Below, in pieces: positions 1 to 64,000 of a stretch of 64,000 nucleotides of DNA. The stretch comes from Leucoraja ocellata (taxonomy: Eukaryota), in the NCBI GenBank assembly GCA_036785375.1, contig JAWMAR010000331.1, positions 1,550,001 through 1,614,000 of the forward strand, written 5' to 3'. A model generated the notes under the pieces. The model saw only the letters and a list, made by a program, of their open reading frames with translations, did no database searches and had not been told where the DNA came from. Numbering within the stretch: the stretch's first letter is position 1; each line of letters begins with the position of its first letter. The translations under genes and the position numbers were made by a program.

Positions 1-169
1 ATTGGTGTGTTTTCTTGCCAGAGTATTAATGTGATTACACCTGGCCAAATTGCTGGTGACATTTACTGCTTGGAACTTGAAGCACTATCTGAAAAGTGGA
101 AGCAGTGGCTTTGATCATTAATTTCTGTTCTCATAAGTTCATATGTTCATAAGACAAAGAAGCAGAATT

Positions 170-965
170 ATTATCTAAATGGTGGCCGATTGGGAAATAT
201 TATCTAAATGGTGGCCGATTGGGAAAGGGGGAGATGCAGCGAGGCCTGGGTGTCATGGTACACCAGTCATTGAAGGTAGGCATGCAGGTGCAGCAGGCAG
301 TAAAGAAAGCAAATGGTATGTTGGCTTTCATAGCAAGAGGATTTGAGTATAGGAGCAGGGAGGTTCTACTGCAGTTATACAGGGTCTTGGTGAGACCACA
401 CCTGGAGTATTGCGTGCAGTTTTGGTCTCCAAATCTGAGGAAGGACATTATTGCCATAGAGGGAGTGCAGAGAAGGTTCACCAGACTGATCCCTGGGATG
501 TCAGGACTGTCTTATGAAGAAAGACTGGATAGACTTGGTTTATACTCTCTAGAATTTATGAGATTGAGAGGGGATCTTATAGAAACTTACAAAATTTTTA
601 AGGGGTTGGACAGGCTAGATACAGGAAGATTGTTCCCGATGTTGGGGAAGTCCAGGACAAGGGGTCACAGCTTAAGGATAATGGGGAAATCCTTTAAAAC
701 CGAGATGAGGAGAACTTTTTTCACACAGAGAGTGGTGAATCTCTGGAACTGTCTGCCACAGAGGGTGGTTGAGGCCAGTTCATTGGCTATATTTAAGAGG
801 GAGTTAGATGTGGCCCTTGTGGCCAAGGGGATCAGAGGGTATGGAGAGAAGGCAGGTACGGGATACTGAGTTGGATGATCAGCCATGATCATATTAAATG
901 GTGGTGCAGGCTCGAAGGGCCGAATGGCCTACTCCTGCACCTAATTTCTATGTTTCTATGTTTCT
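170..965 (+). mobile_element. CR1 LINE, 5'-truncated 3' end (ORF2 C-terminus and 3'UTR)
   Basis: ORF 219-869 has CR1 C-terminal motifs (LVRPHLEYCVQFWSP, RLRGDLIETYKI, FFTQRVVNLWN); (TTTCTATG)n tail; 28-bp tandem duplication at the 5' junction. Confidence 0.95.
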
Positions 966-989
966 AATTAGGCCATTTGGCCCATCGGG

Positions 990-1100
990 AAGGGTGGCAC
1001 AATGGTGCAGCGGTAGAGTTGCTGCCTTACAGCGCCAGAGACCCGGGGGGTCGAGCCTGACAGTGGATGCTGATTGTACGCAATTATACGCAGGATCAGG
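990..1100 (+). mobile_element. tRNA-derived SINE 5' fragment (HE1/V-SINE-like)
   Basis: GGCACAATGGTGCAGCGGTAGAGTTGCTGCCTTACAGCGCCAGAGACCCGGG head with A-box-like and degenerate B-box-like motifs. Confidence 0.7.
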
Positions 1101-1151
1101 TCATTAATACCAATCAAACAAAAAGCAATGAGCCAGACTTGCTTGATACCA

Positions 1152-1247
1152 GATAGACACAAAATGCTGGAGTAACTCAGCGGGACAGGCAGTATCTCTG
1201 GAGAGAAGGAATGGGTGATGTTTTCAGTCGAGACCCTTCTTCAGACT
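1152..1247 (-). mobile_element. Penelope-type pLTR fragment with minimal hammerhead ribozyme motif
   Basis: Minus strand reads CTGAAGA-AGGGTCTCGACT-GAAA; related to the 3' end of the GIY-YIG element at 29226-29861. Confidence 0.75.
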
Positions 1248-2114
1248 TGATTGCTTGATACCAGTCTACGCTGAGATGGAATCTGTTATTAACTCATTGA
1301 TTAAGATCTCATCATCCCTCTTACTATCATTTAACAGAGGCTGGCGGCAAATTTCACTCTGGGGCCAAATCTAAGAAGGATGCCTCTAGCTCCCTGTCAA
1401 TTATTAGAGCCAAAAGGGTTTGTGAGGTCAAAAAAACATGCATGGTGGATGTTGCTGCACCCTTCATTTCTTCTCAAGTTAACACGGTGAAGATTGTGTC
1501 TATTGTATTGCTGGATGGTAAAAATCAAAACAGCATTTGAAAGAGCAGCTCATTAGCCACATGGAGGAGCAGTTAAGGAGGACTGGCAATGAATGTTGCT
1601 GTAGCAGGGAGCAGGGAGCAGGGAAACCTCTGCAGTTATCGCAATTGAATTGACTTCCTTTTTTGAAGATGGTTACAATGATGATTCCTGCTAAGTCCTG
1701 CTCTTCAAGCATCTGGCCTCTTTTTGTCAATCATCATTTCCGTTATGCTGTGATGTATATTCAAAATCACCTAACTTGTCTTTCTGCATTTGGCTACTTA
1801 AGCAGCAGATGGGAGATTACAGGTTCAGTCAATGACTTCATGTCAGACTGCGTGCATAGGTAATTTGCCACTGCTAAAGGATTGTTCAAGACATGAATTC
1901 ATGATGTGAACTGTTGCCTTTCGAGAAAAGCTATTATTATCACTGGGCCTTTAAAAAAAAGTTTTTTTCCTTGATGTTAAGAGGGCCACATCTTGCCCTG
2001 TCCACTTTCAGAGTTCAAGGTGGATCAGGTCTTCCGGGGAAAGTTTAAATCCAGGACATCTTTAATAATGACTTCATAATGATTCAAGAAACATTAAAAT
2101 GCCTTTGAAGCAGT

Positions 2115-2400
2115 TCTTTTAATTTTCAAGAAACAGGATCTTTGCCCACTGAGTTTACGTTGACCAACGATGACCTGTTCACACTACCTCTAAGTTATCC
2201 CATTCCCTACAAATTAGGGGGCAATTTACAGAGGCCAATTAACCAACAAACTGCATGCCTTTGGGATGTGGAAAGAAAACGGAGCACCCGAGGAAACCCA
2301 TACGGTCACATAGAGAGAATGTGCAAACACCTCACAGACTGTACCCAAAGCAGGATCGAACCCAGGTCTCTAGCACTGTGAGGCAGCAGCTCTACCACCT
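2115..2400 (-). mobile_element. HE1/V-SINE-like SINE
   Basis: Antisense to the SINE copies at 990 and 37780; same family as 40625 (GGGGCAATTTACAGAGGCCAATTAACC core). Confidence 0.75.
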
Positions 2401-3711
2401 ATGTTCAAATTAATATTCTGTAATAAAGTGGAAAAAAAGAGGGGCCTAATATTGCAACTGTATTGCTGTATTTTCATTGCTGCCTTTTGTCTTCAGAAGA
2501 GAAATAAATTGCTTGGGGGATAAAAGATGAAACAAATATGTCTGAAGAGTTGCTTTTTTTGCACGGGATGTGCTTCAATTGTTCCTGAAATTACTATGTA
2601 TCTTTGATGCCAATAAATGTAATTAAATAGTCAGATTAGATGGAGTACAAGGACATTCTGTGCCCACTTGAGCACTGAACCATCTATTTCACAAGGTTCC
2701 GTTTAGTATTCAATCGTACGACCATATCTGAGCCTCAGCATTGATTGTCAATAATCTCCTTCTGCACTCAAGATTACAGTTTACTCAAAAGACTGACTGT
2801 TTATTGACGTAATCGGCATCATCCTACAGCATACAAAGCAGTATCAATTCTACCAACAGATAAACTGTTACTTATTGACTTTTGAAATACATTTATTGAT
2901 TTACCCAGATCTCTGAAATGTTGTTGCAAAGATGTTAGCTTTTCGCTGCCTTTGCAATTTCTTTCAATTTTTCAGAAGACCCTGGAAGAAAGATCAAATC
3001 AATGATTATGAACTTGCAGAAAATGTTCAGGACAAAATTGCAATACCAACCCCAAAACCAATCATAAATATATTACAAGGCCTTTCTGCCTTTCTTATTT
3101 ATTGGCAATTCTGTTCAACGGATGTGCTGGTTTTGTTATTTTCAGAGGAATAAGTCAGGAATATAATTTCCTATAATTTAGAGAAAACAATAAATGGTTT
3201 AAGGGTTAATTGTCTCAGCTTATTATTTTGTTTAATAACATGCTTTGGTCTCGAGAAGAACTTGCTGTCTTATTTAGAGGATTGCAAGAATGCATTTACT
3301 TGTACTCTGAATGAAAGAGAGTGGAGGATTTGGTCCATTAAATCTCTTGACTCTTAAGGATTTTTTGGTGCACTTTCTTTGTTCAAGATGAAACAAAGTA
3401 AGGTTTTATTTCAAGGTCTATAACGCAGAATGGGCTGAAGGGGAGATCATTCAAATATTTGTAAAGTCAATTACTGCACACCAACAAAGAATAACACATG
3501 GAAGAGTTATTGGAAATCAGCAGGAGCATAACATTGGCCAACGGCTTTTTGTGGGACATCACAATTCAAGTAACATTAGCAGGAATACCAGCAACCAGTT
3601 CATCAGTTTAGTGTTATCTCCAAATTAATTTAGCATGAACAGCAGTGGAATCTCCAACTGGAGAATCTTGGGGGATTCAATGTGGATAGAATAAATGTGG
3701 ATAGAATATTT

Positions 3712-4102
3712 TCTTATAGAAACTTATAAAATTCTTAAGGGGTTGGACAGGCTAGATGCAGGAAGATTGTTCCCGATGTTGTGGAAGTCCAGAACAAGGG
3801 GTCACAGTTTAAGGATAAGGGGAAAATCTGTTAGGACCGAGATGAGAAAAACATTTTTCACACAGAGAGTGGTGAATCTCTGGAATTCTCTGCCACAGAA
3901 GGTAGTTGAGACCAGTTCATTGGCTATATTTAAGAGGGAGTTAGATGTGGCCCTTGTGGCTAAAGGGATCAGGGGGTATGGAGAGAAGGCAGGTACAGGA
4001 TACTGAGTTGGATGATCAGCCATGATCATATTGAATGGCGGTGCAGGCTCGAAGGGCCGAATGGCCTACTCCTGCACTTAATTTCTATGTTTCTATGTTT
4101 CT
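3712..4102 (+). mobile_element. CR1 LINE 3' fragment (same subfamily as 170-965)
   Basis: Nearly identical to about 576-965; TTTCTATG tail. Confidence 0.95.
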
Positions 4103-4173
4103 AAAAGTGGATTCGATTAAAGTAAGATTAGTGAAAATAGTGGTTGATGGTCAGTGTGCACTTAGTGGGATAA

Positions 4174-4882
4174 AGGGCCTGTCCCACTTGGGCGATTTTT
4201 CAGCAGACTGCCGGCGACTGTCAAAAACCGGGAACTGGAACTGCGACTGTCAGAGTGGAACACACGCACACACACATCGCAAAGGCGGGGGCCAGGGCAA
4301 GTAGGGGAGCGCTGTCTGAAATTCACATGGTGCAAAGCCAAGGTGATAGAGACACACACCGCGATGAACAGGAAGGTTGGCGCTGTAACTAAAGACGGCT
4401 AGCACAGTGTACGGAAAGTCCTTTAAAAGAGAGGGGGCGGGAGAGGGGGAGAAGGGGGGAGAAGGGGGGAGAGGGGGTAGAAGGAGTGGAGACAACGTTT
4501 ATGAAACCAGACAACTTTTAATAAGCCAGAGATACAGCTGTGAAGTTCGGCGGACATTTAATAGTCGGTTATCCTTGGTTCTGAAAACTCCTGCTTACGT
4601 TTTTCTTCCCCAATGAAAATGACCAGTCAGCAAAGGCGATTAACTAAAACTACCTACGCCTACCTCGACTACCCATAACTACATGGTGACCCCACTACAA
4701 GTGCATCTACAACTACAGAATTAGCGATTTTCTCCATGGCGAGTGACTAGTGACTAGTTCCCAGAATCCTCGCGACCATGAAGGAGACTCACCAGAGACC
4801 ATCAGCGAACATGTGGCGACCATGTGGCGAGCGCAGAGTCTCCTGCACTCGCCTAAAAAGTCGCCTAAGTGGGACAGGCCCA
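4174..4882. mobile_element. Non-autonomous TIR element (PIF/Harbinger-like MITE)
   Basis: TIRs GGGCCTGTCCCACTTGGGCGATTTTT / AAAAAGTCGCCTAAGTGGGACAGGCCC; TAA on both flanks. Confidence 0.85.
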
Positions 4883-6451
4883 TAAAGAGCATGCTTCAAT
4901 ACTGTATCTATTTATCTATCTATCAAAATCACATAACATACAGCTTGGACTAAGATATTGCCCATATGGTTGATTTGACCAGATTCTCTCTGCTTGGAGA
5001 GGAGGTCGCCTTCTCTGTGTTTTTAACTCAAGGCCCTCCTCTTGCAATGGCCGTTCCCGTGTTGTCACTACTGATGTCTTGTACCACTCTTTTATGCCAT
5101 TTTTCCTTCAACTTTCAAAAGGAAGCCTATAATTGTATTCAAATCCAAGGTTCTCATGACTCTGAATACAATCATTTCAAATCTAAGTGCTGAATAAACA
5201 AAACACATCAATTTCCATCTCAGACTCAAGAGTTCTTAACTATACTGTACTTTCTTTCTCATCATATAGTCCCTTTACAAAATGGCCGTCCCCAGACACC
5301 TTCTCTTGTCCCCACTGCTTCGTCAAGGACACACCAAATAGCCATAACTCTATCTTCTTATGTGCATCCTTCTTTAGCGATCCCAGCATTTCTCTCTGTC
5401 TCCCTCCCTAGTGAGTAGCTTCCTCCCAGAGGCTGCTGGAATATGTAACACCTTATCTTTGGCTACAACTATTTATTCCAATCAGACACAAGGAAAAACA
5501 TGTCAACTTCCCCCATTGTTAATAGAAATTAATGATTGAGCATACTGATGCCAGATTGGAATGAGAAAAGTTGTACAATGGAGAAATTCACATCATAAGA
5601 CAACATAGCAAAGCAATATCCATAGTTATTCAAACAGATGTTCTATTTCAATGATTTAAGGCCAGTAGACTGTTGAGAGGTCAATATCATTCCAATCAGC
5701 TACCTAACATCTGAGAGGAGAAGTAGAGCAAGAACTGAAAATTTGAATCTGACAATATTATTCCCAAGGTTGATGGAAATCATTGCATTAGGGCCACAAC
5801 CCTAATATAATAGTGGGTGGGGGTATAACGACATTGCTAATAATGGTTTTGAATCTAATCCACCCTCTGTCAAATGTGGAAGATTTGTTAATGACCATAC
5901 GTGGAGGACTTTTCAAAATCATATCTGCCAAATGTTTCAATGTTAGAAAAAGTGCAAGTCATACTTAGCCATCAACACACACCAAGGACTTTTTCAGTTC
6001 AAACACTGCCATTAAAGGGATCAAAGGTTTTGTGTGTTATTTTGATGATATTCATCTCAGGTAGAAATAGGCAGAACTATGAAGACGTTGAAAGACTTGC
6101 TCCAAATTTTGGTAAAGCACAGAGTGCGTGTTAAAGTAAAGTATTTCAGATGTCTTCACAATCCTTTTTACATTGTGTGGGCAAAGATGGTCTATATCTT
6201 ACCAGAGAAAAGGATTACAGAATCAAGAAGGTACATTCCAAAGGGCATCTCAGAACTCGGATGCCTTCTTGATTTAATAATATTAAATTTGACAATATTA
6301 TTGTATCTATTAAATGATATATTGAGGACAGTTGTTCCATGGAAATGGAAGTATGGTTATGACAAAACAAGCAAGTTGTGAAATATCAGCTTGATGAGAA
6401 TTCCATACTTGTACACAATATGTCAACAGAGATCAAACTAATATGTAATGT

Positions 6452-6639
6452 AAGGTAGACAAAAGTGCTGGATAAACTCAGCGGGTGCAGCAGCATCTAT
6501 GGAGGGAAGGAATAGGCAACGTTTCGGCTTGAAACGTTGCCTATTTCCTTCGCTCCATAGATGCTGCTGTACCCGCTGAGTTTCTCCAGCACTTTTGTCT
6601 ACCTTCGATTTTCCAGCATCTGCAGTTCCTTCTTAAACA
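6452..6639. mobile_element. Fold-back (inverted) Penelope pLTR pair
   Basis: Arms of about 75 bp centred on CAACGTTTCGGCTTGAAACGTTG; flanking duplication TAATATGT(A/G)ATGTA. Confidence 0.8.
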
Positions 6640-6719
6640 ATAATATGTGATGTATCTCCACATGGCATTTCGCCAGTGATCTATCATAATGCAGGAAATG
6701 TGGAAGTAAGTACTACTTA

Positions 6720-7437
6720 CTAGGGATCTGGGAATAACTGTGCACAGTTCCCTGAAAGTGGAATCTCATGTAGATAGGGTGGTAAAGAAAGCTTTTGGTG
6801 TGTTGGCCTTTATAAATCAGAGCATTGAATATAGAAGTTGGGATGTAATGTTAAAATTGTACAAGGCATTGGTGAGGCCAATTTTGGGGTATGGTGTACA
6901 ATTTTGGTCGCCTAATTATAGGAAGGATGCCAACAAAATAGAGAGAGTACAGAGGAGATTTACTAGAATGTTGCCTGGGTTTCAGCAACTAAGTTACAGA
7001 GAAAGGTTGAACAAGTTAGGGCTTTATTCTTTGGAGCGCAGAAGGCTAAGGGGGGACTTGATAGAGGTCTTTAGAATGATGAGAGGGATAGACAGAGTTG
7101 ACGTGGATAAGCTTTTCCCACTGAGAGTAGGGAAGATTCAAACAAGGGGACATGACTTGAGAATTAAGGAACAGAAGTTTAGGGATAACATGAGGGGGAA
7201 CTTCTTTACTCAGAGAGTGGTGGCGGTGTGGAATGAGCTTCCAGTGAAGGTGATGGAGGCAGGTTCGTTTTTATCATTTAAAAATAAATTGGATAGTTAT
7301 ATGGACGGGAAAGGAATGGAGGGTTATGGTCTGAATGCAGGTGTATGGGACTAGGGGAGAATAAGTGTTTGGCACGGACTAGAAGGGTCGAGATGGCCTG
7401 TTTCTGTGCTGTAATTGTTATATGGTTATATGGTTAT
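6720..7437 (+). mobile_element. CR1 LINE 3' fragment (second subfamily)
   Basis: ORF 6740-7354 with CR1 C-terminal motifs; (GGTTATAT)n tail. Confidence 0.93.
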
Positions 7438-8241
7438 ACTGCACTTGTATCTCATGACAGTGCTCTGGAGCAGAGCTGTGTTCAAATAAAATGAGAGAAT
7501 TGCTGCATTCCGATCTGGAATAGATATCAGAACTCATGGTTAGTAATCTTTGTAAAATTGTCCGTGAATTTTCAAGTTATAAAGTTCCAAGCATATTTGT
7601 AAGATCATGGGTTTACAATCATAACTAACCATGAGCTTCTGACATCAATTCCAGATCTACATTCAATTCTCTCATTAATTTCAGCACAATAGAACTGTGG
7701 ACTTGCAATACAGACCTGATAATCACAGCGATACTGATACTGCATATAGGTAATCAACTGTTGCACAAAGTACTCCAAGTATTTAATTCACTTAAACTGA
7801 TTTGGCAGAGTAATTAAATAAAATGGTGTTTTAGCTGAGATATATGGGAACATTGCCAAATGTTGGCCAGCTCATATCAGATGCTGATTATTACTCATAT
7901 TTTGTTTGCAAGAAAGAATGGTTGTGCATTGTGGGGAAACAGAACATTGATTCATGAGAAAAACAGATATCAACTGATAAGGGATATATCGAAACAATGC
8001 CCTATGAGATGTCTGATAAAGAACCAGCTACAGATTATCAGTCGTGGTCTGTATTAGATAAGGACATGGAGATAATAATGAATATACGCACTGTATGTCA
8101 GATGGTAAACAGAACACCAACATCACTTGTCTTGCACTAAGGAATATCTTACAAGAAAATGGTATTGGTCACATATCGTTTTTTCGGAATTTAAAAGATA
8201 ACAATCGATCTTTGGAAAAACAGCCATTCAAATTAGATTAA

Positions 8242-8571
8242 TAACCCTGTCCCACGGTACGGGTTCATTCCAAGAGTTCTCCCGAATTTGCCCTGATTCA
8301 AACTCGGAGATTTACGGTAATGGCCACTCGTTGGTACTCGGGGCTCTCGTGGACATTTTTCAACATGTTGAAAAATCTTCACGAGTCTTCCTGTGCTTAC
8401 CTGCCATTAGTGAGTCTTCCCAAGTACCTGCCGTTAGCATTACGAGCCGCTAAGAGACGTTCCCGAGCTTCGACGTACCCGCTACGTTCATTCTCCGTGC
8501 TTACCACGAGTTTGATTTTTTTTAAACTCGAGAGAGCTCTTGGAATGAACTCGTACCGTGGGACAGGGCTT
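8242..8571. mobile_element. Harbinger-like MITE
   Basis: TIR of about 30 bp, CCCTGTCCCACGGTACG(A/G)GTTCATTCCAAGAG; TWA flanks; interior antisense-related to 16662-16979. Confidence 0.8.
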
Positions 8572-8973
8572 TTAGGTTTCTTTTTGTCATGAATATTGAC
8601 TACTTCATTATATCCGACGTGGAAAGCTTTGTTTTGCCAAACTTAAAAGGAATAGGTAGAGCAAATGGAAAAGATGCAGAACACACAATACAGTTGCCAG
8701 CAATGTTCCATAGATAAAGTCCAATGTCAGTAATGAGGTGGGATGGAGAATAGTGAGATTAAACGAGTACTTACCAGTGCGAAGTTTGATCTGTATTTTA
8801 TGAGGAGTTACGATGAGGGATTACGTGAAGAACCCACCCAGTGCGCAGGCGCGGCATACTTCCAAGCAGCGGTGTGGAATCACAGGTAGACACAATATTT
8901 GAAGTAAAGATAGTAAAGATTAAAGAGACATCAGCTCGAGTTTGATCCATATACTGAGGGTGGGAGCGGAAGG

Positions 8974-9086
8974 CACGTAATCCCTCATCGTAACTCCTCA
9001 TAAAATACAGATCAAACTTCGTACTGGTAAGTACTCGTTTAATCTCACTATTTTACTTCGGAGTCACGTGAGTGACTACGTGAAGA
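8974..9086 (-). promoter_or_regulatory. DIRS-A internal complementary region (ICR)
   Basis: 8974-9050 is the reverse complement of 8751-8827 (1 mismatch in 77); 9051-9086 is the reverse complement of 13519-13554, reproducing the circle junction CTCACTA|TTTTACTTCGG. Confidence 0.95.
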
Positions 9087-9205
9087 CTTCAAAGATCTGT
9101 GATTTCAAACCGTGTAACAGCTATATCACTCGCTGCCGAAGTTATCGAGGGAGGAAGTGGTATCTAAAGACCAACAAATCTGTTTGTTTTTTGAAAACAA
9201 AAATG

Positions 9206-9211
9206 TTTATT
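9206..9211 (-). terminator. Candidate AATAAA polyadenylation signal after the YR stop
   Basis: TTTATT on + strand, about 35 nt downstream of the YR stop and upstream of the ICR. Confidence 0.5.
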
Positions 9212-9246
9212 AAACAATAACAAAAATAGCTCCCTTGGGCTTAAAA

Positions 9247-10224
9247 TTATAAGTTTGCAGTTTCTAAAATTTTCTCTGCAAACAAGTCTTTCTGCATCAG
9301 CGGTTTATGATAGAATATCCGGAACGTCGATTCCCTTGACCATCCTGCTGTGCTTAGGATGTGGTCTATGGGAACATCCATCCGTTCCGCAGCTGACGTA
9401 GATGCTGCCCTAATAGAATGGGATTTAAAAACATCAGTGTTAATCCCTGCAGCTTTCAGGACCTGTTTTAACCACCTGGATATAGTTTGGCTGGTTACCC
9501 GTCCAAAAGGCTTCTTGTGGCTGACCCATAAGGCTTTTTCACTCCCTCTAAGTGTATGGGTTGTGTCTACATAGTTGTATAAATGGGTCACTACACAGAG
9601 CCTAGGTTCTGGAGGGTAGGCCCGGAAGATTAATGGCGAGTTGGACATACCTGGCCTGCTTTGTTTAACTAACCCCGGCATAGTGAATGTGATGCAGTCT
9701 GGGGTAGTTACCATGTTGTCCAGTCGTAGTTGATGTAGTGACTGGACCCTTTGTGCAGAGACAAGCGCCATTAGCATGAGGGTCTTGAGTGTGGATTGCT
9801 CTAGACTGAGGGATCCCACCGGTAACCATCCTCTGAGGTGTGATAGCACAACACTTATATCCCATACATGGGTATACCTGGGTGTAGGGGGTTTGTTATT
9901 GTAAATCCCCTTGAGGAGTTTTATGACTAGCGGGTGGGACCCGATGCTATGGTGTCCTGTTGGCATGAGATAAGCGGACAGGGCACTTCGTGCTGCATTG
10001 ACGGCACTGTAGCTCATCTTCTGGTCATGGTGTAAATGGGCCAGGAACTCCAACACGTCCGTGATTGTGGCTGTCTTATACGACGTCCCTGCATCCAAGC
10101 AGTACTGCTCCCATTTCTTGATATATGTCAGGTACTGCTTCTTGGTTGAGTCTCGCAGGGATGCCGACATGGTGGTGATTGTTCTCTCTGATAAACCCAG
10201 TTCCTGGTAAGGCCTGGTTAAAAC
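9247..10224 (-). CDS. DIRS tyrosine recombinase (first in-frame ATG at 10170; frame open from candidate acceptor at 10224)
   Basis: Intact 307-aa ORF with SAM-like N-terminal region and catalytic motifs AQR, HSIR, AGW, FY; upstream GLSERTITT matches the DIRS-B peptide GLSDRTMNL. Confidence 0.95.
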   Translation of the reverse strand, partial: VLTRPYQELGLSERTITTMSASLRDSTKKQYLTYIKKWEQYCLDAGTSYKTATITDVLEFLAHLHHDQKMSYSAVNAARSALSAYLMPTGHHSIGSHPLVIKLLKGIYNNKPPTPRYTHVWDISVVLSHLRGWLPVGSLSLEQSTLKTLMLMALVSAQRVQSLHQLRLDNMVTTPDCITFTMPGLVKQSRPGMSNSPLIFRAYPPEPRLCVVTHLYNYVDTTHTLRGSEKALWVSHKKPFGRVTSQTISRWLKQVLKAAGINTDVFKSHSIRAASTSAAERMDVPIDHILSTAGWSRESTFRIFYHKPLMQKDLFAEKILETANL

Positions 10225-12158
10225 CTACAAACCAGGAGTTTTAAATTTTTATGGCATGGATGACTTATGCCGGATACTGGGTGAGTCAATAGCTGTGGGT
10301 GACTGTTAAAGACCATAGGTGACTCAACCACCATGTCGTGAAAGACTGGGAACCATGGTTGGGTAGGCCAGTCGGGTACGACCAAAATACCTGAAGCAGA
10401 GTCTGACTGTATTTTCTGGAGTACCCGGCTGATGAGGCAGAAGGGAGGGAAAGCATAGAAGAAGAAATTTCCCCAATCCAGCGTGAAGGCATCTACCGCT
10501 GCTGCCTCTGGGTCTGGTTCCCAAGCCACATACATGGGTAACTGGTGATTCAATCTAGACGCGAACAAATCTATATCTGGCGTTCCATATTGCTTAGTAA
10601 TTTTTGCAAATATTTTTGGATCTAACATCCATTCGATGTTATCATTGAATTTTCGTGACCTGGTGTCTGCCACTGTGTTTAGCTTACCTGGTAAATAGGC
10701 AGCTGATAGCCAAATATGTCTCTCGACACACCATTGCCAGATTATATTAGCCAATTTGTCGCATGATACTGATTTTATGCCACCCATGTGCTTGATGTAG
10801 GCCACCACCGTTGTATTGTCAATCATTAACCTAACATGCACGTGCTGCATATTGGATGAATATGCTTTTAGCCCATAAAAGGCGGCCAGCATTTCCAAAT
10901 AATTTATGCCTAGTGAGTGTAGCAGCGATGTCTCGGAATTAGTCCATCTGCCACCTGTGCTGGATATAGAGTTAGTAGCTCCCCAGCCTAAAGCACTGGC
11001 ATCCGTCGTGATGACTATGTTAGGATTGGTGATGACAATGGGACTGTAACTGTGCCAAATATTTTCTGACCACCACTGAAGTTCTGATATGGCCTCAGTG
11101 GGTAAATACATTGTTCGGTCATAATGCCCCCTACTTTGGTGTAGTGCATGTGTCCTTGCTCTTTGTAAATTTTGGTAATGCAAGGGTCCATATTGTGCAG
11201 CTGGAAATGCTGCTACAATACTTCCAATGACTCTGGCAACATGCCGGATCCTTGGTTGTGTATTTGCGATTAAATTGTTGCATGCTTGCGCTAATGCAAC
11301 CTTTTTATCCCTTGGCAGAGTAACAGTCATGTGGATAGAATCGATGGTGAAGCCTAGATAGTCCATGTTAGTTGACGGCTTCAATTTCGATTTATCTGGG
11401 TGTAGAACAAATCCCAACGTTTCAAGGAGTTGTTTAGTAGCTGAAACTGCTGCGACAGCTAGTTCCTTGGTTTTCCCCATTATGAGAATGTCGTCCAGAT
11501 AAGCCATGACTAGGTATTTTTGTTCTCTTAATATTTTCATGGATACTTTAAGAATTTTGGTAAATAATCTGGGAGCTGTCATTAACCCATTGGGCAGTGC
11601 TCTATATTGCCATTGTTGCCCCATCCAGATAAATTTCAGGTATCTAAAATGATCCTTGTGAATGGGTACTAAATAGTAAGCATCTTTGATGTCTATGCTT
11701 GCCATGAAGTATCCCTTGGAGATCAGTTGTCTGGCAGTGACAAATGTCTCCATTTTGAAATGTTGATACTCAACAGATTGATTTAGTGATGTTAGATCAA
11801 TGATGATGCGACATCCACCATCTTTTTTGTTTTTAATAAATATATTTGATACAAATTCCAATGGCTCATGTCTGGTCCTTTCAATGACTCCTTTAGACAT
11901 GAGCCTACCTAGTTCAGCCTGTCCTTCCTCCTTCTCTAGTTCAGTGGGAAGGAATACCCTTTGGGGTATATGCTGAACCGGCGGTATTATGCCTGTTTTA
12001 AATTCAATTTTGTATCCACTAATACTGTTGAGTATGTATTTGTTGTTAGTGATAGTACACCAAACATGTTTAAAGAACCGTAAACGCCCTCCTGTTAGTA
12101 AAACACCCTTGGTTTTTGTATGTTGACAGGAACCAGACCCACCTACCTCCATGTTCAT
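10218..12158 (-). CDS. DIRS pol: reverse transcriptase, RNase H and adenine-methyltransferase-like domain (646 aa from ATG 12158)
   Basis: SIDIKDAY, LPNG, YLDD (RT); TTDASALGWG, INYLE, DNTT, ADTRSR (RNase H); IDLFAS, YAFPPF (MTase-like); uninterrupted. Confidence 0.96.
   Translation of the reverse strand: MNMEVGGSGSCQHTKTKGVLLTGGRLRFFKHVWCTITNNKYILNSISGYKIEFKTGIIPPVQHIPQRVFLPTELEKEEGQAELGRLMSKGVIERTRHEPLEFVSNIFIKNKKDGGCRIIIDLTSLNQSVEYQHFKMETFVTARQLISKGYFMASIDIKDAYYLVPIHKDHFRYLKFIWMGQQWQYRALPNGLMTAPRLFTKILKVSMKILREQKYLVMAYLDDILIMGKTKELAVAAVSATKQLLETLGFVLHPDKSKLKPSTNMDYLGFTIDSIHMTVTLPRDKKVALAQACNNLIANTQPRIRHVARVIGSIVAAFPAAQYGPLHYQNLQRARTHALHQSRGHYDRTMYLPTEAISELQWWSENIWHSYSPIVITNPNIVITTDASALGWGATNSISSTGGRWTNSETSLLHSLGINYLEMLAAFYGLKAYSSNMQHVHVRLMIDNTTVVAYIKHMGGIKSVSCDKLANIIWQWCVERHIWLSAAYLPGKLNTVADTRSRKFNDNIEWMLDPKIFAKITKQYGTPDIDLFASRLNHQLPMYVAWEPDPEAAAVDAFTLDWGNFFFYAFPPFCLISRVLQKIQSDSASGILVVPDWPTQPWFPVFHDMVVESPMVFNSHPQLLTHPVSGISHPCHKNLKLLVCRF
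12141..12149 (-). promoter_or_regulatory. Candidate splice donor GAG|GTAGGT four codons into pol
   Basis: ATG AAC ATG GAG|GTAGGT, phase 0; ATGGAG|GTAGGT also in DIRS-B (44433-44422). Confidence 0.65.
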
Positions 12159-13383
12159 TTTTGGGAGCGTCTCCGTTGGTGGGTTTGGCTCGAGGGCGTT
12201 CTTGTTGGTGCTGTCACGGGGCGGCGTATCTTCCCACGGCTCCACTCTGGGCCCCTCTCTAAAAAAGAGCTGTGGGGGTAGTGAGGAGCGGTCGCCAGGC
12301 TTTCACCAGTCCGGTATCTGCTGGTGGATGCCGAGGGGTGCTGCCAACTGGGTGTCTTCGCCCTGCTCGGCGCTGGTCCTGCCCTCATGAGGCCTACTGG
12401 TTTGGCCGCCTCTTCAAGTTCTTTGAGCCTTTTCCCCAGGTCAGCCCCAAATAGCAGTGCCTCTTTCTCTGGCGCAGGAGCTTTGCAAAGCCCCGCATAT
12501 TTGGGGTTGAGGGCAGGCCTGATGTTTTCCCGCCTTAAGTTGTTCATCTCAAAGTGGGTGTTACACATCAGAGCTAGGACATCCTGTTGGGGTGTAGTGA
12601 GGTCCGTGTGCTCTGCGGACCGAGCAAAGGCGGTGATGGCTGCGGTATGGAGCTTCAGGATGCGCTGCATCTTCAGCTCTTGGCTCCTGATGTGTTGGCC
12701 TAGCTGGCTCCATATCTGGCCATTGACGGTCTTAACCCGCAGCTCCTCACAGTTCTCGGGTGCCGTGTACGTCTCGAGAGCCTCCTGGAGTACTTTCTCC
12801 TGGAGAGGCTTGTTGGATAGCCGGTTTATGCTTGCCGCCATTTTTGGGCTCAGCATTCTCCCGGCCCTCGGGGGCGCCGCATATCTGTTGACCACACCCA
12901 GCAGCTCTTCTTCCTCCTGCTCCCCTGGCATACTTGTGCAGTCGTCCGCCTGCCCCTGCGATAAGCCAGCCCAGTCCTGGCCTCCCTTGCTGACCTCAAA
13001 CAAGGAGGGAGCAGAGGGGTAAGGTGACGGTTTGGAGGAGGCCTCAGCCCGTCCTCCCTGGAGATGCCTTGCCTGCATCTCCTGCTCGAACATTTGTTCG
13101 AGGAGCTGCCTCATGCAGCTTAAGCGGCTGTCTCCCCGTTTCGCCGGTGGAGAATGTTCCCGATCCTCCAACGAGCAGAGACCACCGGCCGGTCCGTTTT
13201 ACGGGTGGATTTCCTCCCTGTGCGAGGTGTTGAAGTCGGCAGCACAGGGAGCGGCTCGGGGTCGGGTGTACGGGAGCGCTGAAAATGCTCCTCTGCCGCC
13301 AGTGGCTGCCGCCCAGATGTCGACCCTTCCTCGGGGGGAGTTGGGCAGGCAGTCCGTTTAGTTTGTCGCTTGCGGGTAGCCAT
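12155..13383 (-). pseudogene. DIRS gag-like ORF1, apparently broken by one frameshift
   Basis: ATG 13383 (MATRKRQ...) stops at 13120; the main 338-aa frame (PENCEELRVKTVNGQIW, RRENIRPALN, LLFG) is closed by a TAA near 13200, so the shift lies in about 13120-13200; the gag TGA overlaps the pol ATG (ATGA). Confidence 0.8.
12259..12286 (-). promoter_or_regulatory. Candidate 3' splice acceptor upstream of the pol ATG
   Basis: CCTCAC branch-like motif, then CTCTTTTTTAG (AG at 12260-12259); CTTTTTTAG at the equivalent position of DIRS-B (AG 44563-44562). Confidence 0.65.
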
Positions 13384-13414
13384 GCTAGCGACTTCTCTGC
13401 AATACAAAAGACTC

Positions 13415-13423
13415 ACTTACCTG
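13415..13423 (-). promoter_or_regulatory. Candidate 5' splice donor CAG|GTAAGT in the DIRS-A leader
   Basis: Perfect consensus, GT at 13420-13419, 37 nt upstream of the gag ATG. Confidence 0.7.
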
Positions 13424-13559
13424 AGGTCTTGTCTTTATCCTGCAGCTGGAGAGCCTGGCTCCAGCTGCCGCCGCTGTTGCGCTGCTGGCGTAATGCCGCG
13501 CCTGCGCACTGGGTGGGTTCTTCACGTAGTCACTCACGTGACTCCGAAGTAAAATCCGA

Positions 13560-14010
13560 CAGTACCCCAACTCATGCATGGTCTCCAGAAGCCTGAAAAC
13601 AAAGGGGATAAAGCTGTTCCTGAGTCTGGTGGCGAGTGTCAGAGGTGTGTCAGAGGTTATGGGGCAAAGGCAGGAGAATGGGGTTAGATGGGAGAGATAG
13701 ATCAGCCATGATCGAATTGAGGAGTAGACTTGATGGGCCGAATGGCCTAATTCTGCTCCTATCACTTATGACCTTAGGAGTGATTTCAAGGTTCTGTATC
13801 TTCTGCCTGACGAGGACAAGGAGAAGAAGGAATGACCAGGGTGGGACAAGTCTTTAACTATGTTGGCTGCTTTCCTGAGGCAACGTGAAATGTAGATGGC
13901 GTCAACCATGGCAAGTGTGGTCTGTGTGCAGGACTGCGCTGCATCCACAACTCTCTGTAAGTTATTGCGGCCTTGGCATAGCTGCTGTCAAACAAGCTGT
14001 GACGCAACAC
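13560..14010 (-). mobile_element. Rex1/Babar-like LINE 3' remnant with a short CR1 tail inside (13655-13770)
   Basis: ORF 13766-13948 RCLRKAANIVKDLSHPGHSFFSLSSSGRRYR is a typical Rex1 C-terminus. Confidence 0.7.
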
Positions 14011-14229
14011 AACAGTGGGCTTTCTTTGTCCTCGTCAGAAGCCTCACCTTTATACCCCCTCCGCCCCCACCTCAATGAGTTCCAGGCCCACCATGCCGTA
14101 GAGTTTTTCTTCCCTCCGCCTCCATGCTCTCTATGGGAGGGAGTCCTCAGCTGCCAGCGATAACCCCTTCTCCCTGCTCCACTGGTCCCACTCTTCTTGG
14201 ACACCTCTACACTCTTTAGACCTTTTCAT

Positions 14230-15238
14230 TTGTAACTGCCAGCATGATAACAACTGCTTTAACTTTTCAACCCCAATTACCTACTCTAACCTCACCCCCT
14301 CTGAATGTACAGCTCTCCGCTCAATTTGCAGCAACCCTGACATCACAAACCCTGCTGACAAGGGAGGTGCCGTGATATTCTGGTGAGTTGACCTCTACCA
14401 CACTAACCTCTCGGACACCTCCTCCTACTTATGCTTGGACCATGACCCCACAGTCTGCACCAGGCCATAATCCCTCATACCATTTCTGATTTTATCCCTT
14501 ACGGCTGTCTGCCCTCCACAGCCTCCAACCGTATCGTTTCCCAGCCCCGCACGGCCCGGTTTTATCTTCTTCCCAAGATCCATAAGCAGAACTGCCCTGG
14601 CAGATCCATTGTTTCTGCCTGCTCCTATCCCCCTAAAATCATTTACACATATCTCGATACCATCCTTTTCCCCCTGGTCCAATCCCTTCCTACCTATGGC
14701 CAAGACACCTCACATGCCCTTCCACTATTTACTGTAATAACTTTTGATTTCAAGTTCCCTCAACTTTACTATGGACGTTCAATATCTCTACACCTCCATC
14801 CCCCATCAGGAAGGCCTTAAAGCCATCTGCTTCTTCCTCAACCACCGATCCAGCCAATCTTCCTCTACTAACACTCTCCTCTGCTCAGCGGAGCTATGCT
14901 GGTCCTCATTCTTAACAACTTCTCCTTCGATTCCTCCCACTTCTTCCAAATCAAAGGCGTAGCTATGGGCACTTGGATAGGCCCCCACTATGCCTGCCTT
15001 TTTGTTAGGTACTTCAAACAATCCTTTTTCCAGGTGTAGACTAACCCTATCTCCGAACCCCGCTACATTGCCAACTGATCGGGGCTACCTCCTGCACCCA
15101 TACTTATGTAGTCTTCTCAGACTATTAACTTCTATACTAACTTTCCCTGCACTCAAATTCACCTGGAGCATCTCCGACACCTCCCTCCCCTTTCTTGATC
15201 TTACCATCTCAATCACAGGAGATAGACTCTCAACTGAC
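14230..15238 (+). mobile_element. Penelope-like element, decayed RT region
   Basis: Peptides ADKGGAV, FYLLPKIHK, TMDVQYLYTSIP, KGVAMGT, SLPFLD across frameshifts. Confidence 0.85.
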
Positions 15239-15679
15239 CAGGCACGGAAATCGCTATCAAAACATGGTGGGGACACAATTTCTTGGTGGCTACGAGCGCG
15301 TGCGCGTGCACACGTGAGGCTTCAGCCGTGGGCCCTGTTACGGTAACATCGGGAGCTGACCTGGTTGGTGACCGACTCCGAACTCCAGCAACAGCAGCTT
15401 CGTCCGCCCCGAATCGTGGGGCTTGAATCGACCCATTCACGGGGTCTTTCATCGGCCGGCGGGGCTTCAACATCGAGAGCCTTGATCGCCTCGATGCAGC
15501 AGTTTGTTTTTAAGCCGCGCAGGGCGCTGAAAGGCCCCGTGAACAGGCCAATTCAGCCCTTAGAAAGCGTCTGATAAAGTCTGGATCACAAAACCTGGGG
15601 GGGGGGGGGGTATTGTCCCCCACCTCTCAAAGCATGGGGGGGGCATGTCCGCTTGTCCGCCCCAGAATTTCTGCCCATG
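15239..15679. mobile_element. hAT-like MITE inserted in the Penelope copy
   Basis: Ends CAGGCACGGAAAT / ATTTCTGCCCATG; antisense-related to 24681-25435; TSD degraded. Confidence 0.7.
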
Positions 15680-16661
15680 CACTGTCCAAATTTGGTCTTA
15701 ACTATTTTTTTCCTCTTCACATACGTAAAGAAGGTTTTACTTTCCTTTTATATTCTTGGCTAGTTTACCTTCATACCTCAACTTTTCTCCCCATATTGGC
15801 TTTTTAGTTATCTTTTGTTATCTTAGTTATCTTCAAGCAGTCTTTCAGCAAAACATCTCTACCTTGCTATTCTGCTCTCCTCAACCAATCAGTCTCAAAC
15901 TCCACAGATGACCCAACTGTTAACCACTGGTCACCAGTCGGTATTTCACACAATATTTACTCATTTACTGATATTAGCCACTTCCTCCCCAGTAAGAAGC
16001 AACTGATTATCAGAGCACACTTACTGGCTGAACCTCATCCCTCTCTATCAAAACAGCCACCATGCCTCGGGAACCAAACCGTGAATGATGATCATAGTTC
16101 CAACACCCTCCCATCGCAGACCACATTGGCCAATCCTCAATCCATCGCCTGCTTATCAGTCCAATCCCACCCACAAGTTCCACAACTCTTTCTCTTGCCC
16201 CTTCACATTCGGCCGTGGCTCCAGACCGGACGTGAATTTTGTGTGCAACGTTACCAATGGGCCCACAAACTATTAGCTAATAGATATTGATGGGTTAATT
16301 GAGAGGGCAACAAATTGGCAAAAGGGGTAAAATAGAAGATAATGTCAAATTGTTCACTTTGGTAGGAAGAATAATAAGGCAGATAAACCTATCAATATCC
16401 CTCTGTCATCAGTATCCTCTCCCCGTGTACAATATTTGTATCATCCACTCATTAACCTGTTGCTTTCCCTGCAGAATTATTCTACTGTTCTACAGTGCCA
16501 TCTTCTGAGAAACAAGTGAAACAATAAAATCCTGGTTTCTAATGCTTCATAGGTAGTGCACTGTTTCACACAAAACACTATCAATACCTAGATTTTTTTT
16601 TTGTGCTTGCAAAGTTGTGATTAATAGTTATAGTGGAGCAAGTTAATGAATACTTTGCTTA

Positions 16662-16979
16662 AGGGGCTGTCCCACTGTACGAGTTCATTCCAAGAGCTCT
16701 CCCGAGTTAAAAATAAAATCAAACTCATGGTAAGCACATAGAATGTACATAGCGGGTACGTCGGAGCTCGGGACGTCTCTTAGCGGCTCGTAACGCTAAC
16801 GGCAGGTACTCAGGAAACGCGGTAAGCCCGTGAAGACTCGTGAAGATTTTTCAACATGTTGAAAAATGTCCACGAGAGCCCCGAGTACCTACAGGCGGCT
16901 ATTACCGTAATTCTCCGAGTTCGAATCAGGGGAAAGTCGGAAGAACTCTTGAATTAGCTCGTACAGTGGGACAGCCCCA
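16662..16979. mobile_element. Harbinger-like MITE
   Basis: TIR GGGGCTGTCCCACTGTACGAG / CTCGTACAGTGGGACAGCCCC; TAA flanks. Confidence 0.85.
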
Positions 16980-16984
16980 TAAGT

Positions 16985-17950
16985 ATTTGAATGGAGAAAG
17001 ACACCTTAAAGTTGTAGTGCAAAGAGATTTGATCATCCTCTTACATGAAACTCAAGAGGCTGACAACCAGATATGGCCAGCAATCAAAACACACGGAGAA
17101 TGCTGTCTCATATTTCAAGGTAGCTAACATGTAAAAGTAGGGATGTCTTAGTGCAACTGTGCAATGACTAATGAGACCACAACTAGAATACTGTAAATAA
17201 TTTTGGCTCCCTTATGAAAGGAAAATGACATGATTGCTGGAAGTAGTTTAGTTTAGTTTAATTTAGTCTATTGTCGTATGTACCAAGGTACAAGGAAAAG
17301 CTTTTTGTTGCATGCTATCCAGTCAGTGGAAAGATTACACATGATTACACTTGAGCCAACCACAGTGTACAGATACAGGATACAGGCAATAACATTTAGT
17401 GCAAGATAGTCCAGTATAGTCCTATTAGAGATATTGAAAGAGTCTCCAGTGTGGTAGAAGGTAGCTCAGGACCGCCCTCTAGTTGGTCATAGAAACTTCA
17501 CTAGGATGTTCTCATGTAAGGAGAGACTGTCCCATAAAGAAGGGAAAAGATACTTATTGGAACTTAAAAAGAATGGCAGGTGATGTTATTGAAACATATG
17601 AGGTTCTTATGGAAACTTGGTAGGATAAATGCTGGGAGCATGTTTGTCCTCATGGGAGAATCTACAATCAGAGGGTAAGGTCTCAAAATATGAGGCCACA
17701 TATTTAAGCCTGAAATGAAAAAGGATATTTTCTCTCGACGAGTTGTGTGTTTAGAATTCTTTGTCCCACAAAGCTGAATTTTGGGTGAAGCCTTGTATAT
17801 ATTCAAATCTGAAATTAATCTTAAATCACAAAGACAATGGAGGTTATGCACATAGATTAGGAAACAGACTTTGAGCAAATTACAGTCAGTCATGATTTAA
17901 ATGAATGGCCGAGCAAGCCCGAGTGGCCGGCTGGCCTACTCTCTTCCTAT
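16985..17950 (+). mobile_element. Old CR1 LINE remnant with internal insertion
   Basis: Decayed VVVQRDL, RPQLEYC and LIETY motifs plus CR1-type 3'UTR. Confidence 0.65.
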
Positions 17951-17968
17951 TTCTCACTGCATTGACTC

Positions 17969-19841
17969 GTAGCAATGTTACAAAACCTACCTTCAGCGGT
18001 GCTGCAGATCTGCCACTGGTTGTGTGTGCGACTCCAGCACCTTTGATGGGGGGGGGGCGCGGGGTTAAAATGCTGGTTTGTATCGCTTGTCAGAGAGGGA
18101 TTTCCTCGGGCTGCTAGTTGATGAAGAAAAATCGATCGGACTTCCGTTCCCGTTTTTTTTTTAAATCGCTGGACAATTTAATAGTTGGTTTAAAACAAAA
18201 GGCGACTTTGAACGCCCTCAACACCTTCAATGTGATGGATCGTAATATCAGGACAAAACAAAGGGTAATTCGTTTATTTCACATTTACTCTTACTTCTTG
18301 GGGTGGCTTTAGTCTAATTTTACGATGCGAAAATGTTATTTAGTCCCAAAACGATTCGGCCATGTCTTTGCCTGCTGATATGGGGTTAAAATTCACGGCA
18401 ACGGCAACGTTCCAATCAATCGCAATCCAGAAACATCCACTCGCAAGATTATTTAAATTATCTTTTTTTTGGACAATCATGTCATAAATCGTCTATATTT
18501 TGTGTAATTGTCTATCCATAATCAATATTTTTATACTAAATATCCACAACAGTTTTAGTCACATGTATTGTGCAAAAAATAATAATTTTGATTATATTGA
18601 GAGTGGATGTTTCTAGATTAATTTATGGGAATTAAACATTAAATTCCTTCAATTTGGCATATAAGTTCATGACAGTGAGATTTAAAAACCATGTTATATT
18701 GTGAATTATTGTGTGAATGGGATTAGTTTGTTATTTGGAAACTTAGGCTATTTTTTAAAAATTGCCTTTTCTTAAGAAATGGATAGATGTTTAGATCTGG
18801 TAATTGAATTTAGATTAATTTAATTGTTTAGATGAATTTAATTGATTTGATGAAACTGATGAATATGAATTTTTTGTTGGGTATTTACTATTTGTTTTAG
18901 TGTTCAACTTTATCATTTCTACCTTTATTCTAAAACTGCAAATAATAACTTGTTTCTGTTAATGTTGTTCAGTGTTTTTTTCCTTTACGTTTTAAACAGA
19001 TGTCTCCAAAGAAGAAATGCAAAATTGTCAATCCAAATGCCCAGCAAAAGAGACTGATTTAGACAGCATTCGCAGAGATTATCCGAATTTGAACTACTCC
19101 AAAAGTGATGATCTACAGGGCATTCTTAATGGGACAGTAGTGGGCAGAAAGGCATGTCATGCGTGGTTTGAAGAGCAAAAACTTGTAGTTTACAATGCCA
19201 AAATTGAAAAGTTGAGGAAAAACAAGGTGTACAGAGTTGGTTACAATCTGAGGAGTATGGTGATAATACTGATTATGATATGCCAATGTACCAGCTAGCA
19301 ACTGGTCTTCTCCATAAAGACTTGGTCTATTGCTAGAAATTGTAATTTATTTACCTATCTGTTATGGACTTACAGCATATATTACAATACTATTAAAGTT
19401 CTGATCTTGAGAGTATCACATTTTTGAATTTTCAAGGAAGTCTGGGTATTTATTACTATTTCCGTCACAACGGTCAATTTTGTAATTAGCTACAATTAGG
19501 TTAACTAATTATATGCTTTAATTTCAGGTCATCCAAGTAAGATGTTCATATTTGTTTCAGAACGCTTCAATCTATAATAGCTGAACATTTCATTCAGTTC
19601 TCTTAATTTTTAAGAAAGTTATGGGCTTTTGACTGTCCTCGATCACAGCTTTTGTGTTAAGTCAATGGGAAAGCAATAGGGAACAAGATGCTAATTTCCG
19701 AGTATGAAATGGCCATAACTTTTTAATACTGAAGATATGGTAGTGGATTAGATATCAAATTAAACTTATTTTTATGCTTTATCTGGTGGGGTAAATTGCA
19801 GACTTGATTTTTAAAATCTCAACATTTTGTAACATTGCTAC
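17969..19841. mobile_element. Unclassified 1.9-kb TIR element
   Basis: Perfect 17-bp TIR GTAGCAATGTTACAAAA / TTTTGTAACATTGCTAC; AT-rich interior; flanks only partly match (CATTGA). Confidence 0.75.
19000..19336 (+). pseudogene. Terminal-exon-like coding fragment inside the TIR element
   Basis: Strong acceptor TTTTTTTCCTTTACGTTTTAAACAG; peptide ...VVGRKACHAWFEEQKLVVYNAKIEKLRKNKVYRVGY, a frameshift, then QSEEYGDNTDYDMPMYQLATGLLHKDLVYC*; ATTAAA downstream. Confidence 0.55.
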
Positions 19842-20639
19842 ATTGAGAATCATAAATATTAATAAGAACTTTGATTCAAGGTTCAGATAATCTCAGAATT
19901 CTTCAACTTAACGCCATTTAATACTGTGTACTGGCATTTTCATCCAAAAGCCATTTTGGGGAAGTTGGTGCCTCTATTATACACTTTTGTCCTGGCCAAT
20001 GATAATTCCATTTAATGATGGTAATGCCATTGAATATCAAGGCCAGATACTGCAATTGGACTCTTTCTTGATGTAAATCTCTACCTTCTGATAGTTGGCT
20101 TTTCCATCCTGGAAAAAAAAATACTCTGTACACCATATCTATTCATCCAATATTATGCTTTCATCTGACTGTGATGAAAGTAGATGAAACAGATGAAGAT
20201 GATTGGGATATTGGGTGCAGTCCTGACCAATTCCTGCAGCCATGTCTTCCTATGAATGGGATGATTGGCTTTCAACAACCACGACATATAATACTTTCTT
20301 CATGTTGGAATAAGGCTGTGATGAGATCTGGAAGTAAGCGATACAGGCAGAATCCATACTGGCTATTGATGAGCCAGTTATCAGTGAGCAAATGTGATCA
20401 TTGTCCATGACATCTTCCATGACTCTGGGGTTAAGCAATTGAGTAATAATTAGCCTGTGTGAAATTGTCCTGCAACCTTCGCGATGACAACTATACCCAA
20501 ACAACTTGGCTGGAGGCACAGCCAATTCAGCACCACTAGTCCCCAGCCTTATACAGTATTTTACCTTTCCTTCATGAGATTCATGAGTTTCTGTTTTACT
20601 TTTTCTCATTGCAAATCCACCAAAGCACATATCTTCCCA

Positions 20640-20810
20640 GATGGACACAAAATGCTGGTGCAACTCTGCAGGACAGGCAGTATCTCTGGAGAGACGGAAT
20701 GGGTGATGTTTTGGGTTGAGACGCTTCTTCAGACTAAGAGTCAGGGGAGAGGGAAGCCAGAGATATGATCGGGAAAGGTGTGAAAACGATAGACCAAAGC
20801 TGTTGATCAA
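20640..20810 (-). mobile_element. Penelope pLTR fragment with hammerhead-like motif
   Basis: Same family as 1152-1247. Confidence 0.7.
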
Positions 20811-20969
20811 CTTTAATGTTATTTCTTATTAGTGCAACGTTATTTAGTCATTTGAACACCCAATGAAAATATCTAACTTTGGGGGTTTTTCTGAAATATT
20901 GCAACAATCTCCAGTTTTATAAACAAAAGGCATGAAAGGTCAGAAGTTTAAATCTGTTGGATTTATGAT

Positions 20970-21764
20970 AAGATTTATTGTCATTCAAACCTAGGTTTGA
21001 ACAAAATATAATTTCTACAGTTTTTTACATTACAAAACAATCCAAGACCCACACTTAACACAGTTTACATAAACATCCATCACAGTGAGTCTCCAACATC
21101 TCCTCACTGTGATGGAAGGCAAAGTCTTTATCTCTTCCCTTTGTTCCTTCTCCCGTGGTCCAGCAGTCCATCTGCAGTGTCGAGGCGAACTGGGGCTCCG
21201 ATGTTAAAGCCCCCGGCGGGCGATGATAAGTCCTGAGGCCGTTTAAGCCATGCCGGGCGATGTTAGGCCTCGGCTCCATGTCCTTTAAACCCGCGATACC
21301 AGCAGGAGAAGTCGCCGTTGCGGAGCTCGGAAAAGCGGTCTCCCACCAGGGAGTTGGAGCTCCCGATGTTCCCATCCACCGGGTCTGCGGCCGGTGCCTC
21401 CGAACTCCAAAAGTCGGGTCGCAGCCGCACGCCACCACAGCTCTTCCCGCTCCGAAGTTGGCCAGCTCCACGATCTCAGTTCCGCAGGCTCTGCAACTGG
21501 AGCCCTCAGGTTAGTCCCGGCCGGAGGTCGCCGCCGGCTCCACGATGTTAGGCCCAACGACATCCGAGACCCGACAGGGAATAGTCAGGTACCCGCACAG
21601 GGAAGAGATTTAACCGGTTTCCCCCACAGCCCCCCCACCACCCCCCACATATACACAACTATAAAAAATAAATAAAAACTAACTCAAGACATACAATTAA
21701 CAAGACAAAAATAAAAAAAGACAGACGACTGTAGTCGAGCCGCTGCCGTTAGGCGACACCACTT
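20970..21764 (-). mobile_element. Unclassified non-autonomous retroposon-like repeat
   Basis: Abrupt CpG-rich block; minus-strand 3' end ATGACAATAAA resembles the Rex1 tails in this window; no credible protein. Confidence 0.45.
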
Positions 21765-21982
21765 TAAAAGTCCGCTCTGAAGTTTCAGGCTGTGCAGTAT
21801 ATCTATGGCCACCAGTGGATGCTCTTATCACACTGCAAACAGCTTGGCCTCAATACCCATCATCATTTGCATGTGCTACAACTCACTGAAGCAGGTGACT
21901 GATGCTGCCTGTCCAAAGCAAGTTTGGTTATAATATGGCACATATTATAAGGACATGCAAACAAATATATAATGGTATCAAG

Positions 21983-22113
21983 TTGTTTAAGAAGGAACTG
22001 CAGATGCTGGAAAATGAAATGTAGACAAAAATGCTGGAGAAACTCAGCAAGAGAGGCAACATCTATGGAGCGAAGGAAATAGGCAACGTTTCGGGTCGAG
22101 ACCCTTCTTCAGA
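21983..22113 (-). mobile_element. Penelope pLTR with hammerhead motif
   Basis: Minus strand CTGAAGA-AGGGTCTCGACCC-GAAACGTT. Confidence 0.8.
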
Positions 22114-22240
22114 TTTCTGGACCATTAATTCAAATACGTAAGTTTGAATTTTACCACAGCAGCAGGGAATTTAAATTGATGCAACTAAATAAACCTAGAA
22201 TTTAAAAGACTGAGGTTCAGTAAGAATAAACATGAAGCTA

Positions 22241-22707
22241 CCTGGGATGTCAGGACTGTCTTATGAAGAAAGACTGGATAGACTTGGTTTATACTCTCTA
22301 GAATTTATGAGATTGAGAGGGGATCTTATAGAAACTTACAAAATTCTTAAGGGGTTGGACAGGCTAGATGCAGGAAGATTGTTCCCGATGTTGGGGAAGT
22401 CCAGGACAAGGGGTCACAACTTAAGGATAAGGGGGAAATCCTTTGAAACCGAGATGAGAAGAACTTTTTTCACACAGAGAGTGGTGAATCTCTGGAACTC
22501 TCTGCCACAGAGGGTAGTTGAGGCCAGTTCATTGGCTATATTTAAGAGGGAGTTAGATGTGGCCCTTGTGGCTAAGGAGATCAGAGGGTATGGAGAGAAG
22601 GCAGGTACGGTATACTGAGTTGGATGATCAGCCATGATCATATTGAATGGTGGTGCAGGCTCGAAGGGCCGAATGGCCTACTCCTGCACCTAATTTCTAT
22701 GTTTCTA
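22241..22707 (+). mobile_element. CR1 LINE 3' fragment (same subfamily as 170-965)
   Basis: Nearly identical to about 492-957. Confidence 0.95.
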
Positions 22708-24680
22708 CCAAATAGTTATTAAAATAATATTGTACCACACGTGAATGCATCAGGTAGTGCAAAGGAGAAAATAAGCTGAGTACAGAATATAGTGTTACAG
22801 CTCCAGAGAAAATGTAGATAAAAAAAGGGCAAGTATGGTGGTGAGATTGGGAATTCCTCCCTCGCATATAAGAGGTCTGTTCAAGTGAGTGATAACAGCA
22901 GAAACGTCACCTATTCTTTTTCTCCAGCGATTCTACCTGAACCGCTGAGTTACTCCAGCATTTTGTGTCTATCTCTGCAAATTTCCGTGGGGCAGTGCAG
23001 TTGCCAAACCAAGTTAAGATGCATCTCCATACGATGCTTTCAATGGTGCATCTGTAGACATTGAGACAGGACAACAAAGCACCGGAAAATAACATGCAAA
23101 TCTGAGTTTAGATGTCTGGAATTAATTTTTTTTCACAGTGTTGCCAATGTCTAGAATAAATTCCTACATAATGCAAGAAGTGTAAATTCAACTCAGTCCT
23201 CCAAATAGATACTGAGTGAGTTCTGGAGAGATTAAAGATAATTCATCTTTTAAAAGGTTAATGAAAGATATCTGTAATTGTTGATGTTCATTCCAGCAGC
23301 TTTCTAGATCATCCTCTGAAGTCAGTAATTTCCCAAATTTTCTTCAAATCTAAGGTTTATTCTCTGAATTCTTTTCACTATTTCATGACACTGGGATGGC
23401 TCATGGTGCACATAAGCTGCAACTTTACTGGATGGAATAGACTTTATGGCTAATTTGGCACGTTCTTACGTGTTTGTTTCTGTTTTTGGTGCTGTTTTTA
23501 AAACAAATTATTTTATGGCAATCAACAACTATCAGTGCAGAACTTTGTGTATTATTCTTGCACCTACTCAAAAATAGATGATATGAGAACCCGGAATACT
23601 TTTGGCACAAGACTTTCTGAACAATCAGACTGAAATATAACAGTACAGCACAGGAACAAACCCTTGGGTGCACAATGGCTCATATCACCATTATAACACC
23701 ATTATAAATTCAAATTCGATGTCAGACTCAGAGTGTGTTGCTTTTATTACTGGAATGAATGCTTCAAAGACATTGGGAAAGAAGCAATGAGTAATTTGGT
23801 CTGACCCAAAATTTTCTCTTAGCTGGTTGGAGAAGGTAAACATTTCCACAGTAGTTTGGGTTGCAATAATTCTATTAACAATTGGTGTAATACCCAAAGA
23901 TGTCTTTGGGAAACGTTTCCCCTTTTCTCAAACAAGGTCTGTAATAAAAAGTTCAAATAGCCTGCGAATGCTGCATTTTAACTTATTTATTTTTAAGAGG
24001 GACATTCTGAAAGGCTTCATCAAACTAAGCCGTATGGTATGATATGTGCAGTGCGATAGTTTGACAATAAACTCTTAATTAGTTCACAGGAAAAAAATCA
24101 TCTTCAGCATTTTTGTCCTTATTGCCATTCCTTGCTATGCCTTGCATAAGACAAAATCACTAATAAATTAAATGTGTTATAAAGGAGCAAGATCTGCCCA
24201 TTTTCAAACAAAATGGTGTCCCAGAAATAATTTCCATTTGGTGGATGTAAAATCAATGAAGCACAGCAAGGCAATGCATATTCTGTCCAGTAGTTCAATC
24301 TACAATATTAATTTGGGCTGATGTCTGAAGTTCACATGGACAATTGAATGGACCTTGCACTAATGGCCTGGTGTGCTGCAGATCACAGATCAAATGTTTT
24401 TCCCCCCACTATCTCTCCTACAATCAATCTGACCTAGAATCCTAACCCGAACTGTCACCTAACCATTTTCTCCAGAGATGCTGCCTGATCCGTTGAGTTA
24501 CTCCAGCATTTTGTGTCTATTTTTGGTATAAACCAGCATCTTCGCTTCCTTTTTATTACAGATCAAAGGTGGTAGGTCATGATAAAAAGTCACCATGGAT
24601 GGAGAAGATTGGGATGAAACACAGGTGGCAAGCAAAGGAAATGGAGACATTGAGAGATGGGTTCATGCATTAGGAGCAGG

Positions 24681-25435
24681 CATCGGCGGAAATCCGGGGG
24701 GGGGCGGGGGGACATGTCCCCTCCATGTTTTGAGAGGGGGGGGAACCAATCCCCCCCCCCCCCCCCCCATGTTTTGTAATCCGGATTTTGAAATTCAGTG
24801 AAAGGTGAAAAAAACTTAAAAATCTCCGTGTTCCGCGAGACAGTGGGGGTGCGACTGATGATCGAGGGCATCGATTGGACGGCAGAGACGTCAGTCAGCA
24901 GGCAGTGAGGGGGGGGGGGGGGGACATGATGATTCAGCGCGATGATTGGAGGAAGGAGGTGTCGGTCAGAGGGGGAACTAGGGAGGTGGGACTGATGATA
25001 GAGCCCGGTGATTGGAGGAGGAAGACATCCTGGTGGAGCAAAGATCATAGAGCGGAGCTTGAATCGGCCCATTGGCAGGGCCTTTCATCACCCAGCACGG
25101 CTTAAAATCGGCTGCGGGATCTTCCATCACCCCACGGTCAAATTGCAGCGTTTGGGCGATCGAGGCTCCCGATGTTGAAGCCCCAACTGGCCGATTATAG
25201 GTTGCGCCAGGCGATGAAAGGCACCGCAAATGGGCCAATTTAAGCCCCGCGATTCGGGGTGGACGAAGCTGCTGTTGCTGGAGTTCGGAGTCGGTCACCA
25301 ACCAGGTCAGCTCCCGATGTTACCGTCCACAGGGCCCACGGTCGATGCCTCCGAAGCCTCGCGTGTGTGTGCATGTGAGTGCGGCCACCAAGGAAATTGT
25401 GTCCCCCCCTGTTTTGATAGCGATTTCCGCCCCTG
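24681..25435. mobile_element. hAT-like MITE
   Basis: TIR CATCGGCGGAAATC / GATTTCCGCCCCTG; 8-bp TSD GGAGCAGG / GGAGCAGA. Confidence 0.85.
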
Positions 25436-26436
25436 GGAGCAGACAACCAGGTTTGACGGTGGGATCCGGAAGAGTTGGTTTTGGGTCTTGATCTGCTGCT
25501 AAATTCTGTTGTGGGTCACCATCCAACCAAAGCTGGGGAATAAAAATAGTAGAGGAGACCAATTGCAAGGGTGATCAGGAGACCAAAGTGCCTGAGGCAG
25601 ATACAATTGGGTGCAAATCTATTGTTTGAACCAAGAAATAATGAAAAATCTAATGTTATTTTGAATTGGCAAAGCATACAAATGATAAAACATGTCCACT
25701 GCCCAACAACCCCTGCTTACCATTGAATAACATTCAATTAGCAGGGCACAAAGTGCTAAAGGAAACTCAGCATCTGGAGAAGAATGGAAAGATGTTTTGG
25801 GGTCGGTAACTTTCTTCAGAAATCTGCTGACATGTAACGGTAGTGGGTAAAGAAGGGCTCCAACCCGAAACATGGCCTGCAGAGTCTGAAGAAGGATCCA
25901 GATCTGAAATGTTCCCTGTCCCTTCCCATTCCAGATATTACATGACCCACAGAATTTCTCCAGCACTTTGTGTTATGCTCAACATTCCAGCATATGCAGA
26001 TTTTCTAGGCTCCATTTAATTAGCAGATATGTTTTCTGGAAAAAAGCACCAAATTAATTAATAATAGCCAATAAATACTTTGAAGGGAAATACACGCATG
26101 CATAAAAGTTAAATGTGGAAACAGGGCAGTTGGTACAATTACAAACACCTCCTTCCAAACACTCTTGAATAATCTGTTCTCAACACTGATCACCTACCTA
26201 TCCAAATTAATCTTGAATGTTAACATATTTTTGCATCAGCTTCTAACTCGGGAAGTGAATGCCCAGCCTTGAAGAATTATATCCTGTTTCCAGGGGTGGT
26301 TAATTTGGTGACCCTGGATGTATAAGTTAGTGACTGTGCAAGGCTTGTGCATAAATAGGGTAATATGAGAGAGCAGAGTTTTGCATTATCTCATGGATGG
26401 CAAAGATTGAGGGGGAAATTCTTTCTGGTTCTTATC

Positions 26437-26532
26437 GAAGGTAGACACAAAATGCTGGAGTAACAGCAGGATAGGCAGCATCTCTGGAGAGAAGGAATGG
26501 GTGATGCTTCAGGTCGAGACCCTTCTTCAGAC
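26437..26532 (-). mobile_element. Penelope pLTR with hammerhead-like motif
   Basis: Same family as 1152-1247; flanked by TTCTTAT repeat. Confidence 0.7.
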
Positions 26533-29225
26533 ATTTTGTTTCTTATTCAGGATGCTAGTTTTATTTTGGGAACATATTAAGCCATTGTATGAAATCAGTT
26601 AGCAAGGAAATAAAAGCTCCAGGTGTGCGATTAGTCTTGGGTTATAATCCAAATGGGAATGCTGGTATTCCCCTATGCTTCATTTTACACCCAATGAAAT
26701 CAAAGGAAAAGAAAATCAAACAGAGTGTAGAGCAAGGTGATAATCTGCCGTCATCCATCTAATGCCACCGCCCAAGGCACGTTTTATCCCATTATGATTT
26801 AAACCATGTATTTGTGATGTTTTCCTGAAATATGGGTTTAACATTTTTATAGCAATCACATCATTGTCTAATTACTAAACTATTTTTACTTTGAAATACT
26901 TTGAAGAAAATGTTCAAAGGACAGCTTTCCCACAGCTCACGCAATATAATTACTATTCCTAAATATACCAGCTGTACAAACAAATGTAGTATTCAATTAA
27001 ACAAACTTCTCCCTACTAAATAATAATTTTGAGTGGGTCTCACTAATGTGAAATAACTTTGTTGCGCTGACAATGATCAGGAGACGATGAGTGAATCATT
27101 GATTACTGCATCCAATTTCTACTAGCTTGCCAACTTTGACATTGGGGGAATGGCCATTAAGGGAAAGTATTTATCAGCTAATATAATATTATGTAATTCA
27201 CCAAATTTTTCTCGCAAGTTCGAAGTACAATTTCCTAGTCCGGCCATTTAATTATCTCAAATTCAATAAAATACAATAGATGAGAAATCTGAAACGGAAA
27301 TGCCAAAATAATCAATAGTCAGGCAGCATCTAGGGGGGGGAAATAACATTAATGTTTCAGTTTGATGACTTTTCACCTGAATTAGGAAAAATCACAGCAG
27401 AATAATATTTAATTTTCTTTGAACAACACAAATCTTCTTGGATGGTTCAATGTATGGATGGCATTTTAGGGTAGGATCAACATTAGGATTAGGGTTGGAA
27501 TGATTTAGATTTGGGGACATTGAAAGTTTTCTGTGCTTTGCCTTAGGAATAACCATTGAACAGACAAAATTTACCGTATCCAATTTAACCAATGTTGCAT
27601 ATGTTTCTGAGTGAGTTACTTCCAAGGAAGAGGTTTTTGGTGAATGAATTCCTAGCATTAAGGGCCCTAGTTCTAAACCAGTATCTATTGCAGTTTGACA
27701 CCAAAATAAATGTTTTTAATGATTTTTAAACTACTGTGATCAGTTTGGATTGTTTTCTCACAGTGGACATGCTTTGAGCATAATTTAAAGGGTTAGGAAC
27801 ATCACTAATGCATTTACGTATAAAATGATGAAAGGCTCTCTGCCAAAGAAAGCATGTTGATGGCCCTAACATTTGTAACATCAAGTGTTGAAGTGAGAAG
27901 GTTGCCCTTCAAAATGACAGTGCGAGAAAGCCCAAACGAAATCCTGCACAAGAAAGGTGGTTCCATGTTCATGAGATCAAAAAAATTGTTTAAAAGAGTT
28001 TGCAAAAAAAACCTCTAAAAAATGCATTATTTTTGAACTGCTTCTAGCACATTTCACTACTTTTAATATAGGTTTTTGAAACCAAAAGACATAGGAGCCA
28101 AATTAAGCCATCCAACCCATCGTGTCTACTCCACCATGGCTAATCTATTTTTCCCTATCAAACCCATTCCCCTGCCTTCTGTCAGCAACCATCTACTAAT
28201 CAAGATGCTCCCAAACACCACCTTAAAAATTCACCTCCCTCCAGCTAAATAAGTTGCTCTGATCTCCATTTTGAAGGTACTATAGGTCTTTTTATTCTGC
28301 GGCTGTGTCCTCTTGTCCTCCACTCCCATTACTGGAAATAATCTTTTCATATCCACTTGATCTAGGCCTTTCATTATTTGTTAGGTTTCATTGAGGTCCC
28401 CCCCCCCCATCATCCTGCTAAACCCCCGAGAGCACAGCCCGGTGTCTTCAAATGCTCCTCATACATCAACCCAATAATCCCTGGGATCATTCTCGTGAAT
28501 CTCCTCTGGACTCTCCAAAGCCAGCGCATCCTTCCTCAGATATGTGGTCCAAACCTCCTCACAATATTTGAAATGGGACATCACCAGCGCCTTATTAAGC
28601 CTCAGCATTACATCCTTTCTGTTATATTCTAACCCCCTCTTAAAGAATGCTAACATTTCATTTGCCTTCCTTAACACTGACGCTGTAAGTTATTGGGGCA
28701 AATCCTCCAAAATCATGGAAGAACTCGGATAAGGACATGGACATTTTAAAAAGACAAATTTGCTGGCTGCAACGGAAAAACCCCCAATCCACAAACCTGT
28801 CTGGCATGTGGACTTGCGCATCAAACAACTGGGCGAATGGTGTGGGGAGGAAAGGCTGAGACGGAGATAACGAGATTATCTTGGATACACAAAGGAAGGA
28901 ACCAAGCCTCAACAGATGGTGATAAACAGGCCAGCTCAAGCACAATCACCATCTTGGATGAACCATCCATCGAGACAATAGGAGCCCATCCAGGCGATGG
29001 GATAACGATCAGGCTGAGGGATCATGACATCAGCAAACCCCTTATCATCAGAAGCCTATTGTTCATGCCAGATCGAAACTGGGAATCATCAAAAGAACCC
29101 TTTTATCCAGAGGACCACCTGGGGGTTTCAAAGTAAGCTCAGGTATAAAAACAGGAGAGAGCCAGAACTCTCTCTCTCTTTCTGCTCTGCTGGACGACTC
29201 GTGAGCCCAACTGTAACTCTCTCTT

Positions 29226-29861
29226 GGGTTACACAAAAAAGCTGGAGAAACTCAGCGGGTGCAGCAGCATCTATGGAGCGAAGGAAATAGGCAACGTTTC
29301 GGGCCGAAACCCTTCTTCAGACTGATCGGGGGCGGGGGTGGGTGGGGACAAGAAAGGGAAAAGGATGAGTAGCCAGAAGGCTGGGGGATGGGAGGAGACA
29401 GCAGGGGGGCTGAGGAAGGGGAGGAGACAGCAAGGACTAACAAAATTGGGAGAATTCGATGTTCATGCCCCCGGGGTGCAGACTCCCCAAACGGAATATG
29501 AGGTGCTGTTCCTCCAATTTCCGGTGCTGCTCGCTGTGGCCATGGAGGAGACCCAGGACAGAGAGGTCGGAGGCGGAGTGGGAGGGGGAGTTGAAGTGCT
29601 GAGCCACAGGGAGGTCAGCTTGGTTATTGCGGACCGAGCGGAGGTGTTCGGCGAAACGATCGCCCAACCTCCGCTTGGTCTCACCGATATAGATCTGCTG
29701 ACATCTAGAGCAGCGGACGCAATAGATGAGGTTGGAAGAGATGCAGGTAAACCTCTGTCGCACCTGGAACGATTGCTTGGGTCCTTGAACGGAGTCGAGG
29801 GGGGAGGTAAAGGGACAAGTGTTGCATCTCTTGCGGTTGCAAGGGAAAGTGCCCGGGGAGG
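29226..29861 (-). mobile_element. Penelope-like element, 5'-truncated: GIY-YIG endonuclease C-terminus plus pLTR
   Basis: ORF 29437-29913 contains CNRKRCNTC, NLIYCVRCSRCQQIYIGETKRRLGDRFAEH, GMNIEF; 13-bp TSD GTAACTCTCTCTT. Confidence 0.93.
29284..29325 (-). ncRNA. Minimal hammerhead ribozyme motif of the Penelope pLTR
   Basis: CTGAAGA, stem GGG-TTTCGG-CCC, GAAA, then palindromic AACGTT; matches the minimal HHR architecture known from Penelope-like elements. Confidence 0.7.
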
Positions 29862-30984
29862 GTAACTCTCTCTTTCTGCTCTGCTGGACAGCTCGTGGGC
29901 CTGTGTCGACCAACTGTAAGTACCCCAGTGACCTGGTGAAATTCCCGAAATAGGATAGAGAGTGAGGAGAAAGGGGAAAGGGGGTACTTGCAAGTAAAAT
30001 TGTGTAAAGTAAGTTTTACGACGTGCCCGATAGTTTTCCGTCCATAGTCTTAGTTTAAAGCATAAGTTTAGCCACGTATTATGTAGTGTTGGTGAGATTC
30101 AATTTCTCATTGTTCAATAAAGCCTGTAAATTTTAGACTTGCTTTGAGTCCATCTTGGTTTCTGTTTTCCCTCATCAGCACACTCTGGCCAATTCAGCCT
30201 TTTATCATATCCCACCATAATTCTGAGGTCTAGAACCTAGGGGAATCCCTTTTGTTGTATTCTCTCTCATGGAAACCGCTCGAGTGGAGTGGTGGCCGTT
30301 TGACCCTCCGACAAGGGAGAGAATAACTCGGGCAGTTGGGCCTGAAGGGAAATAAAGGGAAACGCAAAACCCCTACAACGCAACCTGCAAATTAACATTT
30401 TGGGAATCCTGCATCAGCACACCAAAGTCCCTCCGCTGTCATTTCTGCTAAGAACCCCTTCTAATCAACTTCAGCCAGCTCCCCTCTCATGCCTTTTTAG
30501 TTACCTTTAATCAGCAGTAATACAAATACATTCAATTTCAGCTTCTCCCTCTCAAACAGCATAAATAAGACATTAAATGCAGTTTTAAAGTCAGAAACAT
30601 GGAGCAGGTGAATTTCTAAGCAAGGATGTTGAAGGCTTAGAGTGTATGTGTGTGTCTAGTGGGATAATGTTCCAGGTTAAGCTTTGGGCCCATGTCAAGG
30701 TGAAGGTTCAAATTTGAAGTGTTTAAACCACAGATGGAGTGGCATGGAACATTTTCATTTGGGATTTTCTTTTAGGGGTGAAATTAGATTTAAATTGAGA
30801 AGATTCAGGATTAAAGTTAGAAATACATTTAGAGTTTAAGATTCTGGTTAGGGTAGAGGTTTTAGGCTTAGAAATTAGCTTAGATTATTGTTGCTATCCG
30901 GTCAGTGTAAAGACTGTACATTATTACAATCCACAGTGTATAGATATAGGATAAAAAGAATAATATTTAGTGCAAGATAAAGTA

Positions 30985-32165
30985 CACGGATGATGCGGTC
31001 TCACAGGTTTGAACACCACCCTCTCTCACCTTGACAGTCAGAAGGGAGGCTATGTGAGGATGCTGTTCATTGATTTAAGTTCAGCTTTCAACACCATAGT
31101 CCCCACCAGACTTGCTTAGAAGCTGCTGGAACTGGGGCTGAACATTCCCTTGTGTGCCTGGGTCCTGGACTTGCTCACCGTCAGGCCCCAGGTGGTCAAG
31201 ATACCTCCAACCCCCTCACCCTGAACATAGGATCCCCCCCAGGGTTGTATCCTCAGCCCCCTACTGTATTCCCTGTACACACATGACTGTGTGGCAGGTT
31301 CAGCTCCAACTCCATCATCAGGTTTGCTGATGACACAGTGGTGGTGGGCCTGATCTCCACTAACGTAGAGAAGGCCTACCTGGAGGAGGTGGCTGACCTG
31401 GCACTCTGGTGTCAGAACAACAGCCTCCTCTTGTATGTCACTAAAACTAATGAGCTGATTGTGGACTTTAGAAGGGCACAACATCCGAGGATGTACACGC
31501 CACTGGAGATCAATGGGACTATTGTGGATAGGGTGAGCAGCTTCAAATACCTGGGAGTCCACATCACAGAGGATCTGACATGGACAACACACACTGCCGC
31601 ACTGGTGAGAAAGGCAAGGCAGCGCCTTTACCACCTCACACAGCTGAGGAAAATCAGAGTCTCTCTAACAATCCTTCAATCCTTCTACTCTGGTGCAGTA
31701 GAAAGCATCCTGTCTGGAAACATCTCAATCTGGTTTGGAAACAGCTCTGCCCAGGACAGGAAGGCTCTGCAGAGAGTAGTGCATCAAGCTGAACGCATGT
31801 TGGGAACTACACTCCCCCCCCCCCCCCTGCAGGAGCTATACACCAGGAGGTGCAGATCCAGAGCCAGCAAGATCATGATGGACTCCAACCACCCAGCAAC
31901 GGACTATTCCAGCTGCTACGATGAGGCAAGCGCCTCCGCTGTCATGCTGTGAAAACAGAGAGGATGAGACGGAGTTTCTTCCCACAGGATTCAGGACAGT
32001 AAACTCTCTCCAGGGACTAATTTACTGTTGTGTCTTTTAAAAAAAAGTAAATTCTGGTTCTGTTCTGTTCTGTTGTTCTGTTGTTTTGCACAATCCCGCA
32101 GGCATTGCCACTTTCATTTCACTGTATTTCTTGTATGTGTATGTGACAAATAAACTTGACTTGCC
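30985..32165 (+). mobile_element. Rex1/Babar LINE, RT domain to 3' end
   Basis: [60 protein letters not shown]; frameshifts; (ACTTG)n tail. Confidence 0.9.
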
Positions 32166-33085
32166 GTGACTTGAGTAAAGTCTGATTAAAGATAGACCAA
32201 GGGTAGGAGTGTGGATGAATTGATTAAGTGCTAAAGATATTGTGATGATTGCACTAACTCTATTTAGAATGGAGTAGATAATTTAGTTTATTTAAGTGCA
32301 AATAAAGGAAGCCACATTTTGTTTACATTGTGCCTTTGGTATCCTGAGGATGGTCTAAATAATTTCAATGATATTGAGGTATTGCTGTGGTGTGTCCACT
32401 GGTGTAATGGAGTAATTGTAGCAGCTGACTGTGCACGGAGCTTTGTTATAACAACCGGATCATTTGTTTCACTTGGTTGAAGTATAAATATTGCCAGCTT
32501 ACATGCATAGATAATCCATGTTAAAATAAAGCTTTTGGGTCTTTTTTGCCTCGATGGCCCAAGCAAATGTGTCCTTGGTTTCACATTTCGTTTGAAAGTG
32601 AATATTTTGCTCTGCGATATCTCAAGAACCTAGATTGTCACATTTGTAAATATATTTGCGAGACACTGTCCATCAGCAGGTATGAATATCATGAAGCATT
32701 CAGATGTATAGTTACAACATGCCCTGAAGTAAGTGGCACAATATGGGGCACTGCAATTATTAACTTTCTCTATATTACAAAATGATTGTGATTGATTGCA
32801 ACAGGATGCAAATCTACAATTTGCAAACCAACATTCAGAACTTGACAGAAAGGTATTTATAACATTCCTCCAAAATTAATATAATAAACACGTGATGAAT
32901 TATTACTGTAACAATTCTCTCAGTGATTCCCATACAAGTGGTTCTGCTATAACATGATACTTATGCTCCTAAGAAACCTAGTGTTATAGAAAATCACTTT
33001 ATAGATGCGATTGTGTCAATGGAGGAAAAAAGGGGTTAAGGGAGGAGAGAGCGTCAGATTCACCATTACAAAGTTAGCTTTCCCA

Positions 33086-34380
33086 TAGGCATTTGGTCAT
33101 TGCTTCAATATGGGTGGTCCAGGAGAAGCTGTTGGTGATATTGATTCAGAGGAATTTGAAGTTTTCGACCATCTCTACTTCGGCACCGTGCTGCTTTGCT
33201 TCCTGAAGTTGATCACTATCTCCTTCGTCTTGATGATGTTGAGAGAAATGTTGTTTCTTGAAACCGATACACAAGGTTCTCAATCTCCTTCTTGTACTCT
33301 GTCTCATCATTATTTGATATCCGGCCCACAATGATGGTGACGTCTGCAAATTTGAAAATTGAATTAGATTAGTACAGGGCTGCGCAATAAGGCTGTCCAT
33401 CTGTCTCCTCAGATTCTGGTGAACTTCTACCGCTGCACCATCGACCGGAAAGCACTGCAGAGGGTGGTGAAAATTGCCCAACGCATCACCGGTTCCTCAC
33501 TCCCCTCCATTGAGTCTGTCCAAAGCAAGCGATGTCTGCGAAGGGCGCTCAGCATCGTCAAGGACTGCTCTCACCCCAACCACAGACTGTTTACCCTCCT
33601 ACCATCCGGGAGGCGCTACAGGTCTCTCCGTTGCTAGACCAGCAGGTCCAGGAACAGCTTCTTCCCTGCGGCTGTTACATTACTCAACATAGTACCTCGG
33701 TGACTGCCAATCACCCACCCCCCCAGCCCCCTGACGCTCCTTTCACCAGGAAAAAAATAATTGGACTACTATGACTGTATCGTAAATATATTTATTTATT
33801 GCTCATATTCTATGTCGCTCTTCTAGGGAGATGCTAACTGCATTTCGTTGTCTCTGTACTGTACACTGCACAATGACAATAAAGTTTGAATCTGAATCTG
33901 AATCTGATTTATAGGTGTAAAAGGAGTAAAGAAGGGGGCTGAGAACGCATCCTTGTGGATCACCAGTGTTGAGGATTATCGTAGAGGATGATTTGTCCCC
34001 TCTCCATACTAATTGGGGTTTGTTGGTCAGGATGTTGAGGATCCAGTTGCAGAGATGAGTGCTGACAGTAAGTTCTGTGAATTTGGTGATAAGCTTGGGT
34101 GGTATAATGGTGTCGAAGGCAGAGCTGTAATCTGTGAATAGCAGTCTGACGTAGGTGTCTCTCTTCTCCAGGTGTTCCAGGGATGATTATAGGGCCAGGG
34201 AGATGGCATCATCCGTGGACCCGTTGTGGTGGTAGGCGAACTGCAGTAGGTCATGGCCGCTGCATAGACTGGATTTAATGCATTCCAAAACAAGCCTTTC
34301 GACACATTTCATGATGGTGGATGTCAAGGCCACTGGACAGTAGTTGTTTAGACACGAGGCCTTGCTTTCATATTCTGGAA
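33086..34380 (-). mobile_element. Rex1/Babar LINE fragment interrupted by an opposite-strand Rex1 3' end
   Basis: CLNNYCPVALTSTIMKCVERLV...QFAY...STDDAISLAL; EMVENFKFL. Confidence 0.8.
33391..33907 (+). mobile_element. Rex1/Babar LINE 3' end
   Basis: DRKALQRVVKIAQRITG...SHPNHRLFTLLPSGRRYRS; (TGAATC)n tail. Confidence 0.88.
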
Positions 34381-35198
34381 ACACATATTATAGCAGAACT
34401 ACCGGTACTGCTTGGAGTCACAAAGACTGCAGATACTGGAATCTTGAGTATAAAATAAAGGGAGGAACTCAATGGGACAGGCAGCATCTGAGGAAGAGTC
34501 CTGATCCAAAATATTGTCTGTCCATTCCCTCCACTGATACTGCCCAGCCCATTGATTTCCTCCATCGCTTTCGTCTTGAAAAAGTATAATGCTCTCACCC
34601 ACTCTTGAGAATGTTTGGCTCATGATCACTGAAAATGGAAAAGAAGCATTAAGGATGGCATTCGGTCCCCCTGCATGAATGGTAGAGGAAGCCTATCATC
34701 ACAAACCAACAATCCACCTGTCCCATTTAGAACCTCCCACACCAACTACAGTAGAATCAGAGGGTCCCACATTGCCTTCATGGTCATCTTGGAATCCATT
34801 GGAGCAGAGTGGAAACAAACCATACTTGACGTTAGGGAAGAAGAAGAAGATTTGTTGATAGTTGACCATTGGCCTTTTTGGGAGAAATATACGAACTGTC
34901 CACATGCTCGGGACTCCAAATGACATTCCATCAGCCATTCCCGGTCAGGCGATTTTAACACATTTTTGGGTGTGTTGGGATTTGAACATCCACATGTCAT
35001 TTCCATTCACCAGATATTCCACACTTCATGTGCAAGGAACATTTAGGTAGAAATTGATATGCAAGGGACTGCTGATGCTGGAATCCTGTGCAAAACACAA
35101 AGTGCCAGAGGATCTCAGCTGGTCAGGCAGAATCTGTGAAAGGAATGGACAGGCGATGTTTCAGGACAGGACTCTTCTGCACACTGATTGCATTAGAG

Positions 35199-35568
35199 CA
35201 GTGGTTCCCAACGTGGGGCGTACGCCCCACAGGAGGGCAATTTGATTTTTAAGGGGGGCAATTGAGCGCGACTGAGGTCTGGGTCCAAATTTTCGATTTT
35301 TATTTTTTTGGATTTTCCATCAGGTAAACATATGTAGTTAATGTTTCAGATGTTATTTTGAGTAAATATTTTTTTGGGGGTAAAAAAGGTCTTTATTGTG
35401 TAGTTATTACATAATCCAAGGTATTGGCGTTTTAAACTTCTTCAGCTGAAACGGAGTTCACTTTTTAAATGATAAGAATTATATATCACCACATGGGGGG
35501 GGGGGGGGGCATCAGGATTTTAGAGGTGATTAGGTGGGGCATGGCCAAAAATAGGTTGGGAACCACTG
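35199..35568. mobile_element. hAT/Charlie-like MITE
   Basis: TIR CAGTGGTTCCCAAC / GTTGGGAACCACTG; perfect 8-bp TSD CATTAGAG. Confidence 0.92.
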
Positions 35569-36169
35569 CATTAGAGGGAAGAAAGCTGAAAGAGAGGGGC
35601 TGGACAAAGCCTCGAAATAGTTAGATATAGGTGGGGTCTGAAGAAGGGGCCAAAACGTTGCCTATCCATGTCCTTCACAGATGCTGCCTGGCCCTATTGA
35701 GTTACTCTAGCACTTTGTGTTATAAATAATTGGATACAGGTGGGGAGGTGGGCGGGGTTAATTGCCAGATAAGTGGAGTAAGTGACAAAGGCTACAAGTG
35801 AAAATGAGCGAGTCAGGAGAGACCTAGATGTTGCACGGACGCTGCCTGCTGAGTTACTCCAGCACTTTGTGTTCTACTACAGTGAAATTCAAATAGCACT
35901 TTTCCGTGACATTCACATCTAATCAAGTCCTGACATACAAATGTAGGGGGAAGCGGTGGAAGCAAGGAGGTTTACCAGCGAAAGTGTGGGAGCAGAGCAG
36001 TAGAGGCGTGGTCTGAGGGGGCGTTTCGTGTGTGTGTATAAGTCGGTCTAGTCTAGGTGGGTGAAGTCTGGGCAAGGGCCAGATCACAGATGCTGAGACT
36101 GTGGTTACTGTAAAGGTGCAAAGTTGTGGTGCAGTGACTAGCGGTGAAGTTCACAGCAGCTGTGAAGCC

Positions 36170-36430
36170 GGCTGCAGGCAGGCGCGGTGGTGTTGCAGGC
36201 TGTGTGTGTATTGTGGAGGGATGCGGGCGGTGCGAGGCGCCGCGATGCGCTGCCTGCTGCCCGGGCTGCTCTGCTGGCTGCTGCCGGCGAGCGCGAGGCG
36301 GCCCGGGGACACCGGGAACACCGCCGCCGCCCACAGCGTCTCCCGGGCCCGCTGCACCTCGCGCTGCCTCACGCTGCACATCGCGCAGCTCAGCGCCAGC
36401 TTCAGGAGTCTGCAGGTAAGACCGGTGCCT
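36170..36430. promoter_or_regulatory. Small CpG island over the first exon
   Basis: Dense CG dinucleotides in non-repetitive sequence against a CpG-poor background. Confidence 0.7.
36221..36415 (+). CDS. anos1: Anosmin-1 (KAL1) family gene, coding exon 1 (signal peptide and start of the Cys-rich box)
   Basis: MRAVRGAAMRCLLPGLLCWLLPASARR...SVSRARCTSRCLTLHIAQLSASFRSLQ resembles human ANOS1 [27 protein letters not shown] (from memory); ends at a phase-0 CAG|GTAAG donor; alternative ATG at 36245. Confidence 0.9.
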
Positions 36431-36439
36431 GCACCTGTA

Positions 36440-36660
36440 TAGGGGTGAGGGGAGACATGCAGCTGGGGAGAGGTGAGAGGAAACATGCACCTGGGGAAGA
36501 TCTGCATCTGGGGAGAGGTGGGGGGGAGGCATGTACCTGGTAGAGGTGAGGAGACACATGCACCTGGGGAGAGGTGAGGGGAGTCCTGGACCTGGAGGAG
36601 CAGAGGAGTGTGGTGCATCTAGGGGTGGGTGGAGGGGGACCTGCAACAGGGGAGAGTAAG
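36440..36660. repeat. G-rich degenerate minisatellite at the start of intron 1
   Basis: Repeated CATGCACCTGGGGAGAGGTGAGG(A/G)GA-like units of about 27 bp. Confidence 0.7.
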
Positions 36661-37514
36661 GTGAATCCTTGTATTTGGGTACAGGAATGGGAATCCCTCA
36701 ATCTATGGAGGGGAAAAGGGTAATCCCGGATCTGGGGATAGGAGGGGAAATCCTGACTCTGGGAGAGTGGAATTGGAATCGGAAAGATGGGAAGAATGTC
36801 GCTATAGAGAGGAGTGAGCAAAGGGAATGTATGGATCTAGGGAGAGAGGAGGAGGATGTCTGTGAAGAGGAAACAAATTCCTCAATCTAGGTAGTGCCAA
36901 AAAACACCAAACCATCAAACACCAAAACTGATGGGAAGTAATAGGTAAATCCCCGGACCTTGCAAAAGGAAGGGAAGGATTCGGTGAATGCGGAAAGAAG
37001 AAGGTATCCCAGATTCTGTGGAGGAAGCAAGATGCTATGTATTATGGAAAGCACAAATCCTTGGATCTAAACAAGTATTAAGAAGAAGTACAATGTATTT
37101 CGTTGTCTCTGTACTGTACACTGACAATGACAATTAAATTGAATCTGAATCTGAAGGGTCTCAACCCGTAACGTCACCCATTCTTTCTCTCCAGAGATAC
37201 TGCCTGTCCCGCTGAGTTACTCCAGCTTTTTGTGTCTATCTTCGATCTAAATAGAGAGACGAGTATAGGGGACTGTATCCTCAAATCTGGTAGGTGTGAA
37301 GGGAATTCTATTGTGAGAGAGGATGGAGTGAATCCCTATGTTTGGGTAGGGAAAAGCGAGGGATCCGTGTATCTAGGTAAGATCCTCTCTGATTTATAGA
37401 CATGGAGGAATGAGGGTCAGGAAACCGAAACATCAGAGAGAAGGGAAAGTGATTCCAGTCCTATTTAGTCACTTCTGACAGCGTAAATTGTTTTTTGCAA
37501 GACTGATTTGTGTG

Positions 37515-37645
37515 GCTCTTCCCAATATTTGTTATAGCTAAGGATCACTTAAAGTATGCAAAGAAGGACATAAAGTGGAGCCAGCTTAATCGGGTCTTGA
37601 CACAGAATTCCCACCATACACACCCTGTCCCTGGAGAATGGGAAG
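37515..37645. repeat. Left arm of a long-range inverted repeat (partner 41308-41438)
   Basis: 131 bp, roughly 85% match by eye to the reverse complement of 41308-41438. Confidence 0.85.
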
Positions 37646-37779
37646 TTAGAAATGAAATGATTGTACACAAGACTTACTGCAATGAGAAGGAAGACCATTG
37701 ATTCTGAACTTGTGGTTTGCTGAAAGATTTTATTTCACCTCAGTTAGTCACTGAATACAAAATTGCCGCAATACAAAAT

Positions 37780-38030
37780 GGCGTGGTGGTGCAGCATAGT
37801 GCCAGAGATCTGGGCTCAATCCTAATCTCGGTTGCTGTCTGTGTGGAGTGTGCACATTCTCCCTGCAACTGCATTTGTTTCCTGAGTTAAGTGGCCTTTG
37901 TAAAAAGTGATGAGTGGATGAAAAAATGGGATAGCATAGAACTAGTGTGAACAGGTGATTGATGGTCAGCATGAACACAGTGGGCCAAAGGGCCAGTTTC
38001 CTATCTCTAAACTAAACTAAAGTAAACTAA
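37780..38030 (+). mobile_element. HE1/V-SINE-like SINE
   Basis: tRNA-like head, CR1-like tail, (CTAAA)n end. Confidence 0.7.
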
Positions 38031-39410
38031 ATAATCATGTATTGTCTTTTGACTGACTGATTAGCAAACAACAAAAGCTTTTCACTGTACCTCGGTACAC
38101 ATGACAATAAACTAAACTAATTTATAAACTGAGACATTAGTAACCATTCTTAAGTGCAGAAATTGGGTTGTAATGTTACAGCTGTATTTGTGGCAATCTG
38201 CAGTGCTTTTATATTTAATTATCTGTCCAATTATAACTGTGTGGTTACTGAAAGCCTTATGAAATGTAGTGATCCATTTAAAAGTGATCTAAAGATGAAA
38301 GTTTTTCATAGTTTCTATATATTGATATGTTCTATCAGTATTTTAAACATGTATGTAAATGTAATTGGATAAGAGAGTGAGAGACATCCTGCCACAGAAA
38401 TCTAACCAAATTTTAGAAGTCATTTACATTTATTTTACAAAACTTACAAGTATACAGAAAGCGAAAGGAATCAGTTTTGTCTCAGAACTTCCACCAAATT
38501 TGTTTTAGTATTTTTTAGATTTAATATCCTGGGCACATTATCAAAAGGGAGCTTGCACCTGATGAGAAAACAACAAAGAAGACCTAATTAAATAAATCAA
38601 TCCACACCATAGAGAACTGATCAAAAAAGAATGCCGTAGTGCTTCACTACTAATGAAGTACCTTTGAACAGCGGCAACTGGTGTTTAGTGGAAAAATATG
38701 GCAAATCCCCTCAAACAGGAATGACAAATGGCCAATTAGTTCCTCAATTCAATATTTCACATGGAAATCATCAGCTCTGACAATGCAATAATTTGTAGTT
38801 ACTGCTACAATGGTACTGCACTTGTTGTCTTAGTTTGTATTCTTAAATCCAGAAATGGATTTTAATTTGCTGGATGATCCTAGCATCCTACATGCCCTGA
38901 CGGTCTGATTCTTAAAGCATCAGCTGCCACTACAGTACACCAGCTCCCAGTAACATTATGTCTTCATAGTGTAGCTGGACTTTGTTCCCAGATACTATGA
39001 CACTCTTCCTAAGGCCTCCAGAGGTAGAACCTCACCCACAGCTCTGGCACTCTGTTTTTCCTCTATGATTCTCCTGTTACAGTAATGACACATTCTGGAA
39101 TCCCCCTCATAACCGTAATTATCTGTGAACTCTTCCTGAAAACTAGACATGTTTTATGTATGTTTCCAGATATTAAATATTTCTCCCAAATCATAGAATT
39201 GGATCTGAGATCCCCAGGGATCCCAACCACATTGTTGTGTTCACAATCTCCAACAACCCCCATCTCATTCTGCATCAATTGCTGTTATCTCAAGTCTTCG
39301 CACTATGAAGTGAACTGTTCATTGTTTGCCATCTTTCTGAGTATCTTGAGCTTTCAAAATCAAAACGGGTAAACGTATGTGCTAATTCTGACCTGCCATG
39401 CTGCTCATAA

Positions 39411-39638
39411 AGGGCCTGTCCCACTTGCGTGTCCTTGACAGGCAAATTACACGACCTCGTGGTCGCGTTGAGGTGCACGGGCATCGTAGGGCCCCGCGGG
39501 GCAGGTCCCACTGAGAAGCGCGGAGGGGTATGTAGTTGTGGGCGACATCGCATGGGGCTCCAAAATTTCTGTAGCGTACAAAATCTTTGCACGGCAACGG
39601 CCTGTCGTATAACTGACGGCCAAAATGGGACAGGCCCA
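39411..39638. mobile_element. Harbinger-like MITE
   Basis: GGGCCTGTCCCA / TGGGACAGGCCC ends; TAA on the left. Confidence 0.7.
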
Positions 39639-40624
39639 AGACCCTGGCGCGACGCAACGTCTCGCCTTCAACAGCAGCAGAAGCAGGCAAACAATCACCG
39701 AACTCAGCCTGGGGCTCACGCCCGTTGCTGTCCGGATCCGCCCCCACTTCTACTCCCAGAGCGGGGTCAAGATAATGGTTTGCAGATACTGAATATGTGA
39801 TTTTAAGTTATTAAACTACACTGGGCTTTCCTGCAAAACAGTTTAAGGGATTGTTCTGCAATAAACATTTTATCGGGATATTAATTTCGCAACTAACTAA
39901 TGGCTGGCCATAAATATTTATGAGGGTTCCGTGCCATAAAATGTGTCCATTCCTACGGGATTTACAATCTGACACCATCAATAGAAAGTATGTGGTGTCC
40001 ACGCAAACTCATTGTTGGTTGGTCAGACGACCACACTGAACTATTTTTACTGACAAGATGGTAACAGTAATTAACATTTCATGGCAAGCTAATTAAAGGT
40101 TAAGACTTACACATGCAATTAAAGGAAAAAATAAATGCTAATGTAAAATTTAAAAGTTGTAAAAATAACAACTTTTTTTTCATGGAAGGCAAGGGATAAT
40201 ACCTCCCTCTTATTAAAATATTTTTCAGAGCTGGAGAGGTGATTCAGCAAAAATTATAATTTTGAACATTGTAATACTTTATTAATTTTGGATTAACATT
40301 TCAGGTTTTTTTTTTCTTTCAACAAAAATATTCCATAAAAATTGACATTAATGTCCAATGTCAGGGGTTATGGGGAGAAGGCAGGAGAATGGGGTTAGGA
40401 GGGAGAGATAGATCAGCCAGGATTGAATGGTGGAGTAGACTTGATGGGCCGAATGGCAGAGAATCACATTCGGTATCAACAAGGTTTCTACATTTAACTG
40501 CTTGGGTGATATTGAAAGTTGCTATCCATTCTCTGCAGTAATGTGGCGGCAGGTTTCTCTCATTACAACTGCAAATGTTGGGCCTTACTAGTAATTAAGG
40601 CTTACCTGCTAGTATAATTTATGT

Positions 40625-40925
40625 TATAGATACAGCATGGAAACAGGTTTTTCTGCCTGCCGAATCCACGGCAACCATTGATCACCCATTCACATTGGTT
40701 CTATGTATCCCACTTTCGCATACGCATTAGGGGCAATTTACAGTGGCCAATTAACCTACAAACCAGAACATCTTTGCCATGTTGGAGGAAACCAGAGCAC
40801 CCGGCGGAAACCCACGCAGTTACAGGGAGACCATACAAACTCCACACAGACAGCACCCAAGGTCAGAATCGAGCCCAGGTCTCTGGCTTTGGGAGACAGC
40901 AACTCTACCAGCTGTGCTACAATGC
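40625..40925 (-). mobile_element. HE1/V-SINE-like SINE
   Basis: Same family as 2115-2400. Confidence 0.75.
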
Positions 40926-40993
40926 AAACCTCAATGCCAATGTGCCCTCTATTTGTCTTCTGTGACTAGCTGAGGTAAAATAAGATCTTTCAT

Positions 40994-41240
40994 CAATAGA
41001 CAATAGGTGCAGGAGTAAGCCATTCGGCCCTTCGAGCCAGCACCGCCATTCAATGTGATCATGGCTGATCATCCCCAATCAGTACCCCATTCCTGCCTTC
41101 TCCCCATATCCCCAGACTCCGCTATTTTTAAGAGCCCTATCTAGCTCTCTTAAAGGCATCCAGAGAACCTGCCTCCACTGCCCTCTGAGGCAGAGAATTC
41201 CAGACTTACCACTCTCTGTGAGAAAAGGTGTTTCCTCGTC
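40994..41240 (-). mobile_element. CR1 3' fragment
   Basis: Antisense to the CR1 3'UTR motif GATCAGCCATGATC...GAAGGGCCGAATGG. Confidence 0.85.
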
Positions 41241-41307
41241 TCACATTCAGTATCAATGCTTGTACTTCCCACCACAGTAAGTCTGTGTTCAATCATTTAA
41301 ATTCTCC

Positions 41308-41438
41308 CTTCCCATTCTCTAGGGGAAGGGTGTGTATGGTGAGAATTCTGTGCAAAGGCCTGATTAAGCTGGCTCCACTTTATGTTCTTGTTTGTGTACT
41401 TTAAGAGCTCCCTAGCTGTAACAAATAATGGGAAGAGC
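41308..41438. repeat. Right arm of the long-range inverted repeat (partner 37515-37645)
   Basis: Reverse complement matches 37515-37645. Confidence 0.85.
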
Positions 41439-43662
41439 TAATTGAAAAGTACAATAGAATCAGTCAATTTAATCTTGAAAATAGTTAGCAACTTATGAAT
41501 AACACAACTAAAGGTGAATAAACTTGATGGTGCATTGCCTTTTTTGATAATATAACATCCTTATAGCATCTTCTTTGTCTAGGTGGGCAATAATGGACAT
41601 CTTTCACGGGCAATTAACATTCATAATTGTGTTGCTGTATATTCTAGTTCAGAAGATTAACTGAGCACTTCATGTTGCCATTAATGCTGATGAACCTCGG
41701 TGTCTTAATTTTCAATTGCTTTTCAGTAATCCTCAAAATGCTTGGGAATCTGGAATGTACTTCCAGTAATTTTAAGATGCACTAAGTCATGCTCAAATTG
41801 TACTTAAATGTATTCAATTAATTGGGGGGGGGGGGGGGGGGAGAAGCCTGTTCAATGTATTGTACTGAACAGTCTATCTGTTCATATCACTACTGCTGCT
41901 CTGAAATATTTTATAGAAATTTGAAAAATAAAACATCTTTTGCTTGTTAAAGGCTCCTCGGGAGAAACCTATGCAGAACTATGAATGAGGGAGAAAGGAT
42001 AAAAACAAAAGTGGGTACTGAACTTAAGGTCAGGTTTAAAAAAAAAGTCACTTTCATCTTATTCCATGAACAGAAAGATTCACTGAAGTGTAATGACAGT
42101 GATCTGTTTTTTTGGTGTGTTGGGGGTGGAGTGAGACTATTTGTGTGAGTGTAATAAAATAGTAAGATTAAACGAGAACTTACCAGTTTGAAGTTTGATC
42201 TGTATTTTATGAGGAGTTACGATGAGGGATTTCGTGAAGAACCCCGCTTCCACGCATGCGTGTCATTCTTCAAAGCAGCGGTGTGAGGTCACAGGAACCT
42301 ATAATGATCTAACATAGTAAGATTATCAAAGAGATACCAGTTTTTGATATGATCATAAGAGGGTGGGAGCGGAGGGCACGAAATCCCTCATCGTAACTCC
42401 TCATAAAATACAGATCAAACTTCAAACTGGTAAGTTCTCGTTTAATCTTACTATTTTACTTCGGAGTCACGTGAGTGACTTCGTGAAGATTTCAAAGCTC
42501 TGTGACCTCATGCCGTGGAACGAGTCCATGCTTCACAACTGCCTTGGGTATTGGGAGAGAGCATCATTAGTAATTTTAAAACACAATTATACAAAGAGTT
42601 GTGTGGTATAATGAAAAAATTATATAACATTTTTTAAAATTTGAGAATCATAGCCCTGTAACCTTTCGGGCAATTATTTTGTTGGACATAAAATGTCTTA
42701 ATACAAATGATGGCTCCAAAATTTAACTGGTTTATTATAAAAACCTGTGGAAAAACCCTTTTTGAATGACCATCCTGCCATTCTGAGGATTTGGTCTGAG
42801 GGTACCTGTACAAATTTTTGCTGCGGATGTTGCTGCAGCCCTGGTGGAATGAGAGTTAAAACATTAGTGTCATTTTTAGGACCTATTTGAGCCACCTAAT
42901 ATAGTTTGAGTCGTGACCCTTTCATGCGGTTTCTTTTAAGAGATAAACAACTCCATTTTCTGACCTCGAATGTTCTTAGTATATTCCATATATTGTTAGA
43001 TGTGTCTTGCTATACACCGTCGTTTGCCATATGGGTGTACCATAAATTCAAACACTTGACCTGAGGAAACCCGATCTGTTTTCTTTTATTAAATCCTGTA
43101 TGACAACACCAGTTTCTCGGTGAGATGATCAGGGAGTCCAGGCTCAGTTTGCTTAATGGCTGGACTTGTTGTGCGGTAAATAACACCATGAGCATAACCA
43201 TCATCCTGGTCTGTTACTGAAGTGACAACGCTGTTATGAGCTACAAGCTCCTCAGCATGTTGAGAAACGACACCCACGTCCCAGATTTCGGAGTACCTGG
43301 TTTTCTCACCAGGGGTGCGTTCCCACCGCTTGCCGCTCCGTTCCTTGTGATAGGTAATTGGAGAGTGCACTTGTGGCACTATTGATGGCACTGTAGCTCC
43401 ATCGATTATCATAATGGAGGCTTGTAAAAATTCCAATACGGCCAGAATGTTCTTGGCCTTTTGGTCGAGGTTGTTGTCCAAGCAGTATATGCCCCATTTC
43501 TTGATGTCCAAAGGTACTGCTTCCGTGTTGACAGTCTTAGTGCAGATGAGATGAGATTCATCGTCCTGTCTGACAGCCCAATGCCGTGCAGTGGGTCTTT
43601 AGCCTCTATAAATCCATAGTCTTATGGCATGGATGACAGCCTCCAGTCACTGGAAAATTAAT

Positions 43663-43664
<2 letters not shown>

Positions 43665-43710
<46 letters not shown>
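43665..43710. repeat. T46 homopolymer inside the DIRS-B pol remnant
   Basis: Seen directly. Confidence 0.9.
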
Positions 43711-43711
<1 letters not shown>

Positions 43712-45587
43712 GCTATGTTCAATAGGGAACATGGTTCTAAACCATCCCCTGTATGACCGAATACCATGATTTAGAAGGTCAGTCGGAACTCTGAGAATTC
43801 CAGATGCCGAGTGTAGTTGAATTATCCCTAGTACCCCATTGATGGGGCCGAACGGGGGAAAAACATCACCCTATGGCTTTGTTACATAACAATGCCAAGC
43901 TGGTTTTAGAATTTTAGTAAATAATATTGGAGCTAATGATTGCCCCTATTGTAAGCTCTATTGCCAAAGTTCCTCTTTTGAGTCAATGCCTGCCATATAG
44001 AAAACCCGCAGCTGACACCAAGTCTTATCAAGAAAAGAGAGTATCCATCTTAAAATGAATATCTAGAACAAATGTGTTTAGGGTTAAAATCAATGATAAT
44101 CCTGCAACCCTACTCTATTTATTTTTAATAAATATGTTTGATACAATTCTAATGTTCCATGAAAAGTATGCTCAATCACATCTTTTGTGTACAATTTTTG
44201 TAGACCATGTGGGTTTTAGATTGTTTGGTTTATGTAAGGACAAAATGCCCTTCTGGTGTATGTTGTACTGTGGTTATTGGAATGAGTAAATCTTATCAGA
44301 TAACCCTGAATACTGCTGAGATTATATGAATCTGTAGTGATTATATACCATACATAACTGTAGTGTTGTAACTCCCCTACCATCATAGGTCCCTATTTTA
44401 AAACAGAAGAAAACCCCACCCACCTACCTCCATGGTTACTGGTGGTTGTGTTATTTCCTTGGTTTTTTGACAAAGGAGGTTCTGGTTTGATATCTCTTGT
44501 TCGGGGTTGTGTGGGAGGTTGAGGTTCCCGCATCTTCCAGGGTGGCCGCCCTGGCCATACCCTAAAAAAGGATCCTGCGGGTTATTGATTTCTAGCACTG
44601 CCACTGGTATGAGCCACATTATTTATGGCGTTGCCTGTGGCCGGTATCATGCTCCAAAATAGGCCCTTGCGCTGGCCTTGATGAGCCCCAGTGTCTTGGC
44701 TTTGTCCACTCACGGTTCTTTGTTTGCAAATGGTAGCATTTTTTGGGGTCCCAGTGCTGGCTGAATGGCCGCCTTCCATGTGTAGTTCAGATCATATTGC
44801 ATATTACTAAACAGAGCTAGTGCGTCTAGATGGTCTTTGGTTACCTACATTTAGTCCAGGGTGCGAGTGTATTCTATGATGCCTTCCGTCAATCCCTTTA
44901 AGGTTCTCTGGATCTTGAGGTCCTGGTTCCTGATGTTCGTCCCCATATGCTGCCAAATGCATTGGTTTACACTGGGCACCCGTAATGCCTCACCGTTGCC
45001 AGGTGGCAGATGTCTGGCCAGTGTCTGTAAATTTTTTCCCTGTTGGCGTTTGTGGCCAGACATATAGTAATACTATTGCCATCCTGGATCCAAGTCTACC
45101 CATGTTTGACTTGGTTAAAGTAATCAGCCACCATGTCCAGCAGAGTCCCTGCTGTGTTAGGATCATGGGACGCTGTATTACCAGGCTCTGGCCCATCAGG
45201 GTCCTGCCTACTCTTTTTTATAGAGTTAGAGATCTCTAGGGTCCCGCACGGGGTACCCATGTGGGGCTTAACTGCTGCCCACTTGTCTTTTGTTCTGCGG
45301 ACCCCTCTTGCAAGTCAACCCAGAACTGACCCACAGTGCTCCCCTCTGATGGGGTAGAAGCATTGTGCAGCCCTCAAAGAGGTACTGCTGTGGGTTTATC
45401 ACGTTGGAGCAAGGCTCCATACACCGCTTCTTCCCGCTCCAGCCCTCTCGGGCGCTGGTTGCCGGCGGTTTTATGCAAAGTCGGACCCTTCTCAGTCCAC
45501 TACCCCCGTACTGACGGCACTGGTCCCTTGCGGTCGTTGCAGCCGGTCAACCCCACTCTAACGCCCTCAATTCTGGGCACTCCTACT

Positions 45588-45643
45588 TATATGGTCCTTA
45601 GCTAAGGAACATATAAGACATTAAAACTGATGATAACAGCTAT
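45588..45643 (-). pseudogene. U2: Second, more diverged partial U2 copy (about nt 37-90)
   Basis: TAGCTGTTATCATCAGTTTTAATGTCTTATATGTTCCTTAGCTAAGGACCATATA aligns to TATCTGTTCTTATCAGTTTAATATCTGATACGTCCCTTATCTAGGGACCATATA. Confidence 0.75.
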
Positions 45644-45653
45644 TATAGATTTT

Positions 45654-45749
45654 ATTTAATATATGGTCCCTAGATAAGGGACGTATCAGATATTAAACTG
45701 ATAAGAACAGATACTACACTTGGTCTTAGCCAAAAGGCCTAGAAGCGAT
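45654..45749 (-). pseudogene. U2: U2 snRNA 5' domain (nt 1 to about 96), embedded in DIRS-B
   Basis: Minus strand ATCGCTTCTAGGCCTTTTGGCTAAGACCAAGTGTAGTATCTGTTCTTATCAGTTTAATATCTGATACGTCCCTTATCTAGGGACCATATATTAAAT; includes the GTAGTA branch-recognition sequence and stems I, IIa, IIb; stops before the Sm site. Confidence 0.95.
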
Positions 45750-45908
45750 CATTGTAACTAAAACCCTGGTACTCACATACTGGTCCCTTGTAGTAGATTG
45801 CAGCCAGACAACTGCCAAGTCCTTTGCTGCTGAAAAATGAATTTTCTCACCGTGCTGGAGCGAAGTTGGGCACAGGTGTTTTCCTCCTCCGGGAATCGAT
45901 GTGCCCAT

Positions 45909-46150
45909 GCAGCTCCTGCCGTTGCCAGCTCCTGCCGTTGCCAGCTCCTGCCGTTGCCAGCTCCTGCCGTTGCCAGCTCCTGCCGCAACCTGCGCTCCTG
46001 CAGCTGTCAGTGCTCCTGCAGCTGCCGGCTGCCACTGCTGCTGCCCGTACTCCTGCCGCTGCCGGTACTCCTGCAGCTGCCCGTACTCCCGCAGCTGCCG
46101 GCTGCCACTGCTGCTGCTGCCGACTGCCGCTGCTGCTGCCGCTGCCGCTC
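45909..46150. repeat. 16-bp tandem repeat (GCCAGCTCCTGCCGTT, about 4.5 copies) grading into CTG/CCG-rich repeats
   Basis: Seen directly, inside the DIRS-B 5' region. Confidence 0.9.
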
Positions 46151-47540
46151 CTCCGCGGTTCTCCCGCCGGCCTTCTGCAGCTTACATGGACCCGGTCCAT
46201 GTCTGCACCTAGAAGGTAAGTTGAAGGAAACGCAGGGTCTCTTACCTGCTGTTCCCGACTTTCCTTCTCCCGCTGGTGACCGTCGTTCCCTCCGTTGCGG
46301 GTTGGAGCCGCTCGGACCAAACCCCGGTGTTCACGGGCCTGGTCCTTCGCGGCAGTTCCGCAGCCGGTAAAACCCGGCTGTTCCTATCCCGGTGCCTACC
46401 TTTTGAAGAAGGTTTTCGTCCCCAACGTCCCGTTCCGACTCCATAAGTGCCGCTGCACTCGCTGAGCGTTTCGAGCCCCGGTACCGCTGGTCCGTGCTGT
46501 CTGTCCCGCAGCCTCTGCGCTGGCTGCTAGCGACTGGTCCCAAGTCAGTCTCGCTTGAGACTGGCATACGGGACCTCTTTACTTTGCTTCCCGCCCGGCC
46601 GAGAGGTGAATTTTGCCGGTGCGGGAGCAAAGTCGGGCACAGGTTGTTCCCCTCCAGGGAACTCGTGCTGTTGCTGCTGCCGGCTGCTCGCCCTCCACGG
46701 GTCTCCCCGCCGGCTTTCCGCAGCCACCTAAAAGTAAGTAGTAAAAGAGGGAAACGCAGAGTCTCTTACCTGCTGTTCCCGACTTTCAAATTCTCCCGCT
46801 TGGGGAACGCCGTTCCCCCTGTGTGACTCGTTGCAATGCGTGTAGCGATATGACACGCATGCGTGGAAGCGGGGTTCTTCACGAAGTCACTCACGTGACT
46901 CCGAAGTAAAACAGAAGCTTTTTGTTAATTTTCTCATTGAAGTTTATGTTACTACAGCTCACATTGAATTCCTGTGGGTCACGTATTAGTCAAACAGTAC
47001 ATCACAAGCAGCATTTGAAGCACAGCTTAAAGTTTTTCCTCCACTGTGTGTCCTTGCGCCACTGGATAATTGATTTTTACAAACATTTAATAGAGCGTGG
47101 AGCTTTTCATGCCAGAAATATATGTCAGGAATTTGGACAGGAAGGTTGCAGGGCCCCACATGATTTTCTGTCCATTAATTTTAATATTACAAAACCTCTT
47201 GCGCTCCAAACATTGATTGTTGATAGTGTTTGCTTCAAAAGAACAATATGCTGAGAACAAGATTGTATAAAATCCACCCATCCATCTCTAGAATTTGCAA
47301 TATGTTATATAGTTCTGTTTATATATTTGGTAGGAGGCTTCTAAGTTGCATTAACATATGAAATAACCTGTTGGGCCAAATTAACTTTTGATAATATTGA
47401 TGACACCATAACAAATTCGTATCACTCGCATGATATCAGCAAACAGAAATTTCAGCTGGTGTTTGCTTTGAAACTTGGTTGTATGGACAGAGCAACTACT
47501 TATCCTAGATATAACACAGATTAAAGCATTTGTGGTTTTA

Positions 47541-48028
47541 TGGGACTGTCCCACTTGGGCGACCTAATTGGCGAGTTTAGAAGAGTTTGGAAAAAATGAC
47601 ATGTTGAAGACCTCCTTCGACTATGTTGAAGACCAGCTACGACTAACTTCGGGAAAATTGGACACCGAATAGTGGAAAGTGAAGCCGACCTCCCTTCGAC
47701 CTCCCTTCAACTATGATGAAGACTATGACTACCTTCGACTACCCTCGATTACCTACGACTAACACGCCAACCTACTACGACTAAACCTAGGAGTAAAAAA
47801 AGTATCTAATTTTTCCATGGCGACCTTTTTTTACCCGCAGGCATGTTTTTACATATTGAAAAAAATGCCTCTAACTAGTTGAGGCCTCAAGTACGTGGAG
47901 ACCACTCTCGAGCATGAAGGTGAGTTACAAAGACCTCCTACGACCTCATGTCGACCATGCTGCAAGTATGAGTCGAGGGCAAACTCGCCAGAACTCGCGG
48001 ATTAGGTCGCCCAAGTGGGACAGGCCCT
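47541..48028. mobile_element. Harbinger-like MITE
   Basis: TIR GGG(A/C)CTGTCCCACTTGGGCGACCTAAT; TTA TSD on both sides. Confidence 0.88.
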
Positions 48029-48875
48029 TTACCCATGCCTGCAATTGTATTGCCGGATATTGTTGACACTAGTTGAATGATCTCAGCTGTTACTCAATTA
48101 CAAGCTGCGGTTGTGGTCTAGTAACTTAAGTACAGTAACCGAGGTTGACCTCCAGTGCAGTACTGTGGGTGTGCTATATTGTTGGAGATGCTCTATTTTG
48201 AATACAATGTTCTTACACAGATGGACATGAAAGATTCCATGAGTTTGCTTAAAGGAAGAGGAGAGAAAAGCCTCTGTCGCAAACAATAATTTTCTTTGAA
48301 GTCATATTGCTAAAAAAAAAATTGGCAAATCATTATCAACGTGGTCCTTGAAGGAATTTGCAGTGCACCACTGGGCTATTGTGTTCTGAGTATAAATTGA
48401 TGTTCTGTCTGAAAACAATTCAAAAATTACTTCATAGTTTTTAGGATATCTAAAAGGAATGACATAAATATAGGTTTCTATTTCTGAAGTATATGCATAT
48501 ATTACATTTTCTATTGCACTTGTTGTGAGAGTAAATGTATTATAAAGAGGCAAATTACACTCTTTAATTTTCTACGGTCCAATTCAATATTGGTCCTGAC
48601 AACACTATATTCTTTACTGAATTTATTTTCACTTTTGCTGAACTCATGTGTGGAATAATCTGCCTGATTGTTATGCAAAGCAATGTTTTTCACTGAACCT
48701 TAGCACACATGACAATAATAAGGCAATTTAAAAAGGAACAAAAATCAATGTCTTGGACCATTGGGATTAGGAAATGATGAGTGATAGGTGGATCCAGGTA
48801 AGAGTATCACAACCCAATGAACTCAACAGCTTGAAGCCAAGGTAGGAGAACAACATAGAAGCTCAAACTTGAAAA

Positions 48876-49230
48876 GTGAAAGGCCTAGATGGAGTGGATG
48901 TGAAGAGGATGTTTCCACTCGTGGGAGAGTCTAGGACCAGAGGTCATGGCCTCGGAATAAAAGGTTGTTCCTTTAGAAAGGAGATGAGGAGGAATGTCTT
49001 TAGTCAGAGGGTGGTGAATCTGTGGAATAGATTGCCACAGAAAGCTGTGGAGGCCAAGTCAATGGATATTTTTAAGATAAATTCTTGATTAGTATGGGTG
49101 TCGGGGGTTATGGGGAGAAGGCAGGAGAATGGGGTTAAAAGTGGAAGATAGATCAGCCATCATTGAATGACAGAGTAGACTTGATGGGCTGAATTATCTA
49201 ATTCTGCTCCTATTTCTTATGAACTTATGA
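48876..49230 (+). mobile_element. CR1 3' fragment
   Basis: KGLDGVDVKRMFPLVGESRTRGH...FSQRVVNLWN; CR1 3'UTR. Confidence 0.9.
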
Positions 49231-49499
49231 AAAGTTCTTATTTCCTGGTCACATCCAGCTCATACATATCATGGATGGTCAGTCTCACTGCGCGTCTATC
49301 AATATAAACCTTTCGGAATTGTACATGGAAAATGTTTCAGTATCTTTTTAGTCCACGTGAGGAGGTAAGAGCTTGGTCCCTTAGTTTTTTTTACTTCCTC
49401 TGTAATATGCAGAAACGGTGCTTTCCTAGAGGTCCTGGTGGGTAGCTTGATAGCTGAGCTAGGATGCAACCAGTTCCACCTCCGACACCCATATTCATC

Positions 49500-50530
49500 T
49501 GAAAGATAAACAAACGCCTTGGAGGAATTCAGTTGGCCAGGCAGCAACGTTTTGGGTCCAGACCCTTCTTCAGACGGATGGATTAGAATGGACGTAGCTT
49601 GTAAAAAGAGGTGAGGGTAAGGGGTGGGGCAAGAGCCAGCAAGTGATAGGTGGATAGACACAAAAAGCTGGAGTCTCAGCAGCAGGCAGCATCTCTGGAG
49701 AGAAGGAATGGGTGATGTTTTGGGTCGAGACCCTTCCACAGACGATAGGTGGATCCAGGTAAAGGGATTGATTTGCAGGTGAGTTAGGTAGGTGAAAGAA
49801 GGGTGGAGATAGTAACCAAGGAATCAAAGCTGGAGGTGATGAATGGAGAAGACAAAGGTGCAAAATATAGGATGTAATAAGAAAGGAAGGTGAGGAGTGA
49901 ATTGTAGAACCAGAGGGATGGATGGTGGGTAGAAGGGAATGGGGAGGAAAGAAAAATGGATGACCCAGAGTAAGGAGGCTTGGATGATGAGTGGATGGAA
50001 AAAGGGAAACGATAATACGAGATGGAGTGGTGGGAATGGAAGGGTGAAAAAAAGCTGGGTAGATGAAAACGAAGATTAGCCCAAAATGCTAGACTAACTC
50101 AGCGGGGCAGGCAGCAACTCTAGATAGAAGTAATGGGTGACGTTTTTCGATCGAGAACATTCTTCAGATTGAGAGTACTGGGGAGACGCAGAGATAGGGA
50201 AGGGTAAGGTGCGAACACAAGACATCAAAGAGGATGAGATCAAGGAAAATGTAGAATAGATCATTGTTAGCTAGGGGAAGGTGACAACAAATCCTACACG
50301 GCCGGGGTTCTACGCGGCCATCCGGGAGGCATCAAGACCGCGGCGCCTCGATAAAGGCCTCTGGCCGCGTTCCCAGTCCACAGCCGCGGCCCCCATTGGG
50401 ATGCCTTCTGGCCGCGCAATACAATGTTTTGTTGGTTACACAAAAAAGCTGGAGAAACTCAGCGGGTGCAGCAGCATCTATGGAGCGAAGGAAATAGGCA
50501 ACGTTTCGGGCCGAAACCCTTCTTCAGACC
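49500..50530 (-). mobile_element. Cluster of nested Penelope pLTR fragments
   Basis: At least four related copies (near 49510, 49655, 50080, 50435); 50435-50529 matches the 29227-29321 pLTR. Confidence 0.75.
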
Positions 50531-51632
50531 GCCCGTTTTGTTGCATTTCCAACTTGGACTCGCCATTGAGTCAGCAATTAGCATTCCTTAATAGTCACTG
50601 TCTGCAAATTCTGGCAATCAGAAAATGTCCAGCAATCAAAAGAAGATAAAAGATTATTAGCTTTTTCTTTTTTTTTTTTTTCAAATAATTTGACCATAGA
50701 TTTAAAGAAATAATATCTTTAATTTTTAATTTTGGGAAGTGTTATTTTCAAATAATATTAATAATTTCTTAAATTCCAGGTTGAGATGTTAATATTTTGT
50801 CCACTGTACTCAATTTGACTGAGTAGCTATGTTGCACAATATGATCATCTTTGAAGTAGATGGAGCATCATTTTCATCCTAACTGTTGGATTTGAAATTC
50901 ATTTGGCGTTTAAATACAATGGTAAAGGATACTTCTCTCCAAGTAGATTAAACAAGCAAGGAACGGGTATCGTTACAAGTAGGTGTAATATAAAATATTT
51001 TCAATATGACAAGTGTAAACAGGCAAGGAGGTGTCATTTTAAGGTATGATTTTCACAAAATTTCTGTGTGAATTAAGGTTACAAGCAAGTAAAATGTGTT
51101 ATTTTAAGATAGAATTTTAAAAAAGGGTATAAATTAAGGGTAAACGGGCAAGAAACCGGTGTCATTTCAAGGTACCATTATCAAAAGGTTTCTGCATATA
51201 GGGGGCACTGGACCCTTTTACCCCTGCCTGGGGCGTTGCCCCACGAAACCCTACCAGGGGGCAATGCCCCTTGGACCCCCATCTCTCTTCCTCTTTTTTC
51301 AGATTTTTCCTGTATCATGCCTGAATAATAATAACAATACTCAATGGTCTGGAAAATCCACTAATGAGTACCACGACATCCTGGATATGCTGGATTCTTG
51401 AGGGTTTGCTGTAGCTACGAAGGCAATTGGCATTTGTTGTAAAGGGCTTGGAGTTTTGAAATGAAAACATGGTGTTAGGGAGGCTAGAATGTACAGATTT
51501 GGCCCTCTTAATTTGGTTGTCTTATTTAAGTAGCATTAGGAACAGACCAGCAGAGATTCACTGGGATGTGCAGTTGGCCTTTAACAAACAGCTAAAAAAG
51601 TAGAGTTCTAAAAACAGAAGTTTAGAAGAATG

Positions 51633-51817
51633 ATTAAGAAGGAACTGCAGATGCTGGAAAATCAAAGGTAAACAAAAATGCTGGAGAAACTCAGCGGGTG
51701 AGGCAGCATCTATGGAGCAAAGGAAATAGGCAACGTTTTGGGTCGAAACGTTGCCTATTTCCTTTGCTCCATAGATGCTGCCTCGCCTACTGAGTTTCTC
51801 CAGCATTTTTGTCTACT
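51633..51817. mobile_element. Fold-back Penelope pLTR pair
   Basis: Arms centred on CAACGTTTTGGGTCGAAACGTTG; flanking duplication AGTTTAGAAGAATGA. Confidence 0.8.
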
Positions 51818-54119
51818 CTAGTTTAGAAGAATGAAGTGTGATCTTATTGAAATGTGTAAATTGGGGCATAACAAGATAGATGTTTCCACTCATGGGAGAT
51901 TCTCAAATGATAGACCATGTTACAAGCGAAAGAGAGAAGTCATTGGAATATCCTCTCAGAGGGTGATGAATCTCTACTCTAAAGGGTTTTGGAGAATGCA
52001 TCACCACAGCTATTGAAAAGAAGAGGATAATCAATTTTGAAAGATGGGAAGTTTAACACTCTGGGAAATTAGCACAGAAGAGGAGTTTTGGTCTTGGGCA
52101 AATCAGCCATGATCACATTCAGTGGCTGGGCAAGCATTTGCGGCCAGTGGGGCCACTCTTGCTCCTATTTTGTATGTTCTTTCTTTTCTGACCTGAAGCC
52201 CTATTTCCCCATTAAAACAAAAGGAATAGGAGATTCCGCTCCAGAATCCAAGAATTTATTCCCCAGCACAAACGGGCAAGAGTGAACTTTGCCATTGGCT
52301 TCATATCGAGTTTTGAAAAGTAACTGCACCCAGTATCATTCTGCAAATTTCGGACATTAGCATTTGAATGGCGTGCACAGATGTCCCAGACTTGTTGCCA
52401 TTTCAAAAATAATAATGCGAGTTTGTACCTTTTTTTTTCAATTAAGGTTTGTGTATGATTGGTAATAAATTTTGCAGCTTATCAAGCACATACCATTCTC
52501 AAATCTATCTAATTTGTGTTTTGGTTCCCAGCCAAAATTTAATGTAAGTTGGAAATAGTAAAATGTAAAAGTCAACTTTAGGTACCACTTTTAGTATTAT
52601 TCCTGTTATCACAATTAACTCTATTCAATCTTACCTTCTTGTTACCCTGTGGCATTTTATAAACCATGCTTTATCTTGAATCAGTGCAGATTTTATAATG
52701 AACGAATAGCCTTTTTGAGTGAATATTTACCAGTTTTCTTCTCTTGGACTGTTGCTCAGAGATCAAGAAAAATTTTTATATCAATCAATGCTCGCTGAAA
52801 TATGGATTCTACAGCTAAAAATGTATGGAGTATTCAGATTGATATCTGATAATAGGATTTTTTTAGGTGGGAAAGAATGTCTGATTTATAAAAATGAACT
52901 GCCTCTGAGTATTGGATATCTGATTGATCTTTTTTTTGATTTATTGGTAACTCCTCATGTTGACTGATTCCATCATAATAATTGTCAAAGGCTCACAAAT
53001 CTACCCAATCGTCCTCCTAAACATGCTGAGATAACTATTGTCTACTTCTGAGTATTTATTGTGCCTGAACATTTTTGACGTGCCAAAGACTTCTATCTTA
53101 GGAGAAATGTGGCATGGATTGATTTGATTTAGTGTAGATTCATATAATCTGTTTCAAAAAACAGATGCTTTCTGCATTATATGTTAAGGGTCAGTAATTC
53201 TATATGGTGTAAGCAACAACAAAGAATTTTAGTTTACTAAAATTCAATGCAGTTCAGGAATGGAGATTGTAACTTGGTCTTGTGGGAATTCACTTTGAAT
53301 GTTGGAGAATACAGACTTTATTTTGGCCTGATGTACTTGTACTGATGTAAGATGATGTACTTGGTTTGCAAGATTATTTCCAGGGCTTTGAGAATATTGA
53401 ATTTTGGTTTATCTATGGCCAGGCGTAACATTCCATGTGCACAGATACTCAAGAATTCCCTATTCAGGATTTTCCCCCAGAATTTGCCGGCTTACTCCCA
53501 CATTCTGCAGGAATAGAAGTCAAAACAGAAAATTCAAAAAAACTCAATTTACAAAGCTGAATTGGTGAGAATCAGAGTTAACAGTTCAGACTGAAAAAAG
53601 TTATATATTATTTTTTTTTAATGGGGACAGGTTGCTGGAGGTAAATTAATTTGTGGCTTTCAAAAAGGAATTAATTCAGTACTTGGAAGAACAGGGCAAG
53701 CATGTTTCTGTGTTTTTGTAGTGTAGCTGGCAAAGACTCCAAACAACAAATGGGGCTTTCTATGATACTACATGTACATGGGGTGGAAGATATTTCTAGG
53801 TATTATCTCACAATATAATGAAATGCACATACTTAATGGACAGGTCCTGCCACAGCTGACCATCACCTTTGCCATTTATCACATTTACATCAATTCCTAC
53901 GTTGCAGATTTGTTATCTGGCAAATAGCCCACCTGCACATAATCAGCAACTTGCATTGGTTAACAGTATAAAAGAAAATTAAACCACTCAACTTGTCCAA
54001 ACTATTTTCGAGGTCCTCTGAGTTAATATATTAAAAATCTTACACAAGGCTATGGCCCAAAATAATTGTACTTTTCTAAATTGTTCCCATTTCTACGAAT
54101 GAGGCAACTTTTGGAACCG

Positions 54120-54385
54120 GGACAGCACAGCTGTGTAGCCAGCGGAACCAATGTTTCACAGGTGCTCTGGTTTCCTCTGACATCCCTAAGGCATGTAGGT
54201 TGGTAGGTTAATTGGCCAATGTAAATTGTCCAGTGTGGTACAGTCTGGGAGGAGTAAATTGGAATGTGGGAAGAATAAAACAGAATTGGTGCAGGATTAG
54301 TGTAAATGCGTGTTCAATGTTCAGTATGGACGTGGTGTGTCAAATGACTTTTCCCCTTATTCCCCTTTTCTCTTGCATGACTCTA
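54120..54385 (+). mobile_element. Old HE1/V-SINE-like SINE
   Basis: GGTTGGTAGGTTAATTGGCC...TAAATTGTCC core. Confidence 0.55.
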
Positions 54386-56559
54386 AATGTTACCTGTTCC
54401 TGAGTGTATATATTTCAGAAAAATATTTTCTGACTAAATACCTCAATGCTTTATCTCATCGTAGAAAAGCTTTTGTAACTTGTCCCAACCTAAATTAGTC
54501 AAGGGTTTAAAGTGAAGCTGCTGAACTGTGTATATTTTGAAAGCCACACTGTCATTTGAATCTCACTCTCTTGATAAATGAGTATGCTGAGCTTCAATAA
54601 AGATTCACAGGACATCGCTGCAGCGGGAGGTCAAAGAATACCTACGTATCTGGCATGGAACACGTGGAATCAAACTTGTCTGTTTATTCAATCATGTTCC
54701 TCTCCCGTAGTATCCACTTCAAGGATAGAAATATGATTCTTTCAAAAAATTGATTGCTGATGAAACTTGATCTTGCAAGTTAGTAGTCGCACTTGATGAA
54801 TGATATCAAAAACTCCTCTGTGCAAATCTGATGAATAATATAATTTCCTCTGTAACAATCATCTCACGAACATCGCTCAAAAAAGTATGCAGCTACATGT
54901 TCCAGCAGAAATGAATTGATGTGGGATAATTAAAACATATAGTACTGCTAGGAAAAGGTCACGGGAGGTCTACCCAAATCTTCCACAGTCAGGATCAATC
55001 ATGTGAAGAGAGCCATAATGATTCAACTGAACAAACCCCTTTTGTGACTGGTATTTGATATATTTAAAAGGATTACTTTAAAATATTAGGACGGTCAACA
55101 AGAAAAAGATATTAACTACCTCCGGCAATGGGAACACACATTTTCTAAATGTTAGAATGTGCAGTCTTTTTGTGTGTACTCACGAAGATGAGTTTAAAGA
55201 TTACTTTTCTTCAGAATGGTTAAACCTCTTTCAGTCATGCTCATTCAAATTATGATCTCATTGATGTGCGATGGCATGCAGTTCCATTATATTTACTCAG
55301 GTGGATTTGTACTTCAGTGTAGGCAAGTCATTTATTTGTAAGGATCCTATAAACTTTAGCCTGAAAAAAACAAACTTAATTTTTAAAAAGTGTGTGTTGA
55401 AAATCCTGCTGTGCCTAGAAGGGCATGTGAAACATGCTATGTATAGCCGTCTAATGCATAATTTATAGAAGGACTCCAGTACAAAACACAATTGCATATG
55501 AGATCAAAGGGTTTGTGTACAATGGAATAGACCTCACTCTTTGACCGTGCTCTAAAGCCTTTCCTCCACCATTGCAGCATGAATGGTAGGTAGTAAACAG
55601 TTTATGGGTCATGGGAGTCGGGGAATATTTCAGTCAAGAGCAATCTGAAAAGAGTGTGGTGTGGGTGGTATCAAGATGACAATTGGAAGGGCTCAGCACT
55701 GTGTTCAGTAGGACTATTGGGAGGGGGGGAGTCACAATTGTTATTTGCAGGAGGGATTGAATTGTGAATGGGAGAGAGGAGTCGAGGTGGAGATGTGGTG
55801 GTAAAATGTGGTGTGATGTAGTTTTGTGCAGCTCCACATGTGCAGTGTGGTCAGTCAGGAGCTGCAGCTGCATACATGATTGCTCAGGAAACTGGAGGTG
55901 ATTTCCCCACGTATAAACAGGAGAAGCATTCCACATGCCTGCCATGCCCTTGGATATCCTTAAGTGGCGACGCGGGTAGACAGGGTGGAAAAATGGCATC
56001 TGGCAAGTTGGGACATCATGCTATAGTTGACGAGACAACAATTGGAGTATTCTGTGCAGTTCTGGTCAGCGAGCTAGAGGAAGGATGTTGTTAAGATGGA
56101 AAGGTGTAGAAAAGATTCACCAGGATATTAACAGGGTTCAGGATTATATGTACTGAAAACTTGTCCTTGAATTAAATCGGGCACCCTCTCAAGATGCAAC
56201 ACAACAGTGCTGACACACACACATTACAGACCGCAAGGCTGAAATAATCTAATGTATATTGAAGAAACCAAGCACTCAATGCAGCAGGCATAAACTGAAT
56301 AAATTACAGAGGTTTGGAAAATTAATTCCATTTAACCGAATCAACCTGTTAGCTCCAGCACAATTACCAATTGCAAATCAAGAATATATGCAAGCAAGAA
56401 ACCAAATCATATCAAAGCATGGAGAACATTGGAGTTGTCCAGTAACTTTATGCAAATGTGCATCATATTGTGGTGAATATGACTCGGCAATACTCGGTCA
56501 AATATTGAAATTCTTTATTTTTTTAACATAAACTGCCTAAGATCCCATCTTGTGCAAAA

Positions 56560-57370
56560 ACACCTCAAGACTGTGGTCAATCCTCTACTCTACTCTTTCT
56601 ATACTCGTCACTGTGCAGCCAGTCACAGTTCTAAAGGTATCTTCAAATTCACTGATGATACCACTATTGTTGGATGAATAACGAATAATGATGAGTCAGA
56701 ATATAGGTGAGAAATTGAAAATCTAATTGAATGGTGCCAGATCAATACTCTTCTTTCAACATCTGCAAGACCAAGGATCTGAGTGTTGACTTCAGGAGGG
56801 GAAAGTCAAGAGTCCATGAACCTGTCTTAATTGATGGGACAGGTGGAGAACATAAATAGCTTCATGTTCCTGGGAGTGCATATATCCAAACACCTGCCAT
56901 GGGCCCAGCACCAAGAAAGTATAAACGCCTTTACTTCCTTAGAAGATTGAAGAGATTTGCTATGCCGATGAATAATCTACCGAATTTCTACATGCGTACT
57001 GTAGAGAGCACACTGACTGGTTGCATCACAGCTTGGTTCAGGCCCAGGAACAAAGGAGATTACTGAGAGTGGTAAAACTGCCTGGTCCATCACAAATACT
57101 GTATATCCACCATCAAATGGATCTGCAGGAGGTGCTGTCTCAAAAAGGCAGCCGTTATCATCAAAGATCCTGGCCACATTCTCATTTTGCTCCTACCATC
57201 AGACAGAAGATGCAGGAACCTGAAAACTATGACCACATATTGAAGACTAACTTCTTGCCAACAATCACCAGGCTCTTGAACACTACATAGTACTAACCTT
57301 AGCAACTATAAACCTCTATGGACTGCTTTTGGTTGCACATTGTTCTGCTGTTGTTACATATGAATATTAA
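56560..57370 (+). mobile_element. Decayed Rex1/Babar LINE
   Basis: PLLYS, FTDDT, SFMFLGVHI, ESTLTGCITAWF peptides. Confidence 0.8.
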
Positions 57371-58660
57371 ACACTCTTGACTCGCTTTTTGCAGTGTCAG
57401 TACCGTAGCTATATTACTACAGAAGCTTCAGAGTCCTGGGGGATTCTAATCATTTCTATAAAATTTGGAAATGTGAAATCTCTGCAGCTGTATATCTGCT
57501 CTCGTTCTCTTAAATCCTCGGTCTTTGTTGCATTCCCCTTTCCTACTTTCCTCCTCATTCTTGCCAGAATCTTTAACACTGCAGTTCTACTCCTTTAGAT
57601 TTACTCCTTAGACCAGGTGCTCTGCTTTATTTTCTACTTATTATAAAAACCGAAACAAAACCCATTGTTTTGAACAAAATGTTGGTCATGCTTTCTAATC
57701 TATTCATCCATGGCTTAGCATCTGTTTCCCCTAACCCTTTATCTAAATGCTGTTGTTTCATAATGTTCACTATCTTTGAATTGCTAAGTCACATTAAATT
57801 TCATTCTGACTGTTTGTAATCTAATTGGAAACATTTTGGTTAAAGAAGCCCTGTTTGTTGAAGCCAATGTAGTTTTCCACATGTGTCGTCTGCCACCCTT
57901 GCATTGAAAAGGTTAACATGGGTTGGGCACAGTCTGCAAGCCCCGTGGCAAAGTGTACTTGATCTCTCTCCTATAATTGATGGAGTCTGAGCCCCTCCAG
58001 TGAATGCACTTTGATTCCTGATAAGATAACACCTAACTAGCTGAGAGAGATGGCACATGGAGAAAATGGACCCATGCTGTTGTGAAGGAGCAAAGTGTTA
58101 ATTATGCAACGGATGAAGTAAGATGCCCCGCTTACATTCACTACTAGAGAATGCTTTCTTTAGATATTTACGATTTCATTCTTAAATGAAGCCATAATCT
58201 AAAAACTGTTATTACTTCTTTTGGTGCTTTAGTATTTCAAACTGCTGCAGTGACAGAAGGGGTTCTTTAATCCTTTGGAGTATTTCCTGTGATTAAAGCA
58301 GTTAGTGGTGCATAAGATCCTGTTACGTTTACTCTTTCCCAGAGTAGTTATAATCTGTAATTACATTGATCTTCCCAAATTTGAAATCTAATTTTAAGTA
58401 TAAATATTTTTGGGGGAATTATTGTCCACCTTTAATATTTAAATAGAAATCCATTTTGTTCAGATGTTTTAAAACTGGAAACCCACAGAATCACTGATTC
58501 TGAAGCTAAACATACATGAGGAACCTTTGACAGTCAAACAAATACAGTCTTTTTAATCATCATTTCTCACAACCCTACTGCACTACAGAAGAGAAACACA
58601 GGTTAAAAATACCTAGTGATAACATTATTAAGTATAGCTCCTGTTGAATTGATCTGTAGA

Positions 58661-58894
58661 CGGGGGTGGAAAACCCGGGGGGGGGGGGCAGAGGAGACAC
58701 CCCCCCCCCCCCCCCCATGTTTTGAGAGGTGGGGGACATCTCCCCCAAGTTTTTGTGATCCCAATTTTAATATTTCCGTTTTTAGCGCTGGATTGAGCCT
58801 CCGAAGCCTCGTGCGTGAGTGCGCATGCGAGCGTGGCTGCCAAAAAATTGTGTTCCCCGTCCCCTCCATGTTTTGATAGCGAGTTCCACTGCCG
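58661..58894. mobile_element. hAT-like MITE (short relative of 24681-25435)
   Basis: Perfect 8-bp TSD TCTGTAGA; shared subterminal sequence. Confidence 0.85.
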
Positions 58895-59417
58895 TCTGTA
58901 GATATCCATTAAAGCATATGTGGGTAGATGAACATAGTTGATGAAAGTGTGTGGTTGGTGCAGTTAATGAAAGGATGGAGTTGGGAAACATGGTCGTGAT
59001 GCAAGGGTTGACAAAGCCAGAGGAAAGAAAGGTATGTATTTGATCATGCAATAAAATCAGAAAAGGCAAAAAGGGATTATTAGAGCCCTTCTTAATGAGA
59101 ATTGTAGTTGTAATGGAGATGCAAGGAAAAAAGAGTGTGGCCTGTGCGATTTTTTTTTAAGAAGATAGACTCAAAAAGCTGTAGTAACTCAGCGGGACAG
59201 GCAGCATCTCTGGATAGAAGGAATGGGTGATGTTTCAGGTCAAGAATCTTTTTCAGAATGTTTTTAGTTTAGTTTAGAGATACAGCATGGAGACTGGCCC
59301 TTCGGCCCACCACCTCCATACAAACCATCGATCACCTGTTCCCACGAGATCTATGTTATTCCACATTCTCGACCACTCCGTAAACACTAGGGACAATTTA
59401 CAGGGGCCAATTAACCT

Positions 59418-59635
59418 TGTAAGATATTACGGCTTCAGCATGTCGATAGAAAGAAACAAGCACAGGTTTCAGTACACGCTGTTGCCAGTGTGGGTCTTCT
59501 TTATTTTACAAAAGTACACTGCACATACTCACACATATCCACGAGACTGATAAGATATTGAATATATCACATGACACAATCATACCAGTCTAGCACTCGG
59601 CTCTTAAAGTTACAGTTACTATTATGTACACTACA
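59418..59635 (-). repeat. 3' LTR
   Basis: Direct repeat of 63011-63224 with multiple substitutions; weak purine tract adjacent. Confidence 0.92.
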
Positions 59636-62600
59636 CTGCTGTCCCCATAGAAAGTAAAATAACATAAATTAGACAAACAAGAATAATTTTATAAATATAA
59701 TCTGACTACTGTTTACGCACTCTTTCTGATCTCCTTAGGGGGAGTGTCAGGTCGTAGTTCTAAAGGAGAGTCAAGTTCAGGATCATTTACCTTTGTCTCG
59801 ACTTTCTTTGGAGATTCTGATTTTACATCTGAACTTGGAATAATACCAAAACTCCACAAGAATCCTCTGAAAATGTCTAGTAGGCCAAGACCATGTTTGC
59901 AAAGGTGTTTGGGCAGGCCTACTTCTGCAACTGACAGGTGCTACATTTGCTGGCCATTGCTTTATCTCATTATCCAACCCTGGCCAAAACATGAACCTCT
60001 GGCTGTAGACTTAATTCCCCCAGTATCCTCAAAGGTTTTAATGGTCTTTTATTGTCACATGTCCCACGGTCACGTGTACCTGTGTGTTCACAATGGAGTT
60101 ATTTAAGTAATCTGTGTGTTAAACAATTGGGTATTATTACCCTGTGACCCCATTTAATACACTCTTGCCCACATGACAGTTCATGTCCTCTATTGTGATA
60201 AGATTAGAGATAAGATTATTGTGTACTTGTTTGAGCACTGTGTCCTTTTGAGTTTCAGCAGGAATTTCAGCTGCTGTGACTGGAAAGACATTGTCCACTG
60301 CTTCTGTGATGTAGATAGCCCCTTCAGTGCCCACATCTCTTTCTTCGTGAGGCAAATGCGACAATGCATCACTAATAGCATTTTCATGTGAGCTGCGGTA
60401 TTCAATGCTGTAGTCATACTGTGACAGGAGAACTGCTCAGCGCTGCATCCTCGAGGCTGCTATTGTAGGTATTGCTGACTGAGGACCAAGAATAACGAGA
60501 AGTGGCTTATGATCAGTAACCAGGGTGAATTTCCGACCCGACAGATAGTTTGGAATTTCTTGATCCTTGAGATGATGCCAAGGGCTTCTTTCTCGATTTG
60601 TGTGTAATTACGCTCACTCTTGGTAAGTGTGCGTGATGCAAAAACAATAGGCTTTTCTTGTCCATGTTCCATTACATTTGAAATCACAGCTCCTACCCCA
60701 CAGCTAGATGCAGCACAAGCTAACTTTAACTCGCGATTTGTATCATAGTAAACAAGTAATGCATCACTGGTCCAGCTTTTCTTACATACATCATAAGCAT
60801 TTTGTAGTTTTTTGTACCATTCACATTTTTTATCCTGGTTCAACAACTTGTGAAGATAGCTAGCTTTGTTGCTAACTCGGTAAGAAGCGTGAGTAATACT
60901 GTACCATACCCAGTAAGGAGCGCAATTGAGACGCATTCTGTGGTTTTGGTGCGTTTGCTATAGCTTCAATCTTTTCCTTCACTGGTTGTAGTCCATGTTG
61001 ATCCACTTTCAATCCAAGATGGACTACTTCGGTCTGTAAGAATGCAGATTTGTTCTTTTCAACTTTATATTGTGATCATCAAGCCGTTTCAACACTACAC
61101 TGAGTATCTCCAGATTCTCCTCAGTAAGTCGCAATCAGCAAGTCATCTTGATTGCTCAAACAACATAATGTTCCTTGCAGAATCTTGTCCATTGTAGCGG
61201 ATGATTTTTGGTGCTGATTTCACACCATAGGGTAGTTTTGTGTAGGTACGCAGCCCCAAGTGTGTGTTTATCGTTAGGTACTGCTGGCTCTTACGATCAA
61301 CATTTGGCTGAGCATATGCATGTGACAGATCTACGTTAGAGAATACCTTGGAACCAGCAAGTTCAGCGTATAAATCTTGTGAGGTTGGTAGTGGATACTG
61401 GTTGATAGTCACTTTGTAGTCTCCACACAATCTTACTGTGCTGTCTGCTTTCTGAACCACCACTATTGGAGTAGCCCAATCACTGCGATCTGTTTTAACC
61501 AGTACACCGTTTTGTTCCAACATTTTGATTTCAGCTTTACGTAAAAGCTTTACTTATCAGCAAATATGGCACTGGCCACGGTCTACAGTAGACATGTTCC
61601 ACAACGGGTCGAATCCTGATGTGTGCTTGCTCACCCTTTATGCAGCAACTGATTCAGTTGTGCTTGCGCTTTGACTTGGAATACAGATTTCCAGCACAGT
61701 TTTGGTAAGCTGAGCCAATTTTTGCCCATCAACGTTGGCCCATTGACATAACTCGCAACAACTATTGGCAACTTCAAAGTCTTGCCTTTGTGTTGTACAT
61801 CACAAACTATCTCTCCATTTGTCTCGAATACTTCTCCAGAGTACATTTTTAGCTGAACATTTCTGTGATAGGCATATTGCTAAATTTGGATTCTGTATTC
61901 ATAGGTGTCTTTGCTTAAAATTGTGCTATCAACAGTGGTATCAATACACATAGTAATGTATCGATTGTTCACTTTGACCCTTGTCTGAAAGTCTTCCTTT
62001 CCAGACCCACCGTTTGTAGTATAGATGCCGTACAGTCCAAGTTCATCACTCTCTGACTGTTCTTCAAAGTTTATGAATCTCACGCATTTGGTTTTGTCGA
62101 GCCTTTTGTTTTGCTTTGTCCTGTGATGGTGTGCTGCATGCTGATGCAATATGGTCTTTCTTTTGATGGTTATAGCACGTAGAGTCCTTGAACTGACATT
62201 TATTTACTTTGTGGTGACCTTGCATCGATAGCACATATCTGTGCTTTTCCCGGAACTTTGCTGTGAAGGCCTTTTCCCTGTCTTGTCATGCGTGTGTCTT
62301 GGAACTGCCTTTTGACTGTTGACTGTGCCAGCAAGTGATGTAAAAGTGACTGTGCCAAAAGTACATGGCATCTTCAAGCAGTTTTGCATGCCAAATCAAA
62401 GGTAGGAGCTTGTGTGTTCAGTAATTTTGATTGGATTCGCTCATCCAGCATCCCACATACAAATCTATCATACAAAGCTCGATCTAGAAATGTTGCAAAA
62501 TTGCAGTGTAGAGCCAACTTCCTCAATGAGACAATGGACTCACTCACAGACTCACCAGTTTACTTGTTTGAAATTTGTAACTTTCTGCAATCTCTACGGG

Positions 62601-63010
62601 CTTACGGTTGAAGCGAGCATCAAATTTGGAAAGAACAGTCTCAAATGAAACAGTCCTTACTTTCTCTGGGGCTAGGATGTTGGTAAGAGTTTCATAAACT
62701 TTAGGACCAATTTCAGTTAATGGAATGGATTTCTTTCGTTCTTGGATGGCCTTCTTTTGTGCTCTTACATCCTCTGTTTTTTCAGCTTCAACAATGTAAT
62801 TTGCATTGAAAAACATTTCCATTCGCTCACAGTACGAGGTAAAGGTTTCACAGTTCTTGTCGAAAGTTCCTAGTCGGCCAATGTATATCAAGGTCGCCAT
62901 CTTGCCCCGTAGACACAATTCAAAGATAGCTTGACAAACTTTAGACAATTTGTACTATTGTATTGCACAGTATTTAATGGTTGAGTTCACTAACTCTATC
63001 CGATCCTCAT

Positions 63011-63224
63011 TGTAAGATATTACAGCTTCAGCATGTAGATAGAAACAAGCAAAGGTTTTCAGTACACGCTGTGGCCAATGTGGGTCTTCCTTATTTTACA
63101 AAAGTACACTGCACATACTCGCACATACTCACGAGACTGATAAGATGTTGAATATATCACATGACACATCATACCATTCTAGTACTCGGTTCTTAAAGTT
63201 ACAGTTACCATTATATACACTACA
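63011..63224 (-). repeat. 5' LTR
   Basis: Direct repeat of 59418-59635, upstream of gag. Confidence 0.92.
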
Positions 63225-63721
63225 AATCCATAAGCCCACACATCTTTGGGATGTGGGAGGAAACCAGAACACCCGGTGGAAACCCCCACACTCACAGGGA
63301 GAATGTTCAAACTCTACACAGACAGCACCTCAGGTGAACACCCGAACCTGGGTGTCCAGCGTTGTAATAATAACAGTTGCACCACGGGTGAACAAAACAA
63401 TAATTTCAATATGAGGAAAATGTAATGAGATGGGTGTTAATAAAATAAAGTTGAGACTGGGATATCAACCATCGGAATGACAGAATAAATTTTGAACGTA
63501 GCAAAATGATGCAGCGAGGGAAAGACAATTGCTCGGAAATGAATGATGTATCATTAAAAGAATCGGCTTGATGAATGCTTCTATTGTTTTGTTTGGTGGA
63601 ACTCTGTTAAATGGAGGGGGAAAAAATGTGCCTGTTTCTGACATCTGCTGTGACATTATGTAGGTGCTTTCAACAAAGGTATTTAAGATATAAAAACACA
63701 ACCAGGTAAATAATATAGTAT

Positions 63722-63852
63722 GTTCAAGAAGGAACTGCAGATGCTGGAAGATCGAAGGTACATAAAATTGATGGAGAAACTCAGCGGGTGCAGCAGCATC
63801 TATAGAGCGAAGAAAATAGGCGACGTTTCGGGCCGAAACCCTTCTTCAGACT
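63722..63852 (-). mobile_element. Penelope pLTR with hammerhead motif
   Basis: Minus strand CTGAAGA-AGGGTTTCGGCCC-GAAACGTC; flanking duplication AATAATATAGTAT. Confidence 0.82.
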
Positions 63853-64000
63853 AATAATATAGTATAACTGGACATTTTATTTAATGTTAATGTAATACAG
63901 AAAATTCATCATTTTGATGCACTGATCAAAACAGTTCCAAAACTGAATAGTAACTAGGATTTTATTTTAAAAACATGTTCATCATTAAATGCAATAAATA

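Follow-up and report, generated by a model that had tools for sequence, protein, structure and literature searches.

Frameshifting and splicing are both known from retroviruses and LTR elements, and retroviruses, copia elements and gypsy elements make spliced subgenomic RNAs, with an intron that takes pol out of part of the RNA. DIRS1-like elements are described, in the text available for PMC3266345, as carrying gag, RT/RNase H/methyltransferase (MT) and tyrosine recombinase (YR) frames together with inverted terminal repeats plus the ICR (internal complementary region), and DIRS elements are without a protease according to the accessible part of PMC2685390. As far as the accessible text of the DIRS papers searched goes, the translation of pol and of the recombinase frame, which often lacks a start, is left unexplained: neither "splic" nor "translat" occurs in that of PMC3266345, and "splic", "frameshift" and "slipp" are absent from that of the Xenopus preprint (10.1101/2021.08.05.455354) and of PMC2685390. 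No paper was found on frameshifting or splicing in gag-pol of DIRS1-like elements, or on a coupling of the two; Poulter and Butler 2015 and Poulter and Goodwin 2005 may mention either signal. For the YR of Ngaro elements, a frameshift at the RT/YR overlap has been proposed (Poulter and Butler 2015, as quoted in the available portion of PMC13003380).

The window, which is the whole stretch of 64,000 nt of Leucoraja ocellata DNA that was analysed (GCA_036785375.1 JAWMAR010000331.1:1550001-1614000), contains two DIRS1-like retrotransposons, both on the minus strand: DIRS-A, which is nearly intact, and DIRS-B, which is decayed (Table 1). Both have the frames, terminal repeats and ICR described in the available text of PMC3266345. 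For instance, PF00589 was found on the YR and PF00078 on the pol of DIRS-A, remnants of gag, pol and YR are present in DIRS-B, and inverted terminal repeats and an ICR are present in both. As to the MT at the end of pol, an FPPF motif occurs in both copies and PF12237 or PF05869 on some homologues, with no Pfam match on DIRS-A itself. The closest named YR homologue is a skate protein (71% identity). The gag start of DIRS-A is broken. DIRS-B has lost about 1.1 kb of pol (the C-terminal part of RT, and RNase H), and its TAA at 44438-44436 is as far from the donor as the gag stop is in DIRS-A. DIRS-B is a dead copy that retains the frameshift and splice signals considered here. For the donor-like sites in its leader, no conserved counterpart was found in most of the relatives examined.

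Table 1. Features of the two DIRS1-like elements in the window (a slash marks the exon boundary at donor-like sites).
Feature	Position	Strand	Remarks
DIRS-A	8749..13555	-	nearly intact comparison copy
DIRS-A gag-frame ORF	13198-12155	-	
DIRS-A slippery heptamer	12260..12266	-	pol frame open from 12 codons before the heptamer into RT
DIRS-A pol	12302-10218	-	
DIRS-A predicted intron, 1922 nt	10225..12146	-	GT 12146, AG 10226-10225; would remove RT, RNase H and MT and join pol to the YR frame
DIRS-A YR	10224-9247	-	
DIRS-B, decayed DIRS1-like retrotransposon copy	42155..46914	-	tblastn with gag, pol and YR of DIRS-A; terminal repeats and ICR
DIRS-B left terminus, inverted terminal repeat	46850..46914	-	complementarity of 95% to 42223-42266 and of 97% to 42451-42489, part of the ICR
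DIRS-B duplicated leader	46241..46772	-	two CAG/GTAAG donor-like sites (GT at 46769 and 46245)
U2 snRNA-derived insertion, 5' part of DIRS-B	45582..45749	-	Rfam RF00004, 110.9 bits
DIRS-B gag remnant (3' part)	44436..45030	-	stops and indels; 38% aa identity to gag of DIRS-A over 95 aa
DIRS-B slippery heptamer U_UUU_UUA, then GGG	44563..44569	-	taken for an acceptor in the sequence-only reading
DIRS-B GC-rich hairpin (6 bp), candidate stimulator	44537..44554	-	8 nt past the heptamer; z -0.3 to 0.2; p about 0.09 against shuffles
DIRS-B gag/pol dual-coding linker, slip site to donor	44428..44562	-	frame broken by an indel in this copy
DIRS-B putative 5' splice site GAG/GTAGGT	44422..44430	-	GT 44427-44426, right behind the gag stop; intact relatives have it in pol phase 0
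DIRS-B pol remnant	43609..44433	-	matches only pol residues 5-200 and 617-689
Poly(A) run (46 nt) within DIRS-B pol remnant	43665..43710	-	
DIRS-B decayed putative YR acceptor	43603..43617	-	AG 43605-43604, positional match of that of DIRS-A (Arg codon of pol Cys-Arg), in YR frame
DIRS-B tyrosine recombinase remnant	42725..43603	-	frameshifted; tblastn
DIRS-B ICR	42377..42489	-	complementarity of 82 nt to 42155-42236 (100%) and of 39 nt to the left end
DIRS-B right terminus	42155..42266	-	terminal-repeat comparison

The sequence-only reading of this locus had singled out two motifs of DIRS-B, CTTTTTTAG at 44570-44562 (AG 44563-44562) and ATGGAGGTAGGTGGGT at 44433-44418, as an acceptor and a donor that bound a middle exon. 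Both lie on the minus strand where it had placed them, both have counterparts in DIRS-A (12267-12259 and 12152-12137), and the segment from AG to GT indeed measures 134 nt in DIRS-B versus 112 nt in DIRS-A, and that of DIRS-B holds two extra ATGs (44558 and 44533) that are out of frame with the ATG at 44433. However, the 134 nt do not represent another exon size, because they result from an indel in a dead copy: from heptamer to donor DIRS-B has 142 nt, which is not a multiple of three, versus 120 nt in DIRS-A. The two copies are diverged as had been stated (about 56-62% identity in four aligned stretches), and their 17-nt match at the donor is the longest exact run that they have in common, among 53 common runs of at least 9 nt. 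Since identity is about 60% and exact runs of 16, 14, 13 and 13 nt occur elsewhere, in ordinary coding sequence, the pair by itself is little proof of constraint at the RNA level. The proposal of such constraint is nevertheless supported, not by this pair but by related families, through codon phase and synonymous resampling.

These families were drawn from 88 loci, most of them in metagenome assemblies, that code for related pol proteins; the named homologues are animals, and the loci form, together with DIRS-A and DIRS-B, 58 clusters at 80% nucleotide identity. In the metagenome scan at least 597 stretches matched, with at least 444 relatives among the matches listed, and the 80 that were kept were chosen by pol patterns including FYAFPPF[CS]; for viral contigs, a single-protein scan found nothing and an alignment scan gave 2 loci. 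Of the 58 clusters, 41 have 250 nt before RT and 35 have a gag/pol overlap of 60-400 nt; the latter were selected for an open overlap, which left out DIRS-B, c20, c21, c22, c45 and c55, broken copies among them. The acceptor test covers 44 clusters, and DIRS-A is counted in both the 35 and the 44. The families analysed have short pol/YR overlaps, and elements in which YR overlaps all of pol, seen among the proteins, fall outside the set. Splice scores are based on donor and acceptor matrices, and donors were scored over the 130 nt before RT.

Read in the gag phase, CTTTTTTAG is U_UUU_UUA, which the available text of PMC4373837 gives as the frameshift heptamer of HIV-1. A heptamer of the form X_XXY_YYZ is present in the gag phase in 34 of the 35 clusters with an intact overlap (30 under a strict rule in which Z is not G), where dinucleotide shuffles lead one to expect 11.2 (strict, 8.8) and the other two phases yield 15 and 3. 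The 34 heptamers comprise 19 with six U, A and a following G, six A_AAA_AAC, four U_UUU_UUG, three with six U and A that lack the G, one run of seven U and one G_GGA_AAC; the next codon is GGG or GGC in 19 of 35. The gene downstream is in the -1 frame and open from the site in DIRS-A and in the clusters, which were chosen for an open overlap, and is broken in DIRS-B. Additionally, 27 of 28 U-runs count exactly six U, and A_AAA_AAC and the U-type have replaced one another in 3 changes among 26 labelled tree rows, Phe-Leu becoming Lys-Asn wherever A_AAA_AAC occurs. Homopolymer runs are prone to slippage in general, and reverse transcriptase slippage at the HIV site is the topic of PMC5737442, to judge from its accessible text; that the U or A run serves slippage of a polymerase, during transcription or reverse transcription, is nonetheless extremely unlikely, given the fixed codon phase, the run of exactly six and heptamer classes that fit tandem tRNA slippage. 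Folding downstream of the heptamer, where a stimulatory RNA structure would be expected at 5-9 nt, is slightly stronger than that of control windows (mean z -0.59 and -0.77, standard error 0.2-0.25, versus about 0, with no pseudoknots in the model), and a test for perfect stems gave p<0.05 in 4 of 35 clusters, the stems of DIRS-A and DIRS-B not being significant. Overall, CTTTTTTAG is most likely a -1 ribosomal frameshift site that joins gag to pol, and ribosomes very probably slip at the heptamer.

The same counts bear on the use of CTTTTTTAG as an acceptor. In a three-exon arrangement, a leader donor would be joined to CTTTTTTAG, opening a middle exon that bears an ATG, and the post-gag donor would then be joined to the YR acceptor. 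Leader CAG/GTAAG sites and an ATG two codons before the donor occur in both DIRS-A and DIRS-B, the six U are followed by AG at 19 of the 22 sites with six U and A, acceptor scores reach 7.4 (DIRS-A) and 7.1 (DIRS-B), and MEVGG also starts the pol of a close relative, P0080. As a general function, however, this part of the sequence-only reading is not supported: the AG is missing at the heptamer in 15 of 34 families, six of them with A_AAA_AAC (present in 19), a pol-frame ATG from the site up to RT is absent in 22 of 34 (DIRS-A and DIRS-B do have one), and the U-run numbers exactly six in 27 of 28 and is always in the gag phase. Within 300 nt of the first gag ATG, a leader donor scoring at least 8 was found in only 2 of 21 families, a count that misses DIRS-A's own site, its gag start being broken, and no 13421-to-12258 joint was seen on DIRS-A. 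The three-exon arrangement, which could also act beside the frameshift in the lineage of DIRS-A and DIRS-B alone, is therefore quite unlikely.

The second motif, ATGGAGGTAGGTGGGT, fares better in the donor role that had been proposed for it, on account of nucleotide conservation and pol phase in related families. In 32 of 35 clusters the highest-scoring donor falls in pol phase 0, and in the other three a site in that phase lies 4 nt upstream; the best donor reaches a score of at least 8 in 28 of 35, compared to 3% of 450 same-size windows from pol, and lies at or past the gag stop in all 35. Valine at the donor is coded by GTA or GTG in 34 clusters, and serine after the donor is AGY in 17 of 17 (22% in the background). 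The +5 G is present in 28 of 35 clusters and the +6 T in 25 of 35, and only one lacks both the exonic AG and the +5 G. With respect to synonymous sites, the donor exceeds synonymous resampling in 35 of 35 clusters. The residues encoded at the donor vary widely (for instance EQVST, KSVSN, HPVSD and IKVNF) while the nucleotide consensus is constant, and thus MEVGG is not what is conserved. These observations support the reading of GAG/GTAGGT as a sequence that behaves as a splice donor.

At the other end of the putative intron, the relatives have a pyrimidine-rich acceptor to match, with GT-AG termini and a consensus donor. That of DIRS-B is decayed (score -1.4), with a damaged pyrimidine tract and, as the sequence-only reading had suspected, a partial deletion, the region being 6 nt shorter than in DIRS-A when measured from a conserved His codon; likewise, a cut after TAG (first base 43605) leads into a frame that is soon stopped, and one after GAG (43603) opens the YR frame. 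In 37 of 44 clusters the best acceptor near the end of pol falls in YR phase 0, which matches the phase 0 of the donor. The acceptor lies at one of two main places, either at the Arg of a terminal Cys-Arg, as in DIRS-A and DIRS-B, or at the codon after FPPF, about 70 codons earlier. The two are nearly exclusive (20 families with the FPPF AG, 16 with the Cys-Arg AG, 1 with both and 7 with neither), and the YR frame is open back to the FPPF site in 21 of 21 families with that AG and in 0 of 23 without it. In two families with a TCN serine after FPPF, the YR frame is closed. On the tree the upstream type requires 6 changes, 3 of them forced by strong branches, and the covariation of the acceptor is represented by 3 well-supported independent pairs, all in the expected direction (sign test p 0.25). 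A regular expression found Gln at the upstream acceptor in 8 of 10 proteins, doubtful matches included, and this count was not used.

The Cys-Arg AG is a weak signal alone, because 69% of Arg codons are AGR and 15 of the 16 families concerned belong to one clade. The preference for AGR also fits an explanation by protein constraint or chance, in which the letters in common are due to the residues Phe-Leu of Gag, MEVGG of Pol and the Cys-Arg that ends pol, and so do the exact runs of 13-16 nt that DIRS-A and DIRS-B have in other coding sequence. Such constraint, which had been named in advance as the outcome that would undo the case for RNA-level signals, does not explain either motif: the donor keeps its nucleotide consensus with varying residues, Lys-Asn replaces Phe-Leu at A_AAA_AAC, and Cys-Arg is kept with CGN, and the AG lost, only in two families that have the upstream acceptor. 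A protein-only explanation for both motifs is thus contradicted by the comparison of families, and as an overall account protein constraint or chance is very improbable.

Another conceivable scheme keeps the frameshift into pol and has YR translated without splicing, from its own ATG, by reinitiation or by a second slip, the donor-like motif being a U1 binding site or a back-up gag stop. The donor does hold a gag-frame stop in 31 of 35 clusters, although that stop does not require the +5 G or the +6 T; many YR frames contain an ATG, and in 17 of 23 families an ATG in the YR or pol frame could be used instead; frameshifting has been proposed for the Ngaro YR in the review that PMC13003380 quotes, in its available portion; and junction reads are absent from DIRS-A in four runs. 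What translation without splicing leaves unexplained is the fixed pol phase of the donor with its matching acceptor phase, and the YR frame that is open back to the upstream AG in 21 of 21 families. Furthermore, there is no in-frame ATG from the slip site to Trp38 of YR in 6 of 23 families, for which splicing combined with the slip is therefore the simplest route, and in DIRS-A the YR frame meets a TAG stop right at the acceptor. Translation of YR without splicing is accordingly unlikely, if less readily dismissed. When donor and acceptor are joined in silico, the product is open into YR in 20 of 23 loci (2 more were skipped), a result of little weight since the acceptors were picked among in-frame open sites. 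Taken together, a donor paired with an in-phase YR acceptor is supported by the families compared, and the intron is, with good probability, removed in vivo.

Expression data were examined by aligning the reads of three RNA-seq runs and the contigs of a fourth to DIRS-A at 88% likeness, with a threshold of 3 reads and 3% for a joint. Across the four runs, no joint was observed on DIRS-A at 12147/10224 (the predicted intron) or at 13421/12258 (leader to CTTTTTTAG), although the donor was covered to depths of about 5, 33 and 35 and the acceptor to depths of 26-29, and in the run with an excess of sense reads there was no fall in depth across pol. The small number of reads 99% alike to DIRS-A and the even strands of two runs suggest read-through from many diverged copies. 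The missing junctions are a real but weak negative, because the largest read class is 90-95% alike, two runs are unbiased and the tissues are unspecified. A search of sequencing runs with DIRS-A listed no RNA run that contains it.

Among protein models, the best 150 YR representatives include two RefSeq models, XP_071502116.1 (Diadema antillarum) and XP_046546323.1 (Haliotis rubra), that consist of gag, an FFR linker and YR. They pass into YR 21 and 93 codons ahead of the SWR motif, which are the two predicted acceptor distances, and both are gene predictions. Both enter the pol frame shortly before FFR through a frame change, in which we would see the gene finder's stand-in for the slip. Joins of this kind come freely from gene finders, as five further database models connect pol with YR elsewhere, and clear splicing was seen in none of the 90 YR proteins listed. 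Two longer members of the closest YR cluster, P0202 and P0204, were rejected as spliced products, as they start in unspliced sequence. P0302 (Logan) might be a candidate spliced product.

The best explanation, and a fairly probable one, is that a frameshift into pol is combined with a post-gag splice into YR, so that three genes would be expressed from one promoter by two recoding steps. Signals, phases, conservation beyond protein need and covariation are seen at the level of sequence, and the steps proposed from them are as follows. Ribosomes translating gag would slip back by one base at U_UUU_UUA (elsewhere at A_AAA_AAC, U_UUU_UUG or G_GGA_AAC) and enter the pol frame; unspliced RNA would thus give Gag and, with the slip, Gag-linker-RT/RNase H/MT. 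In part of the RNA, the donor just behind the gag stop would be spliced to the acceptor with which the YR frame starts. This RNA would retain all of gag, since its donor comes after the gag stop, and would give whole Gag and, through the same slip, Gag-linker-YR. The Gag part would bring both enzymes into the particle, and YR is likely to be produced in fusion with Gag and packaged. For the lineage of DIRS-A and DIRS-B, the ATG before the donor, the AUGA stop-start in DIRS-A and the leader donors could provide a second route, near to the three-exon arrangement, as an addition.

For animal DIRS1-like elements in general, we lean towards the view that they use one -1 frameshift and let splicing pick the C-terminal enzyme, which yields Gag-RT/RNase H/MT or Gag-recombinase, and that the YR acceptor has moved between at least two sites in pol, dragging the dual-coding region with it. 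If true, this would explain both the variable pol/YR overlap and the delivery of a recombinase by an element that has no protease. Annotation would be corrected accordingly, in that pol would start at the slip site and not at its first ATG, and the length of the pol/YR overlap would follow from the acceptor used. Gag-YR and Gag-Pol fusion proteins are predicted, and the tests are exact and cheap, as each family offers a slip site of seven bases, a single donor and a single acceptor.

Compared to -1 frameshift sites of the HIV type, the candidate DIRS sites have the same heptamers, the same gag phase and a pol in the -1 frame, but are without a clear strong stem-loop, and in contrast to those systems the integrating enzyme is not part of the DIRS Pol. 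Ngaro and DIRS-A are alike in that a start-less YR in the -1 frame relative to pol needs recoding; unlike in the Ngaro proposal, a stop closes the YR frame of DIRS-A at the overlap, and splicing is the route that the evidence favours for YR, with frameshifting as that for pol. Similarly, an intron that removes pol is common to the spliced RNAs of retroviruses, copia and gypsy elements and to the scheme proposed here for DIRS elements. In the latter, however, the donor would lie past the gag stop and the slip site, so that the spliced RNA would keep gag and would need the frameshift to yield the recombinase.

In L076, one of the fetched loci encoding related pol proteins, the slippery heptamer (the candidate site of -1 frameshifting from gag to pol) directly precedes a 145-nt segment with GT-AG ends and an uninterrupted reading frame. 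As read from the sequence of this one contig, RNA that keeps the segment carries a single gag + pol ORF, and RNA from which it is spliced out returns to the standard layout, with a gag stop and pol in the -1 frame. Splicing of the segment may control how much Gag is made relative to Gag-Pol in L076, a proposal drawn from the same single contig.

Predicted 5' splice sites after the gag stop (donors) occur in tandem, 4 nt apart and of the GTAGGTGAGT type, in fetched loci L004, L010, L012, L015 and L076 and in both DIRS-A and DIRS-B; the second donor of such a pair is out of phase with the predicted 3' splice site near the pol end, the tyrosine recombinase (YR) acceptor. Another acceptor-like AG recurs among the loci, in YR phase, about 292-295 nt upstream of the pol His631 codon, and YR-frame stops usually come after it.

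The gag stop of DIRS-A shares bases with an ATG in the pol frame (AUGA), which, judging by the sequence, could be a stop-start signal; the overlap is absent from DIRS-B. The first ATG of DIRS-A is out of frame with the long gag ORF, and thus there is a lesion near the gag start of this element too. Three reads of RNA-seq run X18 jump 437 nt on DIRS-A. The ends of this skip are non-canonical, and lie at most 5 nt from the leader donor and 1 nt from a pyrimidine-rich AG within gag.

DIRS-B carries a U2 snRNA-derived insertion, made up of ~100 nt of the 5' part of U2 followed by a degenerate partial repeat. Its pol remnant contains a 46-nt poly(A) run that may be the tail of a very small retroposed insert. 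In its 5' region, 16-nt repeats stand in tandem and the leader is duplicated.

Positions of the features in DIRS-A and DIRS-B (window) and in L076 (own numbering)
Feature	Element	Position	Strand
gag stop/pol ATG overlap	DIRS-A	12155-12158	-
Region of first ATG (ATG at 13382)	DIRS-A	13198-13382	-
437-nt skip	DIRS-A	12988 / 13426	
Poly(A) run	DIRS-B	43665-43710	-
U2-derived insertion	DIRS-B	45582-45749	-
Repeats and duplicated leader	DIRS-B	45910-46142, 46223-46787	
Slippery heptamer and GT-AG segment	L076	2164-2316	

Relatives of the DIRS pol were also found on contigs of bacterial metagenome-assembled genomes (L082-L088), a placement that is probably due to eukaryotic contamination.

Follow-up and report, generated by a model that had tools for sequence, protein, structure and literature searches.

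Sense-oriented snRNA inserts in the DIRS retrotransposons of Leucoraja ocellata, including a subfamily that carries the 5' domain of U2

The capture of snRNA sequence is known for LINEs (PMC4476161, PMC11838501) and for crocodilian SINEU (PMC4494074), and here it is found in DIRS elements. According to the accessible text of these sources, a target site duplication (TSD) accompanies 70-100% of the truncated snRNA copies that LINEs make (PMC4476161), chimeras of snRNAs with LINEs, U6/LINE-1 among them, arise by template switching or RNA ligation (PMC4476161, PMC11838501), and the repeated U1/U2 additions in SINEU are ascribed to template switching (PMC4494074). Old snRNA copies associated with LTR elements were described by Giles et al. 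2004, as cited in PMC4476161. Similarly, MLV is described as packing cytoplasmic pre-U2, plus truncated or tailed snRNAs from the decay pathway (PMC4378196). As for DIRS elements themselves, the available portion of PMC7192593 states that the primer of their reverse transcription is not determined, that the reverse transcriptase (RT) of DIRS-1 works in trans, and that DIRS are reported to make single-stranded cDNA. The word "DIRS" is absent from the accessible text of PMC11838501, and our literature search of titles and the beginnings of abstracts, with Repbase entries, subscription journals, and supplements outside its scope, returned no paper on snRNA inside DIRS.

The U2-bearing DIRS element and its subfamilies

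The window is the whole stretch of 64,000 nucleotides analysed here. In an Rfam search of these 64 kb, a minus-strand U2 match at 45749-45582 (110.9 bits, E 1.5e-21) was the only one above its gathering score. It comprises two pieces, copy 1 and copy 2, that lie within a non-autonomous DIRS element of a subfamily designated S1 (Table 1), with ~1.16 kb of DIRS sequence 5' of the insert. Both Rfam and the 12 host U2 genes agree with the preliminary description of a segment that covers U2 nt 1-96, starts exactly at nt 1, and ends just before the Sm site (2 nt ahead of it); the upstream flank of the host genes is missing. Because copy 1 stops at nt 96, it does not qualify as a functional U2 gene, which would be of full length with the Sm site and have a promoter and a 3' flank. 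The start at nt 1 and the 3' truncation are those of a LINE-made pseudogene, and the TSD of such a pseudogene is lacking. Likewise, we recovered the second, decayed partial copy (nt 32-90), the sense orientation of the segment (both pieces and the DIRS are on the minus strand), the donor-like motif at 45780-45771, 21 nt upstream of U2, and the lack of a visible TSD or poly(A) at the segment. The pairing in copy 2 that had been called stem-IIb-like is not a stem IIb retained by compensation and instead forms the core of a shifted 32-nt palindrome (45617-45586). The 3' junction of copy 2 is identical to that of S3, a subfamily with a single U2 copy.

Table 1. Features of the U2-bearing DIRS element, with positions in the window
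Feature	Position	Strand	Remarks
Non-autonomous DIRS, subfamily S1, full length, both termini	42155..46914	-	40 other full-length insertions, differing flanks
5' terminal repeat	46850..46911	-	inverted match to 42213-42266 (92.6%) and to part of the ICR, 42451-42489 (97%)
Upstream copy of the DIRS sequence that flanks the first U2 capture as a duplication (decayed, limits approximate)	45750..45815	-	113-114-nt duplication in S3 versus U2-less sisters L289, L206, L196
Donor-like hexamers, overlapping	45771..45780	-	ordinary DIRS sequence, part of the duplication; spacing to U2 varies among elements
U2 copy 1, host U2 nt 1-96	45654..45749	-	94/96 identical to 12 host U2 genes fetched; differs at nt 10 and 27
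A-rich linker between the U2 copies, 6 nt	45648..45653	-
U2 copy 2, host U2 nt 32-90	45588..45647 (about)	-	11 substitutions and 1 insertion; remains of an older capture
Near-perfect palindrome, 32 nt, from copy 2 changes	45586..45617	.	93.75%
Downstream copy of the duplicated DIRS stretch (limits approximate)	45505..45587	-
gag remnant	44743..45027	-	tblastn, 38% to the intact DIRS at 13555-8749
RT/RNase H remnant	43609..44593	-	residues ~200-617 absent; stops and frameshifts
Tyrosine recombinase (YR) remnant, broken	42725..43594	-	26-27%; intact counterpart is PF00589
Internal complementary region (ICR)	42377..42489	-	82 nt, 100% complementary to 42155-42236
3' terminal repeat	42155..42266	-	inverted-repeat matches

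The S1 element is DIRS1-like in having inverted terminal repeats together with an ICR, in the order of its broken gag, RT/RNase H, and tyrosine recombinase remnants, and in its manner of insertion, with 40 different flank pairs, identical termini, and no long TSD. A second DIRS at 13555-8749 (minus strand) is intact, with open gag, RT, and recombinase frames that match PF00078 and PF00589 (gag has no Pfam match). Its termini are 97% identical to those of the U2-bearing element over the first 40 nt, and the Rfam search of the window detected no snRNA inside it. Intact elements of this type are candidate helpers for mobilizing the U2-bearing element.

Several other features were recorded in the window. 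An A run of ~47 nt (43710-43664, minus strand) marks the junction between the RT and recombinase remnants. Leader units at 46769-46728 and 46245-46209, and also near 13420 (all on the minus strand), hold a donor-like site followed ~25-42 nt on by a pyrimidine tract and AG, just ahead of the gag start; this spacing is too short for an ordinary vertebrate intron, and both sites may use distant partners. The DIRS terminal repeat contains a 9-nt word (46885-46877, minus strand) in common with the 3' part of host U6 (L170) that pairs with the U2 5' end, a coincidence that could be due to chance. Long hairpins with sub-threshold miRNA matches at 6476-6582 and 51694-51791 are part of a family of repeats in this 64-kb sequence and resemble fold-back copies rather than miRNAs.

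The U2 segment is not restricted to a single locus, as a one-off insertion would be. The 25 nt upstream of U2 have 143 matches in the genome, all 40 scored matches to the region 45450-45900 are ~100% identical, and both U2 copies are present in 40/40 S1 insertions, which are full length and separate and come from a sample (the first 40 of 100 places listed) picked without regard to U2. These 40 insertions are 95-99% identical to the element of the window (blastn, indels included) and have differing flanks. In addition, coverage of 44400-45670, a span that takes in copy 2, by public contigs (two organism labels plus one run without a label) is complete in all bins, so the family is not peculiar to this assembly; at two copy-2 positions these contigs show the older state. 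Subfamily S2 has the same two-copy structure, and S1, S2, and S3 have a common 5' U2 junction. S4 is a sister subfamily without U2 and bears a full-length U5 ~195 nt downstream of the U2 site. In one branch of S2 (L107, L110, L120, L121, L122), the T run just 5' of copy 1 has lengthened to >10 T, with an acceptor-like CAG after it, resembling the leader acceptor of L135. At two separate loci (L141 and L132, one of them inside an S3 DIRS), a LINE-like tail interrupts U2 at nt 76/77, which may be a preferred insertion point for such tails.

snRNA captures across the DIRS of the genome

The DIRS elements of this genome contain 12 separate snRNA captures: eight of U2 (counting two in the window's own lineage), two of U1, and one each of U5 and U6. 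All are in sense orientation (12/12, p=0.0005), and all start at nt 1 (12/12) in searches that were keyed on 5' ends or whole RNAs, which inserts without nt 1 would escape. The first 31 nt of host U2 gave 618 matches with at most one mismatch. Among the first 40 exact host-type U2 starts listed (contigs C3-C171), 36 are located in DIRS and none has the upstream flank of a host gene (0 nt of upstream match); for 20 of these starts, a second examination over 10 kb of sequence placed 16 in DIRS and 4 outside, and the other DIRS calls were made by shared junctions or blastn. These 36 loci comprise 22 of S2, five of S3 (four with nt 1-90 and one that is broken at nt 76), and nine that represent six unrelated sites, of which two fall within the leader and four within the RT/RNase H frame, with ends at about nt 91, 91, 174, 181, 185, and 186. 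The genome has 12,277 DIRS 5' ends, which at 4.8 kb per element gives a DIRS share of ~1.7% as a lower bound. Seven U2 lineages are DIRS inserts versus four non-DIRS inserts (p=1e-10, or 8e-6 at a fivefold larger DIRS share), with the DIRS event count somewhat inflated because amplified lineages are more readily seen.

The other snRNAs gave smaller numbers of events. For U5, 16 of 23 family matches lie in DIRS and all derive from one full-length capture (S4); these DIRS passengers illustrate how snRNA look-alikes multiplied by DIRS mislead annotation. None of the 30 U6 family loci and 2/30 U6 pattern loci (of 38 matches) lie in DIRS, representing one capture. In a looser search for U1 (98 matches), 9/70 loci are in DIRS, with a gag capture in eight copies and an RT capture in one; some of these 70 loci repeat those of an earlier 20-locus U1 set (0/20 in DIRS). 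For U4, 0/12 loci were in DIRS. The U1 0/20 and U4 0/12 results had suggested that only U2, U5, and U6 of the post-catalytic spliceosome are captured, an idea refuted by the two U1 captures of the looser search. The RNA-side searches covered U1, U2, U4, U5, and U6. Taken from the DIRS side, 40 unbiased DIRS starts on C1 contain one with U2 and none with another Rfam family, in a sample that is too small for rare cargo and in which partial RNAs can score below the gathering threshold.

Two further groups of loci were observed. Outside DIRS, L139, L140, L309, L330, L363, and L334-L348 have heads of U1 nt 1-54/56 or U2 nt 1-50/54 on a common non-DIRS downstream sequence, possibly a Tx1/Keno-like or SINEU-like family; 11 U1-headed loci of this group are on small contigs with near-identical flanks, and in L352 a U1 head precedes U2-like sequence. 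L137 and L138, which are independent near-full-length U2 captures, each lack one U of the Sm-site tract, which may reflect slippage or the capture of Sm-defective molecules.

The junctions were compared with the closest empty relatives among the sequences examined. DIRS sequence is duplicated by 113 nt (S3), 3 nt (U5), and 2 nt (U6), is unchanged at L134, and is deleted by 4, 9, 27, 71, or 137 nt elsewhere, with uncertain breakpoints where the empty relative is distant (51-59 of 70 identical). No TSD of 7-20 bp, the LINE size, was present at the captures compared with empty sisters. In 7/11 events, the DIRS sequence that follows the position of the 5' junction in the empty site matches the initial 2-3 nt of the snRNA (background 0.06, p=9e-7). 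The microhomology is below 2 nt in the other four, with none for U5 and for S3, the first capture of the window's own lineage, and 1 nt for U6 and the gag U1. Homology is not evident at the 3' junctions, roughly half of which carry 2-5 extra A. Of the eight U2 events, four end at nt 90-96, just ahead of the Sm site, and four near the 3' end. The inserts occupy unrelated positions, spread over the leader, gag, and RT.

History and constraint of the two U2 pieces

The 3' junction at nt 90 is common to S3 and copy 2, and all three subfamilies (S1, S2, and S3) have the same 5' junction, from which we infer that the first capture in the window's lineage comprised U2 nt 1-90. Copy 1 is most simply explained as a second, younger capture from host U2 that re-entered via the resident 5' end, since nt 91-96 are present in copy 1 and absent from S3. 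In an alternative history, the first capture would have comprised nt 1-96 and S3 would have arisen by collapse; the ages favour two events. On a clock derived from a tree of the 3' halves of 14 elements, copy 1 has 2 changes since the S1/S2 split versus 2.0 expected in S1, and 0-2 versus 1.4 in S2; a copy 1 dating from the first capture would be expected to have 6.5 (S1) and 6.0 (S2). The U2 of S3 has 0-3 changes versus 2.8 expected. The comparison of divergence proposed in the preliminary description thus shows copy 1 changing at the rate that its flanks predict, an outcome listed there as evidence against its reading. The U2-less L289 clusters with S3 on the 3'-half tree, which reflects either U2 loss through the direct repeat or a mosaic.

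Copy 2 has changed faster than the clock (S1, 11 vs 4.0, p=0.003; S2, 7 vs 3.7, p=0.08). Its palindrome score, 6 for the host state, reaches 9 in S2 and 13 in S1, as compared with a maximum of 10 in 2000 simulations, in a test that was chosen after the pattern was seen. A general drift of DIRS toward palindromes was considered; in the 3' half it is at most weak (of 202 substitutions, 87 raise and 61 lower the score, p=0.04), and there two strong palindromes are derived versus six ancestral. With little such trend elsewhere in the element, the copy-2 effect is local. The likeliest cause would be templated correction of a quasi-palindrome in single-stranded DIRS cDNA, with selection for the hairpin as the alternative. 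The drift of copy 2 toward a palindrome is not predicted by a model in which the inserts are pure passengers.

Of the internal regions of S1, copy 1 varies least (2/96 sites vs ~5-15% in neighbouring regions). Purifying selection on copy 1, suggested by S1 alone, was rejected, as the comparison with the copy 2 control is not significant and the younger age of copy 1 explains the pattern. Over U2 nt 34-90 matched across 63 copies, there are 7 derived alleles in copy 1 versus 11 in copy 2 (p=0.24) and 2 versus 6 shared alleles (p=0.14), whereas within S2 alone the derived alleles number 6 versus 5; the power of these selection tests is low, and the subfamilies are young. Weak constraint on copy 1 would be compatible with the low S1 variability and the 2 versus 6 shared variants. 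Variation of the S3 U2 is like that of its flanks (0.068 vs 0.060-0.113), and variation of U5 is below that of its flanks (0.123 vs 0.155-0.261) in copies that had been selected for their U5 score.

Only in S1 does the donor-like motif lie 21 nt from U2, S1 having lost 15-19 nt there. In S2 and S3, the donor hexamer is 42-46 nt from U2 or is absent. Four of the ten other U2-bearing loci examined have a donor hexamer within 60 nt upstream, at 42-46 nt, and five of the six unrelated U2 sites have none within that distance. The element contains five donor hexamers on each strand (vs 1.95 ± 1.37 in Markov simulations) and thus no strand bias. The motif as a conserved partner of U2 was rejected, since its distance is not fixed. 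Among 158 RNA reads on 44400-45670, in both mate directions, no joint with splice-type ends was detected; this result applies to that span and not to the donor at 45780 or to copy 1. None of the sequencing runs listed as holders is recorded as RNA.

Mechanism, alternatives, and relation to known systems

The DIRS of this genome hold 12 sense snRNA inserts with nt-1 starts and empty sisters, the inserts are enriched in DIRS, and copy 1 changes at a neutral rate. We consider it probable (roughly 0.7) that the inserts arose by out-and-back template switching of the DIRS RT onto co-packed snRNA and are carried as passengers. Capture by template switching, as proposed for the window in the preliminary description, is strengthened by at least 11 further U1, U2, U5, and U6 captures with the same signature. 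In this mechanism, snRNAs would be packed with DIRS RNA, probably as cytoplasmic precursors or as 3'-trimmed, sometimes oligo(A)-tailed decay intermediates, before Sm binding. Such co-packing is suggested by analogy, because MLV packs pre-U2 and truncated or tailed snRNAs. The RT would enter the snRNA at the 3' end or internally (U2 nt 90, 91, 91, 96, 174, 181, ~185, and ~186), run off the capped 5' end, and re-anneal on the DIRS RNA via 2-3 nt, upstream or downstream of the exit. In the lineage of the window, the first capture would have taken up nt 1-90 with the 113-nt duplication. The second, of nt 1-96 with the A-rich linker, would have re-entered via the resident U2 5' end, replacing its first ~31 nt, and the U2-bearing lineage would then have been amplified in trans by an intact DIRS with the same termini.

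The junctions also bear on an unlikely variant that begins with RNA ligation, which joins a 3'-trimmed snRNA to a cleaved DIRS RNA; the RT then jumps a single time, from the snRNA 5' end back to a DIRS RNA, and the inserts are again passengers. Ligation would account equally well for 3' junctions that lack homology, and it suits their frequent extra A, with microhomology at the 5' junctions only; it is a listed route for U6/L1 chimeras in the accessible text of PMC11838501. However, U6 makes up most of the known ligation chimeras (70.9% of L1 chimeras, same source), whereas here it accounts for 1/12 captures and U2 for 8/12. Moreover, near-precise inserts (0, -2, -3, +4 nt) require re-entry near the exit, which is easier with the same template still bound. 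It is very improbable that LINEs made these inserts as snRNA pseudogenes that fell by chance into DIRS copies and were later amplified: although LINE-type snRNA copies occur in this genome (L142, with a TSD) and 3'-truncated pseudogenes starting at nt 1 are described as a common class (PMC4476161), 7/11 U2 lineages fall within 1.7% of the genome, all 12 inserts are sense, LINE-size TSDs are missing, and duplications and deletions exceed 100 nt.

The remaining alternatives give the insert a function. The preliminary description had raised a cis-acting decoy, and in its wider form the U2 5' domain would sequester branch points, U6, or U2 proteins, protecting the unspliced RNA so that carriers spread. 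We regard such useful cargo as quite doubtful, and the decoy idea is not supported by the data. The U2-bearing lineages have been amplified (143 S1 flank matches; S2 at 22/40 loci), U2 was captured twice at one site, and in 63 copies no shared variant falls in the copy 1 branch-pairing hexamer or in its stem IIa, all of which would fit a useful cargo. However, copy 1 keeps to the neutral clock, and purifying selection on the pairing regions, as expected of a decoy, was not found (limited power, young subfamilies). Two fixed S1 changes in copy 1 reduce the duplex energy with host U6 from -12.0 to -10.0 kcal/mol in helix II and from -6.0 to -5.3 kcal/mol in helix I, and six S2 copies have a common double change at nt 68-69 in stem IIb. 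U2 is present in only 1/40 unbiased DIRS and absent from 3/4 clade members in that sample; sister elements without U2 have spread too, and one of those three (L275), nested in S1 at 0.7% distance and the single such copy observed, has the whole U2 block deleted. The unrelated insert places, the capture of U1, U5, and U6 as well, and the variable placement of the donor motif also argue against this reading. At rather low odds, DIRS particles might selectively pack snRNAs, U2 foremost, with an RT that routinely switches, and the twice-capturing lineage might in addition use the intact copy or the copy-2 hairpin as a cis signal (for splicing escape, export, or packaging) to outcompete its helpers. 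If selective packing is true, the genome would be a dated record of the contents and assembly place of DIRS particles.

Twelve captures with readable junctions offer a sequence-level view of how DIRS reverse transcription starts and proceeds. Under template switching, the captures imply that the DIRS RT can exit its template, copy an unrelated capped RNA to the first base, and return via 2-3 nt. They would also name the RNAs likely to be in the DIRS particle, namely Sm-class snRNAs, not the L1-preferred U6. The capture idea is directly testable in the Dictyostelium DIRS-1 system.

Compared with the known systems as described in the accessible text of the sources, the DIRS captures share features with each. 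Like the U6/LINE-1 and snRNA/LINE chimeras (PMC4476161, PMC11838501), they involve sense snRNA 5' parts and recurrent independent events. However, the snRNA of the LINE chimeras, mostly U6, sits at the 5' end of an insertion that is truncated, dead, and bounded by a single TSD, whereas the DIRS captures are internal to a complete YR element, are mostly of Sm class (U2, U1, U5), have no TSD, and are inherited and amplified. Utopia/Keno (PMC4640811) and Dada (PMC8869645) are transposons that adjoin U2 sequence as they insert into snRNA genes; here, in contrast, RNA-length U2 pieces without gene flanks sit inside DIRS. MLV (PMC4378196) offers a Gag-encoding retroelement that takes up pre-U2 and truncated or tailed snRNAs, the pool of substrates inferred here, although it is a case of packaging and not of heritable capture, whereas the DIRS case is known from genomic inserts. 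Similarly, crocodilian SINEU (PMC4494074) are amplified non-autonomous retroelements with U1/U2 sequence, but they are non-LTR elements in which the snRNA forms the 5' head, whereas in the DIRS it is an internal insert and the DIRS termini and ICR are kept.
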